A model generated the notes under the pieces. The model did not search any database. It saw nothing but the letters and a program-made list of their open reading frames with translations, and was not told the origin of the DNA. From Podarcis erhardii (Eukaryota), in the NCBI GenBank assembly GCA_964252035.1, contig OZ176201.1: DNA of 64,000 bases. One strand, given 5' to 3'. This document shows positions 1 through 64,000 of the stretch, piece after piece. Each line of letters opens with the position of its first letter. Within the stretch, counting starts at the first letter, position 1. The translations under genes were made by a program, and so were the position numbers.

Positions 1-91
1 GGGCCTTCTATATCCTTTAATCAGTTTGATATAGAACAGAACAATTTTCAAGTATCATTTTTATCTTTTCACCATTTTTGGTGTGTTTTTA

Positions 92-92
92 A

Positions 93-131
<39 letters not shown>
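92..131 (+). repeat. (AAT)n microsatellite
   Basis: About 13 units, read directly. Confidence 0.9.
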
Positions 132-1288
132 TAAAGAAAAACCTGCACTGACTTTCTTACAATGCCAGCAGCAATGGTTACTCAGATTGTAAATCACATT
201 CAATTTAAATACCATTGATGATATGTTTTAAGCAGATTTCCCCTCAAAATTTGAAGCTATTAGATTGATAAAAGCATTTATCGAAATTAATTGCCAGATA
301 TATAGTAGAATTGGGATTTCTAAGTCTTTCCCCCCAATTCTTTTTAAAAATATGCTATTTTAACGTTTCCAGAAACATGCATTTAATACTTCTGCCCTTA
401 AGAGCTTCGTACCCATTTACCTGCCAGATTACCTTACCCAACATATGCCCGTTGAACCTCTTTGATCCATGGTCTATTAGGGTGGCAGCACCTACACTTT
501 TGAACTTTATGCCTATTGACATCACACAGGTACCTTCACTATGCTTTCTAAGGCACCTCCTAAAAACAATTTTGCTTAGGCAAGCCAACCCAGATATAGA
601 GAAAGCTGATGTGTGTTTGGATCTGTTTTTAGTTTAAAGTTGATTTCCCCCACCCCCGTGTTTTAAATAGTTGCTTTTACTAATGATTTTTTTATCTTCT
701 TTTTGTATGTTGCTTTGTGGTCTTTATATTCACAATCAAGCGGTAAATAAATTTCATGAAGTAAATAAAAATGGTTTTTATTAGGTTTTATGGCTCTGCA
801 TTGATACTGTACTCACACACGTACACACATGTAGAGAGAGAAGGAAAGGGTGTGGGGGAGAGAGAGCAAACCTTTTAGTCTTTATATTGTTGTGACCTGT
901 CCTAAGCTGTTTGGATGGTGGTGAAATAAAAATCCAGTCATAAACCAAAAAGTATGTAGTGTTACACTTTTATTTATTTTTAAAATGAGTAATAATATAT
1001 GCTCTGAATTGTGACTTCCATTTGTGAGACGTTCGTTTCCAGTCTTGTACTCAGTATGATAAATGATAATAATGATAATACGCAAATATATTTCCTCCAA
1101 AGCACAACGTTTTAGATATACTTCAAGGATCTCTGTTTCTGGATTGTTTTCTTGGAGTTTGAAACACTTAATGGAATCAAACCAGTTTTCATCGTAGGCA
1201 GTAAATAAAGCAAATACAATTCATCAACTGCACTGTTTTCAGAACAGAACTTCATAGCCAGAAGCATGATCTAGTTTCGATTTAAATA

Positions 1289-1536
1289 CAGTGGTACCTC
1301 GGGTTACATACACTTCAGGTTACATACGCTTCAGGTTACAGACTCCGCGAACCCAGAAATAGTACCTCAGGTTAAGAACTTTGCTTCAGGATGAGAACAG
1401 AAATCGTGCTCCAGTGGTGCAGCAGCCGCAGCAGCAGCAGGCCCCATTGGCTAAAGTGGTGCTTCAGGTTAAGAACAGTTTCAGGTTAAGTACGGACCTC
1501 CGGAATGAATTAAGTACTTAATCTGAGGTACCACTG
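1289..1536. mobile_element. Tc1/mariner-type MITE
   Basis: TIRs CAGTGGTACCTC...GAGGTACCACTG flanked by TA on both sides. Confidence 0.85.
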
Positions 1537-2224
1537 TAGATGACAACGTCATACAAATTGATGCTAGACAATGAATACTGTTAATCGGAAGTTGGCTGAT
1601 TTAATACTATTTTAAACTTTGACAATCTAATCATAATTCTGAATGTATTCAGATTTGAATGACATGTCTATGGCTCAGTAATCATACCAGTAAATTGTTT
1701 CACAGGTATTTCAGATTAATGTAGCAACTAGAAATTGTTCAGAGTATACATAACAAGGAGTTTACCTAAATAGCCAAAGGGTTACTGTGAAAATGTTACT
1801 CTGGGAGATCTCTTTATAAAATAAAGTATAATAAAATATTGTACATAATATTATATTTCTGAGCTATTAATTGTTATTGAAGCTGTTGCTGCTCATCCGT
1901 ATTTTTTTAAAAGTAGATCAAAGACAACTTTCAGCAATAATTTTAGGATTTAGGTGAAATTCAGCTCCCCCTGAGTGGGGGACCATTTTGCTTATTGAGT
2001 GTGAGACTCTAAATAGTTTTTTTTGAGGACAGGTCATTGGCAGTGGCAGCAGTCTTCTTTAAAACTTGTTCTCTTTGTGTTGCTGGTGGAGGGTTTGTTT
2101 CCCTACTCCACTTCATGATTGTGATGTGGCACTACAAATCCTCCAATAGGGGCTGCATGGTGACATTATTGCATTTTTATTATATAGAGAGAATGTACAA
2201 ATGCAATTATGAATCAAACTGGAG

Positions 2225-2230
<6 letters not shown>

Positions 2231-2266
<36 letters not shown>
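2231..2266 (+). repeat. (TC)n microsatellite
   Basis: 18 units, read directly. Confidence 0.9.
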
Positions 2267-2272
<6 letters not shown>

Positions 2273-3450
2273 CAATTTATTGTAGGCAGATGCTGAATCT
2301 CAGTAAGAAGGTTTTTAAGAGTAAATCAGCACTACTGCACACTATACTATTAATAAGTTCTGATGTTACCCTGACAATAATAATAAACTTTTTGAGATGA
2401 AATTCTAGATTTTTATTTTGCCCTTTGGGCAGCATCCATATGAATCTTTACAAGTTTTTAGTGAGTTGGTTACAGATTTTTACTGGATATCATTTAACAG
2501 CAAGACTACAGTACAGTACAGTCCTGTATGAGAATGGAAACAAATCCTATGCATATCTGTTCAAAATTCCACCAAATTTGCTCCCAAGTAAGTTTGTATA
2601 GCATGACAGCCTCACTACCTCTCTTTTTCCCTTTCTTTAAGTAATTCTGTGTCAAAATGAGATTTTATGGCTAAGACAGATGCATTTGTTTTACTTTTTC
2701 AAAACTCTTTGGCTCTAGACAGATGTGCTTTTAAAAAACTTTAAAAAATTAAGTCATCATTGTGGCCTTGTTATTCTGACTGCAGGTTTAGCTGACCTGA
2801 TTGCTACATTACATGGGAGAGCAATAAATAATCTGCAGAGGATTTGTACATGTTCAGTTCAGAATCTCTTTCACTTTACTTACAAATACATTCAGTAATT
2901 TTGTACCCTTTCACCCACCTTTCTCAGCTGTTTGTATATGTTTGAAGAAACTGGTTTGGAATGGTAAGACTTAAGATTCACCAGTTGCTGCATTAGATGA
3001 TTTTAAGCGTTGCTTAATTATGTTGTCTAATATCAAACAAAGCTGGAGGATGTTCTAGAAGGACAGCAGGAACTGCAATTCAAGGCTGCACATCACAGAG
3101 GAAAATTCATCTACTTCGGAATAAGTCAGTGTGGAGATGTGGTTTGATGCAGGAGCTTGTGGAATCTAGTATATGCTGACATCAGTGTGTCTCGATAGGC
3201 TTGCATAAAAATATAGTTTTAAGCAGGTGTCAAAAAGAGTACAGCTAACAGTTAGGGAGTTCCAAAATGGAGGTGCCACCACAGGGTGGAATGAGTATTA
3301 TGTGGCACCTGTAGCAGTGCAATTTCTGCAGGCAGTATTAGAAACTGAGATATGAAAGCTAGGAGATAATGGCACCTTAAACCTAGGTTATGGGCGCTGC
3401 AAATGAATTTCTAGGCTGCTTTTTTATAACAAGAATACAAAGCTGAAAAA

Positions 3451-3792
3451 GGGACGCGGGTGGTGCTGTGGTCTAAACCACAGAGCCTAGGGCAGTTCAA
3501 ATCCCCGCGACAGGGTGAGCTCCTGTTGTTCAGTCCCAGTTCCTGACCACCTAGCAGTTCAAAAGCACTGAAAGTGCAAGTAGATAAATAGGTACCACTC
3601 TGGTGGGAAGGTAAACGGCATTTCTGTGCACTGCTCTGGTTTTGCCAGAAGCGGCTTAGTCATGCTGGCCACATGACTCAGAGGCTGCCTGCGGACAAAC
3701 GCCAGCTCCCTTGGCCTATAGAGCGAGATGAGCGCGCAACCCCAGAGTCGTTTGCGACTGGACCTAACTGTCAGGGGTACCTTTACCTTACG
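3451..3792 (+). mobile_element. Sauria SINE, near full length
   Basis: tRNA-like head GGGACGCGGGTGG...GTTCAAATCC and tail ...GGACCTAACTGTCAGGGGTACCTTTACCTTA. 10-bp TSD AAGCTGAAAA (3440-3449 / 3793-3802). Confidence 0.88.
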
Positions 3793-4189
3793 AAGCTGAA
3801 AATGAATGAACTGCAGCTAAAATATTCTCTTCAGTTTCCACATAGTCTAGTCCTCATCTGAAGACTGCAAAAAACAAAGCCATACTTCCCCTTAATATTC
3901 TTATGAGGGTCCCTTCTCCAGTCCTCAGAGAGTGGCTGGAAGTGGGGAGGCAGAAAAAGGTCCTCCTTTGGTTCCAGCAGTGGCAGTTTAATCTGAAACC
4001 TTAGGCGCAGTACTGCTCCCAGAGATAAAAAATTGCCCACATTAAGGAAATTCCCTGTCGCAAAACATGCCTAGAAGAATTTGAGTTTCGAACGCTGTCC
4101 ACAGGTCCAAGTGGTCAAGTTGACATCTATGGGGTAAGGTGATTCTATGAGTAAACTAGTCCCAAACCACTAGGGGCTTTATATACTAA

Positions 4190-4374
4190 AAGGAATACCT
4201 GGAACTAGGCCTGGTAACGAATCAGCAACCAGTGCAGATCTCTGAGTAGAAGTGTTATATGCTGGCAGGGTCTCACTCCTGTCAATAGCCATGCTGCAGT
4301 GTTCTGCACTAACTCTAGTTTCCAGGTCAAGCACAAGGGAAGCCCCACATAGAGTGCATTGCAATAATCCAGTG
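4190..4374 (-). mobile_element. Degenerate L2 fragment
   Basis: Minus strand reads GLPLCLTWKLELVQNTAAWLLTG...LRDLHWL, like the C-terminus of the intact L2 ORF. Confidence 0.7.
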
Positions 4375-4758
4375 CACCCTATTCTAACCTTAAAGAGGAG
4401 TTGCACCACTCCTTGACCATTTTGGTAGCCCTTTTCTGGACATTTTCCAGCACTACAGTATCCTTTATGAAGCAAAGTGACTAGAACTATACATGCTATT
4501 CCAAGTGTGTTCGTACCATACATTTGTATAGCAGCATTATGATAAGAGGTGCCCCACTTCAGAAGAATTACCTCCCTCATCTGACTGTCACCACACAAGG
4601 GAAATGTTGTGTGAACTATGTAAGTAGTACTCATGTACAAGAAAGTTTTGGTTGTTTGCACAAGTGCAATAGAATATCAACACTAATTTTTTGGCCAGAT
4701 GACTTCTACTTTTTATTAAAGGCTGCTCCAATGTAGCAATAAGAAGTGCAAGCCATCA
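4375..4758 (-). mobile_element. Degenerate CR1 LINE fragment
   Basis: Minus strand resembles the CR1 motif LEYCVQFWSP..KDI..LEKVQKRATKM (observed KDTVVLENVQKRATKMV). Confidence 0.65.
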
Positions 4759-6313
4759 TGTCACTGGTTCAACACTAATCTCACGAGTGGTCAGTCTGGG
4801 TTTTTTTTTAGGAGATCTGGTTGGGAATTCAATAGACCCCTCCCTCGGTCAGCCATTGAGCACGATGGTCCCAGTCACCACCACTATTCACAGGTCAGAT
4901 GAGTGACCACGAAGGGGCAGCTGCTCAATCCATTGCTTGCTGTTGCTCTTCCTGCATGCCAGGAAGACAGAGTGGGTGAGTAGGGGCCAATGGCAAGAGG
5001 TCCATGGGGTCTGCATTGGTCTGTAGTGGGTCCTCTTCTCAGGCTTGGGTCATGGCAGGTGTCCAACCATGCCAGCCTCTGTATTTCAGCTATGAACTCA
5101 CTAAGTACCTTTTATAAGCCACTCCCTCTCCCTCTCTCATGCACAATAAGGAAATAATAATAGATGTGACGCTGAATTGTTGATTCATTACTGTAATATA
5201 TGTGGATTGCTTTGAACCTTTGAAATGCACCATATAAATGCTAATTATTAAGTACTTTTGCTATTAGGTTACATTCCAAGATTTTCTTATTGTTAGTCTC
5301 TCTAGGTCCGTTAAATTGATCTCACTTTGTGATCATGTCACCGTCTGTCTTGGGCTTGTCCCAATGTAAACAATCATTTTGTTGTTTATTAGGCTAATAT
5401 GTTTTAGACACAACATACTGTGCTGTCTCTGGAATCACCTTGTTAAGGTTGTATTACAGGCTGACCTCTATTGACAAGATTGAATTGAAGTCATTTTCTC
5501 TTAGAGCTTAGCTGCTCCGAGTATCTGTGTTGTCAGCAAATATGGCTTTTAGCACCTTTCCCTGGGGCATTATCTCAAATGTGGTGCCAGAGAGCCAGAT
5601 AGATTCACTTTCCATTTTTTAAAAACCCAATTTTTATTTTTAATTTTCCTTCTACCACCTTTCAGTTGTCACACACACTTTCCTTCTCGAAATCAATTGC
5701 AGATGTTCACAAGAGAAAATGCTGTACAACATGACTTCTGTCTAAAAAAAAAAAAAAAAAAAAAAAGCTTTCCTTAATCTCTCCACTAGGGATTTTCCCA
5801 GCGTTATCGTATAAGCATTAGTGAACACAGTCTGTTTCTGGCTGAGGATACTAATTACACCCTGGTGAGGAAAAATAATAATAATGGGGGGCAAACTCAC
5901 CCCCATCCTGAACCACCTCAAAAGTTCTGTTATTAGCATACACTCTAGCCAAGGAGATAGGAGATTAGATACGTTAACTTTTCTTCTCCTTTAGCTATGA
6001 TGTTTCCCTTCCAACTTGCTTGCACTGTTCTTTTCCTCTGTGTGAGAGAGCAAGGGGGGGAAAGTATGTGAAACAAGGTGTTAGGCACCCAGGAAATGGG
6101 CAATAAAGAGAACATGTGTGCATATGAAGCATGACTTTGCGGCAGGAATGGGGAGTCAAAGGAGGAGGGAGAGGAAAGTCAACCAAGTAATAAAATTTTC
6201 CAGTGTGACATTGCACCTATTGTGTCAGTAGTCACTATCTCCGAAAGAAGGCTGTTGAAAGAGGCTGGATGGAGTTCAGCACCTGAATATTTATATAAGC
6301 CCGGCGGGGTGGG

Positions 6314-6320
<7 letters not shown>

Positions 6321-6368
<48 letters not shown>
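6321..6368 (+). repeat. (AG)n microsatellite
   Basis: About 24 units, read directly. Confidence 0.9.
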
Positions 6369-6371
<3 letters not shown>

Positions 6372-7237
6372 TGTTATCTTGAAAGATAAGATGATAATAA
6401 AAATGATTACACAATGAATAGAAAAGTGGTACTTGGGAAAAGATTGCTAATGGATCAATGCCAAGTTGAATGCAAGTAATATTGTGCAGACTTCCCTCCT
6501 GTAAACATCAAAATATGGTTTGGATGCAAAGTGCTGTTATATAGCAAAGGAAAAGCAAATAAATGTGCATGAGTAAAATGATAGAACTGAGCAGGTATCT
6601 CTGCTCCTTTAGAAGTAGTGCTTTACCCAAAATTCTGCACTCAGGTGGAAGTTCTGTTATGCCAGATGTCTCTAGGCATTGAGAAGCTCCAGGGACACAG
6701 TGCTTATGCAGGACTGTTCCCTTTGGATGAAGGTCACAAGAAGCATATTGACATTTTGTAATGTGTGTTAATATGTATTATGTGTTAGATGTGTATATTA
6801 CAAGTATACCGACTGAACATAGGTGGAAACATGGCTTAAACACCCCAGATCTACTGCCTCACATCAAGTCTCCAGAGAGAGGCAGTTCCCAAATATTATA
6901 GGGTGCAGGGTTGCTGGGTCTTCTCTTTCATACTGGGCTGCCCTCTGTACCCACCTTCAGGTGTGTTGGGGGGAACAGAGAAAAGGAGAGTGAGTAGGTG
7001 GATTGGCACCTCAGCCTCTCCCCTCTCAGCAAATGGTGTAGGCATCATGGACTTCCTCCAAATGCAGATAATGAGGCTTTTTGAGGGAAGGCAGAAACTT
7101 GTTTTGGTTAATCTCTTCGTTCTACACTCTCTGCAAATTAGTGCATAAAGTGACTGCTAGTGTGTTAAGTGGTTCACTTGGCCAGAATGATATAATACCA
7201 TTTCTGAAAGACTTAACATTAGGTGTCAGTATGCTTT

Positions 7238-7695
7238 AAGGCCATTTTCAAGGTGCTAGTAATGAGCCTGAACAACCTGGGACCTTATACCTGAAGGACC
7301 ACCTCTGCCTGTACTGGGCTGCCCATGCGCCAAGAGGAAGCCCTTCTTAATTATCCCCCTATTGGCTGTATGATGACATGGGAAAAGGCCTTCTGGGTGG
7401 TAGCACCTCAGTTGTGAAACACCCTCATTAGTGATACACGTATTATTTTCTTATTTATGCACCAAGTGAAAACCTATTTGTTTCTTTGGGCATTTGCAGG
7501 ACATTAGCTTTAGGTTATAGCCCACTCTGTGCTTTAAAGATCTATATTTTAAGGATTTGGTTGTAATATATTCCTTTTATCTGGTCTTGTTATTAAGTGA
7601 ATCCCCCCCCCATTGTGATTGTTGAATTTGGATGGATTTTAATCTGTAACTTGTTCTGAGATCGGTCATAATGAAGGGCGGGTTAGAAATATTTT
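7238..7695 (+). mobile_element. Old L2 3' fragment
   Basis: AAGGTGCTAGT...CTGGGACC...CTGAAGGACCACCT...GGCCTTCTGGGTGGTAGCACC, ending GGGCGGGTTAGAAAT. Confidence 0.55.
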
Positions 7696-8803
7696 TGTTG
7701 TTTCCATTGACAGACACCGAGGTTACATCATCCTCAGCTGGGGGAGGGAAAGTCATGCACCCTTTTAGAATAAAGGAAAATCCAGCTTATCTAGTTTAAT
7801 TACAAGAAATCTCCCTAGCCCCCCTGCTCCACCCACAAAATTACCTGGAAACTTTGCCACAAGTGATTAAGGGAGGCTCCAGCAGCATGTCTGGCTCCAT
7901 TAAACTCTCTCCTGTCATAATTCCCCAATCTTAAAACAATATAGTATTCTGGCCACATGAAGTGACAGTGCTACTCAGCTTGGCAAATGAGAGATAATTC
8001 AAGTGTGTAAGAAGAGGAAATGTTACAGGGGCCGTGTATGATTAGCTAGGGGAGGATATTAAGAATGAGAAAGATCACTGTGTACATATATTTCAGTGGT
8101 TGCCACAGAGAGCTAGAGATAAAAAAAATGCTATTCATTATTATACATCTACAGGACACGAAGTATTGGATTTGAAAAGCAGGAAAGTGGCTTCATTTTA
8201 TTTATTAAGTGAAATACTTTGCTTAATATTCATTCATTTAGCATCCATTCATTCAGTTTATATCACACATTTGCAGTGACAAATGTTCAAGTTTTCCTGG
8301 GGTAGGTTACACCAAAAAATAAAATACAGTTTTTAAAAAGTGCGAAAACAACAACAACAACTACACAACATCACAAAATGGTTGAAACAGTAGAATGATA
8401 CAAGAATAGTATTGGCTCCTGGTTTTGGAGGGCCTTTAGGCAAGACACCCTCAATCAGGGCCGGCCCACCCATGAGGAAGGGTGGCAGGATCCACAGGGG
8501 CAGCAGTTCCAGCCTTCAGCGGCAGTGGTGTCTGCTACCTGCTCCTTGGAGACTGTGTGTCTCGCTTCCTTGGCACTCCATACTCCCATGCTCCCTCTAC
8601 AGTGGCTTCTTGGGAATAGGCCTCTCCTGGAGTCAACACTATACAATCCTGTGTAGAATGTGTGGTTTTTTAAAAAAAGAATAATAATTGTGTATTTCGT
8701 GGGTATTGTAGATGCTATCACAATCTACAACTACTACCCGTATTACATTTTGGTGTGAGGGTCTTCCCACCTGGTTACTGTGCCAGGTGAAAGGTGAAAA
8801 CCC

Positions 8804-8825
8804 CCAGATGGGCGGGGTATAAATA

Positions 8826-8882
<57 letters not shown>
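8804..8882 (+). mobile_element. Minimal L2 3' tail with (ATT)n microsatellite
   Basis: CCAGATGGGCGGGGTATAAAT, matching the tail of the 24.8 kb L2, followed by about 18 ATT units. Confidence 0.7.
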
Positions 8883-10067
8883 GCTCCTCATTAGTAAAGG
8901 TGAAAGATTTCTACGATCTGAAGAGAAACCAGAGTAATTTATGCTAATAGTACTAAACAGCATTATAGTTGAATCAGTTATAGTTGGCTAATTTTTCTAT
9001 TGTGAAAGATTATCAAATAATAATACAAAATTGAAACAATAGTATAGTAACAAAAACAGTTAACATGTCTTCTAACGTTATATTTTCTTCATTATTTTAC
9101 TTTCACTTTTAAAAAATTCCCTATGAGTGAAAGATAACCGAGAGGTTAGTTTGCTCTGTATAGAATCTGATAGAATTCTTGTTTGACCTAGGTCACACAC
9201 AAAAATAATCAATATTTTTTTATCTAAATTGCTTTTGCTTATCTTTTATTTAATGTCTGAAGAAAGGCTAAAGCCTATTCAGAAATCTGCAAATCTTTCT
9301 CCTTCAAATGCCATATCAGGGTATATACGCCTGTAGTAAAGAGGAAAGTAATTACACCACAAATGCAACTCATTTGGCTAAAAATAATTGCAGGGCCAAT
9401 CATTAAAAGAACGAAAGCTTAGACTTCAAAAATTGTTATTCAATACAAGTTAGGTTTAAATATAAAGATGGATGTGTTTGTTGTACTGATGCTGAGCAGG
9501 TTGTGTGTTGTTCCTTTGGCACCCACATTCAACTAGGTGCCATCTTTATGTGCAGTTGTGGATTGAACATTAAATATTGAGCTCACAGAGTCAGTCTATA
9601 CCTGGTTGTTGTTGGCCTGCAGCAATCATTTGTTCTGATGTAATTGTGAAACACTTGGCTTGGCTATGGGTTATATGTTCAACAAGTGATGTAATAAATA
9701 TGATTGTGCCATCGCCATTAGGTAAAAGCTGTAGCACAGAAAGGAGTTGATGGCTGCAAGTCATGAGGTTTATATGCAAACACCCCCCACCCCTCCGATC
9801 ATAAGCATTATACTTTTGGGGGCCAACGATGCAAGATGTTTATTGTCTTTGTGTGCTGCTAGTGGGCTTCCCAAGAGGAACCTGATTGGGCTCTGTTAGG
9901 AAATGGAGTGCTCAGCTAGGTGGTCTAATCCACAAGGGTTCTTCTTACATTCTCATCCAAATATTGTATATCGTAGGATGTAATGAATACTGAAGCAGTG
10001 CATAAACATGTTTTAAGTATTTAAGAGTGCTGTTTTGGTAATGTCATTACTGGATTTCTTTTTTCAG

Positions 10068-10230
10068 TATGAATATTTCAATGCTGTCCTCATTAATGAG
10101 CGGGATGAAGATGGGAACTTCTTAGAACTGGGGAAGGAATTCATCCTAGAACCAAATGACCATTTTAATAACTTGCCTGTGAATGTTACCCTGAGTGATG
10201 TCCAAGTGCCAACCAACATGTACAACAAAG
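10068..10230 (+). CDS. CACNA2D3: CACNA2D3 coding exon (human exon 5 equivalent), 163 nt, phase 0-1
   Basis: tttttcAG acceptor and AAG/GTAAGT donor. Translates [54 protein letters not shown], near-identical to the recalled human alpha2delta-3 sequence. Confidence 0.97.
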
Positions 10231-11907
10231 GTAAGTGGATGTACTCCATTGTATGACATTAAAGCTGCTTCTTCACACAAGAAAGTAGTTTGATAAAGCT
10301 AGTCATTGTGAGAGTTTAAGCGACGCTAAAAGAAGCTTCTGGGAACCAATATATTAAAGTCCAACACCTTTGTAGAAAATCAAAATACAGCTAATAAATA
10401 CAAAGCAATTCATGAGAAAGTACATTTCTCAATCCTGTTCCAAATAAGGGGGAAATAATCAAATTCTGTTTTAAGTGGTGACTTCTGGGTGCTGCTCTAT
10501 CACCAAGCTAGATATTGTTGTATACTTTTGGTGCATTTTTTTCCCTGAAGCTGCCCCCCCCCAATCCCTTTGTATTGCAGTGAGTTTCTAGAAAACGCAG
10601 GAAAAGATTTTATCCGTGTTACCAGAATTATTGAGTTTTTTTCCGAGAGAGATGGTAATGTCCATGAATATTTTCAGGCATTCTTGTCAGCGGGGGATAT
10701 GTTTTACTTCAGCTCAACTGACAAATATAAAGCAAACAATATGTTGCTGAAAATTTGAAGCTGTGCTATCAAGTTTTTATATCAAAACATATGGATTGCA
10801 CAAAATGTAGGACGGGAAATTCAATCATGTGAAGAAAGACATTGAGAAAACTTGACTAATTTCCAATCATTATATTGCAGCGAATGATACTCATTCACAC
10901 CGTATAAAGTGACAAGTTATGTATCTATATGACATTTTAAATGGACCAGTTTTGCTGGTACCGTTCTGTCAGATACAGGAATGCAACTCTCCAAAAGAAA
11001 AGAAAAAGAAAAAGTCGGGATCTTTTGTTTCCCCACTCTGTAATCCATCTGTCTGCTAATCTGGAAACAAAACCAGTTTTGGAACAAAAGTTTAAGGGAA
11101 AATATTAACGTTTGGTTTCTATAGCACATTAACAATTCTTACTTCATTTATCATCCCAGCAATCCTCAGAGCAATCCTGAGGGCCTATTCAGTTATTACA
11201 TTCTGGGGAGAGCGCTTGACCCAGTATGAGCTTTGGCTGTATGTGTGTCCCTTTCCCTGTGGAAATAAAGTAATGGAGGAGCTGAGTTATACTGCCTTTA
11301 GTGGAACACAGTATTTCTAGACACCTGGTTAACATTGCTCTGTATTCTGAGGACAGATCAGGTGCTTTGGGAGAGTCTGAGTTATACTCAGTTAATTCAT
11401 GTTCACTTGACACTTGCTCTTGTTGCTGGGTGGAATGGGGAGGAATGTGAGAGGCAGTTCTCCTCCCAAACAAAATGACTGTGCAGGCCCAAAGTGATGT
11501 CATTGGCAATCTAGCGATATCATGGCTAGATGTTTCCTCAGAAGCGGTTGTGCAGATTGCTTAATATCAACACAGGTCTTTCACTTTTCAATGTACACTT
11601 TGGATGGGCTAAGCAGCTGGTTGTCACAGAGCTGAATTTGTTGTCCTTCACAGTTGCTGATATTTAGTGTGGCGTTCAATTAGATTTTGCTCTGAGTAAA
11701 CCCATAGAGGTTAATGGCCCTAACTTAGTCATGCTCATTATTATCACGATTATCGCTATGATACCTCTGTACTGGGCTCCTCTCCCCCACAACAACTTTG
11801 GAACAATCCATGCTGCAGGGCATGCAGCAGAAGCAGCAAAGGGTTGTCATAACCCCCTCCTCCCTCCCTTCTTCAGCTGAGGCCTGTCTCAAGCACCTGC
11901 CTGTTCC

Positions 11908-12366
11908 TTTAAAAGAGGATTAGTCAAATTTACAGAGGATAAGGCTACCTACACCTACCAGCCATTATGGATATGTTCTACCTTCACTGTCAAAGGCCTC
12001 TGAATATCAGTTACAGTCATACCTCAGGTTGAAGTAGTTTCAGGTTGAACATTTTCGTGTTGCTCTCTGCGGCGACCTGAATGTAATGGAGCGTGTTACT
12101 TCTGGATTTCGAAGCTCGTGCATGCGCAGACGCTCAAAATGACGTCATGAGCGGAAGTGGCGAATCGCAACCCATGCAGACGCGGGGTGCGTTCGCTTCA
12201 GGATGCAAACGGGGCTCCGGAACGGATCCCGTTTGCATCCAGAGGTACCACTGTACTGGGAATCATACAGGAGATAACTGTTGCACCCAGGTTCTGCTAA
12301 TGGGCTTTCCATGGGCCTCTGGTTGGCCACTGTGAGAACAGGATGCTGGACTAGATGGGCCATTGT
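11908..12366 (+). mobile_element. CR1-type 3' end, interrupted by a MITE
   Basis: AAAAGAGGATTAGTCAAATT...CTGAATATCAGTTA[MITE]CTGGGAATC...CTGGTTGGCCACTGTGAGAACAGGATGCTGGACTAGATGGGCCA. Confidence 0.7.
12014..12253. mobile_element. Tc1/mariner-type MITE nested in CR1 tail
   Basis: TA-CAGTCATACCTC...GAGGTACCACTG-TA, CpG-rich body. Confidence 0.8.
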
Positions 12367-15300
12367 ACAGATGACTATTTAATGGTATGGTGGGGCTGAA
12401 CAGAATCAGAACACTGGTGTGGGGGTAGATATTTTCTAATCCTACACCCACTGCAGTCCCAGTCCAGATTCCCCCCCTGAATCTGCTACTAATGTGAGAA
12501 GGACAGCTTCCATTGAGGGGAATGGTAGTTTGGCTTCAAGTGCAAAGCGTAAACATAGGAGTGGGGACTGGTCTCTGGGGATTTCAGCATCATACATCGG
12601 ACAGGAGTTAAAAGGAATGCAGCTGCAGGTATCTTGCCCACGGATAATTTAGTTTGGGTAAATGACTTTTTTACCTGCTACTGATTTCCTATTCAGGATG
12701 GCAATTTTGTTTCTTGGGTTTTTTGTTTTTTTAACAGCTAAGATAGCAACAGGGATCAAGTACATAACAAGTATATTTCTCACACTTTCCTTTCCTTTGG
12801 GCAGTAGAACAAAAACCACTCAGAAAATGTAGAAAATAACTAAGTATAGTGAAACAGATGGGGTTGTATCGTATTATTTTGTTATGTTATGTGTTGTTAA
12901 CTAATTGTTTTTTTTAAAAAAAGAAACTTTACAAAGACTGGATTCCCCCCACCCCCAGTTCAGATCTCTGTGGGACATGCATTTGTAGTTTGATTTTGTC
13001 ATTTGCTTCTCCCAGCTCAGCAGTTATGGTGATGGTAGACTCCAAACTTTGATTTTTGAAAGTGAACTTAAAAGGTCTCTTAATCTTTATGGCCCAGTGA
13101 GAGGGAGAGAAGGCCACGTGGGGGGGGGAGGCGTAACCCCATCTCATGGCTTTCTCTGGCTCCCCTGCATACTATGAGTTGATTTGCTGAAAGTTGATAA
13201 ATGCAAACTGTAATCAATGCTCTGATTGCCTTGGAGAAGAAGTTCTTCTGAGTGTATAGAGCCTTCTCAAAAATATATTGCAATGTGATGAACCACAGCC
13301 ACTTTTGATGAAGTAGGGTTTTTTCAATTTGCCACTTAAAAGGAGCTATGAATATCATTCAGTCATACTTCCCTAGCAGCTCTTTCCAAGTGACTGTCAA
13401 GCTAAGATTACCTATTTTCTAAGATATTATAACTAGAAATTTTTCATCCCTTGAATGATGCATATTGATTGTAGTCTATATATATACATCTATCTTCTAG
13501 CCGAGTAGTGAAGACCTGAAATAAAATTTCACCTGTCACCGCTGTGTTTAATTTGTTAGCTTTCATGGCTGATAAGCCTTTATGCACCATGGAGCTGAAA
13601 ATACCTGTATGCTGGACACCAGATTTTTGAAAATGGATATAGCGGCATGCAACCTTGTACTTCTCTTCATCTATGAAACAGTAAATTAAGTTTGCTGTTA
13701 GATTGTGTGCGACTTTGGAATAACGATTGTACCTTGTATCTTAGGCAAGGGACCCCCCCCCCCAGCTAAGTAATTTCATTTATGCAAGATTTTTATAATA
13801 GTATTATACTCTCAAGGGGTTCGTGAGGCAGACCTGATGATGTCGCAAGCATAAACAGAGGAGAGGAATGGGAAGCCACAAAATCCATGAAAGAAAAGTT
13901 TAGGAAGCCTCCAGGTGCACAGAAATAGGTTTCTTGAGCCAAAAATATTCTGCAACGAAATTGGAAGCTAAGACTCAAGGTGGTTGTGCCTAAGAGTGAT
14001 ATATTTCTAAATAAACTCACGTCTGTGCCCCCATGTTGTAATTTTGGAATCAAACATTGACCCTAGCAAGTAAAACAAAAAGATCATGTGGCTATTTCAA
14101 ATCTCATTGTGGGTATTTCATATGATCTGTTTGGTACAGTATGTTCAGTTCATTGACAAAAAGCATATAAACAAAGGGGATGAAACAAAGGGGTTGGGAA
14201 AATGCAATAGACAACCAAAAGGTGTCTCTCTGCAACTCTGCCCCATCCCAGCTTATCTTGTTTGGTAAAAGAGGTGAGTGGGATGTGCAGTAGCCCTGAT
14301 TCTAGGCATTAGTTACATGCTGGGGAGATACTGGTGGGGAGATACCAGCAGCACTTTGTAGAAATGTCCTATAATGTAAATTGAGTGTACCATGTATTGA
14401 TGTTTTCCAGCACCAGCTTTCTTTCAACAAGTGATCTAATCTTTTCGCAAGCAGGAATAGATTTTTATTTGTATTCCACAGAGCTATTTTCTTTGAGGCA
14501 CCATTATTTATAATAGCTTCCCTCCAAGCCTGCGTTCCTGCAAAACTGCTCCATTGTTTAAATTGATAGCCTGCTTGTTCACAGTTCACTGCTGTGGATT
14601 TTTCAGCCACAGTCCCCACACCAGGGACGAAGTGGCTGAGCTCCGGGGATGGGCTAAATGAAATAAATATATTTATACCATACATCTGAAGAGTTCTCAT
14701 GAGCAGGATGTTTCATTTGTTTCTGTTTTTTGCTTCTGTTTTGTTTTTTAAAATCTATCCCTTGTCCAGTTTGTGATCAATCCACCCCCGGAATGTTTAC
14801 AGCAAAGGCCACAATAAAAATGCAATAAATAAATAAATGAGAGTGCAATCCTTGGTAGGGGGACACATATCTCTGGACTAGAGATATTGCTTTCAGTATG
14901 AATAACAGAATACTATTTTGCCCTTTCAACCAAAAACAGATGCAATAGCTGCCATGAAAATATGCATTTGGGAGCTAGTCTAAACCTTTGCACTCAATGG
15001 CAAATGACGTCATAATCAGTACTTTCCGAAGTCCTTTGGGATTGGCAATGCCAGGCTTACATTCAGATGGTTGTGAGGCAAATGTAAATATTACAACATT
15101 TATTTATAGTATAGAAGGAAGGTTTAAAGATCTACAAAAGATACATGCACACTTTTTCTTAAACACTTATTCCATGGTGGGATTTCTTCACTCTGTTATC
15201 TTAGAATATGGTAATTATTCATTTCTCCTTTCTATATAAAACAGATCACACTTTGGAACTGTATTGGAAAAAAAAGAAAGATGCCCTCTACTTGCTTAGC

Positions 15301-17052
15301 GTTAATACTTAGCTGAAGTGTACAACATTTAAGAACTAGGTTTGAGAATTTACAAATTCTTGCTCTCTGTCTTCCTCTCTTTTCTTTTTTAGATTAACCA
15401 ATCTTTTTTGTTCTTTTTATTTTTACTTGGACACAATTCAAAATGAGTTCTAGTTAGGCACTGAACTTAATTTCTCTGGATTTGTAGTATCCTGAGCTCT
15501 TCTATTATTAATTAATTAAGTAAGTAAGTTTCTATACCATCCTATACCCTCAGGGTGGTTGCAATATAAAATCACAATATAGAAACACAAAATACATTAT
15601 AAAAACAAAAACAACCCAATCTATGCAATGTGCAGTATTTCTAGAAATAAATTAAGCAGTTCATACAGCACAACACTGATATTTATTCAGAAATAACTAA
15701 AATCAGTTTTGTGAGTTCTATAAAACTAGCCATGGTACATTGGGTTGCAAGCTTAATTTCAGTTTTCCAGAATTTTAGAATTCTATTTTTATATACTTCC
15801 CCCAAATCAAAAGATGGAAGCTCATTATATCTGACCACAGTGCCCTTATTTACCAAAGGAATGTGGTGTTTTGTAAGAGGGCTTGTGTTAAAGCAATGCA
15901 AAAGAGTCCACCTGGGTAGGTGATTACAAAAGCACCAATTAAAGCCTAGTTGAAGATGGCTCCTCCCATGGACCTTTTTCGAATCAGGACGCATTGGCAG
16001 CCAGGAAGGCTGTGGAGCACAGCATAAATGTTTACTGTAAGAGTAGCTAACCTGTGGCCCTCCAGATATTGCTGGACTACAACTCTCATAATTCCTGAGC
16101 ATGGTTTTAATGCATGAAGAGTTTCATGTGAACCCCTTATGTTAGAAATCATTGGATCCTGAATGGAATGTGTTAAGTCCCTGAGCCATGGGTGCTGTAT
16201 TTCCTTAAAGACCAAATCCAAGAGAACAAGACAACATTGGTCTGATGGCGGCCTTGGAGCTTAGTTCTATGACTCTATGATCTCTGTCATTTTTGGGGGG
16301 CATTGAAAAGTACCTTGTGTAGTCTGGTGCCTTGAGTTTGGCACACATGCTTTAGCCAGGGGCTTTTGTGAGGGATGGGAGAAAAGTTGCTGCAGCCATT
16401 TCCAGATTGGTGCAGCAGAGAATCCCAAAGATTGGTACCCATGGGATTTTGATCCTATGGATGCGAAACCTTCAAGCCTTCCCTTGGTGCAAAACACCCT
16501 GCTTCTGGGATTTCTGCTGGCTACTGCCAGCATTGCATCTCAGCCATCACAGGCAGCTTGGGGGCTCCACTATGGCAGAGCCATTCCACCAGTGGTGCTC
16601 TTTCCACCAGCAGAATCTGGAAGAGAGGAGGGTGTATGTTGTCCTATAGTACCCTGTGCCTGAAAACAGGCTAGTCTACATGAAATGCCCAATGTGGAAG
16701 CAGCACTAGAAGCAGAGAATCTGAAACATTATGTTAATGAATAAACTCACTTGATGCAGGTATCTTTGGAAAGGAGAATCTGAGTAACATAATTTTTTCA
16801 AGGTTAATTAGACTTTGTTTCTACAATACTGGATCCAGGCAAGACCTGGATAAATTTTAACACAAGATTTGTTAGATATGATGTAAGGTTCCATACCTGG
16901 CATGGTGAAACTAAACTGATTTATTAATGGGTTCTGCAGAGCTCCTTGGCTGGGCTCCACTGCTTGAAGGCTGTTGCAAGTTGCTTGAGCCAGGGGGAGA
17001 GAGGGAGTGGGGAATATAGAGTCTAGGTTAAGGGGACTTCGGTATGTCTGAC

Positions 17053-17054
<2 letters not shown>

Positions 17055-17085
<31 letters not shown>
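17055..17085 (+). repeat. (AC)n microsatellite
   Basis: Read directly. Similar tracts occur near 18930, 31025 and 42373. Confidence 0.9.
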
Positions 17086-17088
<3 letters not shown>

Positions 17089-17711
17089 AAGATCTTAAAC
17101 CAAGTGGGGAAGGTGATCATTTAATATACCCTGGCCTGGAGCGCAACAACAGAAGCGGGCTCTTCTTTCAGAGCCCTCTAGCTTTTTAGGCAGGCCAGAT
17201 CCCAAACCCACTCTGCCCAGCTAGTCTAATTTTGCTCAGGACTCTGGCTCCATCCCTGTGAAACTCATAAGCAATTTAATGCGAAATGAAATCTGTACCC
17301 AGATGAATTCAAAACGTTGGTATAGTTTTTGGATGGGAAACAAAAATTAGGCTGAAAATAACTCCTTATCACCATTCGAGGCTACTTCCCATGCTAACAA
17401 TTGCATCAGAGAAGCACTCCCACAAATCACTCCTCTGTCAACATTTGCAACATGGGGAGGATTTATTAGCCTGTCTACAAATGAGACAGACATGAGCATG
17501 CTTAACTATTCCCAGATTCTTGGCATATCCGTGTTTGTCTCAGGAGTAAACACATAAACCGTCTCCATACTGTAATTTTAGCCACACAATATGGGCAAAT
17601 CAGTCTGGGAATCAGGTCTCAGGAGCAAATCTTTAGAGTTTCATCTCCACAGAAAGTGGTATCATGATGAGGCTAGGAGGTCATGGGTGATTTTCACATA
17701 TGATGTCTGAT

Positions 17712-18245
17712 TAGTCTGGAGGATACAAGATTGAGGGGAGACATGATCACTGTCTTCAAAATATTTGAGGGGTTGGCATGCAGAATAGGAAGGTTTGTCC
17801 TCTGTGCCTCCAGAGGAAGGACGAGAAATAACAGGGAAACAGACTTTGGCTAAGCATTAGGAGAAACCGCCTAACAAGAACTGTTTGACAGTAGGAAAGA
17901 CTGCCTTGGGAGATGGTGAGTTTTCCTTCACTAGAAGCATATATGCAGATGCTCAGCATCATAGTTTTAGACTTGCATGGGACCATGAGGGTCAGGACAG
18001 GAATCTTTTGCCTAGTGTGGGGCTTGAACCCATGACCTCATCCTCTGAGCTACTGACTGAGCTGCTTAGGTCCTGCTTGCAGGCTTACCATCGACATCTG
18101 GTTGGACACTGAGAGAGCAGGGTGGACCATTGACCTGATCCAACAGGATCTTCTCATGTTCTTATGGATGTAATTGCATCCTGCACTGAACAGGAAATTG
18201 GACTACATAACTTCCAGCTGTCCCTTCCAGCTCCAACATTCTGTA
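17712..18245 (+). mobile_element. CR1 3' fragment interrupted by SINE-like sequence
   Basis: AGTCTGG...TTGAGGGGAGACATGAT...TTCCTTCACTAGAAG, resuming at CCTGCACTGAACAGG...GTCCCTTCCAGCTC. A reverse B-box (GGGCTTGAACCCATGACCT) lies near 18020. Confidence 0.6.
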
Positions 18246-18967
18246 ATAATTTAGGCACCCTTTAAATAGCGAGGAGCACCCTAGTTTTTTTGGGAGTGGG
18301 GGCGGGCACAATGATGGAACCAGTGATTATAAGCTTTCAAAAGCACAGTTGTATTAAGGCAAAACAGGGCTACTCTGAATGTGAAGAATACAACTGTCTA
18401 GCATTATTCTTACAGTGTTCTCGGAGTGCATGGTAGGAACTAGTGCTACCTACTGCTGAAACAAAAGAGATGGGGGCGTGGAGACACAGATGCCAGCCAC
18501 GAATAAAGCCGATCTTGATTAAGTGCTTTCCCAGGTCATTCAGGGGCTGTCTATGTAAAACTCCAGATGTTCAGGCAATTCATAGTGAACTGGAGACATT
18601 TCTAAAACTTATGCTACTGATTCCTGTGAGCGTATGTGCAGCTGTGCATAGCTTCAGCACATTCTGATGCCTTAAAACCTGGCTGTATGCAGCGCTGTCA
18701 CAGTTTGCCGCATACATCAAAATCATCTTGATGAAGTATGTCTGGACAACATAGTCTGCCAATTTATCCAGACTCATGAACATTACAAATTTGTGTCTGG
18801 GCAATAATTAATTCTGTTCCATTTCATGCTGCAATTAGAACAAAAAGCACGTGAACTCTTAAACTTTCTTATTTCCATAGCCTAGCAATAAACCCTAGTT
18901 TCCACAGAAATTTAAATGCTATTTTGAACACACACACACACACACACACACATTGCAGATAGTCATG

Positions 18968-19168
18968 TAAAAGGTAGAGGTAAAGAACCACTGGACAGTT
19001 AAGTCCAGTCAAAGGTGACTATGGGGTTGCGGCGCTCATCTTACTCTCAGGCCGAGGGAGCCAGCGTTTGTCCGCAGACAGCTTTTCAAGTCATGTGGCC
19101 AGCATGACTAAACCGTTTCTGGCGCAATGGAACACTGTGAAGAAAGCCAGAGCGCATGGAAACGCCGT
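18968..19168 (-). mobile_element. Sauria SINE 3' part
   Basis: Reverse complement of the SINE body and tail seen at 3451-3792. Confidence 0.75.
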
Positions 19169-19403
19169 GTATCCTGGAGATGACAGATCAGTCTCCCTTT
19201 TCTCCAAGTTTTCTCCCAAAAAATCTCCCTGTTTTGGCCTTGACTGGTAAGAGCTGGCCAGGTATGGGTTTGTGGGAAGGGGAGACTACTGCTCTCCAGC
19301 CCCTGTTAAAATTGATCTGCTTGTAAACTGTTCATTGTATATCTCTTTGTGGATAGCAGGTGTGTGATACTGTAAAGCTTGAGTTAGACTATCTGGAATT
19401 TAA

Positions 19404-19495
19404 GGCTCCCTCAGACAATAAAGCGAGATGAGCACTTCAACCCCAGAGTCGGTCACGACTGGACCTAATGGTCAGGGGTCCCTTTACCTTTACCT
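19404..19495 (+). mobile_element. Sauria SINE 3' fragment
   Basis: GGCTCCCTC...AAAGCGAGATGAGC...GGACCTAATGGTCAGGGGTCCCTTTACCTTTACC. Confidence 0.8.
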
Positions 19496-19576
19496 ATTTA
19501 GAAATATGCTTTATTTTGACAGACCTATCTTTTGGAATGCATAATGCTTGTGGAAACGGGGCTTTGCCCACCATTA

Positions 19577-19620
<44 letters not shown>

Positions 19621-19740
19621 AAACTGTCCTTCATCCAAATATTTCAGGGTGGTTCACAAGATAAAAATGCAAGATAAAAGCACAAAATAAATAGTTAAAA
19701 CAAACACATTTAAACGGCCATAGAATATTAAACAGCTGAA
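19577..19740 (-). mobile_element. LINE (L2-like) 3' tail with (GAT)n microsatellite
   Basis: About 14 GAT units abutting CCTTCATCC...CAGGGTGGTTCACAAGATAAAA, typical of a reverse-strand lizard LINE tail. Confidence 0.5.
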
Positions 19741-21756
19741 GAAATATAAGAGCCAAGAAGTGTTATCAGTGAGCTTTCTTTTCCCTTTGTACATTCCATG
19801 GCATTGCATTTGTTCTGGCTGAATGCAGTCTTTGTCTCAGCTCTACCTTTTAGGGTCAATAATATCTATGACAACAACTTAATTGCTACATGCATTTGGA
19901 CAATTATATTTCAGATTCCTGTCAGTGTACCTGTTTGTCCACAGGCACTGTTTATATTAAATATCAATAAAGAACCTGATAGCAACTGCAGAAATGGCAC
20001 TAAAACAAATTGTACATTGCCACATATGTCTTATCAAAAGGGTGAAAGGAGAAAGCTTCCGGGGGTTTTTTATTGCAAAGGTTGTTGCCAGGAAACTTCT
20101 CTGAAAAAGGCTAATCAAGAGAGGCCTTTAAAGGACTGACAGAGAAGCGAAATATATTTGCTTCATTTTGCTGGCTTCTGATTTGCTTTAAATTTGCTGG
20201 CTTGTGATTCTATTCCATGAAAGAAGGAGGATGATCTCCGCCCTGCTTTGCATTATTGCTGCTCCCAAAATAATTTACACATTTCACATCTAATAGTAGA
20301 GAATACAGAGTACCCGTAAGATTGAGAAAATGTTTCAGATAAAGCAGTGACAATTTAAGGAATTCATGGAAGTGGAATATAGAATGAATAGTGAAGTCTT
20401 CTGCATATTGTTATAAGAGCTGCTGTGAAATTCTAATCATGACAAATGGTTAGGATTTTAATAGTCTTTTTCAACATCATCTTTTACATACCCAGGAGGC
20501 TTGATCTCCATATTCTGCAGGTTGAGTAGGTATAATCTGGTCATTTTAAGAGTCAATGTAATCCAGAGAATATAGAACTTGACTTGGTCATGTTCTATGG
20601 ACTTGGATCTGTGTTCATTCTCTGGCTTGGAAAATGATTTATTGGATAGCCTAGGGTAAATTATCCTCCCCTAGGTAATCTTTTTTCCACTTACATTTTG
20701 AAATGTTCACAGGAAACCAGCCAATAGTTTCCATTTCATTTATTAAAAAAAAACATATAGCTTGTTTTCAGTTATTTTGATTCTTAGGGTAGGTGACAGC
20801 AAAATAATAACGCAAGTAGTTTATAAAAATGCAATGATGAAATTTTAAAAGTAAGCAATTATAGCCTACGAGTAGCACAAGAATCAAAAGCAAATCAAAG
20901 CAAATGTAGCTTCCTCATTTCCCTTATCCATTATAAGCTTGTTTAAAAAGAAGCATCTTTGCAGCTATCCTAAAAGGCCCAAGCAGATAGAAGTGACTTT
21001 CTTTTTCAGGTGAGAAGCCACCACCCCAAAACCCCTGTTCTACATAGAGGTCAAGTTTACATCTAGTGTCAGCGGCAGCATCCGCAACAAACATTTCCCC
21101 ACTCCATCAGCAACATTTAAAACTACAGTAGCGTGAAAGAGAAATCTCCCTACCTGCTCCATTGTTAGATAAATGGTGGGCTGTTTCCCTTGTGTAGGGA
21201 AGTGGAATGGAAAAGCCAAAATTGTTGGCTTTTTTCCCTTTTGCAAGAGAGCAGAGCAGTGTGAACCATCCACCCCTTTCAGTTAGTGTAGGTGTGAAAG
21301 ACAAAGTCAAAGACCTTTGGTCTCAGCTTCCAGAGGTGAGAAATGTGGCAGCTGTTTCCCTCCAAAATACTTTTGTGTGGCCATGGTGCTGCTAGGAGAG
21401 AAGAAAACACAAGGATGATCCCCTCACATCCAAACATTTTATGCTTTCCCAGCATGGGTAGAGGGTATTCCTCCTGGGAACCACCACAAACTCTTAATGG
21501 CCTCAATTTGGCTTCAACTTCCTAAATGTAAAGTTTGGTGCTTTTAGTGATTAACATTTAGTTTGCTGTGGTAAGTGTGATTAAAGTAACAGGGAAAATA
21601 TTTCATTACCTTATTTATTTTAGTATTGAAACAACCTGGCTTCAGCATTCTGAACCAGCTGCAGTTTCCAAATCACTCCCAAGGGAAGCCCCACATGGAG
21701 TGCATTACAGTAGTCCAGTTGTGAGGTAACCAGTTCATGAATCACAGTGACTAAAC

Positions 21757-21892
21757 CAGGCTTCCTCAACCTTGGTCCTCCAGATGTTTTTGGCCTACAA
21801 CTCCCGTGATCCCTAGCTAGCAGGACCAGTGGTCAGGGATGATGGGAATTGTAGTCTCAAAACATTTGGAGGACCCAGGTTCACGAAACCTG
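21757..21892. mobile_element. hAT-type MITE with 8-bp TSD, inside an old L2 fragment (about 21680-22000, minus)
   Basis: CAGG...CCTG, nearly fully palindromic 136 bp. Perfect TSD GACTAAAC at 21749-21756 and 21893-21900. Confidence 0.88.
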
Positions 21893-22672
21893 GACTAAAC
21901 TATGGCTGTAGTTGGCAAACAGAACTACAGGTGCTTCTCACCACAGAGCTTACCTGAGCCCCCAGTGAGAGAGAATGGATCTAGGAGAGTCCCCAAACTA
22001 TGTGCCTGCTCTCTCAGAGCGACTTTTTCAACTCCTCAGTTCCCAGACCTGGGGTACATCTGTAGTGCAGAAGATTGAAAATTTGGCTGTTGTGCTTCAA
22101 TTAGTAAAAATTGGTAGTTTTTGTCTTTCCAAACTGATGATCCCTGACCTCTTAGCCAGGTTTGATTTCAGCTAGAACAATGGTTCCTGTCCAGGATATC
22201 TCTGGTATTGTTGGTTTTAATTTTTCATGCCCTCCCATATTTAGAAAAGCATGCCACTCAAGGGAGACACGTCTTTTAAACAAAGCCTGCTCTGTTTTAA
22301 TGAACAGCATGTGCTTGTAAATATAAATATTTAGATGAAAGCTTAGTTCAAAGATATGTAGCTCATACAATTTCACTGCTCCCTCCTCTCCTAGTGTTTT
22401 CCTTGATGAATGTTAGTGCAGAAAACAATTCACCTCTTTTCCACTCCATTAAAATTACCCCATTAAACTAAGTCGATTGAGATCAACCATTATTTTACAC
22501 GTCATTGGAACTACTGTACTGAACGCTTGGGCATGTGTTTATCTGCATTGACACTGAGGAATTTTAAAGTGTCCTCCCCTCCCGATAGTTATTTTTTAAA
22601 ATGACTTTTAAAACCTCTGGCTGAATTGCTATAAGAATCTTTGTCAGTTTCCCTCCCCGCGCCAACCCCACG

Positions 22673-23082
22673 GTCATGTCCACAGAAGGAAGATGGCAGG
22701 ATTCCCAAGGATGTGCTTTACGGGAAGCTGGGTGCAGGCACTAGGGCTGTTGGCAGACCAACTCCGCGTTACAAAGACAACATTAACCCTGCCATATGGA
22801 AATCCCTTGCAGATGATCGCAGTACCTGGAGACAGTCAGGTCATGTATCCACAGCAGTGACCAGAGGAGGAATGACCACAGGGAGAAGCACAGAGAAAAG
22901 AAATGCCGTAGTCTTCCTCTAGCAGCAATATTGGGCACCTTGATCTGCCCCACCTGCAATAAAACATGTCTCTCCCATCTCCGTCTCTACAGCCGTAGCA
23001 GGTGCTGTAACTCTCCAACAGCTTGACTTTACCCCTGAAGGTGTGCTCTTCCATTTTCTTTCAAGGCAGGCAGATGCCAACA
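22673..23082 (+). mobile_element. RTE-clade LINE 3' fragment
   Basis: EDGRIPKDVLYG..GRPT.RYKD...WKSLADDRS.W and a Cys/His knuckle (CPTCNKTC..HL..YS...C). Ends GGCAGATGCCAAC about 85 nt before exon 6. Confidence 0.75.
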
Positions 23083-23166
23083 CACAACTTGCAGCCGCTG
23101 GGGAGGATGTTATTGGATGCTAATTACCCAACCAAAGTTCTCTCACACCTTCTCCTTCTTTTTCAG

Positions 23167-23298
23167 ATCCTGCTATTGTGAACGGAGTCTTTTGGTCTGA
23201 ATCGTTAAACAAAGTGTTTGTTGACAACTTTGACCGTGACCCTTCCCTTATATGGCAATATTTTGGAAGCGCAAAGGGCTTTTTTAGGCAATACCCAG
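23167..23298 (+). CDS. CACNA2D3: CACNA2D3 coding exon (exon 6 equivalent), 132 nt, phase 1-1
   Basis: Polypyrimidine tract plus tttcAG; donor CAG/GTAAGA. Translates (D)[43 protein letters not shown](G), in frame with the previous exon. Confidence 0.97.
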
Positions 23299-24790
23299 GT
23301 AAGAAGACATTTTGGGGAGGGTGATTCCCTCCACCCTGGTAAGAGCCTTCTCTGTTCATTTTTTTATTTTTATTTTGCTTTTGTTAGTGAAGTAGCTATG
23401 GTACTCTGTGGACAGTACTTGGCTGGAGTAAATTATTGCTCTTTGAAAAGGAAGATACACATTCTTGGGTTACTGTGTTCCAGTGAACTGACCCTTTCTT
23501 GACTCACCCTTCTGCTCTCCTTCCATCCTCTGCTTGTACTGAGAAGCAGAAGCACATATGCCAAGGTATTGCTGGCATATTCCTTCTTGTGAACTGCTTC
23601 CTGGACTTAGGATCAGAACAGTTCATTCCAAGTTGAATTTGTTCTGAGTGTAGGCACCATTAGCACAGGCATATACTCCAAGACCTTCTGAAGCAGCAAA
23701 TAGTCTTCTTTTTTTTCTCGGAGGAAGGAAACAGCTGAAACCCTTAGGATATCTCTCCTACTGCAGCAACATTTGAATTTTTAATAGAAAGGAAGTTTTA
23801 ATTTTGCTTGGGAATTTAGAAAGCATGACTTGAGGCTGCGGTAGTGCTGACACCGCAGCTGTGGCAATAAAAGCACATAAGTAAAAATAATGATGTTAAA
23901 CAGATAATTTTAGAGCACTTTAACTGTTTCCTGGTTTTCTTACATACAGTTAATATGATCACACCATTTCTCCTCTGCTGTCAAATATTTATTTTGCTAG
24001 CTGTTTTGATTGGTGTTTGTTCAAAAGGATGAAGCATTAGTAATGTGTTTTATTTTGCAGCCATTTATATCAAACAGAAATATGCAGTGCAATTATAGAC
24101 TATGAGTGCTGTCAAACTTGGACTTAAAATTGCAAAAGCATTGTTGGAAACATTAAAAAAAATACTGTATTTTCTGCAGAAAGGATAAATCCAGATTAAA
24201 CAAGGAAAATAATACTGGATGGCATTGTGATGCTAATGTGTGGGTGTTGTGAAAAACTTCTTTGCTTGAACAGCAACAGTCTCACAATAAACCATCCTAT
24301 TTTGTGATAATAGAATGGCTTTGAGTTGATAACTCTGTGTGTCCTTCTTTCAATAATTTGCAATTAAATCTCTGGAAATCCAGATCACAGTAACGTAAGT
24401 TCTGTGGCTTTCATTCTAAGGATTTATGTGCTGGAGTTACTTTTTTTTTTTTAATATCTCGGAAAGTACATAGGAAACACAGCTCTAAATTTCTCCTCAG
24501 TTCTGAATTCACTTGCTGACCATGGGCAAATATTATTCCTTAGCCTCAGTTTCTCATCTGAAAATTTTGATTACTAGGGGCTTACTGCAGAAGGTTCCCA
24601 TAGGGACAAATAAGCTATTTAGAACACTTTGGCATTCTAAAATGAAATTATTTATATTGGACACGATCCAACCAAAATTAAGCATTTTTTTATAAAAAAA
24701 CTATGCAGTTCAAGTGTTAAGTGGTTGCTTAAAATTATTGTGATTTAAAAACATTTTGGCTGGATCATGTCTAGTATAAGATTGCTAATG

Positions 24791-26690
24791 AATAATAATA
24801 ATAATAATAATAATTTATTATTTGTACCCCGCCCATCTGGCTGGGTTTGCCCAGCCACTCTGGGCGGCTTCCATAAAAACCAGAAATACACTAAAATATC
24901 ACAGATTAAAAACTTCCCTGAACAGGGCTGCCTTAAGATGTCTTCTGAATGTCAGGTAGTTATTTATCGCTTTGACATCTGATGGGAGGGCGTTCCACAA
25001 GGCGGGTGCCACTACCGAGAAGGCCCTCTGCCTGGTTCCCTGTAGCTTTGCTTCTCGTAATGAGGGAACCGCCAGAAGGCCCTCGGCGCTGGACCTCAGC
25101 GTCCGGGCAGAACGATGGGGGTGGAGACGCTCCTTCAGGTATACTGGGCCGAGGCCGTTTAGGGCTTTAAAGGTCAACACCAGCACTTTGAATTGTGCTC
25201 GGAAACGTACTGGGAGCCAATGTAGGTCTTTCAAGACCGGTGTTATGTGGTCTCGGCGGCTGCCCCCAGTCACCAGTCTAGCTGCCGCATTCTGGATTAG
25301 TTGTAGTTTCCGAGTCACCTTCAAAGGTAGCCCCACGTAGAGCGCATTGCAGTAGTCCAAGCGGGAGATAACTAGAGCATGCACCACTCTGGCGAGACAG
25401 TCCGCGGGCAGGTAGGGTCTCAGCCTGCGTACCAGGTGGAGTTGGTAGACAGCTGCCCTGGATACAGAATTGACCTGCGCCTCCATGGACAGCTGTGAGT
25501 CCAAAATGACTCCCAGGCTGCGCACCTGGTCCTTCAGGGGCACAGTTACCCCATTCAGGACCAGGGAGTCCTCCACACCAGCCCGCCCCCTGTCCCCCAA
25601 AAACAGTACTTCTGTCTTGTCAGGATTCAACCTCAATCCATTAGACGCCATCCATCCTCCAACCGCCTCCAGGCACTCACACAGGACCTTCACCGTCTTC
25701 ACTGGTTCTGATTTGAAAGAGAGGTAGAGCTGGGTATCATCTGCATATTGATGGACACCCAGTCCAAACCCCCTGATGATCTCTCCCAGCGGCTTCATAT
25801 AGATGTTAAAAAGCATGGGGGAGAGGACGGAACCCTGAGGCACCCCACAAGTGAGGGCCCAGGGGTCTGAACACTCATCCCCCACCACCACTTTCTGAAC
25901 ACGGCCCAGGAGGAAGGAGCGAAACCAGTGTATAACAGTGCCCCCAGCTCCCAGCCCCTCTAGACGGTCCAGAAGGATGTTATGGTCGATTGTATCAAAG
26001 GCCGCTAAGAGATCCAGCAGAACTAGGAAACAGCTCTCACCTTTGTCCCTAGCTCGCCGGAGATCATCAACCAGCGCGACCAAGGCAGTTTCAGTCCCAT
26101 GATGAGGCCTGAATCCCGATTGGAAGGGATCCAAATGGTCCGCATCCTCCAGGCGTGCCTGGAGTTGTTCAGCAACCACGCGCTCAATCACCTTGCCCAA
26201 GAATGGAAGATTTGAGACTGGGCGATAGTTGGCCATACTGGCCGGGTCTAAAGATGGTTTTTTAAGAAGCGGTTTGATGACCGCCTCTTTCAGCAGATTT
26301 GGGAATGCTCCCTCACAGAGGGAAGCATTCACCACCCTGCAGAGCCCATCACCCAGCCCTTCCCGGCTTGCTTTTATTAGCCAGGATGGGCAAGGATCCA
26401 GGAGACAGGTGGTTGGTTTCACGCGTCCAAGCAGCCTGTCCACATCCTCGGGGGTAATGGATTGAAATCGATTCCATGCAACTTGACCAGACAGAGCTCT
26501 AGCACTCTCCCGCCCCAGCCCTGCTCCCACGGTGGTGTCTAGCTCCTTCCGAATATGAGTGATTTTATCTGCAAAAAACTTTGCAAAATCGTTGCAGGAG
26601 ATCTTGGGGGTCTTTACAAAGCCCCGGTGGTAAAGGTGGTTCCGTTAAATTACGAACCACCTGAAAAAGTCTCCTGCTACTTGAGAACTC
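24791..26690 (-). mobile_element. Young 5'-truncated L2-clade LINE with 3' tail
   Basis: RT ORF followed by the tail ...CCAGATGGGCGGGGTACAAATAATAAAT(TAT)n. L2-like codons (RRLFQVVRNL, FAKFFADKITHIR) extend upstream of the ORF-track start to about 26690. Confidence 0.9.
24899..26530 (-). pseudogene. L2 ORF2 reverse transcriptase, C-terminal 543 codons, open
   Basis: Motifs NYRPVSNLPFLGK, QSGFRPHHGTETAL, DL(L)AAFDTIDH, GVPQGSVLSP, YADDTQLY, RLDYCN and LHWLPV. No endonuclease domain is present in the window. Confidence 0.9.
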
Positions 26691-26732
26691 TCTCACTGTT
26701 AATGGTTCAGGCTGGAACACAGAAATCCACTT

Positions 26733-26888
26733 TATGCTGAGTCAGATCCTTTGTCCTTCTAGCTCAGTACTACATCTAGCTCAATATTGTCTGCTCTAAC
26801 TGGCAGTGTCTTTCCAGGGTTTTAGGCAGGAGATACCATGATTGAACTTGACACCATTTGTGTGCAAGGTACCACTGAGCCATGAACC
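26733..26888 (-). mobile_element. Squam3-like tRNA-derived SINE
   Basis: GAGTCAGA...CTAGCTCA.TATTGTCT...GATTGAACTTG...ACCACTGAGC matches the recalled reverse consensus. Confidence 0.6.
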
Positions 26889-27721
26889 TTATCCAGTCCA
26901 GACATTACACTAAACCATTGTTAAGGAAGCTTAACAATGTTTAGTTTTATATTTGATTTAACAAACTATGATCGTCTGACAAACCAGAATCAGAACCAAT
27001 GGTTTCAGCAAACTATGATTAATCATGTGTCTTAATTGGTAAACCATAATTACAGTTGTTGCTCAGCCTCCTGAGGCTGCTGCATGTGAAGATGGGAGAG
27101 TGCTGAACAGCTGGAAAATGAAAGCAAGAACACGGCTCATGTGCATATTTGGAAATTCAAACCATGGTTTAGATTGGGGTTGGACAATCAGCAGCCCTAG
27201 AGATACATGCAACTCCTGTTGTAATTTCATGTGACCCTTGGACTAATTTCATAAGCCCTCTGCAGATGATCAATTCAAACATCTGGTAAGAGCTGCCTGT
27301 TGCAGCTGAGTGGTTGGGAGGGAGGAAAAGAAGTGGTGCTTCCTACAGCTGTCTTCATGCCTCCTGCTGTTGGCATGTGTGGCTCTCACAGATGGCCCTC
27401 CAGGGAATGTATCCTCAATGGAAAAATGACTGCTCACCTCTGTTATTTTATTTCTTTATTTCTTTATTTCTTTATGAAAATTATACAGACAGCAACATGA
27501 AGAAGTCTAAGTTAGCATTGCCTTCTACCAATAAGAAATAATAATAACTATTACAATAATGAAAATACACAGCTCTGTGTTATATTTACTCTAGATTTAT
27601 CCACCACCTTCCATGCCCAAAGTCTCCTCAGAGCATCAACATACCTTGTGTTTAGTTTATACTGGATGGGGCCATTGTTACAAGAGCTCACTGGACTCTT
27701 TCCCTGGGCTTGTCCTTTGTC

Positions 27722-27994
27722 CTACTTTCTGCCATCTTCATCTTTAAATAAAAATTTAGGTGACAGGCTCTCTTTTGCATATATCACCACACCTCTCTTC
27801 TTGACTCTGTCTGAAGATATAAATTCCTGGCCAAGTCTTTTGTTTATTAACACTTTTCTGTGGAGCCTAGTCACATGTGTTTCTTGTAAGCAAATAATGT
27901 CCAATTGTTCCTTTTTTAATATATAAAAAAAATTCCTCCTTTTTTCCGGGCTGTTACAGCCATTTATGTTCCAACTCAAGAGTTGCAGAGACAT
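27722..27994 (-). pseudogene. N-terminal fragment of L1 ORF2 (APE endonuclease), ending inside the TSD
   Basis: MSLQLLSWNINGCN...DIICLQETH...KKRGVVI...KDEDGR are canonical L1 EN motifs. The TAG stop lies within the target-site duplication. Confidence 0.88.
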
Positions 27995-28009
27995 CCTGGA
28001 TAAATCTGG

Positions 28010-29062
28010 TTATTTTTCTGGGGGTGGTACCTTATTCGCTGGATCTTCAGAGTCCAAGGGTGCAGGTACCCCTGGTGCTCCAGGGCCGGAAGGTAAATCA
28101 ATTCCTTTTTGAAGGTCCTCTCCGTATGCCGACAGAAATTTATCTCTGTCTTCCAGTGTTCTAATTTTAACCTTCTTCCCTCTAAAAGTAAAAGATAGTC
28201 CTTGAGGGAACTCCCACCTGAAAATAATTGAATTGCTCCTCAACAGTCTAACCAGTTCCAAATAGTCAGATCTAAGGTCCAGCAGTTGTTTAGGAATGTC
28301 CTTGTAAATCTCAATTCTTTTGTCCGAAATATCCAGTGACTTTCCGTAATGTAGGCCTAAAATCTTGTCCCTTTCCTCCTTTGATCTCAATATTATCAAA
28401 CAGTCTCTGGGCTTCTCTTTCTTTATTAGTCTTCCAAGCCTAAAAGCTGATACAATTTTAAAGTCCTTTTCCTCTAATTTCCAGAACTTGGAAAATTCTT
28501 TAGTCAAAAACTCAGCTAAGTTGCCTTCTTCCGCTTCTGGTACCGACCTTATCCTTAAGTTACTCTCCCTGTTTCGTAGTTCTAACATAGACAGATAGGT
28601 CTGGTGTTCACCTACTTGTTTACCGAGTGGTCTTACCTCTTGTTCTAACTTTCCAAGTCTTTGGCTGGTATCCTCAGCCAATTTCCTATTTTCATCTGTA
28701 GCCTGTGTCAGTTCTCCAATTGCTTGTACATTCTGTGCTACTTGTCCGGTTAATCTATTTAGGCACTCTGTATTTTGATCAATTTTGGCTGTTTGTTCAT
28801 CAGCTTTTTTATCCAAAGATTCCACTCTTTTATCCAAGGATTCCAATTTTTCAAAGATTTTCTCTAAAATAGATGCAGATGCTCCTGAGGCCATATCTTC
28901 CAATTGTAATTCCTCAGTTTCTCCCTCCCCTGCCCGTGGCAGAGAAGCAGCTTCTTCCTCAGAAGGCAAAGTAGGCACAGATGATCTACGTGTCTGTGAG
29001 GCTGCAGTTAAAGTTGTTAAAGTTGTTTGTCTAGCTCTTCCCCTCTTTCTTGCGCCACTCAT
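28010..29062 (-). CDS. L1 ORF1 protein (coiled coil + RRM + CTD), 350 aa, uninterrupted
   Basis: Heptad coiled coil (LEKIFEKLESLDKRVESLDKK...). RESNLRIRSVPE matches the RRxNLRIxGxPE RRM motif. AFRLGR, KPRDCLI, IEIYKD and FRWEFP are typical of vertebrate L1 ORF1p. Confidence 0.9.
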   Translation of the reverse strand: MSGARKRGRARQTTLTTLTAASQTRRSSVPTLPSEEEAASLPRAGEGETEELQLEDMASGASASILEKIFEKLESLDKRVESLDKKADEQTAKIDQNTECLNRLTGQVAQNVQAIGELTQATDENRKLAEDTSQRLGKLEQEVRPLGKQVGEHQTYLSMLELRNRESNLRIRSVPEAEEGNLAEFLTKEFSKFWKLEEKDFKIVSAFRLGRLIKKEKPRDCLIILRSKEERDKILGLHYGKSLDISDKRIEIYKDIPKQLLDLRSDYLELVRLLRSNSIIFRWEFPQGLSFTFRGKKVKIRTLEDRDKFLSAYGEDLQKGIDLPSGPGAPGVPAPLDSEDPANKVPPPEK

Positions 29063-29639
29063 TCCAGAGTTATCTCAAAGTCAAGGTCACACTGAGTTGT
29101 TCCCATGCGAAAGCACCAGCCCAGATGGTAACAGTCAAACAGGAGGCCGGGGAAATGAAAGTAGAATAATGTCACTGCTGTAAATCCCAAATCCTCTAGG
29201 GGGAGTTTAAAATGTCTTTAGGGAAGAGATTAAAATCAAGTTTAAAGTCCAGGAACCTTCAATAATAAGTTTTTAGCAGAGTTAGTGTTAGCAGCCACAA
29301 TGTTTCAGACAGTGCATACTGGTATTCCAAATGATGCTTCAAAGTAACAAGTCCAAACTCCCTCAGATTGTTTCAAAATTTAAATTCAAAGTATCCAACT
29401 CTGCAAACTGACTGCTCAGTTGCTCAGGCAGCTCCAACACCTGGGTTTCTTACTTAAATTGTAAATCCAATAGAAGAAGGGTATCACCATACAAGTAAAA
29501 AGCAAAAAAGCATAAAATCCAAAACTTAGAGTCCTTATTCAGCTTACAAGAAAGTTCAGTAGATGCTCAGATCCATTAAGTTAAAAGTTCTCTCTTTGCC
29601 TCCACTCCTCCAGCTCTTTGCGTTAAAGTTCAATGACAG

Positions 29640-30056
29640 CGGAAGATGGACTTCCTGTTTTTCGTCACTCCGCTTTCAGCCAAATTCAGTGTTTTTTAGT
29701 CCCGAAATTTTATAAGGTCCGTTATTACTCACGGGTTGTTGCTTTTCCGAATCACAAATTCCAGGAAGAAAGGTCAGCGCTCACCGGCAGCAGCAGCGCG
29801 GCTTCACTCCGTTGATTGCGGAACGACCCACAGCGCCGCTGCCCCCTCCCCGTTCCGGAGCCCCTTACGGGGTTCCTTCAACGTTTCGGGGGTTGCTCCT
29901 GGTGCCCGCTGGGTCCCAAGACCACAGGCTTTTGCTGCCTGTGGTTTTCCGATGTGGGTCTCCGCTTCGCCGTAGCGGACGACCCGTCTCAACGGAGCTC
30001 CCTCTCCACAGTTAGAAGAGGGCAGCCATTGCCGTTCGCGCCGCCTCCGGAAGTCC
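29640..30056 (-). promoter_or_regulatory. CpG-rich L1 internal promoter (first part of 5'UTR)
   Basis: Abundant undecayed CpG in an otherwise CpG-poor intron, and a 5'-terminal ACTTCCGG (ETS-like CCGGAAGT on +). Promoter function is inferred from general L1 biology. Confidence 0.6.
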
Positions 30057-31000
30057 CCTTTGTCCTACTTTCTGCCCCTACTGTTCCACCAATATCCTGT
30101 TATAGGCTCACTATTGGGACTTTGTTCCCCTACTATTCTATATGTGAGAGCTCGCCTCTCATCTTATTTGAATGCTGCTTTAGAGGGCACCACACTCTTA
30201 TCTCTGGGCCTATAAGGTGCTCACGCTACAAGGGAAATGTGTCCTTATGGTTCCTTTCGCTCTGCTTCTGGTCCACTCAGCTTTCATCTTTCTGATTCCT
30301 CATCAGGCCTATGCCTCCCATTCAGTGTTTCTGCTTTATTTCTGAACGCTGAGGGGAACAACACCATCACCGCTGCCTCTTCACACCTGGTTTAGGTTCT
30401 AAGCATGATGTCTGAATGGAATAGCATTAATAATCAGTATTTCAGAAGTGGAATCTAATTCCCTTATTATTTGTCTGAAGTTTGAATTGAATTCCAGGGT
30501 AGGATTACAGTGTATTCAAATTACATCCTCAGAGTTTAATCCCTAATTATTGCTTGGACTTTAAATACATGTTCAGGCCTCCTGGAACTATATAACTTGG
30601 GCATAAATTGTGAGGTCACATGTTTGAATGCCCCATCAAAAATTCCCAGCATTTAGAAAAATTCTTGTCAGCAGGAAGACTAGGCATTTCTTCCTGCCAT
30701 GCTGGTACTTTCAAGGAAGAAAGTTTCTGACACTGGGAGACATTCAGATATTTGTTTGTAGCCTGAAGACAACTGTATCTCATGCTTTTCTGTATGTGTA
30801 GTTTGGCTCTTAGCTAGCCCAACAATCAAAACAATATTCATCATAAATAGTTTCAGTTTAAAAAGTCACATATTAAAGGCAATGTTGGCCCAGAACATTT
30901 TGCTACCTGAAATAGATCCCAAATGAGGCCAACACAACTTGCAGCACCAAGCAGTACATACATCTTGCTTTCTTCTGTTCCAGGGACATTATCTATCTCC

Positions 31001-31046
<46 letters not shown>

Positions 31047-32402
31047 TTCTCCCAATGTAGTCATGCAGATTTCAGACCATGTTTAATTTCATATATGTAA
31101 TAATTTCCAGGGGTCATTTTCAGCTGTTGATTCCTGTTGGGAAACAGTTGCTGTGAAACTTTTACTCAGGTGCCCAGAGTCTGGTCTCAAAAACATGGAG
31201 GTAATTAATGGGGAAAGGAACAGTCAGCAAACATACTAAGCCATAAATATCAAGACCACAGCTCCCCCAGCACCTGTCTTGGAACTCTCTTACCATCCTC
31301 CAGTCCCTTCGGAGCCTTCACCCCTCCCCTGGTAAGGCAGGTCCTTCTTCGTCCTGTGGGTTATCAGGGAATTCATTTGGCTTCACACTTTAAAAACAGC
31401 AACAGCCATATTGGCAGTCATCTTGAATTTGAGGTAGAACCTCATTGTTAGATCAATCAAAATTCAGTTTCAATATCTCATCATACATAAAATCCAGCCT
31501 CAACGGCTAAGGCTACTTGAACTGCCTACAAGCAATAAAAATGTACCTGTTTTAATAGCACTCCCTGAGCTGGGTTGCTTCAGTGTGCTGCATGACAGAG
31601 CCAACCCAGATTAAAGCTTTCTAACGTTGCTCTTTAATTCAGTTTTTTGGGACTGATTCCTTAACCTGGCAGATTTCACTTCCTTGCAGTGTTGTTTCCA
31701 TTTCTTTTACATTTTGACACCAGAAGGCACCACAGTTCAGTCAAGCAGGAAATGTGTTTGATTATTCTCTAGTTGATATCCACATGTCACTAGGAAGGAT
31801 CAAATATGGTTCTAATTACTCTGTGATCAATGATAAAAACACTCACGAATTCATCCCATAAGTTGCAGCCCTAATGCCATTATTAGAGTGTGGTTAATTC
31901 TTTTCCTCCATCATGATTTGAATACCAAGTAGTAACAGTAACAGTGAATAAAAATGACAATGGTAATGTCCTTTAACATACTTTTCTATGATCCACTAAT
32001 CAGAGACATTACCTCAGTATGATCATAGGATCTGTACCAAAATGTCTGGACACCCAGCCTGTGAGTAATACCATTAGGCGTGATGACAGTAATCACTGTT
32101 GGCAAGTTAGTTTAGAGGAGGAGCGTTGGCACAACATGGCCCTGCCAGTTCCCGTCTTCTAGCATAGTGAGTATCTTAATCACCCTGTGAAAGACACTAA
32201 CTGTGTTGTGGGAATGGCCTTTGATCTAAAGTCAGTTGTGAGGAATTCTGTAATGTAGCTATTTCAATTATCATTCCCCACCCCAACAAAGAAAAAGCAT
32301 TTAGCCAGTCTGGACAGTGAATAAGAATACTAGACTTCTCTTTCAAACTTTGAAACATAAAAAATTGTTTTTGCTATTCTACCCTGTTTCTTCTCTCTCC
32401 AG

Positions 32403-32463
32403 GAATTAAATGGGAGCCAGACGAAAATGGAGTCATTGCATTTGATTGCAGAAATCGAAAATG
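32403..32463 (+). CDS. CACNA2D3: CACNA2D3 coding exon (exon 7 equivalent), 61 nt, phase 1-2
   Basis: ttctctctccAG acceptor, TG/GTAGGT donor. Translates (G)[19 protein letters not shown](W). Confidence 0.96.
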
Positions 32464-32558
32464 GTAGGTCACAGCTGTCCACTAAAACTTTCAGGGGGGT
32501 CAGGAGCTACAATCTCGAAAGTTCAATTTATACTGCCCTCCTTCCCTTGCTCATCTAG

Positions 32559-32709
32559 GTATATCCAGGCAGCCACTTCTCCCAAAGATGTAGTCATTTT
32601 AGTGGATGTCAGTGGCAGCATGAAAGGACTCCGCCTGACAATTGCAAAGCAGACTGTGTCATCCATTTTGGATACTCTGGGAGATGATGATTTTTTTAAC
32701 ATAATTGCT
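32559..32709 (+). CDS. CACNA2D3: CACNA2D3 coding exon (exon 8 equivalent), 151 nt, start of VWA domain with DxSxS
   Basis: catctAG acceptor, GCT/GTGAGT donor. Translates (W)[50 protein letters not shown]. Confidence 0.97.
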
Positions 32710-32985
32710 GTGAGTATGTCTAACTTTCTGCTTAATTATTCCCCCCTATTTCCCCTCCCCCTTGATATGGAGTCTACACAGGGATTCAGAGGACAAGAGA
32801 TGAAGACAGTGTGTAAGATCATTGATAATAACAAATCTCTAGATATAGAGACATGCCAGAGCCCAAGTCTGCCTGGAAAACTCATTTGTTTACACACACT
32901 TTTCACAGATATGGCAAAGTTAGATCTGGGCTGTACCACTGTAGTTAGGACCCACATAATTCTGCTTTAGTAAGAACCATTTGAC

Positions 32986-33140
32986 AGTCTATCGGACTCC
33001 CTTGTGAGGTTGTGAAAGTTTTAAAGCAGAGGTTGGATGGCCATTTGTCATGGATACTTTAGTTGAGATTCCTGCATTGCAGGGGGTTGGATGATATGGC
33101 CTTCAGAGTCCTTTCCAACTCTACAATTCTTTGATTCTGT
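32986..33140 (+). mobile_element. CR1 3' end
   Basis: GCAGAGGTTGGATGGCCAT...CCTGCATTGCAGGGGGTTGGA...CCTTTCCAACTCTACAATTCTTTGATTCT, with a CR1 TTCTrTGA-type tail. Confidence 0.8.
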
Positions 33141-34549
33141 CTTCACAGCAACATGCTCTGCCATTCCAACCTATCTGCAGGTTGCAGAAGTTTGGTTTTC
33201 TATTTTAGTTTTGGGAAGCATAAATGCAAGAGTATTAAGAACTGTGCTATCCATTGAACTGAATGTGGATACCCATTGGTGTTTCATGTGTGTCAAACTT
33301 GTGTTCAGCTACGCACATTATTATCAAATGGTGTAAAGGCACCTAGACTCCAAACATACTGTATATTTAAGAGATAACAATGTTAGGAAATAGTATCTAT
33401 CTTATTAATCGGCAATTACTCACTACATTATTATTACCAGAAGCTTACATAATAGCAAAGTGTAATTGCATTCTCTATCAGGAAAGGTTTGTTATTATTA
33501 ATAATCTTATTAATCTGTATTTTTATTTATTATTAATCTGTAATTGCTCACTACATTAATATCACTAGAAGCTCAAATAATAGGAAAGCCTAATTGCCTT
33601 CTCTATCAGCAACGGTTTATTGCCCAACAAAAACTCCAGTAAATAAGTTTCAGAGACTAAATGTGTCAACCTAATTATCAAAATATTTAAATAGGTACAT
33701 TTAGTGGTTAATCATGAGGTTAATAAGTAGTTATATTCTGCATGTTTTTTTTTAAAAAAATACAAATTAGTGTATTTTAAGAAAATACTTTCCTTATCTA
33801 GAAACCCTACCACCATCAATATTTACTACTGGGTTGTTGTAATTTTAGAGAGCAAAAGTCAGTTGGTTGAAACTGCATGATTTTTGCTCTGAGTTCCTAC
33901 TCCTGTGAGGAAATTTTGGCCATTTGCTTTGGATTACAACTTCCATCATCCCTCAACATTGGTTGTGCTGGCTGGGGCAGATGGGAAATGGAGTCCCTGC
34001 CCTACTCTGTCATTTACACCCCTATTTTCAAGTAATGTGATCCAATAAACCTTATTTTTCTCCCATCCTCTTGCTACCTGCTTTGACGCAATAGATTATT
34101 CTGTTGTCCGAGAGAAGCTTTAAAACATACTGTGAGAGGACATTGCTCCAGTTGTTGCTTATTCAAGAAAGGCAGAAAATATAACCAGGAAATGGGTGTT
34201 CCCCTGTGTTTCCCAGCTGTGGTTGTTGGGAGGGCGTGGATGGGTAAGCTCAAGGCTGGCCCAAAGCAATTTTCTGCATCAGAGTAGAAAAATGGCGCCC
34301 TCCCCAACCACAGCCTTTGTTCCCAAGGCCGACAAACTTATTTTGGCAACTGAGGCAGAAAACCCTATGCAAACTTTCCCCGCCTATAAAAAAATACAGC
34401 AAGAATAAATTGAATAACAAATTGCTGCCCCCTTTTTCATAAAACCCAAAATCAGCTGCTTGTGAACAGGCCCTTAATGTAAGCTGCTTTTGAGTTATAT
34501 GGTCAGAAAAGCAAACAACAAATATATTAAATAAATAAAATACATAAAA

Positions 34550-34682
34550 AACTTAGTCTTGTCTACCTTAACCAACAGTGACTTTCCAGGGTTTTGGACA
34601 GGAGTCTTTCCTAGCCCTGCATTGAGAACCTAGGGTTTAAATCTGGTTTCTTCTGTATGCGAAACATTGAGATACAGGCCCC
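34550..34682 (-). mobile_element. Degenerate Squam3-like SINE
   Basis: TTCCAGGGTTTTGGACAGGAGTCTTTCCTAGCCCT, similar to the 26.8 kb copy. Confidence 0.45.
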
Positions 34683-34696
34683 CTCAGAAAAGTAAT

Positions 34697-34991
34697 ATAA
34701 TAATAATAATTTATTATTTATACCCCGCCCATCTGGCTGAGTTTCCCCAGCCACTCTTGGCGGCTCCCAATCGAGTGTTAAAAACAATACAGCATTAAAT
34801 ATTTAAAACTTTCCTAAACAGGGCTGCCTTCAGATGTATTTTAAAGATAGAATAGCTGCTTATTTCCTTCACATATGAAGGGAGGGCATTCCACAGGGCG
34901 GGCGCCACTACTGAGAAGGCCCTCTGTCTGGTTCCCTGTAATCTCACTTCTCGCAATGAGGGAACCGCCAGAAGGCCCTTGGCGTTGGATC
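34697..34991 (-). mobile_element. L2 3' fragment
   Basis: Tail and 3' ORF end are homologous to 24791-25090 (GAGAAGGCCCTCTG.CTGGTTCCCTGTA...GAGGGAACCGCCAGAAGGCCCT). Confidence 0.85.
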
Positions 34992-36139
34992 CTTAATGAC
35001 ACTCTGCTACTTCTTTGTCACTTGAAATCCCCCTTGTACAATGGAGCTCCCATAGGTGTGATTTTCAGAAATGCTCAGCCTGCTTTCACTTTCTGAAATT
35101 CCTTCTGTCTTCAAGCACATTATATAATAAATTTGGGAAACTTTTCCCCCCTCCAAATCTCTCTGTCTTGCATAGCAATAGTTTAGGTTATCTTTTCAAT
35201 CATCCATGCATAGAATTATGTCTATAGTTCTCATTATCAACAATGCGAGTACACATGATCATAATTAAAAATTTAATCAACTCTTAAAATTATTGTAATT
35301 GAATACTGAAAAATAGTTCAGTGATACAGATAAATGGGTTATTTTCCTGATATGTATTGGCTTCATTTCATCCTCTAATAATTTATGTTTCTAAATATAC
35401 CCATGAATAAATGGCACACAAATGTCCAATGCAGACCTTTCCAGAGTATAAACATAAAAAGATAATGTACCAAAAAAATCATTGTCGCTTTCACGGGTAA
35501 GTTATTGCAAAATCTATCTAAAATTGATGGACTAGATGATTGAATTACAAAAAGAACTGTTAAACAATGCACTTGATTTTGTGTGGCCTAAGTTAAGATA
35601 TAAGGTCAGATCATCAGTGCATGAACAGAGATGTCTGTAGTAAGAAAAATAGACATTTTCTCCCAGTCTGCTTTGAAGTAAAATACTAAGTCAAGCGTTA
35701 AATTAACAATATTATCATAAAAAGCATAGTGCTAATTCTGTCTGGGGCTGAAACCTGGGGACAATGCTTTTATAGAAATATGAGTTTGCCATTAAATTAA
35801 CAACACCCTGGCTAGGATGGAAATTTTAATTCAATTAAAGATTTTCAGCAGTATCATAGCAACTTTTATGGCAGGAGAAAAATATTACTTCCTCAAAACA
35901 GCATTATTGTCTTATCATTTTGAGGAGGAAGGACAATATGGTTGACCTTAGAGATCCATCACAGTTGCTCATTTTAATATATGCAGGATTGTCCTTTACT
36001 AACTAGAAAAACTATGTGGAAGGTGCCCAGAAAGGAGGAGATGATTGCAAATTGCCTTCCTGTTTCAGAGCAGAAGGATAGTCATAGGAAATGAACTACT
36101 GGGAAGGTGCTGTAGTTCATTGATAAAGGTTATGGCTAA

Positions 36140-36410
36140 CAAGCAGAAGGTTTCAGGTGTAATCCTTGGTATCTTCAGCTAGGACTGAGTAACAAGACTT
36201 CTGCCTGAAACTCTGGAAAACAGCTATCAGTGAAAACCAGTCTTTCCCAACCTGATGCCAGATGTTTTGGACTAGAATTCCCATCAGCCCCAGCCAGCAA
36301 GACCAACAAGTGTTTTAGTCCAACAACATCTTGAGGAGGACACCAAGTTGTGGAAGGCTGATGTAGACAATACTAAGCTAAATGCACCAGTGTTAAAGAC
36401 TGCTTCCTGT
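36140..36410 (+). mobile_element. Squam3-like SINE interrupted by hAT MITE (36238-36360)
   Basis: SINE ...CTGCCTGAAACTCTGG...CAGTG then GTAGACAATACTAAGCTA. MITE TIRs CAGTCTTTCCCAAC / GTTGTGGAAGGCTG with a decayed 8-bp TSD (GTGAAAAC / ATGTAGAC). Confidence 0.6.
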
Positions 36411-38420
36411 GTAACATTGAAAACAGACTACATATAAACTTCCCATAAATTGAGTTAATTGTCCCATACCTTGTCCCATGCTATCTACGCCAATTGCCTG
36501 AGACTTGGGCAGACATGTTTCCAGCCGGAAATCTTTTAAACTGGAGGTGCTATGTGGAGACATTGTCATCTCTGAACAAGGGAATTGTCTGAATAATATA
36601 TATTCTTTGTATATACCAAGCTTTGTATTTTTATCACAATGTGCACAATTTTAACTCTTATTGTGGCTTGACCACTGCATGAGAAAAGGGAGACAGATGC
36701 TGGGGAATGGAGGAGTTATCAGATCAGGAGCAGAGTGTGGTGAAACACAGAGGTGACAGCAGAGGAGCAGAAGCCAGAGATCTTGGATGTGAAGCATGAG
36801 AGAAATGAGAGGGAAAGGGCCAAAAAAATCATGAGATGCTGTGATTTACAGAAATCGGTGGCAAAATGAATAAATGAAATATGCTGTGTCATAAAGATGT
36901 TTGTAGTGAAATATCCTGTTACTAAGGCAAAAAGAATGTGGGCTGGTCAGACTAATACTGTATGACACAGGAATTCCATCAGCCATGAATTCTGGATGTT
37001 AGTCACACAGCAAAGCTCTTTATTGAACTTTAAATTTGGTGGTCCCTTATTTAGCCCCATTGGAAGCTTGTATGCTGAATAGTGGGATATACTTTTTTGT
37101 GTGCACTGAAGACCATATCCTTGCAGGGTTTTAAAAAATGTACGATAGGTGAAAGAGGCTAACAATTGCAGCAATATTATTTTTTTAAAAAAAACAAGGG
37201 ATGAATGGTAAAGACTGGAGTGAAAAATAATGCAGTCATTAAAGGGTAGAATATGAAACTGGCTTAAGCTGTGGTTCAAAGGACCCTTTGCCAATATTCT
37301 TTGGAATTCATTTGCTTTGTTTCGTAAAGTTTATTTTTCACACACAAGCTACCTCCACAGAATCCACAGACTGCTATTTACACTCCCATAAAGTCAAAAA
37401 GCAGTTTGGGGAATTGATGTAGGAAGGGCAAATGCAGCTGCCGTGTGCATTCTAATTCCCCCTTAAAATATATAAATCCCCAAACTGCTTTTTGAACTTT
37501 GATGAGTTTGAAGAGCAGTTTGGAAAGTTTTATTTTCTGGGTGGCCCCTGAAAAGAACAATCTCCCCAAGTTCAGTTGAGTGAACTCCTCTTTGATCTGT
37601 ATTTTTTATTTAAAAGAGATGATGGTCTTCACAAGGTGTTTCAATATAGAATAGAGGTCCTTTTTATGAAAGAGACATAGAGAACAATGATGTGTGGATG
37701 TTAACTGGGTTCAGAATCTTCCAGAATCCTAAGATGTCCACAAACCAATCTACCATAAGATATATAAGAAATATATTTTGCAAAACTTTAAAACTTAAAA
37801 ATACCTATGGGTATTTTTAAAACAAATTAGAATATCCCCAATTTCAGTAAATGGGGCTATCCAAAAAGTGGCCGCCAAACACGATTGCACCAAAGGGATG
37901 AGCATCTGAATTCAGATTGTTTTATTAATAGGGGATTAGTATTCAGTAATGGTTGACATGGTCCAGATTAAACACCCTTGCCTGCGTGCCAGGGTAATTA
38001 ATTAAGGATTATCAGAGAGCATTGAACTGTCCATATGAGTGATGGAGGCAGATGTCCAAGATGGAGCAGATTGCAACCAGTGAGTGCTTAGCTTAATTGA
38101 GGAGAAGGCACAGCACAACAAACCAAGGATGCTCTCAGGCAATTCACTAACCCTGCTCCCCCCTGTAGACGAATTCTTGCAACGCTGTCTTCGTTCCCAT
38201 GTGATAATTAGGCTAAATGTCTGATGGTTTCACCTACTGGTTGTGATTCTGTTGTCTCTCAGTGTCTGTGCAGAATGGGAAAAGAATCAGGTCCTCACAG
38301 CTACCATGTAAATTAAGTGGAGAGACACATAATTTTTAAAGGATTAATTGATAATTTTTATACACCAACTCCCCCGCTTGGATCCTACGTTGCTCCTCCA
38401 TTCACAAAATGCAGAATTTA

Positions 38421-38511
38421 ATTATTGTTGTTGTTATTTAAATTTATACCCCGTCCAACTGGCTGGGTTGCTGCAGCCACTCTGGGTGCAGCCACTCTGG
38501 GTGGCTTCTAA
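38421..38511 (-). mobile_element. L2 3' tail with internal 15-bp tandem duplication
   Basis: TATACCCCGTCCAACTGGCTGGG followed by (GCAGCCACTCTGGGT)x2. Confidence 0.7.
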
Positions 38512-38572
38512 CACTCACTCAATCTTCTTCCCTGACTTTCTACTGTACTCACCATTAGTGTCTCATAACAAA

Positions 38573-38623
<51 letters not shown>

Positions 38624-38747
38624 TTATTTATACCCTGCCCATCTGGCTGAGTTTCCCTAGCCACTCTGGCAGCCCCAATCGAGCTGCTTATTTCCTTCAC
38701 ATTCCACAGGGCGGGCACCACTACCGAGAAGGCCCTCTGTCTGGTTC
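38573..38747 (-). mobile_element. L2 3' fragment with two internal deletions and (ATT)n tail
   Basis: Aligns to 34697-34935, lacking an 80-bp and a 15-bp segment. Confidence 0.8.
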
Positions 38748-39584
38748 AAATGTAACAAATGTAACTGATCTGTAGTAAAGACTTTACAACCTGAAAAAAG
38801 AGACGAGAATCAGGTCCTCACATAGACATGCATTTGTACACCAAGAAAATATTGAATTAATTTTTTTTAAGTAGTAAAAATACATCAGTAATAACAACCT
38901 GATCCAATACAAAAAGTCACAATAACTTTGAAATAAACAACTTACATCAAATAAAGCAATATTCAACAATATCAGCAAATAATAATTAAACAGGTTACAC
39001 TTATCAGTTACAATGAAGAATTACTAAACTCTAATCAATAAAAATAACAGCAAGTCACAATGCATGAAATACCACTAAACTACTCTGCCAACTTCTCCAC
39101 CTGATATTCCCTGCACTGCATCCCACACCATTCCTAAGGGTTAACCAGCTCACAGGTGCAGATTTTCAAGAGGGGACAGCAGGCTGTAGAGCAAAGGGGG
39201 AGGCAGGACCACCCTTTTCTGTGAATATAAACTCTACTCACAAAAGCAAAGCTACAATAGAAACCAATGGGCAGTGCCCTGATTTAAATATTTGTTAGGA
39301 GTTTGCTCACATGATGCAGAGAACTAGTATCATCCACATTTCAGCCAGGGCCTGACATGAATGGCACATTCAAATATACATGATGGGGTACTTTCTGATC
39401 CATCCTTTTTGAAAACAAAGTCTATAAGGCAAAGACAAAGCTTACGTGTTTGAAAGGAAACCATTACTTTTTATGTTGGTTTTGTGTCCAGATAAATCTT
39501 CTCCATTGTTTGCTTTCATTAACTTAGATCTTTCAAAGACTTGTATTAAATGTCCAACCTTTTCCTCCCACCCGCTGTCTGTAG

Positions 39585-39659
39585 TACAATGAAGAACTGC
39601 ACTACGTAGAACCTTGCTTGAATGGAACATTAGTTCAAGCAGACAGAGCCAACAAAGAG
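39585..39659 (+). CDS. CACNA2D3: CACNA2D3 coding exon (exon 9 equivalent), 75 nt, phase 0-0
   Basis: Not in the ORF track; found by reading the sequence. ctgtAG acceptor, GAG/GTAAGA donor. Translates YNEELHYVEPCLNGTLVQADRANKE. Confidence 0.96.
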
Positions 39660-40096
39660 GTAAGAAATAATGGAAATTGTATGAAACAGCAAAGGCCATG
39701 CATGAGATGACTACCATGATTTCCTAATGGATGAAATCCCATTGTTTGATTGGATGCAACGTATGGTTCTTCTGCTCATTTAAACGACAGGTGTATGATG
39801 AGGCTGCATATGATCAGTGGAGATATCACTGAAGTGTGCCTCTTTCAGGTTAAGGAATGAGCTTCAGGGGCTCCGTATTTCTCCTTTCAAAGTCAGGGGA
39901 GCATCTGAAACCTTGGAATTCTTCAGTGTTGAGGGGGCTGAGTGCAGAGTCGAGCATGGCTTCAGTAGCCGGCTCCTCCTCCTCCTGCCATGGAGCCAAT
40001 CTGACAGAACCCAAAGGAAGCTGGCTCATCTCTCCAGATGAAGTTAGGCAACCCAATGCCAATGGGTTCCTGGCTTTTTATGTGGGGAAATACAAC

Positions 40097-40921
40097 TGTC
40101 AGAGCTGCCCGAAGTCCCAGCTCACAGAGGACCAATGCCAGGTCGTTGTTATATACAAAAGTCTTTATTGAAGTTCAGTCTCTATTTCAAAACCGTGGCG
40201 CGCAGCTCTACGTCTTAAACCCTAGACCGCCGAAGCTCCGTCTGAATCTCCTCCCCTCTGACACCAGTTTAAGACTCTAGACCTGCTCCACCTCTTCCTC
40301 TGCTCTCTCCTCCTCTGGGTCCTCCTGTCCGCTGGGGCATTCCCCTTTCTGGACTCTTCTGACGCTGAGTCCCCTGACTCCTCCCCCTGCCTCCGGCGGG
40401 CTTTAGGACCTGGTTCCCAATCCGGGTTCTCTGCTGTCCCGCGCGCCTGTACATTTGAACTTGGCTCTCGCGCCAACCCAGTGACCTTCCTCCTGACCGT
40501 TACACTGCTTCTGTCACTACTTCCCTCTTCTGGGAGGCTAGCTGGACCTGGCCTCCCCTCCATTCCCTGACTCTCCGATGGAGGTGTGGTCAGCCCTGAC
40601 TCATCTTCTCTCCCTGCTGGGGGAGACGCTGGCCCCGAGCTCTGGGACTCTTCCCCCCCACTACGCTCTGGTGGGGAAGCTGGTCCTGATCTCCAACTGC
40701 TGCTCTGGGAGTCCCCGCTGGCCCCTTGCTCCTGGAGTGTCCCCTTTTGGACCCCCCTTGCCCTGGCCACCGGCGCCCCCTTCTGTGAATCTTCTGATTC
40801 GCTGGAGAGGCTCATGGAATCTCTCGGGCCACTGTCATCTTCTCCTACGCTGCCCTCAGATTCTTCCCCTTCGCTCTCCATTTCCTCTCTTCCCTGTGCC
40901 TCTGCTCCTGAGCCCCTGACA
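40097..40921 (-). mobile_element. Solo LTR (825 bp, probably Gypsy-type), LTR-A
   Basis: Termini TGTCAG...CTGACA and a 5-bp TSD ACAAC (40092-40096 / 40922-40926). AATAAA on the minus strand at 40164-40169. No PBS or internal region adjacent. Confidence 0.88.
40222..40881 (-). CDS. Putative LTR-encoded 219-aa disordered protein (acidic/Ser-Pro-rich, Arg-rich C-terminus)
   Basis: ATG in GAAATGG context, 40 nt inside the LTR. The frame is open from the LTR edge and the C-terminal motif is shared with the LTR-B ORF. Expression is not shown. Confidence 0.5.
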   Translation of the reverse strand: MESEGEESEGSVGEDDSGPRDSMSLSSESEDSQKGAPVARARGVQKGTLQEQGASGDSQSSSWRSGPASPPERSGGEESQSSGPASPPAGREDESGLTTPPSESQGMEGRPGPASLPEEGSSDRSSVTVRRKVTGLAREPSSNVQARGTAENPDWEPGPKARRRQGEESGDSASEESRKGNAPADRRTQRRREQRKRWSRSRVLNWCQRGGDSDGASAV

Positions 40922-42792
40922 ACAACATTTTATAAAGTGGCTGGAAATGTTGCTCTGTTAGTGCCATATAAGGACCACACACAAAAATCCCATGATACAG
41001 GGTGTACTTCTTGCTTAAAATAGAATCTGTATCGGACAACCATAGCAATATAATAAGTATTGTTGGTTCTTTCATAAAATTTCCATCTATTGTTGAACCA
41101 GTTTTAGTCTACGTACTTGGTATAAAATCCACCATTTTTTAGGCTTTCTTCTTAATCTGTTCACTGTGTGTTTCCAGAAACAGCTCCTCACTGTGCTCAT
41201 TGCTGTAACAATATTACCAGGAACTTACCCAGTCTGCCAGAAGATAATTGCTTTCAGTATCAGAATGTAAGCAAAGTAAAGGGTGGTGCAGGCAATCAGA
41301 TACACATGAAGTGGTCTGGAATACTTGGCAGCCGTGGAACATTTTAGCCGATGTCTTCGTAACTGCAGCTAATGAGACTAGGAATGGTTTTGAGGCTTTC
41401 AGCAAACTAGGTGACTGTGTGGTGCATTAAAGTTGGGTGGAACTGACATCTGTTGTTGGAATCTGATACAAATGTTCAAGCTCACGGATTCCTTTCTTTG
41501 GGCACAAAGGGAAAAAGAGAGAAGCTAAACTTGAGCTTACATAAAAGCAAGTAGGCACTCCAAGCAGAAAGGGCCGTTGACAACAAGAACCTCAAATAGA
41601 TGTGACCAATAAAGGGTTAAACAAGAGTTGGCTCTCAAAACAAAGATCCCTGATTAATTCATTCTTTTTTCCTGCAGTCTAGAAGAGCCATTAGCTTCAT
41701 TTCCCTAGATGGTCTTTGGAAAAAGCATTGTGGAGATTTGTGGTGAAGTAGTTGAAATCTCCCAAAGCATGTGGGGAGCCAAGCTCCTTCACACGAATGG
41801 CTCCCCACCACACATTTCTGTTTGAAATGGCCACCCATGTGGCAAGGTTACAGTATGAACTGAACCCAAGGTGAAGTTGTTACTCCTTCAACAACAAGTT
41901 TGATCTTGCAAGGTGTTGTTGGTCTCTGTTGGTTCCAGTATGGGCTGGCAGTGTCAAATAGCTACCTCAGCTGAACTGTCTGGGAAGGCTCTGCTGATAC
42001 ACGTAAGAAACACAGGGAGCTGCCTTCTCAGACCGTTTGACCATGTAGTCCAGTGTTGCCTGCTTTGACTGGCAGAGGCCACTCACATTACCCAAACTGT
42101 ATAGAGTTAGGCAAATTTCCATGGAAAGCAATGTGCTGTAATTTATGCCGTTAATATGAGTAAGGGGGTAGTAATGACAAATGTATCTAGATATATTGTG
42201 GCTTTATTTTACAATTGTTCTTAAACAACACTGCGCTTTAGGTCCATGTATAGTTTTAAGAACGCTATGATTTTGTATCTTTCTTAATGCTTCATTCTGT
42301 ATTGTTTCTGGTGTTGTTGTTTTACCGTGTGATACAGTCTCCGTCTTTTTGCTTTTACGGATGTTACAGATACACACACACACACACACACACACACGTG
42401 TAAGATTTGGCTGATTTAAAAAAAAATCATTCTTTTAGATACCACAGAAAAAAATGTAGACCATATTCTTAGCTTTACAGTTTGCATGTTGATAGGAATT
42501 ATTTTTGACAGATTGAATTTGCTGCTTTTGCCAACTGGTGTTAAGCAATGGTAAACTGACAGCTTGCTTAATGCCATTTTATTCCATTATGTACTTATTA
42601 ATTAGTACTTGGTGCCACAGTAATTATACTATTGAATAGTCTGAAGATTAATTGCAGAAGCATCCTCTTGTAAAAACATGTGTCCTGTGATGGAAAATAT
42701 CTTCTAGTTTTACCGCCTTCTTTGGGATGAAAAGAGGGGTGAAATATATTGTGTTCTGAAACCATACAAAGATGTTTGCCAAAGGGTAAAGA

Positions 42793-42867
42793 TACTATAC
42801 TATACTGTACAATACTAAACCATACCATACCATACCATACCATACCATACCATACCATACCATACAA
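42793..42867 (+). repeat. Pentanucleotide array, 15 units (TACTA/TACCA variants)
   Basis: tacta tacta tactg tacaa tacta aacca (tacca)8 tacaa. Confidence 0.9.
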
Positions 42868-43021
42868 TAAACAGGGCCCTAACATAGTTTTGAAAGACTA
42901 AAGGAGCAGTGGTGATGACTGTTAAATTATAGCATGGTATAACACCTACAAAGCAGAAGTTCCAAAACATCTTTAGCAATTCATAATCCAAGTTTATTAA
43001 AATATAGGGCAACATATCTCT

Positions 43022-43023
<2 letters not shown>

Positions 43024-43056
<33 letters not shown>

Positions 43057-43077
43057 AATAATAATAATAATAATAAT
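43024..43077. repeat. (ATT)10(AAT)8 head-to-head microsatellite containing a 48-bp perfect palindrome
   Basis: Read directly; no spacer between the arms. Confidence 0.9.
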
Positions 43078-43158
43078 TTACCCATCCTTCACCCTAATGT
43101 CCCAATGAAATATATTGGCTATAACCAGATTAGAATTCTCCTCTTGAAAATTAGACAG

Positions 43159-43193
<35 letters not shown>

Positions 43194-46100
43194 TGCTTGT
43201 ATCCCACCCATTAGACTGTGTTGCTCCTAGAACATGTTTAAGTCATTTTTTAAAGGTTCTAGAAAGCCTGTTATCTGGGTTTGAGAGCTCAGCCAAGAGG
43301 TAGTCTTTAATTGTATGTTATTAGTTCATCATTCTAGAACATTCTGTGCTGTACCAGTTGGCTTCCAGTTATGCAGTAGGCTTTCCCCTTCTCTTCTCCT
43401 CTCCGCTGCAGCTCCCTTAACTCTGCTCCAGAAGGAGTCCCAATTGTGGGGCTGCAGACAGTCCACAGCAGCATTGGATGCTGCCCAATGAGCATAAGCA
43501 AAAACCCCTATGGCTGGCTTCTCATCCATGAGAAAGGGGTGCTAGTCCCATTTTCAAGACTCCTAGACATTTTTATCTGAGCTATTTTTCTGTGGCCAGA
43601 TGAAAGTTGTGATTCTATTTATGTTGTAGCATATTAATTGGTATCCTCTTCATTCTACTGTCCACTCTTAAGGGTGAGGGTAAAATTCTGCATCAACATG
43701 CTGCTTGGGGGAAAAATTACCTACTGCTGAGAGTGGATTACCAAACCTCAAGAGAGCAAACTCTCTAGATAATGGGTGGGTGGGTGGGGGATTAGCAATC
43801 ATGGGTGGAGGGAGGATTTACCTTGGGACCATTGCACTGGAAGAGGAGGGCTTAACTCTGGCTCTTGCACAGTTCTTCTGACTTAAACTTTCCCCTTCCT
43901 CTGCTCGTATTAACCACACATGAAGAATAGACATGTACAGGACTGGCAACTTTTCTCACCCATAATTAAAAGTACCTTCTGAGAGAATTGGGAAAAGCTT
44001 AAATACACCCACACCTTATTAATTCCAGCACAATAGTTCTGGATCAATAGTGTTTTCCACCCATAACCCATAGCCTGCCAACAGCTGTATTTAACCAAAG
44101 GTGGGGGCGGGGGAATGTTAGGATATCCAGTCTAGAGTCTCCCACATCACATCTCATTTGGCCCTGCAATGCAACATTTCTCTCTATGCTCCTTGCACAG
44201 ATCAGTGCAACAAATAAGTTCTTACTCTGTATACACCCCACCCATCTTAATTACAGGCATTTTGTAATAAAAAGTTGTTCCAGTAAGTATTCATGTTGTT
44301 TCTTTTTTTTTTTTTTCAAAAAGTTTAATTCTACTTTAGTTGAGACTGTTCATTTGTCAGTTTATAGACAAAGAGAGTTTTGAGAAACATCTGAATCAAA
44401 TGAAGTGTTTTAATGAATTGAGTTAAGTGGCAAGGTTAGTGTCAGATATGACAGGGTGATGTTAAAGTATTTGATATGTTTACATGAACAGCATGCACTA
44501 GAATAAATTTATGGGAAGGAAGCAGGCCACCTAGTTCCAAAATGTTTTATTAAGGCGTTCTGTTTCTGTTATAATTATAAAACACTGGTTTTGAATAGTG
44601 TATGCTTTTTGTGTGTGTGCAATATATGCAACTATGTAGTACCAACTGAGTTTCCAGTTAAAATTAAGTACTGTACCATAATTTGATGCAGTCAATTTGT
44701 TTTGCATTTCTATTATGCTGGCTTCTCAGTCCCATTTGAAAGAGTTCCTATAAATGTGCTTGGGCTGGTTCATTGAATTTCCCAATATGTTGCTGTAGGA
44801 GGCTTGTGATGTCTTTACTTTTTATTGTGTATAGAACATCCTTTGCAAAGTTGGGTGCACATAGTGCTTTTTTGGGGAGGGAGGGGGAAACTCAAGGGTA
44901 CGCAGTACCAGCACCTTTTTTGTTTTGTTAAAATGTGCGGTACTTACTGTAATAATTTTATTGTGAGTACCAGAACCTATTTTTCTAGGAAAAATAGCAC
45001 TGAGTGTACACATATACTTCTGTGTCCCATATGTGCAAACCAAGAAACATACAGTGTGTGTGTAGGGGGCACACAATGGATTATGCCTTTCTATGGGTAT
45101 AGGCCACCTAGTGATACTCCATGTGCAGTGTGAGGTTGGGGCTCACACAAGCCTGAAACTACACACTGTGGAACCATGTGAACTAGACGGACGGCAGATT
45201 CAAATTTCCATTTTAATGTAGAACAGTTGCCACAAGTGGATATCCCTATCAATTTCCACGTGGTCATATCAAAGTGCCCTTCTTTGGTGATATGGCAAAT
45301 TGCCATGGCTGTAAAACTTAACAAACATGGGATTCAAATGTGTATGTGTGAGAGAGAGTTTTATCTCTGCCCCCTTCATCCCGCAGCTCCTCCGAGTTTC
45401 AGGAATAACTTTGACACAAGAAGAGCCGGGGCTCAGAAGCACTGCAGTGCAGCTGTACGTAACCACCCCTTGGATCCCAGCTGACATGATCTTAGGATCT
45501 AGTAGCTTGTGGTCTTGCAATGTGGGGGCATATCCATAAGAACTCTTACCTTGATATGTAAACATTTATGGGAAAAGCAATTCTGTGGTTAATCATCTAC
45601 CTCTAAAGTGGTCATGTGGGTCGACCTTGCCATATTCACTCAAAACTAAAGTTCAGTGTATGGTGAAATTTGCAATCATCTTAAGTATAATGCGGGAATC
45701 TGGATTTGCATCTCCTTGAGCTAAACAGTAAAAACATACATTTCTTCTCTTACATAGTACCAGTCTGGTTTATATTATAGTTTTGTTATTAAGCTGGTCT
45801 TGCCTTTCAGTGTATCAATTTGTAAAACATTCCTTTTTTTTCTTTTCAAAGTGGGAAATAGTGCAGACAGTATTTTATCATTGTCTGTACTTTTCCTGCA
45901 AAATTACAAACATGTGCAATTGCCTGGTTTAATACGTGTTTAGTTGGGCCAAGAGGTTTTCATGTCTGAGAAACTCCATATTACAATTTCCTACCTCTTA
46001 GGAATTATATGACTATCTGATTTAATGCAACTCCACATTTACGGCAACAGTATCGCAATTTGCATTCTTGCTTTATACATTAAGCTCTCTCTCACACACA

Positions 46101-47347
46101 TTATTCTAAATACTTCCAGATGAAATTAAGTTGACAGAGCATCTCAGTGATAGATACATAATAAATGAAATTAGGAATCAACCCCTATATATATTGCAAC
46201 TATAGCTGTGGCAGTGAGATCTCTGATGCTGGTTGGCTGAACTGGTATAATGACACAGAATGTTCAGCTATCTCATTTATGCTCCTATTGCCCAGTCAAT
46301 TTATGGCACGATAAAAGCATTTTCCTCATTTGCTGGGCCCAGCCCTCATATCTTTTTTTTACCTTATTTTATTATTATTAAAAAGAATGTATCCCATCTT
46401 TTGGTAGCGTTCAAGGTGGATAGCAATATACAATCAAATTTCAGAGTATAACAAAAGTTCCTTCCTCTCTCTGCAGCAATGTGAACCTTCTGTTGAATTT
46501 TATTTCATCAGCACAGAGTCATATCCAGTTGTGTCTCTTTACTCACAGAAGGCTTCCATGAATGGGAAGCGGAGGTAATTTCTCCAGTTTTTCCTGCAGC
46601 CACCTACCAGACTTTCCTTTAACTGACTGGAGCAAACTGGAATCTTATTGCATCAACCTAACTATTTATACTCTTACTTTTGACTAAACATATACATGGC
46701 TGGGTTTTCAGGCTTCCAAATTTTTGGAGCCAAGTTGAGAACAGGAACCCAGTTATGAATAGGTATCTGCTAGCAATACAATTGACGTGTAGAATTGGAG
46801 AATTTTCAAAAAGAAATTCCCCAGTTTGGAAGTCAATAGTTAATTATAGGCCAAATTCAAATTATTCAAAATTTGAGCCTCATATTGAAGCGACTCAACA
46901 CCAACACTCCCTGCTCCTACTTAATAAAATATGTTCCCTTTCTGTTGAAAATTAGCTTTCTGTGACAATGATAGGGACTGCTGCTGGGGCCTTTAGCAGG
47001 CAGCAGCAAAAACATGTGTGCCACGTTCTTGAGAATTGTGATTTGGGATCCAGAAACCCTGGGAAACTACAAAGTTGCATCAAAGTACAGGGGTTGTATC
47101 CAATGCTGTGCGAACAGAGTTCCACTCATGCTGTGGAACTTCTGTTTTCCTCTCTTCCCATGCAGGTTGCCAAAATCTGCTCCGAGGGTTCCCCAATCTG
47201 ATGCTGATTTTGAGGGGTGGGATGGAGGGTACAGGGGGAAAAAAGGAAGTTCTATGGCAAATATAGAAGTCTGTTTTGCCTTCAGAGCTGCAACTTTGGA
47301 TATCGCCCCAGAAATCCTGGTGTTCATTTCCTTGAGCAATCTCAGCA

Positions 47348-47730
47348 GCAAAATGTGTTATGCTGGTGGTCAACAAAAGAGGCTTAAAGACTGTCTCAAG
47401 GCAAATTTTAAAAAATGTAGTATAAACACCGACAACTGGGAAACACTGACTGCGTGTGCTCCAGTTGGAGAACAGCCTTTACCAAAGGTGTCATGGACTT
47501 TGAAGGTACTCAAACTCAGAACGCAAGGGAGAAATGTGCTAAAAGGAAGGCACGCTTGGCAAATCCACACCATGATCAACTCCCACCCGGGAAGCAATGT
47601 CCCCACTGTTGAAGGATGTGTGGGTCCAGAATTGGCCTCCACAGTCACTTACAGACTCATTGTTAAAACCGTGTTTATGGAAGACAATCTTACTCGGCTA
47701 TGAGTGATTGCCAAAAAAGAAGAAGAAGAA
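47348..47730 (+). mobile_element. RTE-clade LINE 3' fragment (second family) with (AAG)n tail
   Basis: GGQQKRLKDCLKANFKKCSINTDNWETL, then in a shifted frame WRTAFTKGV...CPHC.RMCGSRIGLHSHL..H. Confidence 0.8.
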
Positions 47731-48640
47731 CTCTTGTCCATTTTGTTGTGTTTAAGATATCCTGTCAGCCATCCCAAGGTCTTTGGATAGTAGATGGGGA
47801 ATAGATAAATAAATAAATTTGCTTATTTCCTGAGTACACACAGTGAAATTCTGTTTACATTGGTGAATATTTATTTGCCAACTTTTGTAGTGGTTTTTCT
47901 TTGATCGTACACTGTTTGTTTCAGATTGTAATTAAAGTTTCCCCACAGTGTTTTTTTCTAAAATTAATTGGTTGATTATTCTAATGCATGCCACTGTCTA
48001 ATTAACATCATGTTAGCGTATAAATATAATGGGGAAAGGCTTATTGCAAGCTTAAAAATTTAAAATCCAAAGAAGTACTACTGGGGAAACGTTCATGCTG
48101 AAGAGGCTAAAAAGTTTTCCCATCTCGTTTCCTATTAATGTTAAAGGAACACTTTTTTAATTTGTCCCATAGGTGCATTTCGGTACAGTCTAATTCATGG
48201 TTTCAGTTTCAGAAGTGCAAGGTTAAGGTGGGTGAGAGTTAGACTGTTCCCATCTTTAATTAGGGAAGTTTATTGTTCCCCATTGGAAATATTCAAAAGT
48301 TTAAGTCTGCTTATGTTTTCAGTTACGAAATGTTGCATCACATTCCTTCCCTCCGCTCATACAAGGCACAGGGACTACTTGTAGCTACTTGTAGCTGCAA
48401 ATGGTGTTATATCTCATGCACCAAGCCACCAGTCTTCCTGCTGCCTTTCCATAATTGTAACGCTGCTGGAGATTGAATGGTGTGGTAATGCCAAGGCAGA
48501 TGCCATGGTGCACAGGACTCAAAGAGTCCACGCTGGGATGCCTTTGCCATTCCCTTGAGTTTTCATCGACAGTTTCTAGGGTTTGGACACTGCTTTGTGA
48601 GTTTGAATTTTGAGAAACAGTTTGAAAAGCTACTCAAGTA

Positions 48641-48872
48641 GTGTATCCATAGCAGTGACCAGAGGATGAATGACTGCTGAGAGGAGTGCAGAGAGAAGAA
48701 ACAACATGGTGCATCTGCAGCAACACAAGTGGACACCTTCCCCACCTGCAACAAAACATGTCTCTTCCTCATCAGTCTCTACAGCTACAGCAGGAGCTGC
48801 AACCTTCCAACAGTTTGACTGCAATGGTGTGCTCCTCCCTTGTCTCATGACAGACAGATGCCAACCAACAAA
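48641..48872 (+). mobile_element. RTE-clade LINE 3' fragment (same family as 22.7 kb copy)
   Basis: Shares GTATCCA.AGCAGTGACCAGAGGA...CACCTGCAA.AAAACATGTCTC...CAGATGCCAAC with 22845-23082. Confidence 0.75.
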
Positions 48873-50933
48873 GAACTAGAAGGTTAATCTGTCCAAACCT
48901 TGGTTATGCAGATTTTGTTTTTAATCCCAGGGATAACTGCCCTCCAAATGGTACTGAACTACAACTCCCATCATTCCTGACCATTACCTTTGGGTTGATG
49001 GGAGTCCAACATCACCTAGAGTGCATCACATTGGCTGGCCTTGAGTTAGTTTTACAGTTAATAGCTGTGCCCATAATGATGTGTGTAGTTGCAATAGAAT
49101 AGTGAAATTTGCCTTCAGAAGGGACAAGATGCATTAAGGGAACATGGAATCTCTTGGCCTTTTCTCATATGCTTTGTAACATAGTTCAGAGTTTTGCAAT
49201 GTAACATCATCACCAGAAGCCAACTCTCAAGATAGCTTTATAAATCTGAAGATCTCCCCCCCCCACCTCCATCCCTGTTCTAGTCCCTAGATTTTATATT
49301 CATGATATGCTTTCTAAGTTAAGAAGATAAAATGTCACTAGCATTTAAAATGAAACATGTTGGAATAGACATATTTCTCAATGTTTGCTTAAATTTTAAT
49401 AGCAAAATGCTGTGAAACACATTCCACAATCTTGGCTACAAGATTCATTATGCCTTAACTGCTTATTTAGATCAACAAGATTTTGCCGTTAGGTGTTTTG
49501 AAATATTGAGCTGTGTGAACCATATTTACTGGGTCACCATGAACATTAAGCTACACTAATTGCATTGGAAAACCTGCCTAGTTTTGCAGCAGTAACATAT
49601 GCTTCAAAATTGCCTTAAGCAGGGATTTTTTTCCTTCTTAACTTATGAAAGTTTCATAATATTTTTTCATCTACTAAACCATGTGAATGCATTATTTCAC
49701 TAAAGAGCAGGGGAAAAATGCTTCATAGAGAAAATTTAGAAAAATAACTCATACAAGGAATTAGTGCATACAATTTCCTTTTATGGAACCCTATTTAACA
49801 GTGTGCCACTCTTTTCTTTATTAAATCTAAAGGCTACATTTTCATATATATTTTCGTGTGTGTAATTTTTTTTTAAAAAATACTGGTTTTTAGAAAGGGC
49901 TGTTGCATACTGAGCATTTTCAGTCATTTAAAAGAAAATAAAAAGATACAGCAGGCAAAACGAATATGAAATAAAATTCATCCTACTGCAAGTATCTTGA
50001 GTTCCATAGGCATGGCTGTATTTGTCTGTTGCATCTGAAGCAACAGAGCATTGTGGCACCTTAAAGACTAACAAACGGATTGTGTTAAAACAGAGCCTGT
50101 GCTGTATTCATAGTACCTCTTGTCTATGCCACCTGTTGGTGATGGTTGTATGTATGCAATCTGCTGACTTGGAGCATTGTGTCTTGTTTGCCTAGGACAG
50201 TGCAGGCAGCAGCAACCTCCATTCTGTGTTTCAGATGCCGCTAGTCTCTTGTGAGGCCACACCTGGGCCCTGCCTTCTGGAGCTATGAGGAAGCTTTGTC
50301 TTTCTACTTTGTTTGGACTAGCCGTCTTAAGCAGTATTCCCTTCCTTCCTTGTTCTCCCTTCCTCCTAGTTTTCCCCTTTCCACGGTTGACAATAGAAGT
50401 TTGATATTGTGACCAGACAGCCGCCATGTCTTCTTGTACATGAGTCCACTGAATTCCATTCTCTGTGGAGACAGCACTGTGCATTCTTTAGACAATACTT
50501 ATTGATTAACAGTTAATGTAAATATCATTGAATCTTATAACCTAGTTAAGAAGCCATTGTTCTGTCCGCAGATAACCTATATCGTACACTTTGGACTTAA
50601 CTTTGAATCATATATCTTATGATTTTTGTGAACTTGTTCACTTGGTTTTTATTGTTGTTGTATATTCTTTGGTACTTTTTCTTTATAAATTGTCACAATA
50701 AATATATCTGACAGGCACACTTTTCTTTAAAAGTTTAAAGCGTTCTTCTTGAAACCAGAGGGGCAAAGACCTGCTTTATTTGAGCTCTCTCTCCCCCCCC
50801 CCCCAGAATTCGTAAAAAGCACCTGATGCACATTCCTTGATTTTGCCTTTAAGATTTCAAGGGTAGGTGTAATGCAAAAATCTTCACAAATATGTTGATT
50901 GAAACACCATTTATTTTCTTCTCACCTCCCCAG

Positions 50934-51023
50934 CACTTCAGGGAGCACCTTGACAAACTTTTTGCAAAAGGAATCGGAATGTTGGATATAGCTTTAATTG
51001 AAGCTTTCAACATGCTCAGTGAT
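50934..51023 (+). CDS. CACNA2D3: CACNA2D3 coding exon (exon 10 equivalent), 90 nt, phase 0-0
   Basis: ctccccAG acceptor, GAT/GTAAGT donor. Translates HFREHLDKLFAKGIGMLDIALIEAFNMLSD. Confidence 0.97.
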
Positions 51024-51213
51024 GTAAGTTACTGCTTTTTGTTAAGTTTTGTTGTTACTGGCCTTTATAAGTTTATGTGGAAACTGTTAAGTTTTGTGCA
51101 TTTTTTATGTTTTACCTGTACTTATTCTTTACAACTACTTTTGTTATATTGTAGTTTTGTATTTTTTCATGTTGTAAGCTACCTTGAGCATGGTTTAAAC
51201 TCTGGAAACACAC

Positions 51214-51669
51214 TGTTATGTTTCCACGGGGTCGCTTGGGAGCAAGCAGGCAAATATCTCCCTACTTGGCTGTGAAGACTTGGCTTTGCTGCCAAAATAA
51301 ACTTTATCTGTCCGGAGCGCCACTCTCCCGTGGCTGACTCAATCGCTGGCAGAATCCGTGAGTGGGTGGTTCTTAAACTTTCCCCAGCAAAGCAGCTTCT
51401 TGACGCCCAGTCTGCGCCTCCCCTCTCTGCACGAATGCTTTCTGCGCAAAGAGGGCGTGGGCAGCAGAGGACCCCTTCCCTCCCCGCTTCTCCCAGGCAA
51501 GGAGTCCTGGGACCACCTCGCCACTTCCGACTCCTGCACCTCCTCTCCACTGGAGCTGCATTTACTCTCTTCTGTTGAAGAGGAGCTACTTCCCACGATC
51601 CCTGGAGGCTCTCTATAATCCATTTGGCTTTTGCTCTCTCCCTCCTGCACTGATGGCAGTTCCCTGACA
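51214..51669 (-). mobile_element. Solo LTR (456 bp), LTR-B
   Basis: Minus-strand termini TGTCA...TAACA and a 5-bp TSD CACAC (51209-51213 / 51670-51674; low complexity). GC/CpG-rich body inside an AT-rich LINE-tail-like flank. Confidence 0.75.
51339..51623 (-). CDS. Putative LTR-encoded 94-aa protein (Ser/Glu-rich, Arg-rich C-terminus)
   Basis: First ATG is 46 nt inside the LTR (MDYREPP...). Same frame relative to the LTR edge as LTR-A, with the shared motif PSLRRKHSCREGRRRLGVKKLLCW. Confidence 0.45.
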   Translation of the reverse strand: MDYREPPGIVGSSSSSTEESKCSSSGEEVQESEVARWSQDSLPGRSGEGRGPLLPTPSLRRKHSCREGRRRLGVKKLLCWGKFKNHPLTDSASD

Positions 51670-53539
51670 CACACATACATGTATGTATGTATGTATGTAT
51701 GTATGTAACTTTCTATGAAAATAAATAAATAATGGTTTCCTCCTGCATTCTTACAGAATACAGATTAGTATCAAAAGACACTGTGCTATATTTTTAAAGT
51801 GATAATTTAGGTAATTTTCTTTTTATCCAGCAGTATGTGGTATGTAAATCTATTCTTCAGAATTACAGGTTGGCACATTCTCATGCTTAAATGTGTTCTT
51901 CTTAGTCTACTGAGTCTTGCTTTTCAGACTGGTTCATAGGCTATAGCATTTAAGCTTGACTAATTTTCACTTATAATTTCTTGTATTTTAGTATAACTTA
52001 GCTTGCTAAAGAGCTAATAGTTGTTGGTACAAATGATTTTGAAAGATGTGATCGTAACTATGTCCAAACTCTCCCCAACATTTGATAAATTCAACTCCCA
52101 TAGGTTTCTGCAGGACTACAGAAATGCTTGTTTCAGCAGTCAATGTCTGCTATATCATGTGACAACTGCAATTATCTCTTTTGGGGATAAATGTGATCTT
52201 TGCCGTGATTATCTTTTTTAAAAAAAAGTCTTAACCAATTAAATAAAATTCTGTGACATTTCAAAGACTGTTAATCACAACCAAGAGCTACAAATGTCAG
52301 GATGCATCAAAATTTTCACTGGTAACTGATGAATCACTGAGTTAATTGTAGTTCATTATAAGGCTCTTGTCATTGTTATTATTATGGAAAAGACTTTCAT
52401 CACTCCTTCTATTCAATAAAAACTAAAAAAAAAAAGTTCTAGACACATATGAGGAGATATTACTCATCAAAGCATTTACATTTAATCACCTGCTTTAAAA
52501 AGAGAATACGGTAGCTTATTCTGTGGAATATGATAGATTCAGACAGAATAAAGCAATGTTTTAAAATAAAGAGATGAAGACAGCCCACCTCCAAGGTATT
52601 TTAATACACCATTTCTTTTTTTACATATGGTCCTTGATTTAGTTCAGGAAGAACAACAGGTGCCTTTAGACACGGGAAATGTCCCTTTTCAAAAAGGGTT
52701 TTCTACTTTTAGAAGTCATGGGCCCTGATTTGGCTGGTTTTATCTTGGCAAGTTGCCATTGAACGTCACATTTGACCATTACCTAGTGGTTGCCAAGTTA
52801 TAACCCCAGAGGTAATCCCAGAAGTGAAAGAAAATGCAGGTGCGATTTTCCCCAATCACCCCATTTTCAGCAAGGCAGACTTGTTTCCCATCATAGTAGG
52901 GAATCCAAGTAGGTGGAATCCAAGGCTCAGTAACAGCACTGAGGGAGGAGTCTTCTGCTTGGTTGTTAAAGAAACAAACACAACCTCCTGTTACTTAATG
53001 GCACCTATGCCATTACCCAATTACTGTGTTGCTACATTTGCTGCACAGTCATTGATATAATCTCTTTCTAGATGGGGTGATCTGGGCACTACAAGAACTC
53101 CTATTAAAACTGCCTTCCTTACAAAGGGAGGTTGGTTTAACTGGAAAAAGATTTGACTGCTAGATTAATTCATGCCCCAGTTTCTAACATGAGCATGCAG
53201 AATTACAGATAACACAATTACTTTGTGCAAAGGAAACATTATGGTGGAACCTTGGTTTCTGTACTTCATTGGTGGCTAAACAATTGGTGGGTTCAGGATG
53301 GGACAGAAAAGTTACAGGGTGCCTGAGCAGATGCGGGAGTCTTATCTGCTTTGAAAAATCTATAGATTTAATTTGTGTTTGGGATTGGGTGTAGGTGTGA
53401 GTCCAGGGGAAGTAGCGGGTAGGAGTCCAAGAAGATAAATACCCTAAACTGAAAAAAGAGTCATGAGTAAAATGGGAGTTGTATTTTCCCCTCACCATTG
53501 TGATTGTCAATCCCATTCACCTTAACATAAAAAAAAACA

Positions 53540-54057
53540 CATGCCAAAATTGTGGCATATTTCCTGCAGATTTCTTTGATTTAAGAAGGTGTATATTTAT
53601 AGCCCTGATGTAGTACTAAATTCCATAGGGGTTTCATCTGCAGCTTGCTTTTTTTTTGAGGGAACAAGCAGGAAAGTGATGGCTATAGCACTGGATGCTT
53701 TTCAGTAAAGCATATGCACACTGGAATTATGAGCATGGTTGTCTTACAGCAAATACTCATTTGCCTAGCTAAGTATGTCAGAACTCAATGAATATTTGTT
53801 TGCTTGTTTCCCAGTTCAATCATACAGGACAAGGGAGTATTTGCAGTCAAGCCATAATGCTGATTACGGATGGTGCTGTGGACACTTATGATGCTATTTT
53901 TGAAAAGTATAATTGGCCAGATAGGAAGGTAAGTCCATTATATCTTGTATCTGTGAAACAATGTATCTGATGATGACAAAAAAAACCATGCCAAAATTGT
54001 GGCATATTTCGTGCAAATTTCTTTGATTTAAGAAGGTGTACATTTATAGCCCTGATG
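53540..54057 (+). repeat. Pair of 71-bp direct repeats (53540-53610 and 53987-54057) flanking exon 11
   Basis: 68/71 identical by manual alignment; each copy is preceded by an A-run. Confidence 0.9.
53815..53928 (+). CDS. CACNA2D3: CACNA2D3 coding exon (exon 11 equivalent), 114 nt, phase 0-0
   Basis: tttcccAG acceptor, AAG/GTAAGT donor. Translates [38 protein letters not shown]. Confidence 0.97.
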
Positions 54058-54219
54058 CTCTCAAATACAAATATTCTCTACTAGTGGGACCTTGACCAAC
54101 AGAGTTGTGCTCTAAGGCAGATATTTGTCAACTGAAAAGCAGAGCAAACAATATCAGGTAAGCTTCAATCTGGATTAAAAATGACCAGGAGTATGCTTTT
54201 GTGCTTGCAGGCTTCTCAA

Positions 54220-54305
54220 GAGCATTTGGTTGGCCATTGTGAGAACAGAATGCTGGACTATATGGGCCTTTGGCCTGATCTAGCAGGGCTCTTCTTATCT
54301 TATTA
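54220..54305 (+). mobile_element. CR1-type 3' tail
   Basis: TGGTTGGCCATTGTGAGAACAGAATGCTGGACTA...GGCCTGATCTAGCAGGGCTCTTCTTAT. Confidence 0.7.
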
Positions 54306-54931
54306 TATGTGTGTTTGCTGCATTTAAAAAACCCAACCAAACTTAGAATGGATCATTTCCTGTGTAAATGCATCTTCTCCTAGCTGTTGCTTTAAAAAAA
54401 GTGGTGTTGAGAAACATACTGCATATTTATGGAAGGATGCATGAGACAGGAAAGAGTGTGGCTTTGAGATTTGGGGAGAACTTTAAAGAAATGTGCTTGA
54501 CATTTCGTTTGGTAGAGCTAGGTCCTGGTTGTGTTTTTGGACCAGCCTCCACTGACTTTAATTGGGGAGTAGGAGAAATGAAGAGTGGAAACAATGCGAC
54601 AATTTGTAATGCTAGAATTCAACAATGGCAACTCACTGTCTGTAGTTGCATTTCAAAGGCTCACTTATCATTCCATGCTAATAACTTGGGAGCACTTCAA
54701 CCTCAGGGACCTCTAATTTTGCCCATGCTGAACATACTTATAAATCTGCTGCTGGGTTTGCATGACTATTTTACTTTTTTTAAAAAAAAAAATATGAATT
54801 GTTTTACCATTTGTGGGGCAGCTCAGTGACAGCATAAAATACTGAATTGGGGTGTATTTAGTAATCTGTCTGCTTTAGAGTATTTCCATTTACTTTACTA
54901 GACTTTGGGGTAAACTGGCATAGAAATTGTG

Positions 54932-54991
54932 ACACAGCTAGAGTATAATTTCACAGCTTTAAACAACAGTGAAATTATACTCTAGCCGTGT
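54932..54991. repeat. Inverted repeat: 23-bp stem (1 mismatch), 14-nt loop
   Basis: ACACAGCTAGAGTATAATTTCAC / GTGAAATTATACTCTAGCCGTGT. Confidence 0.85.
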
Positions 54992-55431
54992 ATCTCTGAT
55001 TTTTGGGAAAGACACCTAGACCTAGTAAAGTTGAAATTAAGGTGTGAGTATCTGCTAATTGTCTGGGATTGACTCGGGAATTAATTTCTTCTGATGATTT
55101 TATAGAAAATCACCCTTGCCATTCACGAAATAAAAAATGCAAAATGAGCTGCTGTGAAAAGAATTATAATGGTTAGTAATTGTGTTTATGCTGCATGATC
55201 AGGCAGGATGTGCTTTGTCAGTAGTTGCCTTTTAAAAACATTTTTTTGAGAAAATAATAATTCCATTTATGAATTGCTTCCTATAACACATCTTGAAATG
55301 ATTTAACAACAAAAACATACATAAAGCAATTTCATATATAAAACCAGCTTCAAATCAGATACAGACTAGGATAAAAATAACTTAAAAGGCTTATTTGTAA
55401 AGGAAGGTATTCAATAGGTGGTAAAAGGCAA

Positions 55432-55521
55432 GCTGCGGGAGGCAATGGAAGATAGGTTTGCCTGGCGTGCTCTGGTCCATGGGGTCACGAAGAGTCGGAC
55501 ATGACTAAACGACTAAACAAC
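55432..55521 (+). mobile_element. BovB (RTE) LINE 3' end, 90 bp, 9-bp TSD
   Basis: GCCTGGCGTGCTCTGGTCCATGGGGTCACGAAGAGTCGGACATGACTAAACGACTAAACAAC. TSD AAAAGGCAA at 55423-55431 and 55522-55530. Confidence 0.85.
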
Positions 55522-55529
55522 AAAAGGCA

Positions 55530-55800
55530 AAGAGACATGCTGCCTGTCTGATATGTAAAGGGATGGAGTTCTGAAGGCTTGATAAGTTCTGCCAGGCTAA
55601 AGGCCCAATTCCTGCATCATACAGATGGACCTCTTGCTGAGACAGTATCTGCATGAGGCTCTCTCCTGCGAAGTACAGGGCTTGTTTGGTTAAATAGGGA
55701 TGAGACCATCTCATAGGTATCCTGGTCCCAAGGGCTTTGTTCACAAGTACCAGCACATTGAACTTAAATGAGATACACTTCCAAATCCTGTGGAGAAAAG
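55530..55800 (-). mobile_element. Old L2 3' fragment (host of the BovB insertion)
   Basis: Minus strand reads ISFKFNVLVLVNKALG, compared with VRFRAQFKVLVLTFKAL in the intact L2. Confidence 0.55.
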
Positions 55801-58800
55801 GACTTCCACCCAAGGTCTGCTTATGTTTTTGAACATTTCTATTCAGGAGTATTGCTGTGTTGGTATGAGGTATGAGATGGGCAAGGCAATATCTTAAATG
55901 CATGAGTTTGAGTCAGAAACAACAGTACATGTTTTGAATTTCGCAGTTGAAAGTTGGCTGGGCTTGTAGAACTGACTAGAAATTAGAAATCTAAGGTCAT
56001 TCCTGTTGGAAGATGATGGCTTAGGACTGCAGAATGTGAGCTGGCTGAAGTGCTGTCCTGGAATCTAGTTGGACTTTCTGGCAGTAGCTGTGGAAGAGCA
56101 CACTTTAGTGCCCTGAAGCCTGTGAAAATTAGGACCAACATACATATAATTGTGTTAGGGTCATCTTGCTGAGGCTCCCTGCCATGTGCACACAGTATGT
56201 GTTTGTGGCCCATAGTGAATCCAGGTGAGATTTCTAATCTCAAAAAAGGGTTCAGCACTGGTGATCTGATCTTCTCTGGGCTTTGTGCATGCATTTTGGG
56301 CTTTATGTTTTGCTCCCCTTTTGCCCTTTCCACCTGGAAGCAGGAAGATGTCTGAAAGGAAGCAGTCTTCGATACACAATCTTAGATACAAAATAAGCAG
56401 GGCCAAGGTTTGCATACAAAGGTGCCCTGAATCATTCATATCTCATTCAAGCCATTAAAAATGGTAAATATTCTTATACAACGGTACACTGAATTATATC
56501 ACACATTAACCATTACATGGGTGGAAACAAAACCTCAGTTAGTTAAGTATTTTTTATTGATTTTTATTGATTTAAGGGGGGCAGCTGCCCTTCCCGTCCC
56601 CCTTAGCTACGTCCAAGAACCATTATGAACAGAGTAAAAAAAACAACAACACATATGCAAAGGTACCCCAAATTTTATCCCACACAAAACCATTAAAAAC
56701 AGTACAATTCACATGCAAAGGTATCCTGAATTGTACCCTGTTGCCCCTAAAAATTGTATACCTCATGATAACTTAGTTCAAAGTAGATGTAGTAGATGAA
56801 ATATGAAAATATTATTTGCCTTGTGTCTTTGGGATTTCTTCCCCTAATATTGTGTGATGTTAATGGTATAAATACACCTTATTTGCATGGTATGGCAGCA
56901 GTAGCATCTTCAATACATATGAAGGACAGTGTAGATAATCAAAACTGACACATTTCTTCACTTGACACTGATGCTGTTGGCAGCTATTCATTTTGTCATT
57001 AAAACCTTTATAAAAGATGTGAAGGGAAGCAGCCTTATTGGCTAGTCTCTGCTGGAGTACATGATGCACATGTCACAATCACTTTATGGCTCAAACTATA
57101 CAGTCTATTTATACAGTTGCCACTGCTGCTTCCTAAACTATAACTCTGGCACCAATCAGGGAACCAGTCATCGACGCCTAGGAAGTTGATTGTGTACCTA
57201 GGTATGACTCATGTGAAGGCAGTCAGGAGGCTAATCCTGGCCTCCTGTGTGTTAAGTGTAACTTCTGCAGCATGGGGCAGGTTTTGTTTTGTTTTTGTTT
57301 TTTAAATTTATTTAGGGTCTCACTGCAACTCAGAAGTCTGACCTTTCATGGTTTTAAGTTTCATGGATAACCTGCACAAGTAGAAACCAAGATGTTTAGT
57401 TTTATAAAATAAAGACTCGTGAGTAAAGCACCATACAAGTCCGAGCTGAGGCAACTATAAAACGCCACATTTCAGTGAACAAACTGTAACCCTGCAGTGT
57501 ACAAGAGTACCTGTAGAGAGCTTCTAAAAAGTAAAAAGGGTAGCATATGGTTCTCCCCCTCACTTTCCACAAGGGTAAAATAATGTTTAAGAACATTAAC
57601 ATCCATTTGGCAAAATGGATAGCTGGACCACGACATAACCGCAGTGACCATTTATCTGTTTCCTCTAGACTGCCATCTACAAGGAGATTAAAGCATTCCC
57701 TAGAATGTTAACCAACCCTGTGTAGCTTAGCAAAATGCTGATTCTACACGCACGGAACATTAGGAACGGCAAATCGCTGTTGTCCTGGTGTTATTAAATT
57801 GATTTTCTTTTCTTGAGAAAGAGTCAGAATATTTCAAAGGTCAGTGTGTACTGTGTGTTGAATCATGAGGTGTCTCATGAGCAAAAGGAAGGATTCAGAC
57901 ACCTTCTAGGGCATTGTAACCTGAAACAGGATGATTATCTACCCTTTGAGGGCTTTCTTGCTGTTACAATTTTGTAGTGAAATGGAATATAGTTTTCCAA
58001 ATTGGGGATGTGAGGGGGAAATTAGATCCATGGGTAAAGTGCATATTTGGCATGTAGAACTTCCAGTTTCCTTTCTTGCATCTCTAATTAAATGATCTCA
58101 AGTAGGAGAATGGTGGCTGTGATCCTGATACTTCTGCTGCTTCTCAAAGTGTGGCAAAGATCTTTGGTGGGAATTTCCATCATACCTACTCTGAATGCAC
58201 TGGGCATCAAAAGCATGAAATCTTAAGCACAGTCTACACTTCTTCCACTGTGGGAAGCTGCTAAAAGCCTTCCCAGCCTGTTGTGTGAGGCCATGCATAT
58301 ACAATAATGTTCTGGATTTTTTCCTGATTTGGGGGCCCTTTTAGAGAATAATTTTCATGTTATGTACATGTGTATACTAAAGGCATCCCCTGGGTATTTT
58401 TGAAAAAAAAAATATAATCTGGGTGGCTTCAGTGTGGTCAGCATGGAGCCATCTGAGTTCAGCATTAGAGGAGGAAGAGGAGGAGGAGGAGGAGGGGGAG
58501 AAGAAGCCTGGTGGGCAATGGGGAATCATCAGACATTAACAAGTACAAATGGAAGATCAGAATTCTGAGTAATCTTCGTTATGACCCCTAATATTTGGGA
58601 CTGATATTAACACTATTTGAGTATTAGCTATGAGAAGGATGGGCGTTTATTAAATTTGTTATCAACATTAGTAGACTTAATTGATTGTTTCCCATGCCCA
58701 CCAGAAAGCAAGTCCTACAGCATATACAGTTCTGTGCAAAGGTTTTAAATACTGGAGTTATTTTTAGCACTATGACATAACCATCTCTACAGCTCTTACT

Positions 58801-59369
58801 TTAATTGGTTGTATAAAAAGTTGAGGTGACTTATACATCAGAGTAAATACATTCTGTTTTTATGGGAAAACGTTGGAGCACCGACTTCCGTTAAGCTTTA
58901 ATCTAAATAGCTGAGGTTTCCCTTAAGAGCAATCAAAGAATCTTTCCTGGTTTATAACATGGAAGATGAGTTGAATTTATGGCTGGATGCTCCGCAGTGT
59001 CTTTGTTTCGTGGTGTTTCTTCCTTGGGGATTCATATCTTGAAAATACAGCTCAGAATCATGAATCACTTGGGACTCATTAATGGAGAACATATCTCACT
59101 GCACTGTAATTTTTCATTGTATAATTCACCATCTGTTGTTTGACATGCTGCTAAAAAATTAGAAGCCATCATGAGTACCTCAATAATAGTAGAAATGTGA
59201 AGTTGTTCGGTGTTATGATTTCATAAAATAGGCTGACTCCACAACTGAACTAACAAAAGACCATTCTAATTTTTATTTTATTTTTTTCTTTTAAATAGCT
59301 CTTTTGCTGAAGATTAGTTATTTTATACATTTTTATCTTGCTTTTTTGTTAGCTGCCTACATTCTATTT

Positions 59370-59690
59370 CTAGAATGAAAAATCATTAGCATTAGAAGGT
59401 TACTTAGAGGCCATCTAGTCACAAGCACACACAGAGAGTCTGTTGTGCAGCCATGGTACCCCTGACATATGACTGTCCAGTATCTGCTTAAATATATTTA
59501 GTGAAGGAGAATGCCTCCCTCCCCCACCTCCCAAGGCTGTCTATAACAAGGTCAGGGAGCTCTTTGGAAATTTCTCCTAAAGCTTTGTCCAAATTTGCTT
59601 TCTTGCAATTTCCACCCACTGGCTCTAGTCTTACCCTTTGGATCAGCAGAGAGCAACCCAAAGATTTAGCATCTGTTTCCCTTGCCAGTG
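59370..59690 (-). mobile_element. Old CR1 3' fragment
   Basis: TAGAAGG...GAGGCCATCTAGTC...CTGTCCAGT.TCTGCTTAAA...GAAGGAGA...CCACTGG.TCTAGTCTTACCCT, reverse CR1 pattern. Confidence 0.65.
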
Positions 59691-61214
59691 GTGGATTTTG
59701 GGCTCTCAAATTTCAGCAGGGCCCCATGGGGGGACACATAGGGGGAGAACAGGCATAAGAGAAGCTCTCCAGACAGTTCTTCATCAATGAAAACAAGTTG
59801 TCTTTTCCATGTGAGTATATTTTGTTTGAATCAGAAGTACAGTCTTACACTGATACAGCAGAGAAGGTTTGGTATGCCCAGCAAGGACTATGGAATTATC
59901 TAGTCCAAGGACCAGCTGAAAAAACAACCCCACATTGAGAAATGGGAACCATATGATCTGTTGCAGAGATCACTGCTTTTATATAATAGTGGGAAAGAAC
60001 TTTGGATAGTCATGAGGCATAACTTACTGTCCTTCTGAGTTCTCAGAAGTTGCCTTCACCAGTCTTTGAATGCATTTTGATTTGTGCAACTTTCTGTAAG
60101 GTGCTGGACACCAGGGGCAGGAACATGGTCTGATGGAGGTTTGGTGGAAGGAATATTCAGGGTTTGGCTGTGGATCCAAGTAATACTGTTTCCAGGAACA
60201 TGATCATGAACATTAAATGGCATCCGGGAACTGCAGTCAACTCTTTTTTTAAATGTTGACTTTAAACAAAAATGTGTGCAGCAAAGCAACCAATCAAGTG
60301 ATGGATTACGTGTTAATCTTCCTTGCCCAGGAAAAGCTCTGTGTTATCTTTTATGCCCACCTTAACTGAAAAAGAAATGTTCTTCCCCCCTCTCTTTTTT
60401 GGGGGAAAGCAAATGCCTATGTTTAATTACCTTAAAACTGACTATTGTGTGGAACCAGATATATTTTTAAATATGCTTGCTAATTTCATTTCATAAGAAA
60501 AGCATACTGTGGAACAAAAAGAAAGCGATGAAGTCTATTTTTTTTTCATTCTTCTGTGAGAACTATCTGCAAAAAGAGAAGCAGTTAATCATTTCTTTAA
60601 GTAAATGTGCACGCAAGCTAAATTGTAGCAGCTGAAACATCTGTGACAGAAACAAGTGGATTACTATAAACATTTCCCGGAGATTTGAATGATTTTGCTT
60701 TGATCAAGTTCACACCCCTATTTTTATGTTCACTTCCCATGAAAATTCATATCTGTGTCGGAGGAAGAGAAGAGAATATGATCATGTGTTTTAATTTAGA
60801 TTGCATACAAAACTTATGCACATGAAAGGGCTGAGCCATGGCTGCACAAGCAGTCTTATTTCTAGTTCTGCCAAGATGCCTGCTTGTGGCCCACAGACGT
60901 GACAAAGTTACTTAATGAGACACACTGCTCCTGATGCCACTATAGGGATGAAGCATCCATGACAGCACAACAGCTTCACATGCCATAGAAGCCTTGAGTG
61001 ACTATTCTGATTTATCTGTAATTGGTACCCCTAAGGCACAGTAGCAGAGTAGCAAGACCCTGTAGCAGTTATAGCATCAAAAAGATAAGGCAGTGAGCAG
61101 CAGACATAGCACCCAAGATAGCAAGGGTGACCGGCAGTTGAAGCTCTATAGAGAGGTCCTGTTGAACAACTTACTCCATAGCAGGATAGAGATGAACTGA
61201 GTCATTGTGAGCCT

Positions 61215-61890
61215 TTTCCTCCAGTCTACTCCTCAGCATTTGATACCATTGACCAAGGTATGCTTCTGGAGCTGGTGCTTGGAGACATGGTACTACTTGT
61301 TCGGCTCCTATATCCAGAGCTATTTCTAGAAAGCTACTGTTCAGCACCAGGGGGGCTGTCCTGTGGTTTCCCGCAGGAATCTTGTCCCCCATGCTTCATC
61401 TATATGAAGCCTCTGAGAGCTGTCATCAGGAGATTTGGAGTGAGGTGTCATTAATATGCAGTTAACACTCAGTTTTGCCTCTCTGTTCCATCTGAATTGG
61501 GAGAGGCAGCTGAGGTGCTAGACCAGTGTTTGGAGATGGTGACGGGCTGGATGTGGGTCAGTAAACTGAAGTGGTATCCTTAAAAGGCAGTGGTGTTATA
61601 TGTTCTAAATTCTTAAGTCTGGAAGGGGGAAGACAGCTTGTCCTAGACTTCCCTGGAAGGAGCAGGTTGATAGCAGTACGTTGTTGCTTGAAGTTCAAGT
61701 GGCCTTGATGACTAGAAATGCCCAGTTCCAGCTGTTCACCAGCTGCAGCCCCTTTTGGACAGAGATAACTTGGCCATGGTTCTTCATAGTCTGGTAAGTT
61801 CCAGAGTGGATTGTTGCAATGCACTCTACTTGGAGTTGCCCTTTAAGATGACCCAGAAACAACTGCAGCGGCCAGATTACCGGCTGAGGT
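61215..61890 (+). mobile_element. Degenerate L2 RT fragment
   Basis: SAFDTIDQGMLLE; IYMKPLRAVIRRFGVRCH*YA; LVSSRVDCCNALY. All parallel the intact L2 ORF. Confidence 0.75.
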
Positions 61891-62384
61891 TCCATTCAGA
61901 ACTCATATAACACATTTTAAAACAGCTGCACTGCTTATGCTGGTGAAAACAAACCCCTACTGCCCTCCTGTTTCTGATTCTGTTGCTCCACCAGTACGTG
62001 ACTCTGCATGTGCTCAATTAATGTACAGTTCTGAAGTTCCAAGTGTGTGGATGGGTTTATTGTTTTTCTCCTGTGCCTTGAACCCAACAGCTAGGCATTG
62101 GATTTTTTAAAACAATATTTTAATAAAGTAAAAAAGAGCCACCTCTCTTAAATACTTTGGAATAGGGTCTGGAAACTTTTTCTTCCCATTCTGAGTGCTA
62201 TGTTTTCTTGTAGGCAGCATTCCAAGGGCCACATAACAGTGGTGTGCAGGGCCAGATGCAAAGTCTGAGGTGACTCTTACCTTTGTAAGAGAGATGCCGA
62301 AGTCCAAACAAGAGGCATTATCACAGTTAAAGGACTATACTGCTGTACTAACTCTCTCTCTTTCTCTCTCTCTCTCTATATCTC

Positions 62385-62484
62385 CAGTAACGTACCGCTC
62401 TGGTTACGTAACTTTCAGGTACTTTTTTGGGGGGTGCACACAGACCCCCAGAACGAATTAAATTCGTATCTAAAGGGCCCACTG
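62385..62484. mobile_element. Short, decayed relative of the TA-site MITEs
   Basis: CAGTAACGTACC...GAACGAATTAAATTCGTATCTAAAGGGCCCACTG-TA resembles the ends of 1289-1536. Confidence 0.45.
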
Positions 62485-64000
62485 TATATATATGACAAAT
62501 CTTCCATCTCTAACTGGCAACAGTTATAGGCAACCCTGAATCTTATTCTTGTGGGAAGTCTTTCACATAAACTCTCTTCACGTGATAACTGCCGTTTCCA
62601 CTAGACTAGAGCATTAGGAAGTGTGAAACTTTAGTCAACACGGATAACATCTGAAAGACTGCCAACTCCCCTATGAACCTGCTCATTCATTAAGTAAGAT
62701 TTTTCCCTTTCCCAAGTGCCCCTTCCATCATCAAGGTTCAGTGTCTCAACTTTAAAACTCTCTCCCTGGAAAGGTTTGCCTTGCACCCACCTTGACTACC
62801 TTCAGATGCAAAGTTAAAAACCTTGTTTTATGTGCAGCAATTTTGAATTGAATTTAAACAAATTTATTGCATGAGTAGAATGACCTCTGCTTGAACAGTG
62901 GAGCTTTGCTTCCCTCTCCTCCTCCTGTGCCCTTCCCCTCAAAACTACTCCAAATACTTGGGGGACGGGGGACGGGACCCAAGAGCAAACTAGAGGAGAT
63001 GCGGGAAGGGTGAGGCAAGGGAAGTTCTGTTGCACAAGTGGAAGTTGTTCCACTAGTCTCGTGACTTTACTTGGTACAAACCTCTGTGGTATTATTGCTG
63101 CTTGTTTTATTGGACCTAGTTTCCTTGTTTTGAATGCTTCTGCTGTTGTTTTCTTTGGCTTTTTTGTGGTTGTACATTGTTTGTTTCAGTGCTATTCCAT
63201 TGTTGTATTCATATTATTGTATTGTGAATTGAAACCTGGGGCATATTTTTTTTAAAAAATAAATAGACATACCATTTCCCCTTATCATGCTACACAGTTA
63301 GCCAGCACTGAGTACTGTGAGGACATAACAGGTGAATTCACCTTTATATGAACTGTGATGTTCACAGGCTGCTGTTTACTCTCATTACTGTCATTTATGG
63401 CATTTGTTCTGCGTCAATACAAAAAGCAGTTTATTCCATAGGTTATGGCATTGCCATTTCCAGCTTATTGTGGATATAATGCCTGGAGTCCACAGTCTGA
63501 ATTTAAGGTGACCTTTCTGTCCAGCTTAAAAAAAGAATCCAAAATAATTGATTTTGCAGTTACATGAACAATTTATTGCATATGTTATGAGGTGTTCCTA
63601 CCCCCAGCTCCAGGCTATTTAATGTAAATAACCTTTATAGTTTATTTTATTTTAACTCACCTTTAAAAAAAATTGCATTATGTTCTGTGAGTAAGATTAT
63701 TTTCTTTCAGAAATTCTTTTGAATATTTTAAAATTGTCAAAATATACCCACCTGATAAATATTTCCCCCTCATATGGTTTCCTTCATGGACCATATTGTT
63801 GCTCTCCTTTAAATTGTTTACAGCTTGTCAACATCCATCTCGAATTGTTCTGCTGCAGTATCACTCTGTTGATTCATTGTTTAGCTTTGTTGTCTACTTT
63901 AGCACCAGAGAGCTACTGATCTAGGGTTGATGCAAAGGATTCATAATGAAAAAGGGCGGAAAATAAAGCAAATGGGTCTATTCATTGTTAAACAAATGCC

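What the first reader, a model, noticed from the sequence alone, without database searches (positions are those of the whole stretch)
27714..30076. L1 with intact 5' end and ORF1, truncated at the 3' end, tail-less, yet flanked by a perfect 20-bp TSD
Seen: CCTTTGTCCTACTTTCTGCC occurs at both 27714-27733 and 30057-30076. One copy abuts the L1 5' start. The other begins exactly where ORF2 reaches KDED-GR, and the TSD itself supplies GGC AGA (G-R of the conserved DxxGR endonuclease motif) and then a TAG stop. There is no poly(A) or other tail, and the TSD does not start with an A-run. Established: ordinary TPRT gives 5'-truncated, 3'-intact copies, and internal priming is a described rare route in primates. 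Inference: reverse transcription was primed internally through about 6 nt of microhomology and ran to the RNA 5' end. A later deletion would have removed the 3' TSD.
Basis: partly seen in the sequence, partly recalled or inferred. Interest (0 to 1): 0.7.

Follow-up and report, generated by a model that had tools for sequence, protein, structure and literature searches.

The report
Tail-less 3'-truncated lizard L1 insertion
A young lizard LINE-1 copy that kept its first 2.3 kb but lacks the remaining ~3.7 kb and the poly(A) tail is a genuine single insertion with a 20-base target duplication, most likely because copying began inside the RNA; such events are rare but already described in primates and noted in anole lizards.

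Summary
The exact 20-mer occurs only at 27714-27733 and 30057-30076. It brackets a minus-strand L1 piece of 2,323 bp: a 994-nt 5'UTR, an intact 350-aa ORF1, a 15-nt spacer and ORF2 codons 1-87. There is no tail.

Contigs of three related organisms carry the empty site with a single 20-mer at single-copy depth. The best-holding run shows the filled 5' junction. So this is a real, recent insertion with a true TSD.

The 5' end matches the canonical lizard clade-1 L1 start and the starts of two Podarcis lilfordi copies. A related full-length copy ends in AATAAA plus poly(A), so the missing tail is abnormal for this L1 group.

All eight relatives that cross the truncation point continue GGA-AGA/AGG. 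The TSD's first 7 nt (GGCAGAA) therefore match the L1 continuation at 5-6 of 7 positions and diverge afterwards (chance about 0.004-0.01). The source element's own letters are unknown.

Best reading (0.7): target-primed reverse transcription primed internally by short microhomology at a non-T-rich nick and run to the RNA 5' end. A later microhomology-mediated deletion of a full-length insertion is not excluded (about 0.12).

This is a known kind of event (internal priming, tailless retrocopies), so it is a clean lizard example, not a new mechanism.

The parts
30057..30076 (.). TSD copy next to the L1 5' end
   Evidence: Exact 20-mer. The empty-site contigs of X1, X18 and X19 hold one copy only (table 5: both = 20).
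27714..27733 (.). TSD copy next to the truncated L1 3' end. On the + strand its 3' end (...TTTCTGCC) is the inferred primer for first-strand cDNA.
   Evidence: The primer role is inferred from TPRT geometry.
27734..30056 (-). L1 fragment of 2,323 bp, 5'-complete and 3'-truncated, about 38% of a ~6.1-kb element
   Evidence: BLAST to related copies L002-L011. The related full-length copy L010 runs 7875-13965.
29063..30056 (-). 5'UTR of 994 nt starting GGACTTCCGG...AATGGC, with a CpG-rich first 300 nt (CpG o/e 0.92)
   Evidence: It matches the lizard clade-1 5' terminus consensus GACTTCCGGTG-N8-ATGGCG (PMC5381506). It also matches the 5' ends of L010 and L011. CpG count.
28010..29062 (-). ORF1, 350 aa, intact
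   Evidence: Homologues are 80% and 75% identical in Logan contigs and 51% identical to Podarcis L1 ORF1 proteins.
27995..28009 (-). 15-nt spacer between ORF1 and ORF2
27734..27994 (-). ORF2 codons 1-87 (N-terminal part of the APE-type endonuclease), ending ...KDED
   Evidence: Pfam PF03372, E 8.7e-9. 234/261 nt identical to L010 and 229/261 to L002.
27727..27733 (-). Junction microhomology: GGCAGAA of the TSD overlaps the L1's own Gly-Arg codons
   Evidence: All BLAST alignments to relatives end at 27727-27729. Relatives read GGAAGAA, GGAAGGA or GGAAGAT. A paralogous contig of X18 is laid up to 27727 (record 17).

Best explanation
This is one recent retrotransposition of a full-length lizard clade-1 L1 RNA in which first-strand synthesis started inside the RNA instead of on the poly(A) tail.

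Inferred steps:
1. The + strand of the target was nicked between ...CCTACTTTCTGCC and CCTACTG....
2. Its free 3' end (...TTCTGCC-3') annealed to the Gly-Arg codons 88-89 of ORF2 (GG[A/C]AGAA).
3. The L1 reverse transcriptase copied from there to the capped 5' end of the RNA.
4. A second nick 20 bp away on the other strand, followed by fill-in, produced the 20-bp TSD.

Shown: the insertion is real and lineage-specific, the TSD is a true duplication of one target 20-mer, the 5' end is canonical, the tail is absent, and the junction overlaps the L1 continuation.

Not shown: the order of events, whether the nick was made by the L1 endonuclease or already existed, and whether the RNA was intact or already cut at that point.

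The product is a dead-end copy. It keeps an intact promoter region and ORF1 but has no endonuclease or RT.
For: - Exact 20-bp repeat, 0 expected by chance.
- Empty site with a single 20-mer in one single-copy-depth contig each of X1, X18 and X19. Their flanks differ from the window by about 1%, 3% and 1%.
- X15 (flanks 0-1 differences) shows the filled 5' junction contig 30035-30986 and no empty joint.
- The 5' terminus is canonical: it fits the lizard clade-1 consensus (PMC5381506). Two independent P. lilfordi copies begin homology within 3 nt of 30056 and have unrelated upstream DNA. This points to an RNA copied to its 5' end.
- The related full-length copy L010 ends in AATAAA plus poly(A). 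L011 has poly(A) plus a ~20-bp TSD starting with A's. A 20-bp TSD is therefore normal and the missing tail is abnormal.
- Relatives continue GGAAGAA, GGAAGGA or GGAAGAT where the TSD reads GGCAGAA, then diverge. In an L1 RNA proxy, 0.4% of positions match at 6 or more of 7 nt, and 1.0% begin with GG and match at 5 or more of 7.
- Precedent: 2-18 nt complementarity at tailless retrocopies; 90 3'-truncated, 5'-complete, TSD-flanked L1s in human; tailless forms also in the anole (PMC5322556). Internal priming is summarised in PMC5402677.
Against: - The source element's letters at the junction are unknown. The closest relatives in hand (88-90% identical here) have GGA, so pairing may be only 2 contiguous nt plus 3-4 more.
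- Matches of that quality occur at about 26-63 places along a 6-kb L1 RNA, so the microhomology is weak as a specificity determinant.
- The nick site (CTGCC/CCTAC) is not T-rich/A-rich like described internal-priming sites (TT/WAAAA).
- The predicted accessibility of the priming site in relatives is not raised.
- No read-level support for the 3' junction was listed for X15.
- A later microhomology-mediated deletion gives the same end product.
Confidence: 0.7

Rival explanations
1. An ordinary full-length, poly(A)-tailed insertion with this TSD came first. A later microhomology-mediated deletion (end joining or replication slippage) between GGNAGAA at ORF2 codons 88-89 and GGCAGAA at the start of the 3' TSD then removed about 3.7 kb plus the tail.
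For: The same 5-7-nt microhomology sits at exactly the two required breakpoints. The end product would be identical, and nothing in the sequence dates the truncation relative to the insertion.
Against: It needs two unusual events. The first is a classical poly(A)-primed insertion at a primer ending ...CTGCC with no T's; compare L011, whose TSD starts with A's next to its tail. The second is a deletion whose 3' breakpoint falls exactly at the tail/TSD boundary, within a short time. The time is short because the insertion is absent from organisms whose flanks differ by only ~1% and the first 300 nt of the 5'UTR keep their CpGs (o/e 0.92).
Confidence: 0.12
2. Endonuclease-independent capture: L1 RNA or cDNA was used to patch a pre-existing staggered break, with microhomology annealing. 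This is a sub-variant of internal priming without an L1 endonuclease nick.
For: Neither inferred nick resembles the TTTT/AA-type site (one search prints the empty-site context). 3' truncation and lack of a tail are hallmarks of endonuclease-independent insertions. PMC5402677 reports, citing Srikanta 2009, that internal priming may occur at staggered breaks and still give TSDs.
Against: Described endonuclease-independent L1 insertions typically lack TSDs and often delete target DNA (my knowledge of Morrish 2002 and Sen 2007, not read here). Here the TSD is a perfect 20 bp, the usual length for this L1 group (L011), and the site is otherwise intact. The + strand upstream of the nick is pyrimidine-rich, which is compatible with a degenerate endonuclease site.
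Confidence: 0.1
3. DNA-level event or artefact. Either a templated repair or segmental copy of a genomic L1 5' half, or an assembly error that dropped the rest of the element.
For: No independent contig across the 3' junction was listed for the best-holding run.
Against: The insert starts at the canonical transcription-start terminus. It is bounded by a TSD whose single-copy state is seen in three other organisms. An assembler does not join sequences on a 7-nt overlap. The filled 5' junction is seen in X15 contigs.
Confidence: 0.05

Closest known systems
Internal-priming L1/Alu insertions in hominins (Srikanta et al. 2009, Gene 448:233; known here only through PMC5402677, ref. 26)
   Same: 3'-truncated or tail-less element flanked by TSDs. 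Reverse transcription is taken to start inside the RNA where the target 3' end can pair. It does not always use an L1 endonuclease site.
   Different: The described cases mostly prime on internal A-rich stretches at T-rich nicks. Here the paired stretch is GG[C/A]AGAA inside the endonuclease coding region and the primer ends in CC. The host is a lacertid lizard.
Tailless retropseudogenes (Schmitz 2004; Noll et al. 2015, PMC5322556)
   Same: L1-driven, 3'-truncated, tail-less, TSD-flanked, 5'-complete retrocopies with 2-18 nt target/template complementarity. The paper counts 90 3'-truncated L1s with TSDs in human and reports tailless forms in the green anole.
   Different: Most described templates are small RNAs (tRNA, 5S, U2, 7SK). 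Their target consensus is TT/WAAAAWW, which this site does not fit. The preference for single-stranded template regions was not seen here.
Endonuclease-independent / non-classical L1 insertions (Morrish 2002; Sen 2007; from my knowledge)
   Same: 3' truncation, no poly(A), microhomology at the junction, no endonuclease consensus.
   Different: Those lack TSDs and often carry target deletions. This one has a perfect 20-bp TSD and an otherwise intact target.
Twin priming (Ostertag and Kazazian 2001; from my knowledge)
   Same: A target 3' end primes internally on L1 RNA by microhomology.
   Different: Twin priming leaves an inverted 5' part joined to a tailed 3' part. Here there is no inversion and no tailed part.
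Half-L1 (HAL1-like) ORF1-only elements noted elsewhere in this genome (s1-220626, s1-263167; unchecked notes)
   Same: L1 promoter plus ORF1 without a reverse transcriptase.
   Different: Those are families that keep the L1 3' end and tail. This is a single tail-less copy with an ORF2 stub.

Membership tests
Lizard clade-1 L1 (LINE-1) | Conserved 5' terminus GACTTCCGGTG-N8-ATGGCG and a long CpG-rich 5'UTR | tested here: met
   The element starts GGACTTCCGGAG...AATGGC, with a 994-nt UTR and CpG o/e 0.92 in the first 300 nt. Consensus from PMC5381506. L010 and L011 start alike.
Lizard clade-1 L1 (LINE-1) | ORF1 homologous to L1 ORF1 proteins | tested here: met
   51-80% identity to lizard L1 ORF1 proteins, one named 'L1 transposable element RRM domain-containing'. 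Pfam itself gave only coiled-coil noise.
Lizard clade-1 L1 (LINE-1) | ORF2 with APE endonuclease and reverse transcriptase | tested here: not met
   Only the first 87 codons of the endonuclease are present (PF03372). RT is absent from this copy. Relatives L007 and L010 continue.
Lizard clade-1 L1 (LINE-1) | AATAAA plus poly(A) 3' end | tested here: not met
   Absent in this copy. Present in the related copies L010 and L011.
Internal-priming / tailless retrocopy | True TSD shown by an empty site with one copy of the repeat | tested here: met
   Joint 27713->30057, both = 20, in X1, X18 and X19.
Internal-priming / tailless retrocopy | 3'-truncated template, no tail, 5' part complete | tested here: met
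Internal-priming / tailless retrocopy | The start of the TSD is complementary to the template just 3' of the truncation | tested here: met
   5-6 of 7 nt in eight relatives, with homology ending after nt 7. Chance is 0.004-0.01. The source copy was not available.
Internal-priming / tailless retrocopy | A-rich priming stretch at a TT/WAAAA-type nick | tested here: not met
   The nick context is CTGCC/CCTAC and the TSD starts GGCAGAAAG.
Endonuclease-independent L1 insertion | No TSD, often with a target deletion | tested here: not met
   Perfect 20-bp TSD. The empty site is otherwise collinear.
Twin priming | Inverted 5' segment joined to a tailed 3' segment within one TSD | tested here: not met
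   A single collinear alignment to relatives, with no inversion.
Half-L1 (non-autonomous ORF1-only family) | Several copies sharing the same deleted structure and an L1 3' end with tail | tested here: inconclusive
   There is no tail here, and no other copy in the window. All eight relatives that cross the point run on into ORF2. A genome-wide count was not possible.

The most novel reading that the evidence does not exclude
The copy is a self-contained ORF1-only transcription unit: an intact CpG-rich promoter, an open ORF1, an 87-codon ORF2 stub closed by a stop from the TSD, and three AATAAA motifs 266-287 nt downstream in the flank (window about 27447-27468, minus strand). If it is transcribed and polyadenylated there, internal priming would be a one-step route to trans-mobilisable half-L1 progenitors of the kind other notes report in this genome. 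It would also suggest that lizard L1 RT readily primes on non-A microhomology.
Probability: 0.1. Interest if true: 0.5.

Novelty: new member of a known kind. Interest (0 to 1): 0.3.

Why it matters
This is a clean, very young example of an L1 insertion that began inside the RNA, and its empty site was found. It comes from a lineage (lacertid lizards) where L1 mechanics are inferred almost entirely from mammals. It shows that the lizard machinery can make a normal-length TSD and reach the RNA 5' end without any poly(A) pairing, at a nick that is not T-rich. It does not change the model, because the same outcome is documented for L1 and small RNAs in primates and tailless retrocopies are reported for the anole. 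Its value is as one data point for a genome-wide census of priming rules, and as a caution that 5'-complete L1 copies with an intact ORF1 are not necessarily autonomous.

Tried and rejected
- Other copies in the window: none by blastn or tblastn. The family sequence therefore had to come from outside.
- Exact look-up of the window's ORF1 and ORF2 stub in the protein collection: not on record. Sibling copies from the same genome, and hence the source element's letters at the junction, could not be fetched.
- The 90-aa ORF2 stub as a protein query gave only 48-66% relatives because of the length window. Re-querying with the 164-aa partial ORF2 of L002 found the useful P. lilfordi copies.
- Premature polyadenylation: rejected. 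There is no A-run at the junction, and the nearest upstream AATAAA is about 110 nt away.
- 20-mer as part of the L1: rejected. Relatives diverge from it after 7 nt at the 3' side and have unrelated DNA upstream of their 5' ends.
- Ancestral insertion lost by precise excision in the other organisms: rejected as unparsimonious. The most divergent organism (~3%) and both ~1% organisms are empty.
- Single-strandedness of the priming site in relatives' RNA: inconclusive (23rd-30th percentile in two, 70th-81st in one).
- Srikanta 2009 (PMC2784234) is not held. It is cited only second-hand.
The N run in L011 was left as it is.
Full report
**What is there**

The 20-mer CCTTTGTCCTACTTTCTGCC occurs exactly twice in the 64-kb window, at 27714-27733 and 30057-30076. 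No further match appears even with three mismatches, and none is expected in shuffles. The bases on either side of the two copies differ, so the repeat is exactly 20 bp.

The 2,323 bp between the copies (27734-30056) are an L1 fragment on the minus strand:
- a 994-nt 5'UTR (30056-29063);
- an open 350-aa ORF1 (29062-28010);
- a 15-nt spacer;
- ORF2 from its ATG at 27994 through 87 codons, ending ...KDED at 27734.

The repeat then supplies GGC AGA AAG TAG, that is G, R, K and a stop. The ORF2 stub matches the endonuclease/exonuclease/phosphatase family (PF03372, E 8.7e-9). ORF1 finds lizard L1 ORF1 proteins: 80% and 75% identity in Logan contigs, and 51% to Podarcis proteins, one of them named L1 RRM domain-containing. 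There is no A-run, microsatellite or other tail at the 3' junction. No other copy of the element lies in the window.

**Is the repeat a real target-site duplication?**

Yes. I laid the contigs of four public runs on 26700-31100. Three of them (X1, X18 and X19, three differently labelled organisms) each hold one contig at single-copy depth that joins 27713 directly to 30057. The joint skips 2,343 bases, and 20 letters fit either side. This is the empty site with a single 20-mer.

Their flanks differ from the window by about 1% (X1: 17 differences in 1,848 laid letters), 3% (X18) and 1% (X19).

The best-holding run X15 has flanks that are identical (0/846 and 1/952 differences). It shows a contig across the filled 5' junction (30035-30986) and no empty joint. 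X15 may be the sample the assembly came from, so it is not independent support.

The state in the three other organisms, including the most divergent one, makes a single recent gain the parsimonious reading. No contig across the 3' junction was listed for X15. The output itself warns that a hole proves nothing.

**Is the 5' end the true L1 start?**

The element begins GGACTTCCGGAG...AATGGC. Boissinot and Sookdeo give GACTTCCGGTG-N8-ATGGCG as the conserved 5' extremity of lizard clade-1 L1. They describe long CpG-rich 5'UTRs and short or absent intergenic regions for that clade (PMC5381506).

Two independent copies from the Podarcis lilfordi assembly (L010, L011) begin their homology within 3 nt of window position 30056. 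They carry similar motifs and have unrelated DNA upstream. The insert therefore starts at the family's canonical terminus, as expected if an RNA was copied to its 5' end.

**What does an ordinary copy look like?**

- L010 is a ~6.1-kb related copy, 234/261 nt identical in the ORF2 stub. It ends in AATAAA followed by poly(A).
- L011 has a poly(A) run followed by a ~20-bp TSD that begins with A's. Its internal N run was left untouched.
- PMC5381506 states that L1 ends with AATAAA and a poly(A) tail in all species examined.

A 20-bp TSD is therefore normal here. The missing ~3.7 kb and the missing tail are not.

**Does the TSD continue the L1?**

Eight related copies cross the truncation point. 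Six are Logan contigs of one family (L002, L005-L009). The other two are L010 and L011.
- Every BLAST alignment to the window ends at 27727-27729, that is 5-7 nt into the TSD.
- A paralogous contig of X18 is likewise laid up to 27727 (record 17).
- Relatives read GGAAGAA-TCC, GGAAGGA-TTT and GGAAGAT-ACC where the window reads GGCAGAA-AGT.

The TSD's first 7 nt match them at 5-6 of 7 positions, and homology stops after that.

In an L1 RNA proxy, 0.4% of positions match at 6 or more of 7 nt, and 1.0% start with GG and match at 5 or more of 7. The overlap is therefore unlikely to be chance at a given junction. However, some 26-63 equally good sites exist along a 6-kb RNA.

The letters of the true source element are unknown. 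Near-identical siblings exist in the runs: 327 contigs at least 99% alike in X15. Their sequences could not be retrieved.

**Mechanism**

In TPRT geometry the cDNA strand of this insert is the window's + strand. Its primer is therefore the + strand 3' end ...CCTACTTTCTGCC, nicked before CCTACTG. That end can pair with GG[C/A]AGAA in ORF2, and the cDNA then runs to the RNA 5' end. A second nick on the other strand, between 27713 and 27714, gives the 20-bp duplication.

This is the internal-priming or tailless route:
- Noll et al. report 2-18 nt target/template complementarity. They count 90 3'-truncated L1s with TSDs against 708 full-length ones in human, and find tailless retrocopies in the green anole as the only non-mammal (PMC5322556).
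- PMC5402677 summarises Srikanta et al. 2009, including that internal priming need not use an L1 endonuclease site and can still give TSDs.

Two things differ here from the described consensus. The priming stretch is not A-rich and the nick is not TT/WAAAA-like. The predicted RNA accessibility of the site in relatives is unremarkable. I cannot tell whether the nick was made by the L1 endonuclease (the upstream strand is pyrimidine-rich) or already existed. I also cannot tell whether the RNA was intact or already cut at that point.

**Rivals**

A microhomology-mediated deletion between the internal GGNAGAA and the GGCAGAA that opens the 3' TSD would leave exactly this structure with the TSD intact. 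I rate it about 0.12, because it needs two unusual events in a short time:
- a poly(A)-primed insertion at a primer with no terminal T's;
- a 3.7-kb deletion ending exactly at the tail/TSD boundary.

The time is short because the insertion is absent from organisms with ~1% divergent flanks, and the first 300 nt of the 5'UTR keep their CpGs (o/e 0.92).

Other readings:
- Premature polyadenylation is rejected. There is no A-run, and the nearest AATAAA is about 110 nt upstream.
- Twin priming is rejected because there is no inversion.
- A half-L1 family is unlikely. There is no tail, and all relatives in hand run on into ORF2. A genome-wide count was not possible.
- An assembly artefact is unlikely, given the canonical 5' end, the TSD and the X15 junction contig.

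**Verdict**

The kind of event is already known, so this is a new member of a known kind, in a lacertid lizard. The priming site and nick site are atypical. Interest is 0.3.

Noticed in passing
window 27447-27470 (minus strand): A short (GAAATAAA)x3 repeat gives three AATAAA motifs 266-287 nt downstream of the truncated L1 in its own orientation. It is a possible polyadenylation site for read-through transcripts of this ORF1-only copy. The reads tool skipped 27443-27476 as a repeat.
   Followed up: partly
window 25988-26524 (minus strand): Reverse-transcriptase fragment (Pfam RVT_1, E 6e-11) only 26% identical to the L1 ORF2 of L007. It looks like an older copy of a different retroelement, about 1.2 kb from the insertion.
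   Followed up: partly
window 26700-26846 and 27435-27581: Contig depth in all four runs is 100-1000 times the single-copy level here, so the left flank of the insertion holds other high-copy repeats. At 27511 nearly all laid contigs read A where the window has G.
   Followed up: no
window 28085, 28132, 28687, 28705, 28748, 29076, 29647 and others: At these L1 positions nearly all laid family contigs in all four runs carry a different letter from this copy (table 3). These are either private substitutions or subfamily-diagnostic sites and could help find the source subfamily.
   Followed up: no
L011:12039-12125: A P. lilfordi L1 copy with a poly(A) run and a ~20-bp TSD (AGAAGAGACAACCATTTTTGG) lies next to an N run inside the element. 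It served as the example of an ordinary insertion, and the gap was not filled.
   Followed up: yes
window 5744-5766: A 23-nt A-run, possibly the tail of another retroposon.
   Followed up: no

Follow-up and report, generated by a model that had tools for sequence, protein, structure and literature searches.

A probable LTR-encoded C-terminal tail of Pol in lizard chromoviruses of the Tf1/sushi type

Proteins encoded in the U3 region of long terminal repeats (LTRs) are known from retroviruses, where MMTV Sag and Nef are separate open reading frames (ORFs) on their own RNAs. Among plant chromoviruses, Pol is already known to enter the 3' LTR: parts of two reports describe this for CRM group A elements and beet Bingo, the LTR part in CRM coding for an integrase C-terminal targeting motif, the CR motif (PMC3059260, PMC3605345). 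The integrase of the Copia element Ty1 ends, in the portion of PMC10050235 that treats it, in a C-terminal tail with a bipartite NLS and TD1, a disordered linker of about 230 residues that leads into a short basic segment for import/targeting, in which a Trp is important. Short motifs that interact with TND domains or bind the LEDGF IBD are described in sections of PMC9987994 and PMC8022399 for JPO2, MLL1, IWS1, PogZ and JIL-1. The Tf1/sushi group (V-clade) of chromoviruses, e.g. sushi-ichi and Amn-san, is defined in passages of bioRxiv 2022.12.06.519325 and PMC6317226.

We analyzed a window, i.e. the whole 64,000-nucleotide stretch of Podarcis erhardii DNA, with two solo LTRs whose open frames very probably are the in-frame C-terminus of Pol/integrase and no separate gene; their product may be a conserved tail of the import/targeting type. 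The parent elements share with the Tf1/sushi group, as far as the passages cited above describe it, gag with CCHC, PR-RT-RH-IN, SH3/GPF, a chromodomain, a self-priming primer-binding site (PBS) and TG..CA LTRs. They differ in adding 100-230 U3-encoded Pol residues that span the promoter and self-primer, and in a chromodomain that lacks the aromatic (methyl-lysine) cage in families A, B, D, E and F. As in CRM and Bingo, the lizard Pol ORF enters the 3' LTR and codes there for an integrase C-terminal motif, as seen in the Pol ends of family D, and the lizard tail can be regarded as a vertebrate counterpart of the LTR-encoded CR motif. However, the CR motif replaces the chromodomain, whereas the lizard elements, which are a vertebrate self-priming lineage, keep theirs upstream of the polypurine tract as Bingo does, and the likeness to the CR motif is one of description only. 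Ty1 offers the same combination of a disordered linker and a short basic, Trp-bearing end, but its tail is coded within Pol and not by the LTR, so that this likeness is architectural only. With MMTV Sag and Nef the lizard frame shares its position in U3, but it belongs to a Ty3/Gypsy element, whose Pol it terminates.

Two solo LTRs and the elements they belong to

LTR-A (40097..40921, minus strand) and LTR-B (51214..51669, minus strand) are 825 and 456 nt long and start with TGTCAGG, as initially annotated. Both end in CA and are flanked by 5-bp target-site duplications, ACAAC at 40092-40096/40922-40926 and CACAC at 51209-51213/51670-51674 respectively. The scant DNA similarity reported between them was likewise recovered, with matches limited to short words (best blastn E 0.045). 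Both belong to high-copy families, with at least 41 matches at 90-100% for A (40 scored of 3640 candidates) and at least 40 at 85-100% for B (40 scored of 1488 candidates). Paired A LTRs lie on both sides of gag-pol in three loci (L061, L062 and L068), and internal RT/IN was found upstream of 3' LTR-B copies at four others (L063-L066). A probable polyadenylation signal of LTR-A, AATAAA, is at 40164..40169 (minus strand).

Judging from their sequence, families A and B are Ty3/Gypsy chromoviruses of the self-priming Tf1/sushi type. Pfam searches on L061 revealed gag followed by PR-RT-RH-IN with an SH3/GPF region between the LTRs, and no extra ORF beyond gag-pol in this A element. By tblastn, the RT of elements ending in LTR-B is 61-69% identical to that of A, and a quick tree, with 47 of 59 rows kept and no sushi-ichi or Tf1 reference elements in it, groups A with B/D (SH-aLRT 99). 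The chromodomain (PF00385) scored above cut-off in families D, E and C and in protein P0018; family A has only a degenerate chromodomain-homologous stretch without a Pfam match. L061 and L062 also have a longer frame of 423 codons ahead of the LTR, but we do not regard it as a gene: it reads the Pol tail in an alternative frame and has no Pfam match, and the non-Pol frames have no synonymous excess.

Continuity, conservation and selection of the LTR frame

The open frame +1 noted initially in each LTR is present, with 232 codons in LTR-A (40222..40920, minus strand) and 109 in LTR-B (51339..51668, minus strand), and the first ATG indeed falls near the LTR start, at nt 41 and nt 47. The LTR frame is in frame with the Pol tail at three of four B 3' ends. 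Among 30 A 3' junctions the Pol register is the commonest (13, vs 9 and 8 in the others); 8 of 20 further A ends are in frame, as are 15 of the 20 junctions recognized among 30 SH3-selected loci. Four further families also continue Pol in frame into the LTR, giving six families in all. The family-D Pol proteins (1376/1369 aa) end in a sequence homologous to the LTR-B tail, and the Podarcis muralis UniRef Pol proteins P0001, P0003, P0012 and P0013 between them carry both tail types at their ends. An acidic linker and basic block, the two parts of the LTR-A product (its linker being Ser/Glu/Gly-rich), also terminate family C and P0033/P0037. The lizard-type tail was seen in just three of 150 representatives, P0017, P0018 and P0023. 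The 17 of 30 A junctions that are out of register, L061 and L062 included, lose the register at G-rich runs immediately before the LTR, where we assume slippage or assembly error. Contigs of four presumed-RNA runs from related species, compared with an A element, gave no joint into the 3' end that could be interpreted, and were uninformative on starts or strand.

The frame is under purifying selection. In 72 family-A sequences, shared changes are enriched in synonymous ones relative to private changes (95 S/108 N vs 46/116; OR 2.22, p 0.0002), in a test in which sites are non-independent and doubletons were dropped. The other two frames gave ORs of 0.84 and 0.64, and non-CpG changes 2.05 (p 0.008). 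Shared stops number 1 in the coding frame vs 12 and 3 in the others, which bears out for A the frame-specific stop avoidance that the initial annotation had proposed as a check. Selection of about this strength acts on the non-LTR Pol tail (OR 2.57), and stronger selection on the integrase core (5.18). Family B alone (31 sequences) was not significant in the shared-vs-private test (OR 1.40, p 0.18), nor were the C-terminal 137 nt of family A (OR 1.67, p 0.21; non-CpG 0.73). The test is somewhat noisy or biased, since in two frames the control after the stop yielded ORs of 2.26 (p 0.085) and 2.01 (p 0.13). In pairs from B, D and E, the conserved C-terminal block of the B-like families (51339..51470, minus strand) has a pN/pS of 0.36-0.41 in frame vs 0.8-1.7 in the other frames. 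The initial annotation had held that a dN/dS of about 1 would count against its reading; the B/D/E values lie near 0.4 and are frame-specific, but one A pair reaches 1.29 across the motif.

The B-like block includes one side (51384-51455) of the 24-residue gapless alignment claimed initially, the other being an Arg-rich block ending in L-x-W in family A (40264..40335, minus strand). We recovered this alignment with 9/24 identities, five of the nine using different codons, and with the Trp 13 (A) and 14 (B) residues ahead of the stop. The A block is retained in UniRef P0012-P0014, with variation at the RE positions. On its own the A-vs-B protein likeness is not significant, its local score of 52 being reached by 17-42% of shuffles; but a profile built from 8 B-like C-termini, with A left out, picks out precisely the A block (12.3 bits), a score reached by 7/2000 and 0/2000 window-shuffles. 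Hence, of the motif's proposed distinctness from shuffled sequence, the multi-family profile match stood and the pairwise score did not, and the likeness is credible only with more families. With this match, Pol continuity and selection, the claim that the frame is coding, and that its protein is conserved across LTR families, is upheld. A Pfam search of the LTR frames gave no match; none of Pfam, Atlas and PDB assigns a function to the LTR-encoded part, and Atlas gave no usable match for the tail. The Arg..Trp spacing may resemble that of the CENP-C motif.

Promoter, self-primer and alternative readings

A PBS-to-R-start match of 10-11 nt, family-specific and co-varying, was found in all five families (1-15/5000 shuffles), consistent with self-priming. 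In LTR-A the self-primer, 11 nt complementary to the PBS, is at 40233..40243 (minus strand; 1/5000 shuffles), within the last codons of the frame, and in LTR-B an 11-nt complement of the PBS of an element at another locus (L058) is at 51353..51363 (minus strand; 4/5000); each would mark the 5' end of R. The frame is thus almost wholly in U3, as had been claimed, and its stop lies 20-25 nt beyond the predicted transcription start. Placement relative to the self-primer points to a putative TATA-position element (-30..-24) of LTR-A at 40267..40273 (minus strand), over the Leu-Asn codons ahead of the Trp. The initial annotation had instead seen a shared TATA-like element in GTTTAAGA (40213..40220, minus strand, in LTR-A). 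This candidate was rejected: GTTTAAGA lies at +24..+31 relative to the self-primer in A, in R downstream of the predicted start, and at -15..-8 in B. The last 10-15 codons are under double constraint, as protein and as core promoter with self-primer, a triple use of one stretch.

A stand-alone accessory protein of the MMTV Sag/Nef type, translated from the LTR ATG on an RNA that is spliced or starts internally, was the initial reading and a tempting one. It would explain why B has a Met at codon 16 and 62 of 71 A copies have one at codon 14, and why the LTR frame is open in many A copies though Pol is out of register. However, P0012, P0014 and P0015 as well as 8 further A copies have Thr or other residues in place of this codon-14 Met, and family D has no Met before codon 74. 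With an ATG that is not conserved, and with the frame placed upstream of the predicted transcription start and the promoter at the frame's end, such a gene is unsupported; with Pol continuous in six families and no extra ORF, we consider it very improbable. Hardly credible at all is chance, i.e. open frames in G-rich, T-poor strands (T being 14% and 18%) with a coincidental Arg-rich alignment. The A-B pairwise score is inside the shuffle range, as is the run of LTR-B, which is matched by 268/2000 dinucleotide shuffles; another frame of the window copy of LTR-B has a longer stop-free run (151 codons). The run of LTR-A is unusual, being equaled in any of three frames by only 12/2000 shuffles. 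Against chance stand homologous junctions with frame continuity across six families, frame-specific selection and the profile test, and it is already largely refuted by the junctions of the further families, the B/D/E pN/pS and the family-D Pol ends.

Two other readings accept translation with Pol and differ over the tip. The tail could be a near-neutral read-through, its L-x-W and Asp-Ser ends being by-products of DNA constraint on promoter and self-primer: the Trp codon, the single codon for that residue, ends exactly 20 nt ahead of the self-primer in A, B, D and E, the Leu-Asn codons of A coincide with the TATA-position element, and in A selection is weak, without reaching significance over the motif region by itself. 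Changes between B and D are, however, mostly at third positions (24 third, 9 second; 42 codons), pN/pS is 0.38-0.49 in the basic part of B/D/E upstream of the promoter zone (-41), shared-stop avoidance is limited to the coding frame, and length changes between families and between subfamilies preserve the frame; we therefore regard this reading as unlikely. A little less unlikely is a functional tip with a role in particle assembly or in binding nucleic acid, be it element RNA or cDNA ends, instead of in nuclear import or chromatin targeting. Arg-rich motifs can bind RNA, and structure prediction places a low-confidence Arg-rich helix at 304-315. Against this, the tip sequence differs greatly among A, B-like families and C with the charge pattern retained, and the Ty1 and CRM integrase tails are, in the parts of PMC10050235 and PMC3059260 cited above, import/targeting modules.

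Tail architecture and candidate host contacts

Under the Pol-tail reading, Pol would be translated from genomic RNA via the integrase core, SH3/GPF, chromodomain, acidic linker and polypurine tract into U3 of the 3' LTR. U3 is copied to both ends and outlasts solo-LTR formation, so that each solo LTR keeps a coding stretch that it probably cannot express, its own promoter starting at the very end of the frame. This accounts for the conserved open frame in thousands of solo LTRs of the genome. The tail consists of a long disordered acidic linker and a conserved basic, Trp-ended tip; in the predicted structure it is disordered (pLDDT <50) and the chromodomain folded. By analogy with the Ty1 tail and the plant CR motif, we somewhat favor a nuclear-import and/or chromatin-tethering module of integrase, and the nuclear role initially suggested for the basic/Trp block at the frame end is in this sense plausible. 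A complex prediction for the C-terminal 50 residues of family D with host H2A-H2B, on the idea of an acidic-patch contact, scored 0.00 and points neither way.

In the same Pol tail, upstream of the LTR and outside the window, there are one or two F-x8/9-FxGF motifs. All 21 FxGF motifs of the 17 tails that we examined have F or L at -9 or -10, within the stretch 8-16 residues ahead of FxGF in which a hydrophobic helix anchor is expected; FQGF occurs in 55 of 61 tblastn rows, and codons within the motifs vary synonymously. Any FxGF was found in 4 of the 83 representatives (of 150) with a long enough tail. In common with the TND motifs, as the cited sections present them, they have a hydrophobic helix anchor, an 8-9-residue Ser/Thr/acidic linker and FxGF in a disordered region. 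They differ in that the strict D/ExExFxGF pattern fits only 4/21; 17 motifs have 3-6 acidic residues, and the four A-type motifs are Ser/Thr-rich with none; TND binding is a candidate property. A PDB search with an Anolis element motif aligned 10/20 residues to JPO2 motif 1 in 6EMO (E 0.88, third of six matches, the other five being de novo proteins), which is no blind test as the query was picked with the likeness in view. Two lizard-locus FxGF queries found nothing in PDB at E 10, full-length P0008 nothing outside RT/IN, and a 10-motif profile only a Numb peptide (E 0.52). Host exons for PF11467 (LEDGF/HRP2 IBD) are present at two loci.

On this sequence resemblance, the FxGF motifs are a possible but doubtful host-contact point. 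Equally tentatively, a lizard Tf1/sushi clade may have lost its chromodomain cage and gained a disordered tail mimicking TND-binding FxGF, so that integration is directed to transcribed chromatin marked by LEDGF/HRP2, a tether that lentiviruses achieve in a different way, with the LTR-encoded basic/Trp tip, lying over promoter and self-primer, serving nuclear import or nucleosome contact. Should FxGF bind LEDGF/HRP2, this would be convergence of a retrotransposon, by motif mimicry, on the host tether used by lentiviruses. The candidate novelties are thus the Arg/Trp motif and the LEDGF/TND-like FxGF just upstream of it in families without the methyl-lysine cage; nuclear entry and target choice of vertebrate Ty3/Gypsy elements have been little studied, and the tail provides two short, defined, testable peptides. 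As to their genomic setting, both solo LTRs are antisense to a host CACNA2D (calcium-channel alpha-2/delta) gene and downstream of its exon at 32554..32709 (plus strand), which was recognized by VWA and a PDB match to alpha-2/delta-1 (E 1e-12).

Two solo LTRs and their element families

Two minus-strand solo LTRs lie in the window, LTR-A (40097-40921) and LTR-B (51214-51669); both have TG..CA ends and are each flanked by a 5-bp target duplication. Both are antisense to a calcium-channel alpha-2/delta gene and lie downstream of one of its exons. A plus-strand segment at 50934-51023, 190 nt from LTR-B and carrying a GT donor, is probably a further alpha-2/delta exon; it drew no match in Pfam or PDB. 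Frame +1 is open for 232 codons in LTR-A and 109 in LTR-B, and the ATG positions, 24-residue Arg-rich blocks ending in L-x-W, codon differences and Trp-to-stop distances reported in the initial annotation were all recovered from the sequence. The open run of LTR-A is rare in shuffled sequences (12/2000, counting any of three frames). That of LTR-B is common (268/2000), frame +2 of its window copy is stop-free for longer (151 codons, with no sign of selection where we looked for it), and the local A-B protein score is matched or beaten by 17–42% of shuffles. Thus, the two LTRs on their own prove little.

First-look genome searches gave 3640 candidates for LTR-A and 1488 for LTR-B, 40 of each being scored; among the matches listed, solo LTRs with target duplications are the majority. 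Between paired A LTRs we detected Retrotrans_gag, CCHC, protease, RT, RNase H, integrase and a Tf2-type SH3 domain, while related RT and integrase regions lie upstream of B 3' LTRs, with the RT 61–69% identical to that of A. The nearest named proteins are from Podarcis muralis, which points to a lacertid-like lizard as the host. In each family the primer-binding site (PBS) is complementary to a family-specific stretch of 10–11 nt within its own LTR (the self-primer); this match is reached by 1–15 of 5000 shuffles and the pairing co-varies between families B, D and E. At one locus (L023, C4:60357584-60359247) an A solo LTR of 99% identity has inserted next to or into an A LTR of 90% identity, and each has a target duplication of its own; nested elements were likewise noted at L066 and L196.

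The LTR frame as the end of Pol

At three of four family B ends, the tail of Pol continues in frame across the polypurine tract (PPT) and on into the LTR frame. For A, a junction search with an out-of-register copy as the query found 13 of the 30 best loci in frame, with 9 and 8 in the other two registers, and 8 of 20 further loci, picked for long open frames, were also in frame. Among 30 loci selected by the SH3 domain, 15 of 20 recognised junctions were in frame, the other 10 loci having no recognised junction. The register differences in A sit in G-rich runs immediately upstream of the LTR, for which candidate causes are slippage, errors in assembly or a role in expression; the register varies widely among A copies (L129-L178) and little in D. 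Pol proteins of P. muralis in UniRef terminate in both tail types, and lizard-type tails are present, unremarked, in automatic UniRef Pol entries. Of 71 A copies, 62 have the LTR Met, and no Met precedes codon 74 in family D.

Retroviral proteins encoded in U3 include MMTV sag and nef, and a separate accessory gene of this kind had been proposed for the two LTRs. Given the in-frame Pol junctions and the missing Met in D, the frame is instead the tail of the integrase, a real and selected coding sequence. The self-primer, which lies at nt 679 of the A LTR and nt 307 of the B LTR, was taken as the transcription start and U3/R border, which is supported by a GATAAAA 31 nt upstream of it in family C. 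By this border the frame occupies U3, as had been suggested, and stops only 20–25 nt into R; therefore a solo LTR would be unable to transcribe it from its own promoter. The proposed shared TATA-like element GTTTAAGA did not survive, since it lies at +24 in A, downstream of the start, and at -15 in B.

Excerpts of PMC3059260 and PMC3605345 describe Pol running into the 3' LTR in plant CRM and Bingo chromoviruses. Full-text literature searches turned up nothing on this LTR-encoded Arg/Trp motif, on a Pol extension in vertebrate elements or on FxGF motifs in retrotransposon integrase, and prior notice, for instance in supplements or in Repbase, Dfam or GyDB, is possible; the single match that brought both of the last terms together concerns JIL-1 (bioRxiv 624023, in part). 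The integrase tail encoded in the LTR is best seen as a known arrangement in a new form, with a testable targeting hypothesis.

Family C (L192, L196, L104) has a single Gag-Pol frame of 1632 codons that likewise extends into the 3' LTR. It closes with an acidic linker and a basic motif of a different kind, and stops shortly before the GATAAAA box; similar tails occur in the proteins P0033 (Rhineura) and P0037 (Vipera). In fish-type relatives (P0045, P0053, P0082 from Labeo rohita, P0089 and P0151) Pol extends beyond the chromodomain. The extension has PRPRGRPRR-like basic repeats, a run of Gly residues and a short conserved terminus, a layout known from proteins alone that hints at similar read-through into the LTR.

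Selection, homology and probable role of the tail

Among 72 sequences of the A frame, shared changes (those in at least three copies, with doubletons dropped and sites not independent) were 95 synonymous and 108 non-synonymous, against 46 and 116 for private changes (odds ratio 2.22, p 0.0002). The other frames gave 0.84 and 0.64, and shared stops numbered 1 in the Pol frame versus 12 and 3 in the others. The ratio is on a par with the 2.57 of the Pol tail outside the LTR and falls short of that of the integrase core (5.18). The test is noisy, as the control region after the stop gave 1.2, 2.3 and 2.0 without reaching significance in any frame; it was not significant for B alone (1.40, p 0.18) or the last 137 nt of A alone (1.67, p 0.21). 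In B/D/E comparisons the 42-codon C-terminal block shows a pN/pS of 0.36–0.41 in frame and 0.8–1.7 out of frame, with 0.38–0.49 for its basic portion ahead of the promoter zone; one A pair has 1.29. A profile of eight B-like ends hits precisely the A block, scoring 12.3 bits (reached by 7 and 0 of 2000 shuffles), and in families A, B, D and E the Trp codon ends 20 nt ahead of the self-primer, indicating that the 24-residue alignment reflects true homology, partly promoter-anchored. Of the consensus put forward for it, the basic run and L-x-W are constant, and the RE positions vary in P0012-P0014. The Arg..Trp spacing may resemble that of the CENP-C motif.

The model has a folded chromodomain followed by ~190 low-confidence residues, the tail being made up of an acidic linker with a basic tip that is conserved. 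Ty1 integrase similarly has a long linker with a basic end, namely a roughly 230-residue disordered linker followed by a bipartite NLS and a Pol III-binding segment (PMC10050235, in part), and the CR motif of CRM group A is LTR-encoded (excerpt of PMC3059260). By analogy to these two, the tail would probably, if by no great measure, import the integration complex or tether it to chromatin. That it serves in nucleic-acid binding or assembly appears unlikely, and near-neutral read-through slightly more so.

FxGF motifs and neighbouring elements

Outside the window, one or two FxGF motifs lie between the chromodomain and the PPT in families A, B, D, E, F and G, in P0017 and P0018, and in two Anolis elements. 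All 21 motifs, from 17 tails, are preceded at a distance of 9–10 residues by a Phe or Leu, with a linker that is either acidic or rich in Ser/Thr, and their codons vary synonymously; F-x8/9-FxGF was located in Pol tails upstream of the 3' LTR at L079, L090, L074, L083, L089 and L135 and in P0007, P0008, P0017 and P0018. Two motifs per tail occur in <0.1% of shuffles and one in 2–4%. This anatomy matches that described for TND-interacting motifs, whose FxGF part is required for LEDGF and HRP2 (PMC9987994, in part). The strict consensus D/ExExFxGF (excerpt of PMC8022399) is found in 4 of the 21, the family A linker being without an acidic residue. An Anolis motif, picked as a query for its likeness to JPO2, aligned at 10 of 20 positions with JPO2 motif 1 (6EMO; E 0.88); three other FxGF queries against PDB drew no such chain.

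In the FxGF families, as seen for A, B, D, E and F (L079, L090, L083, P0012), the chromodomain is without its first and third cage aromatics, and A also lacks the Trp. In contrast, C (L104) keeps both, and C, P0033 and P0037 combine a canonical-looking chromodomain with no FxGF; by a quick tree these amount to only one or two independent contrasts. No chromodomain was seen in the FxGF-bearing Anolis pair. The chromodomains of A, B, D, E and F are type II-like, a type described as plant-only (PMC3605345). The host genome has LEDGF-domain exons at two loci, and mimicry of LEDGF ligands by the tail motifs is a possible, though less than likely, means of targeting.

Elsewhere in the window, a 354-codon open frame with a coiled coil (28010-29074, minus strand) presumably resembles a LINE ORF1 protein and gave only weak coiled-coil matches in Pfam. 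A LINE RT frame is open for 581 codons (24899-26644, minus strand; RVT_1, E 3e-37), and shorter copies of its end lie at 34697-34989 and 38607-38747.
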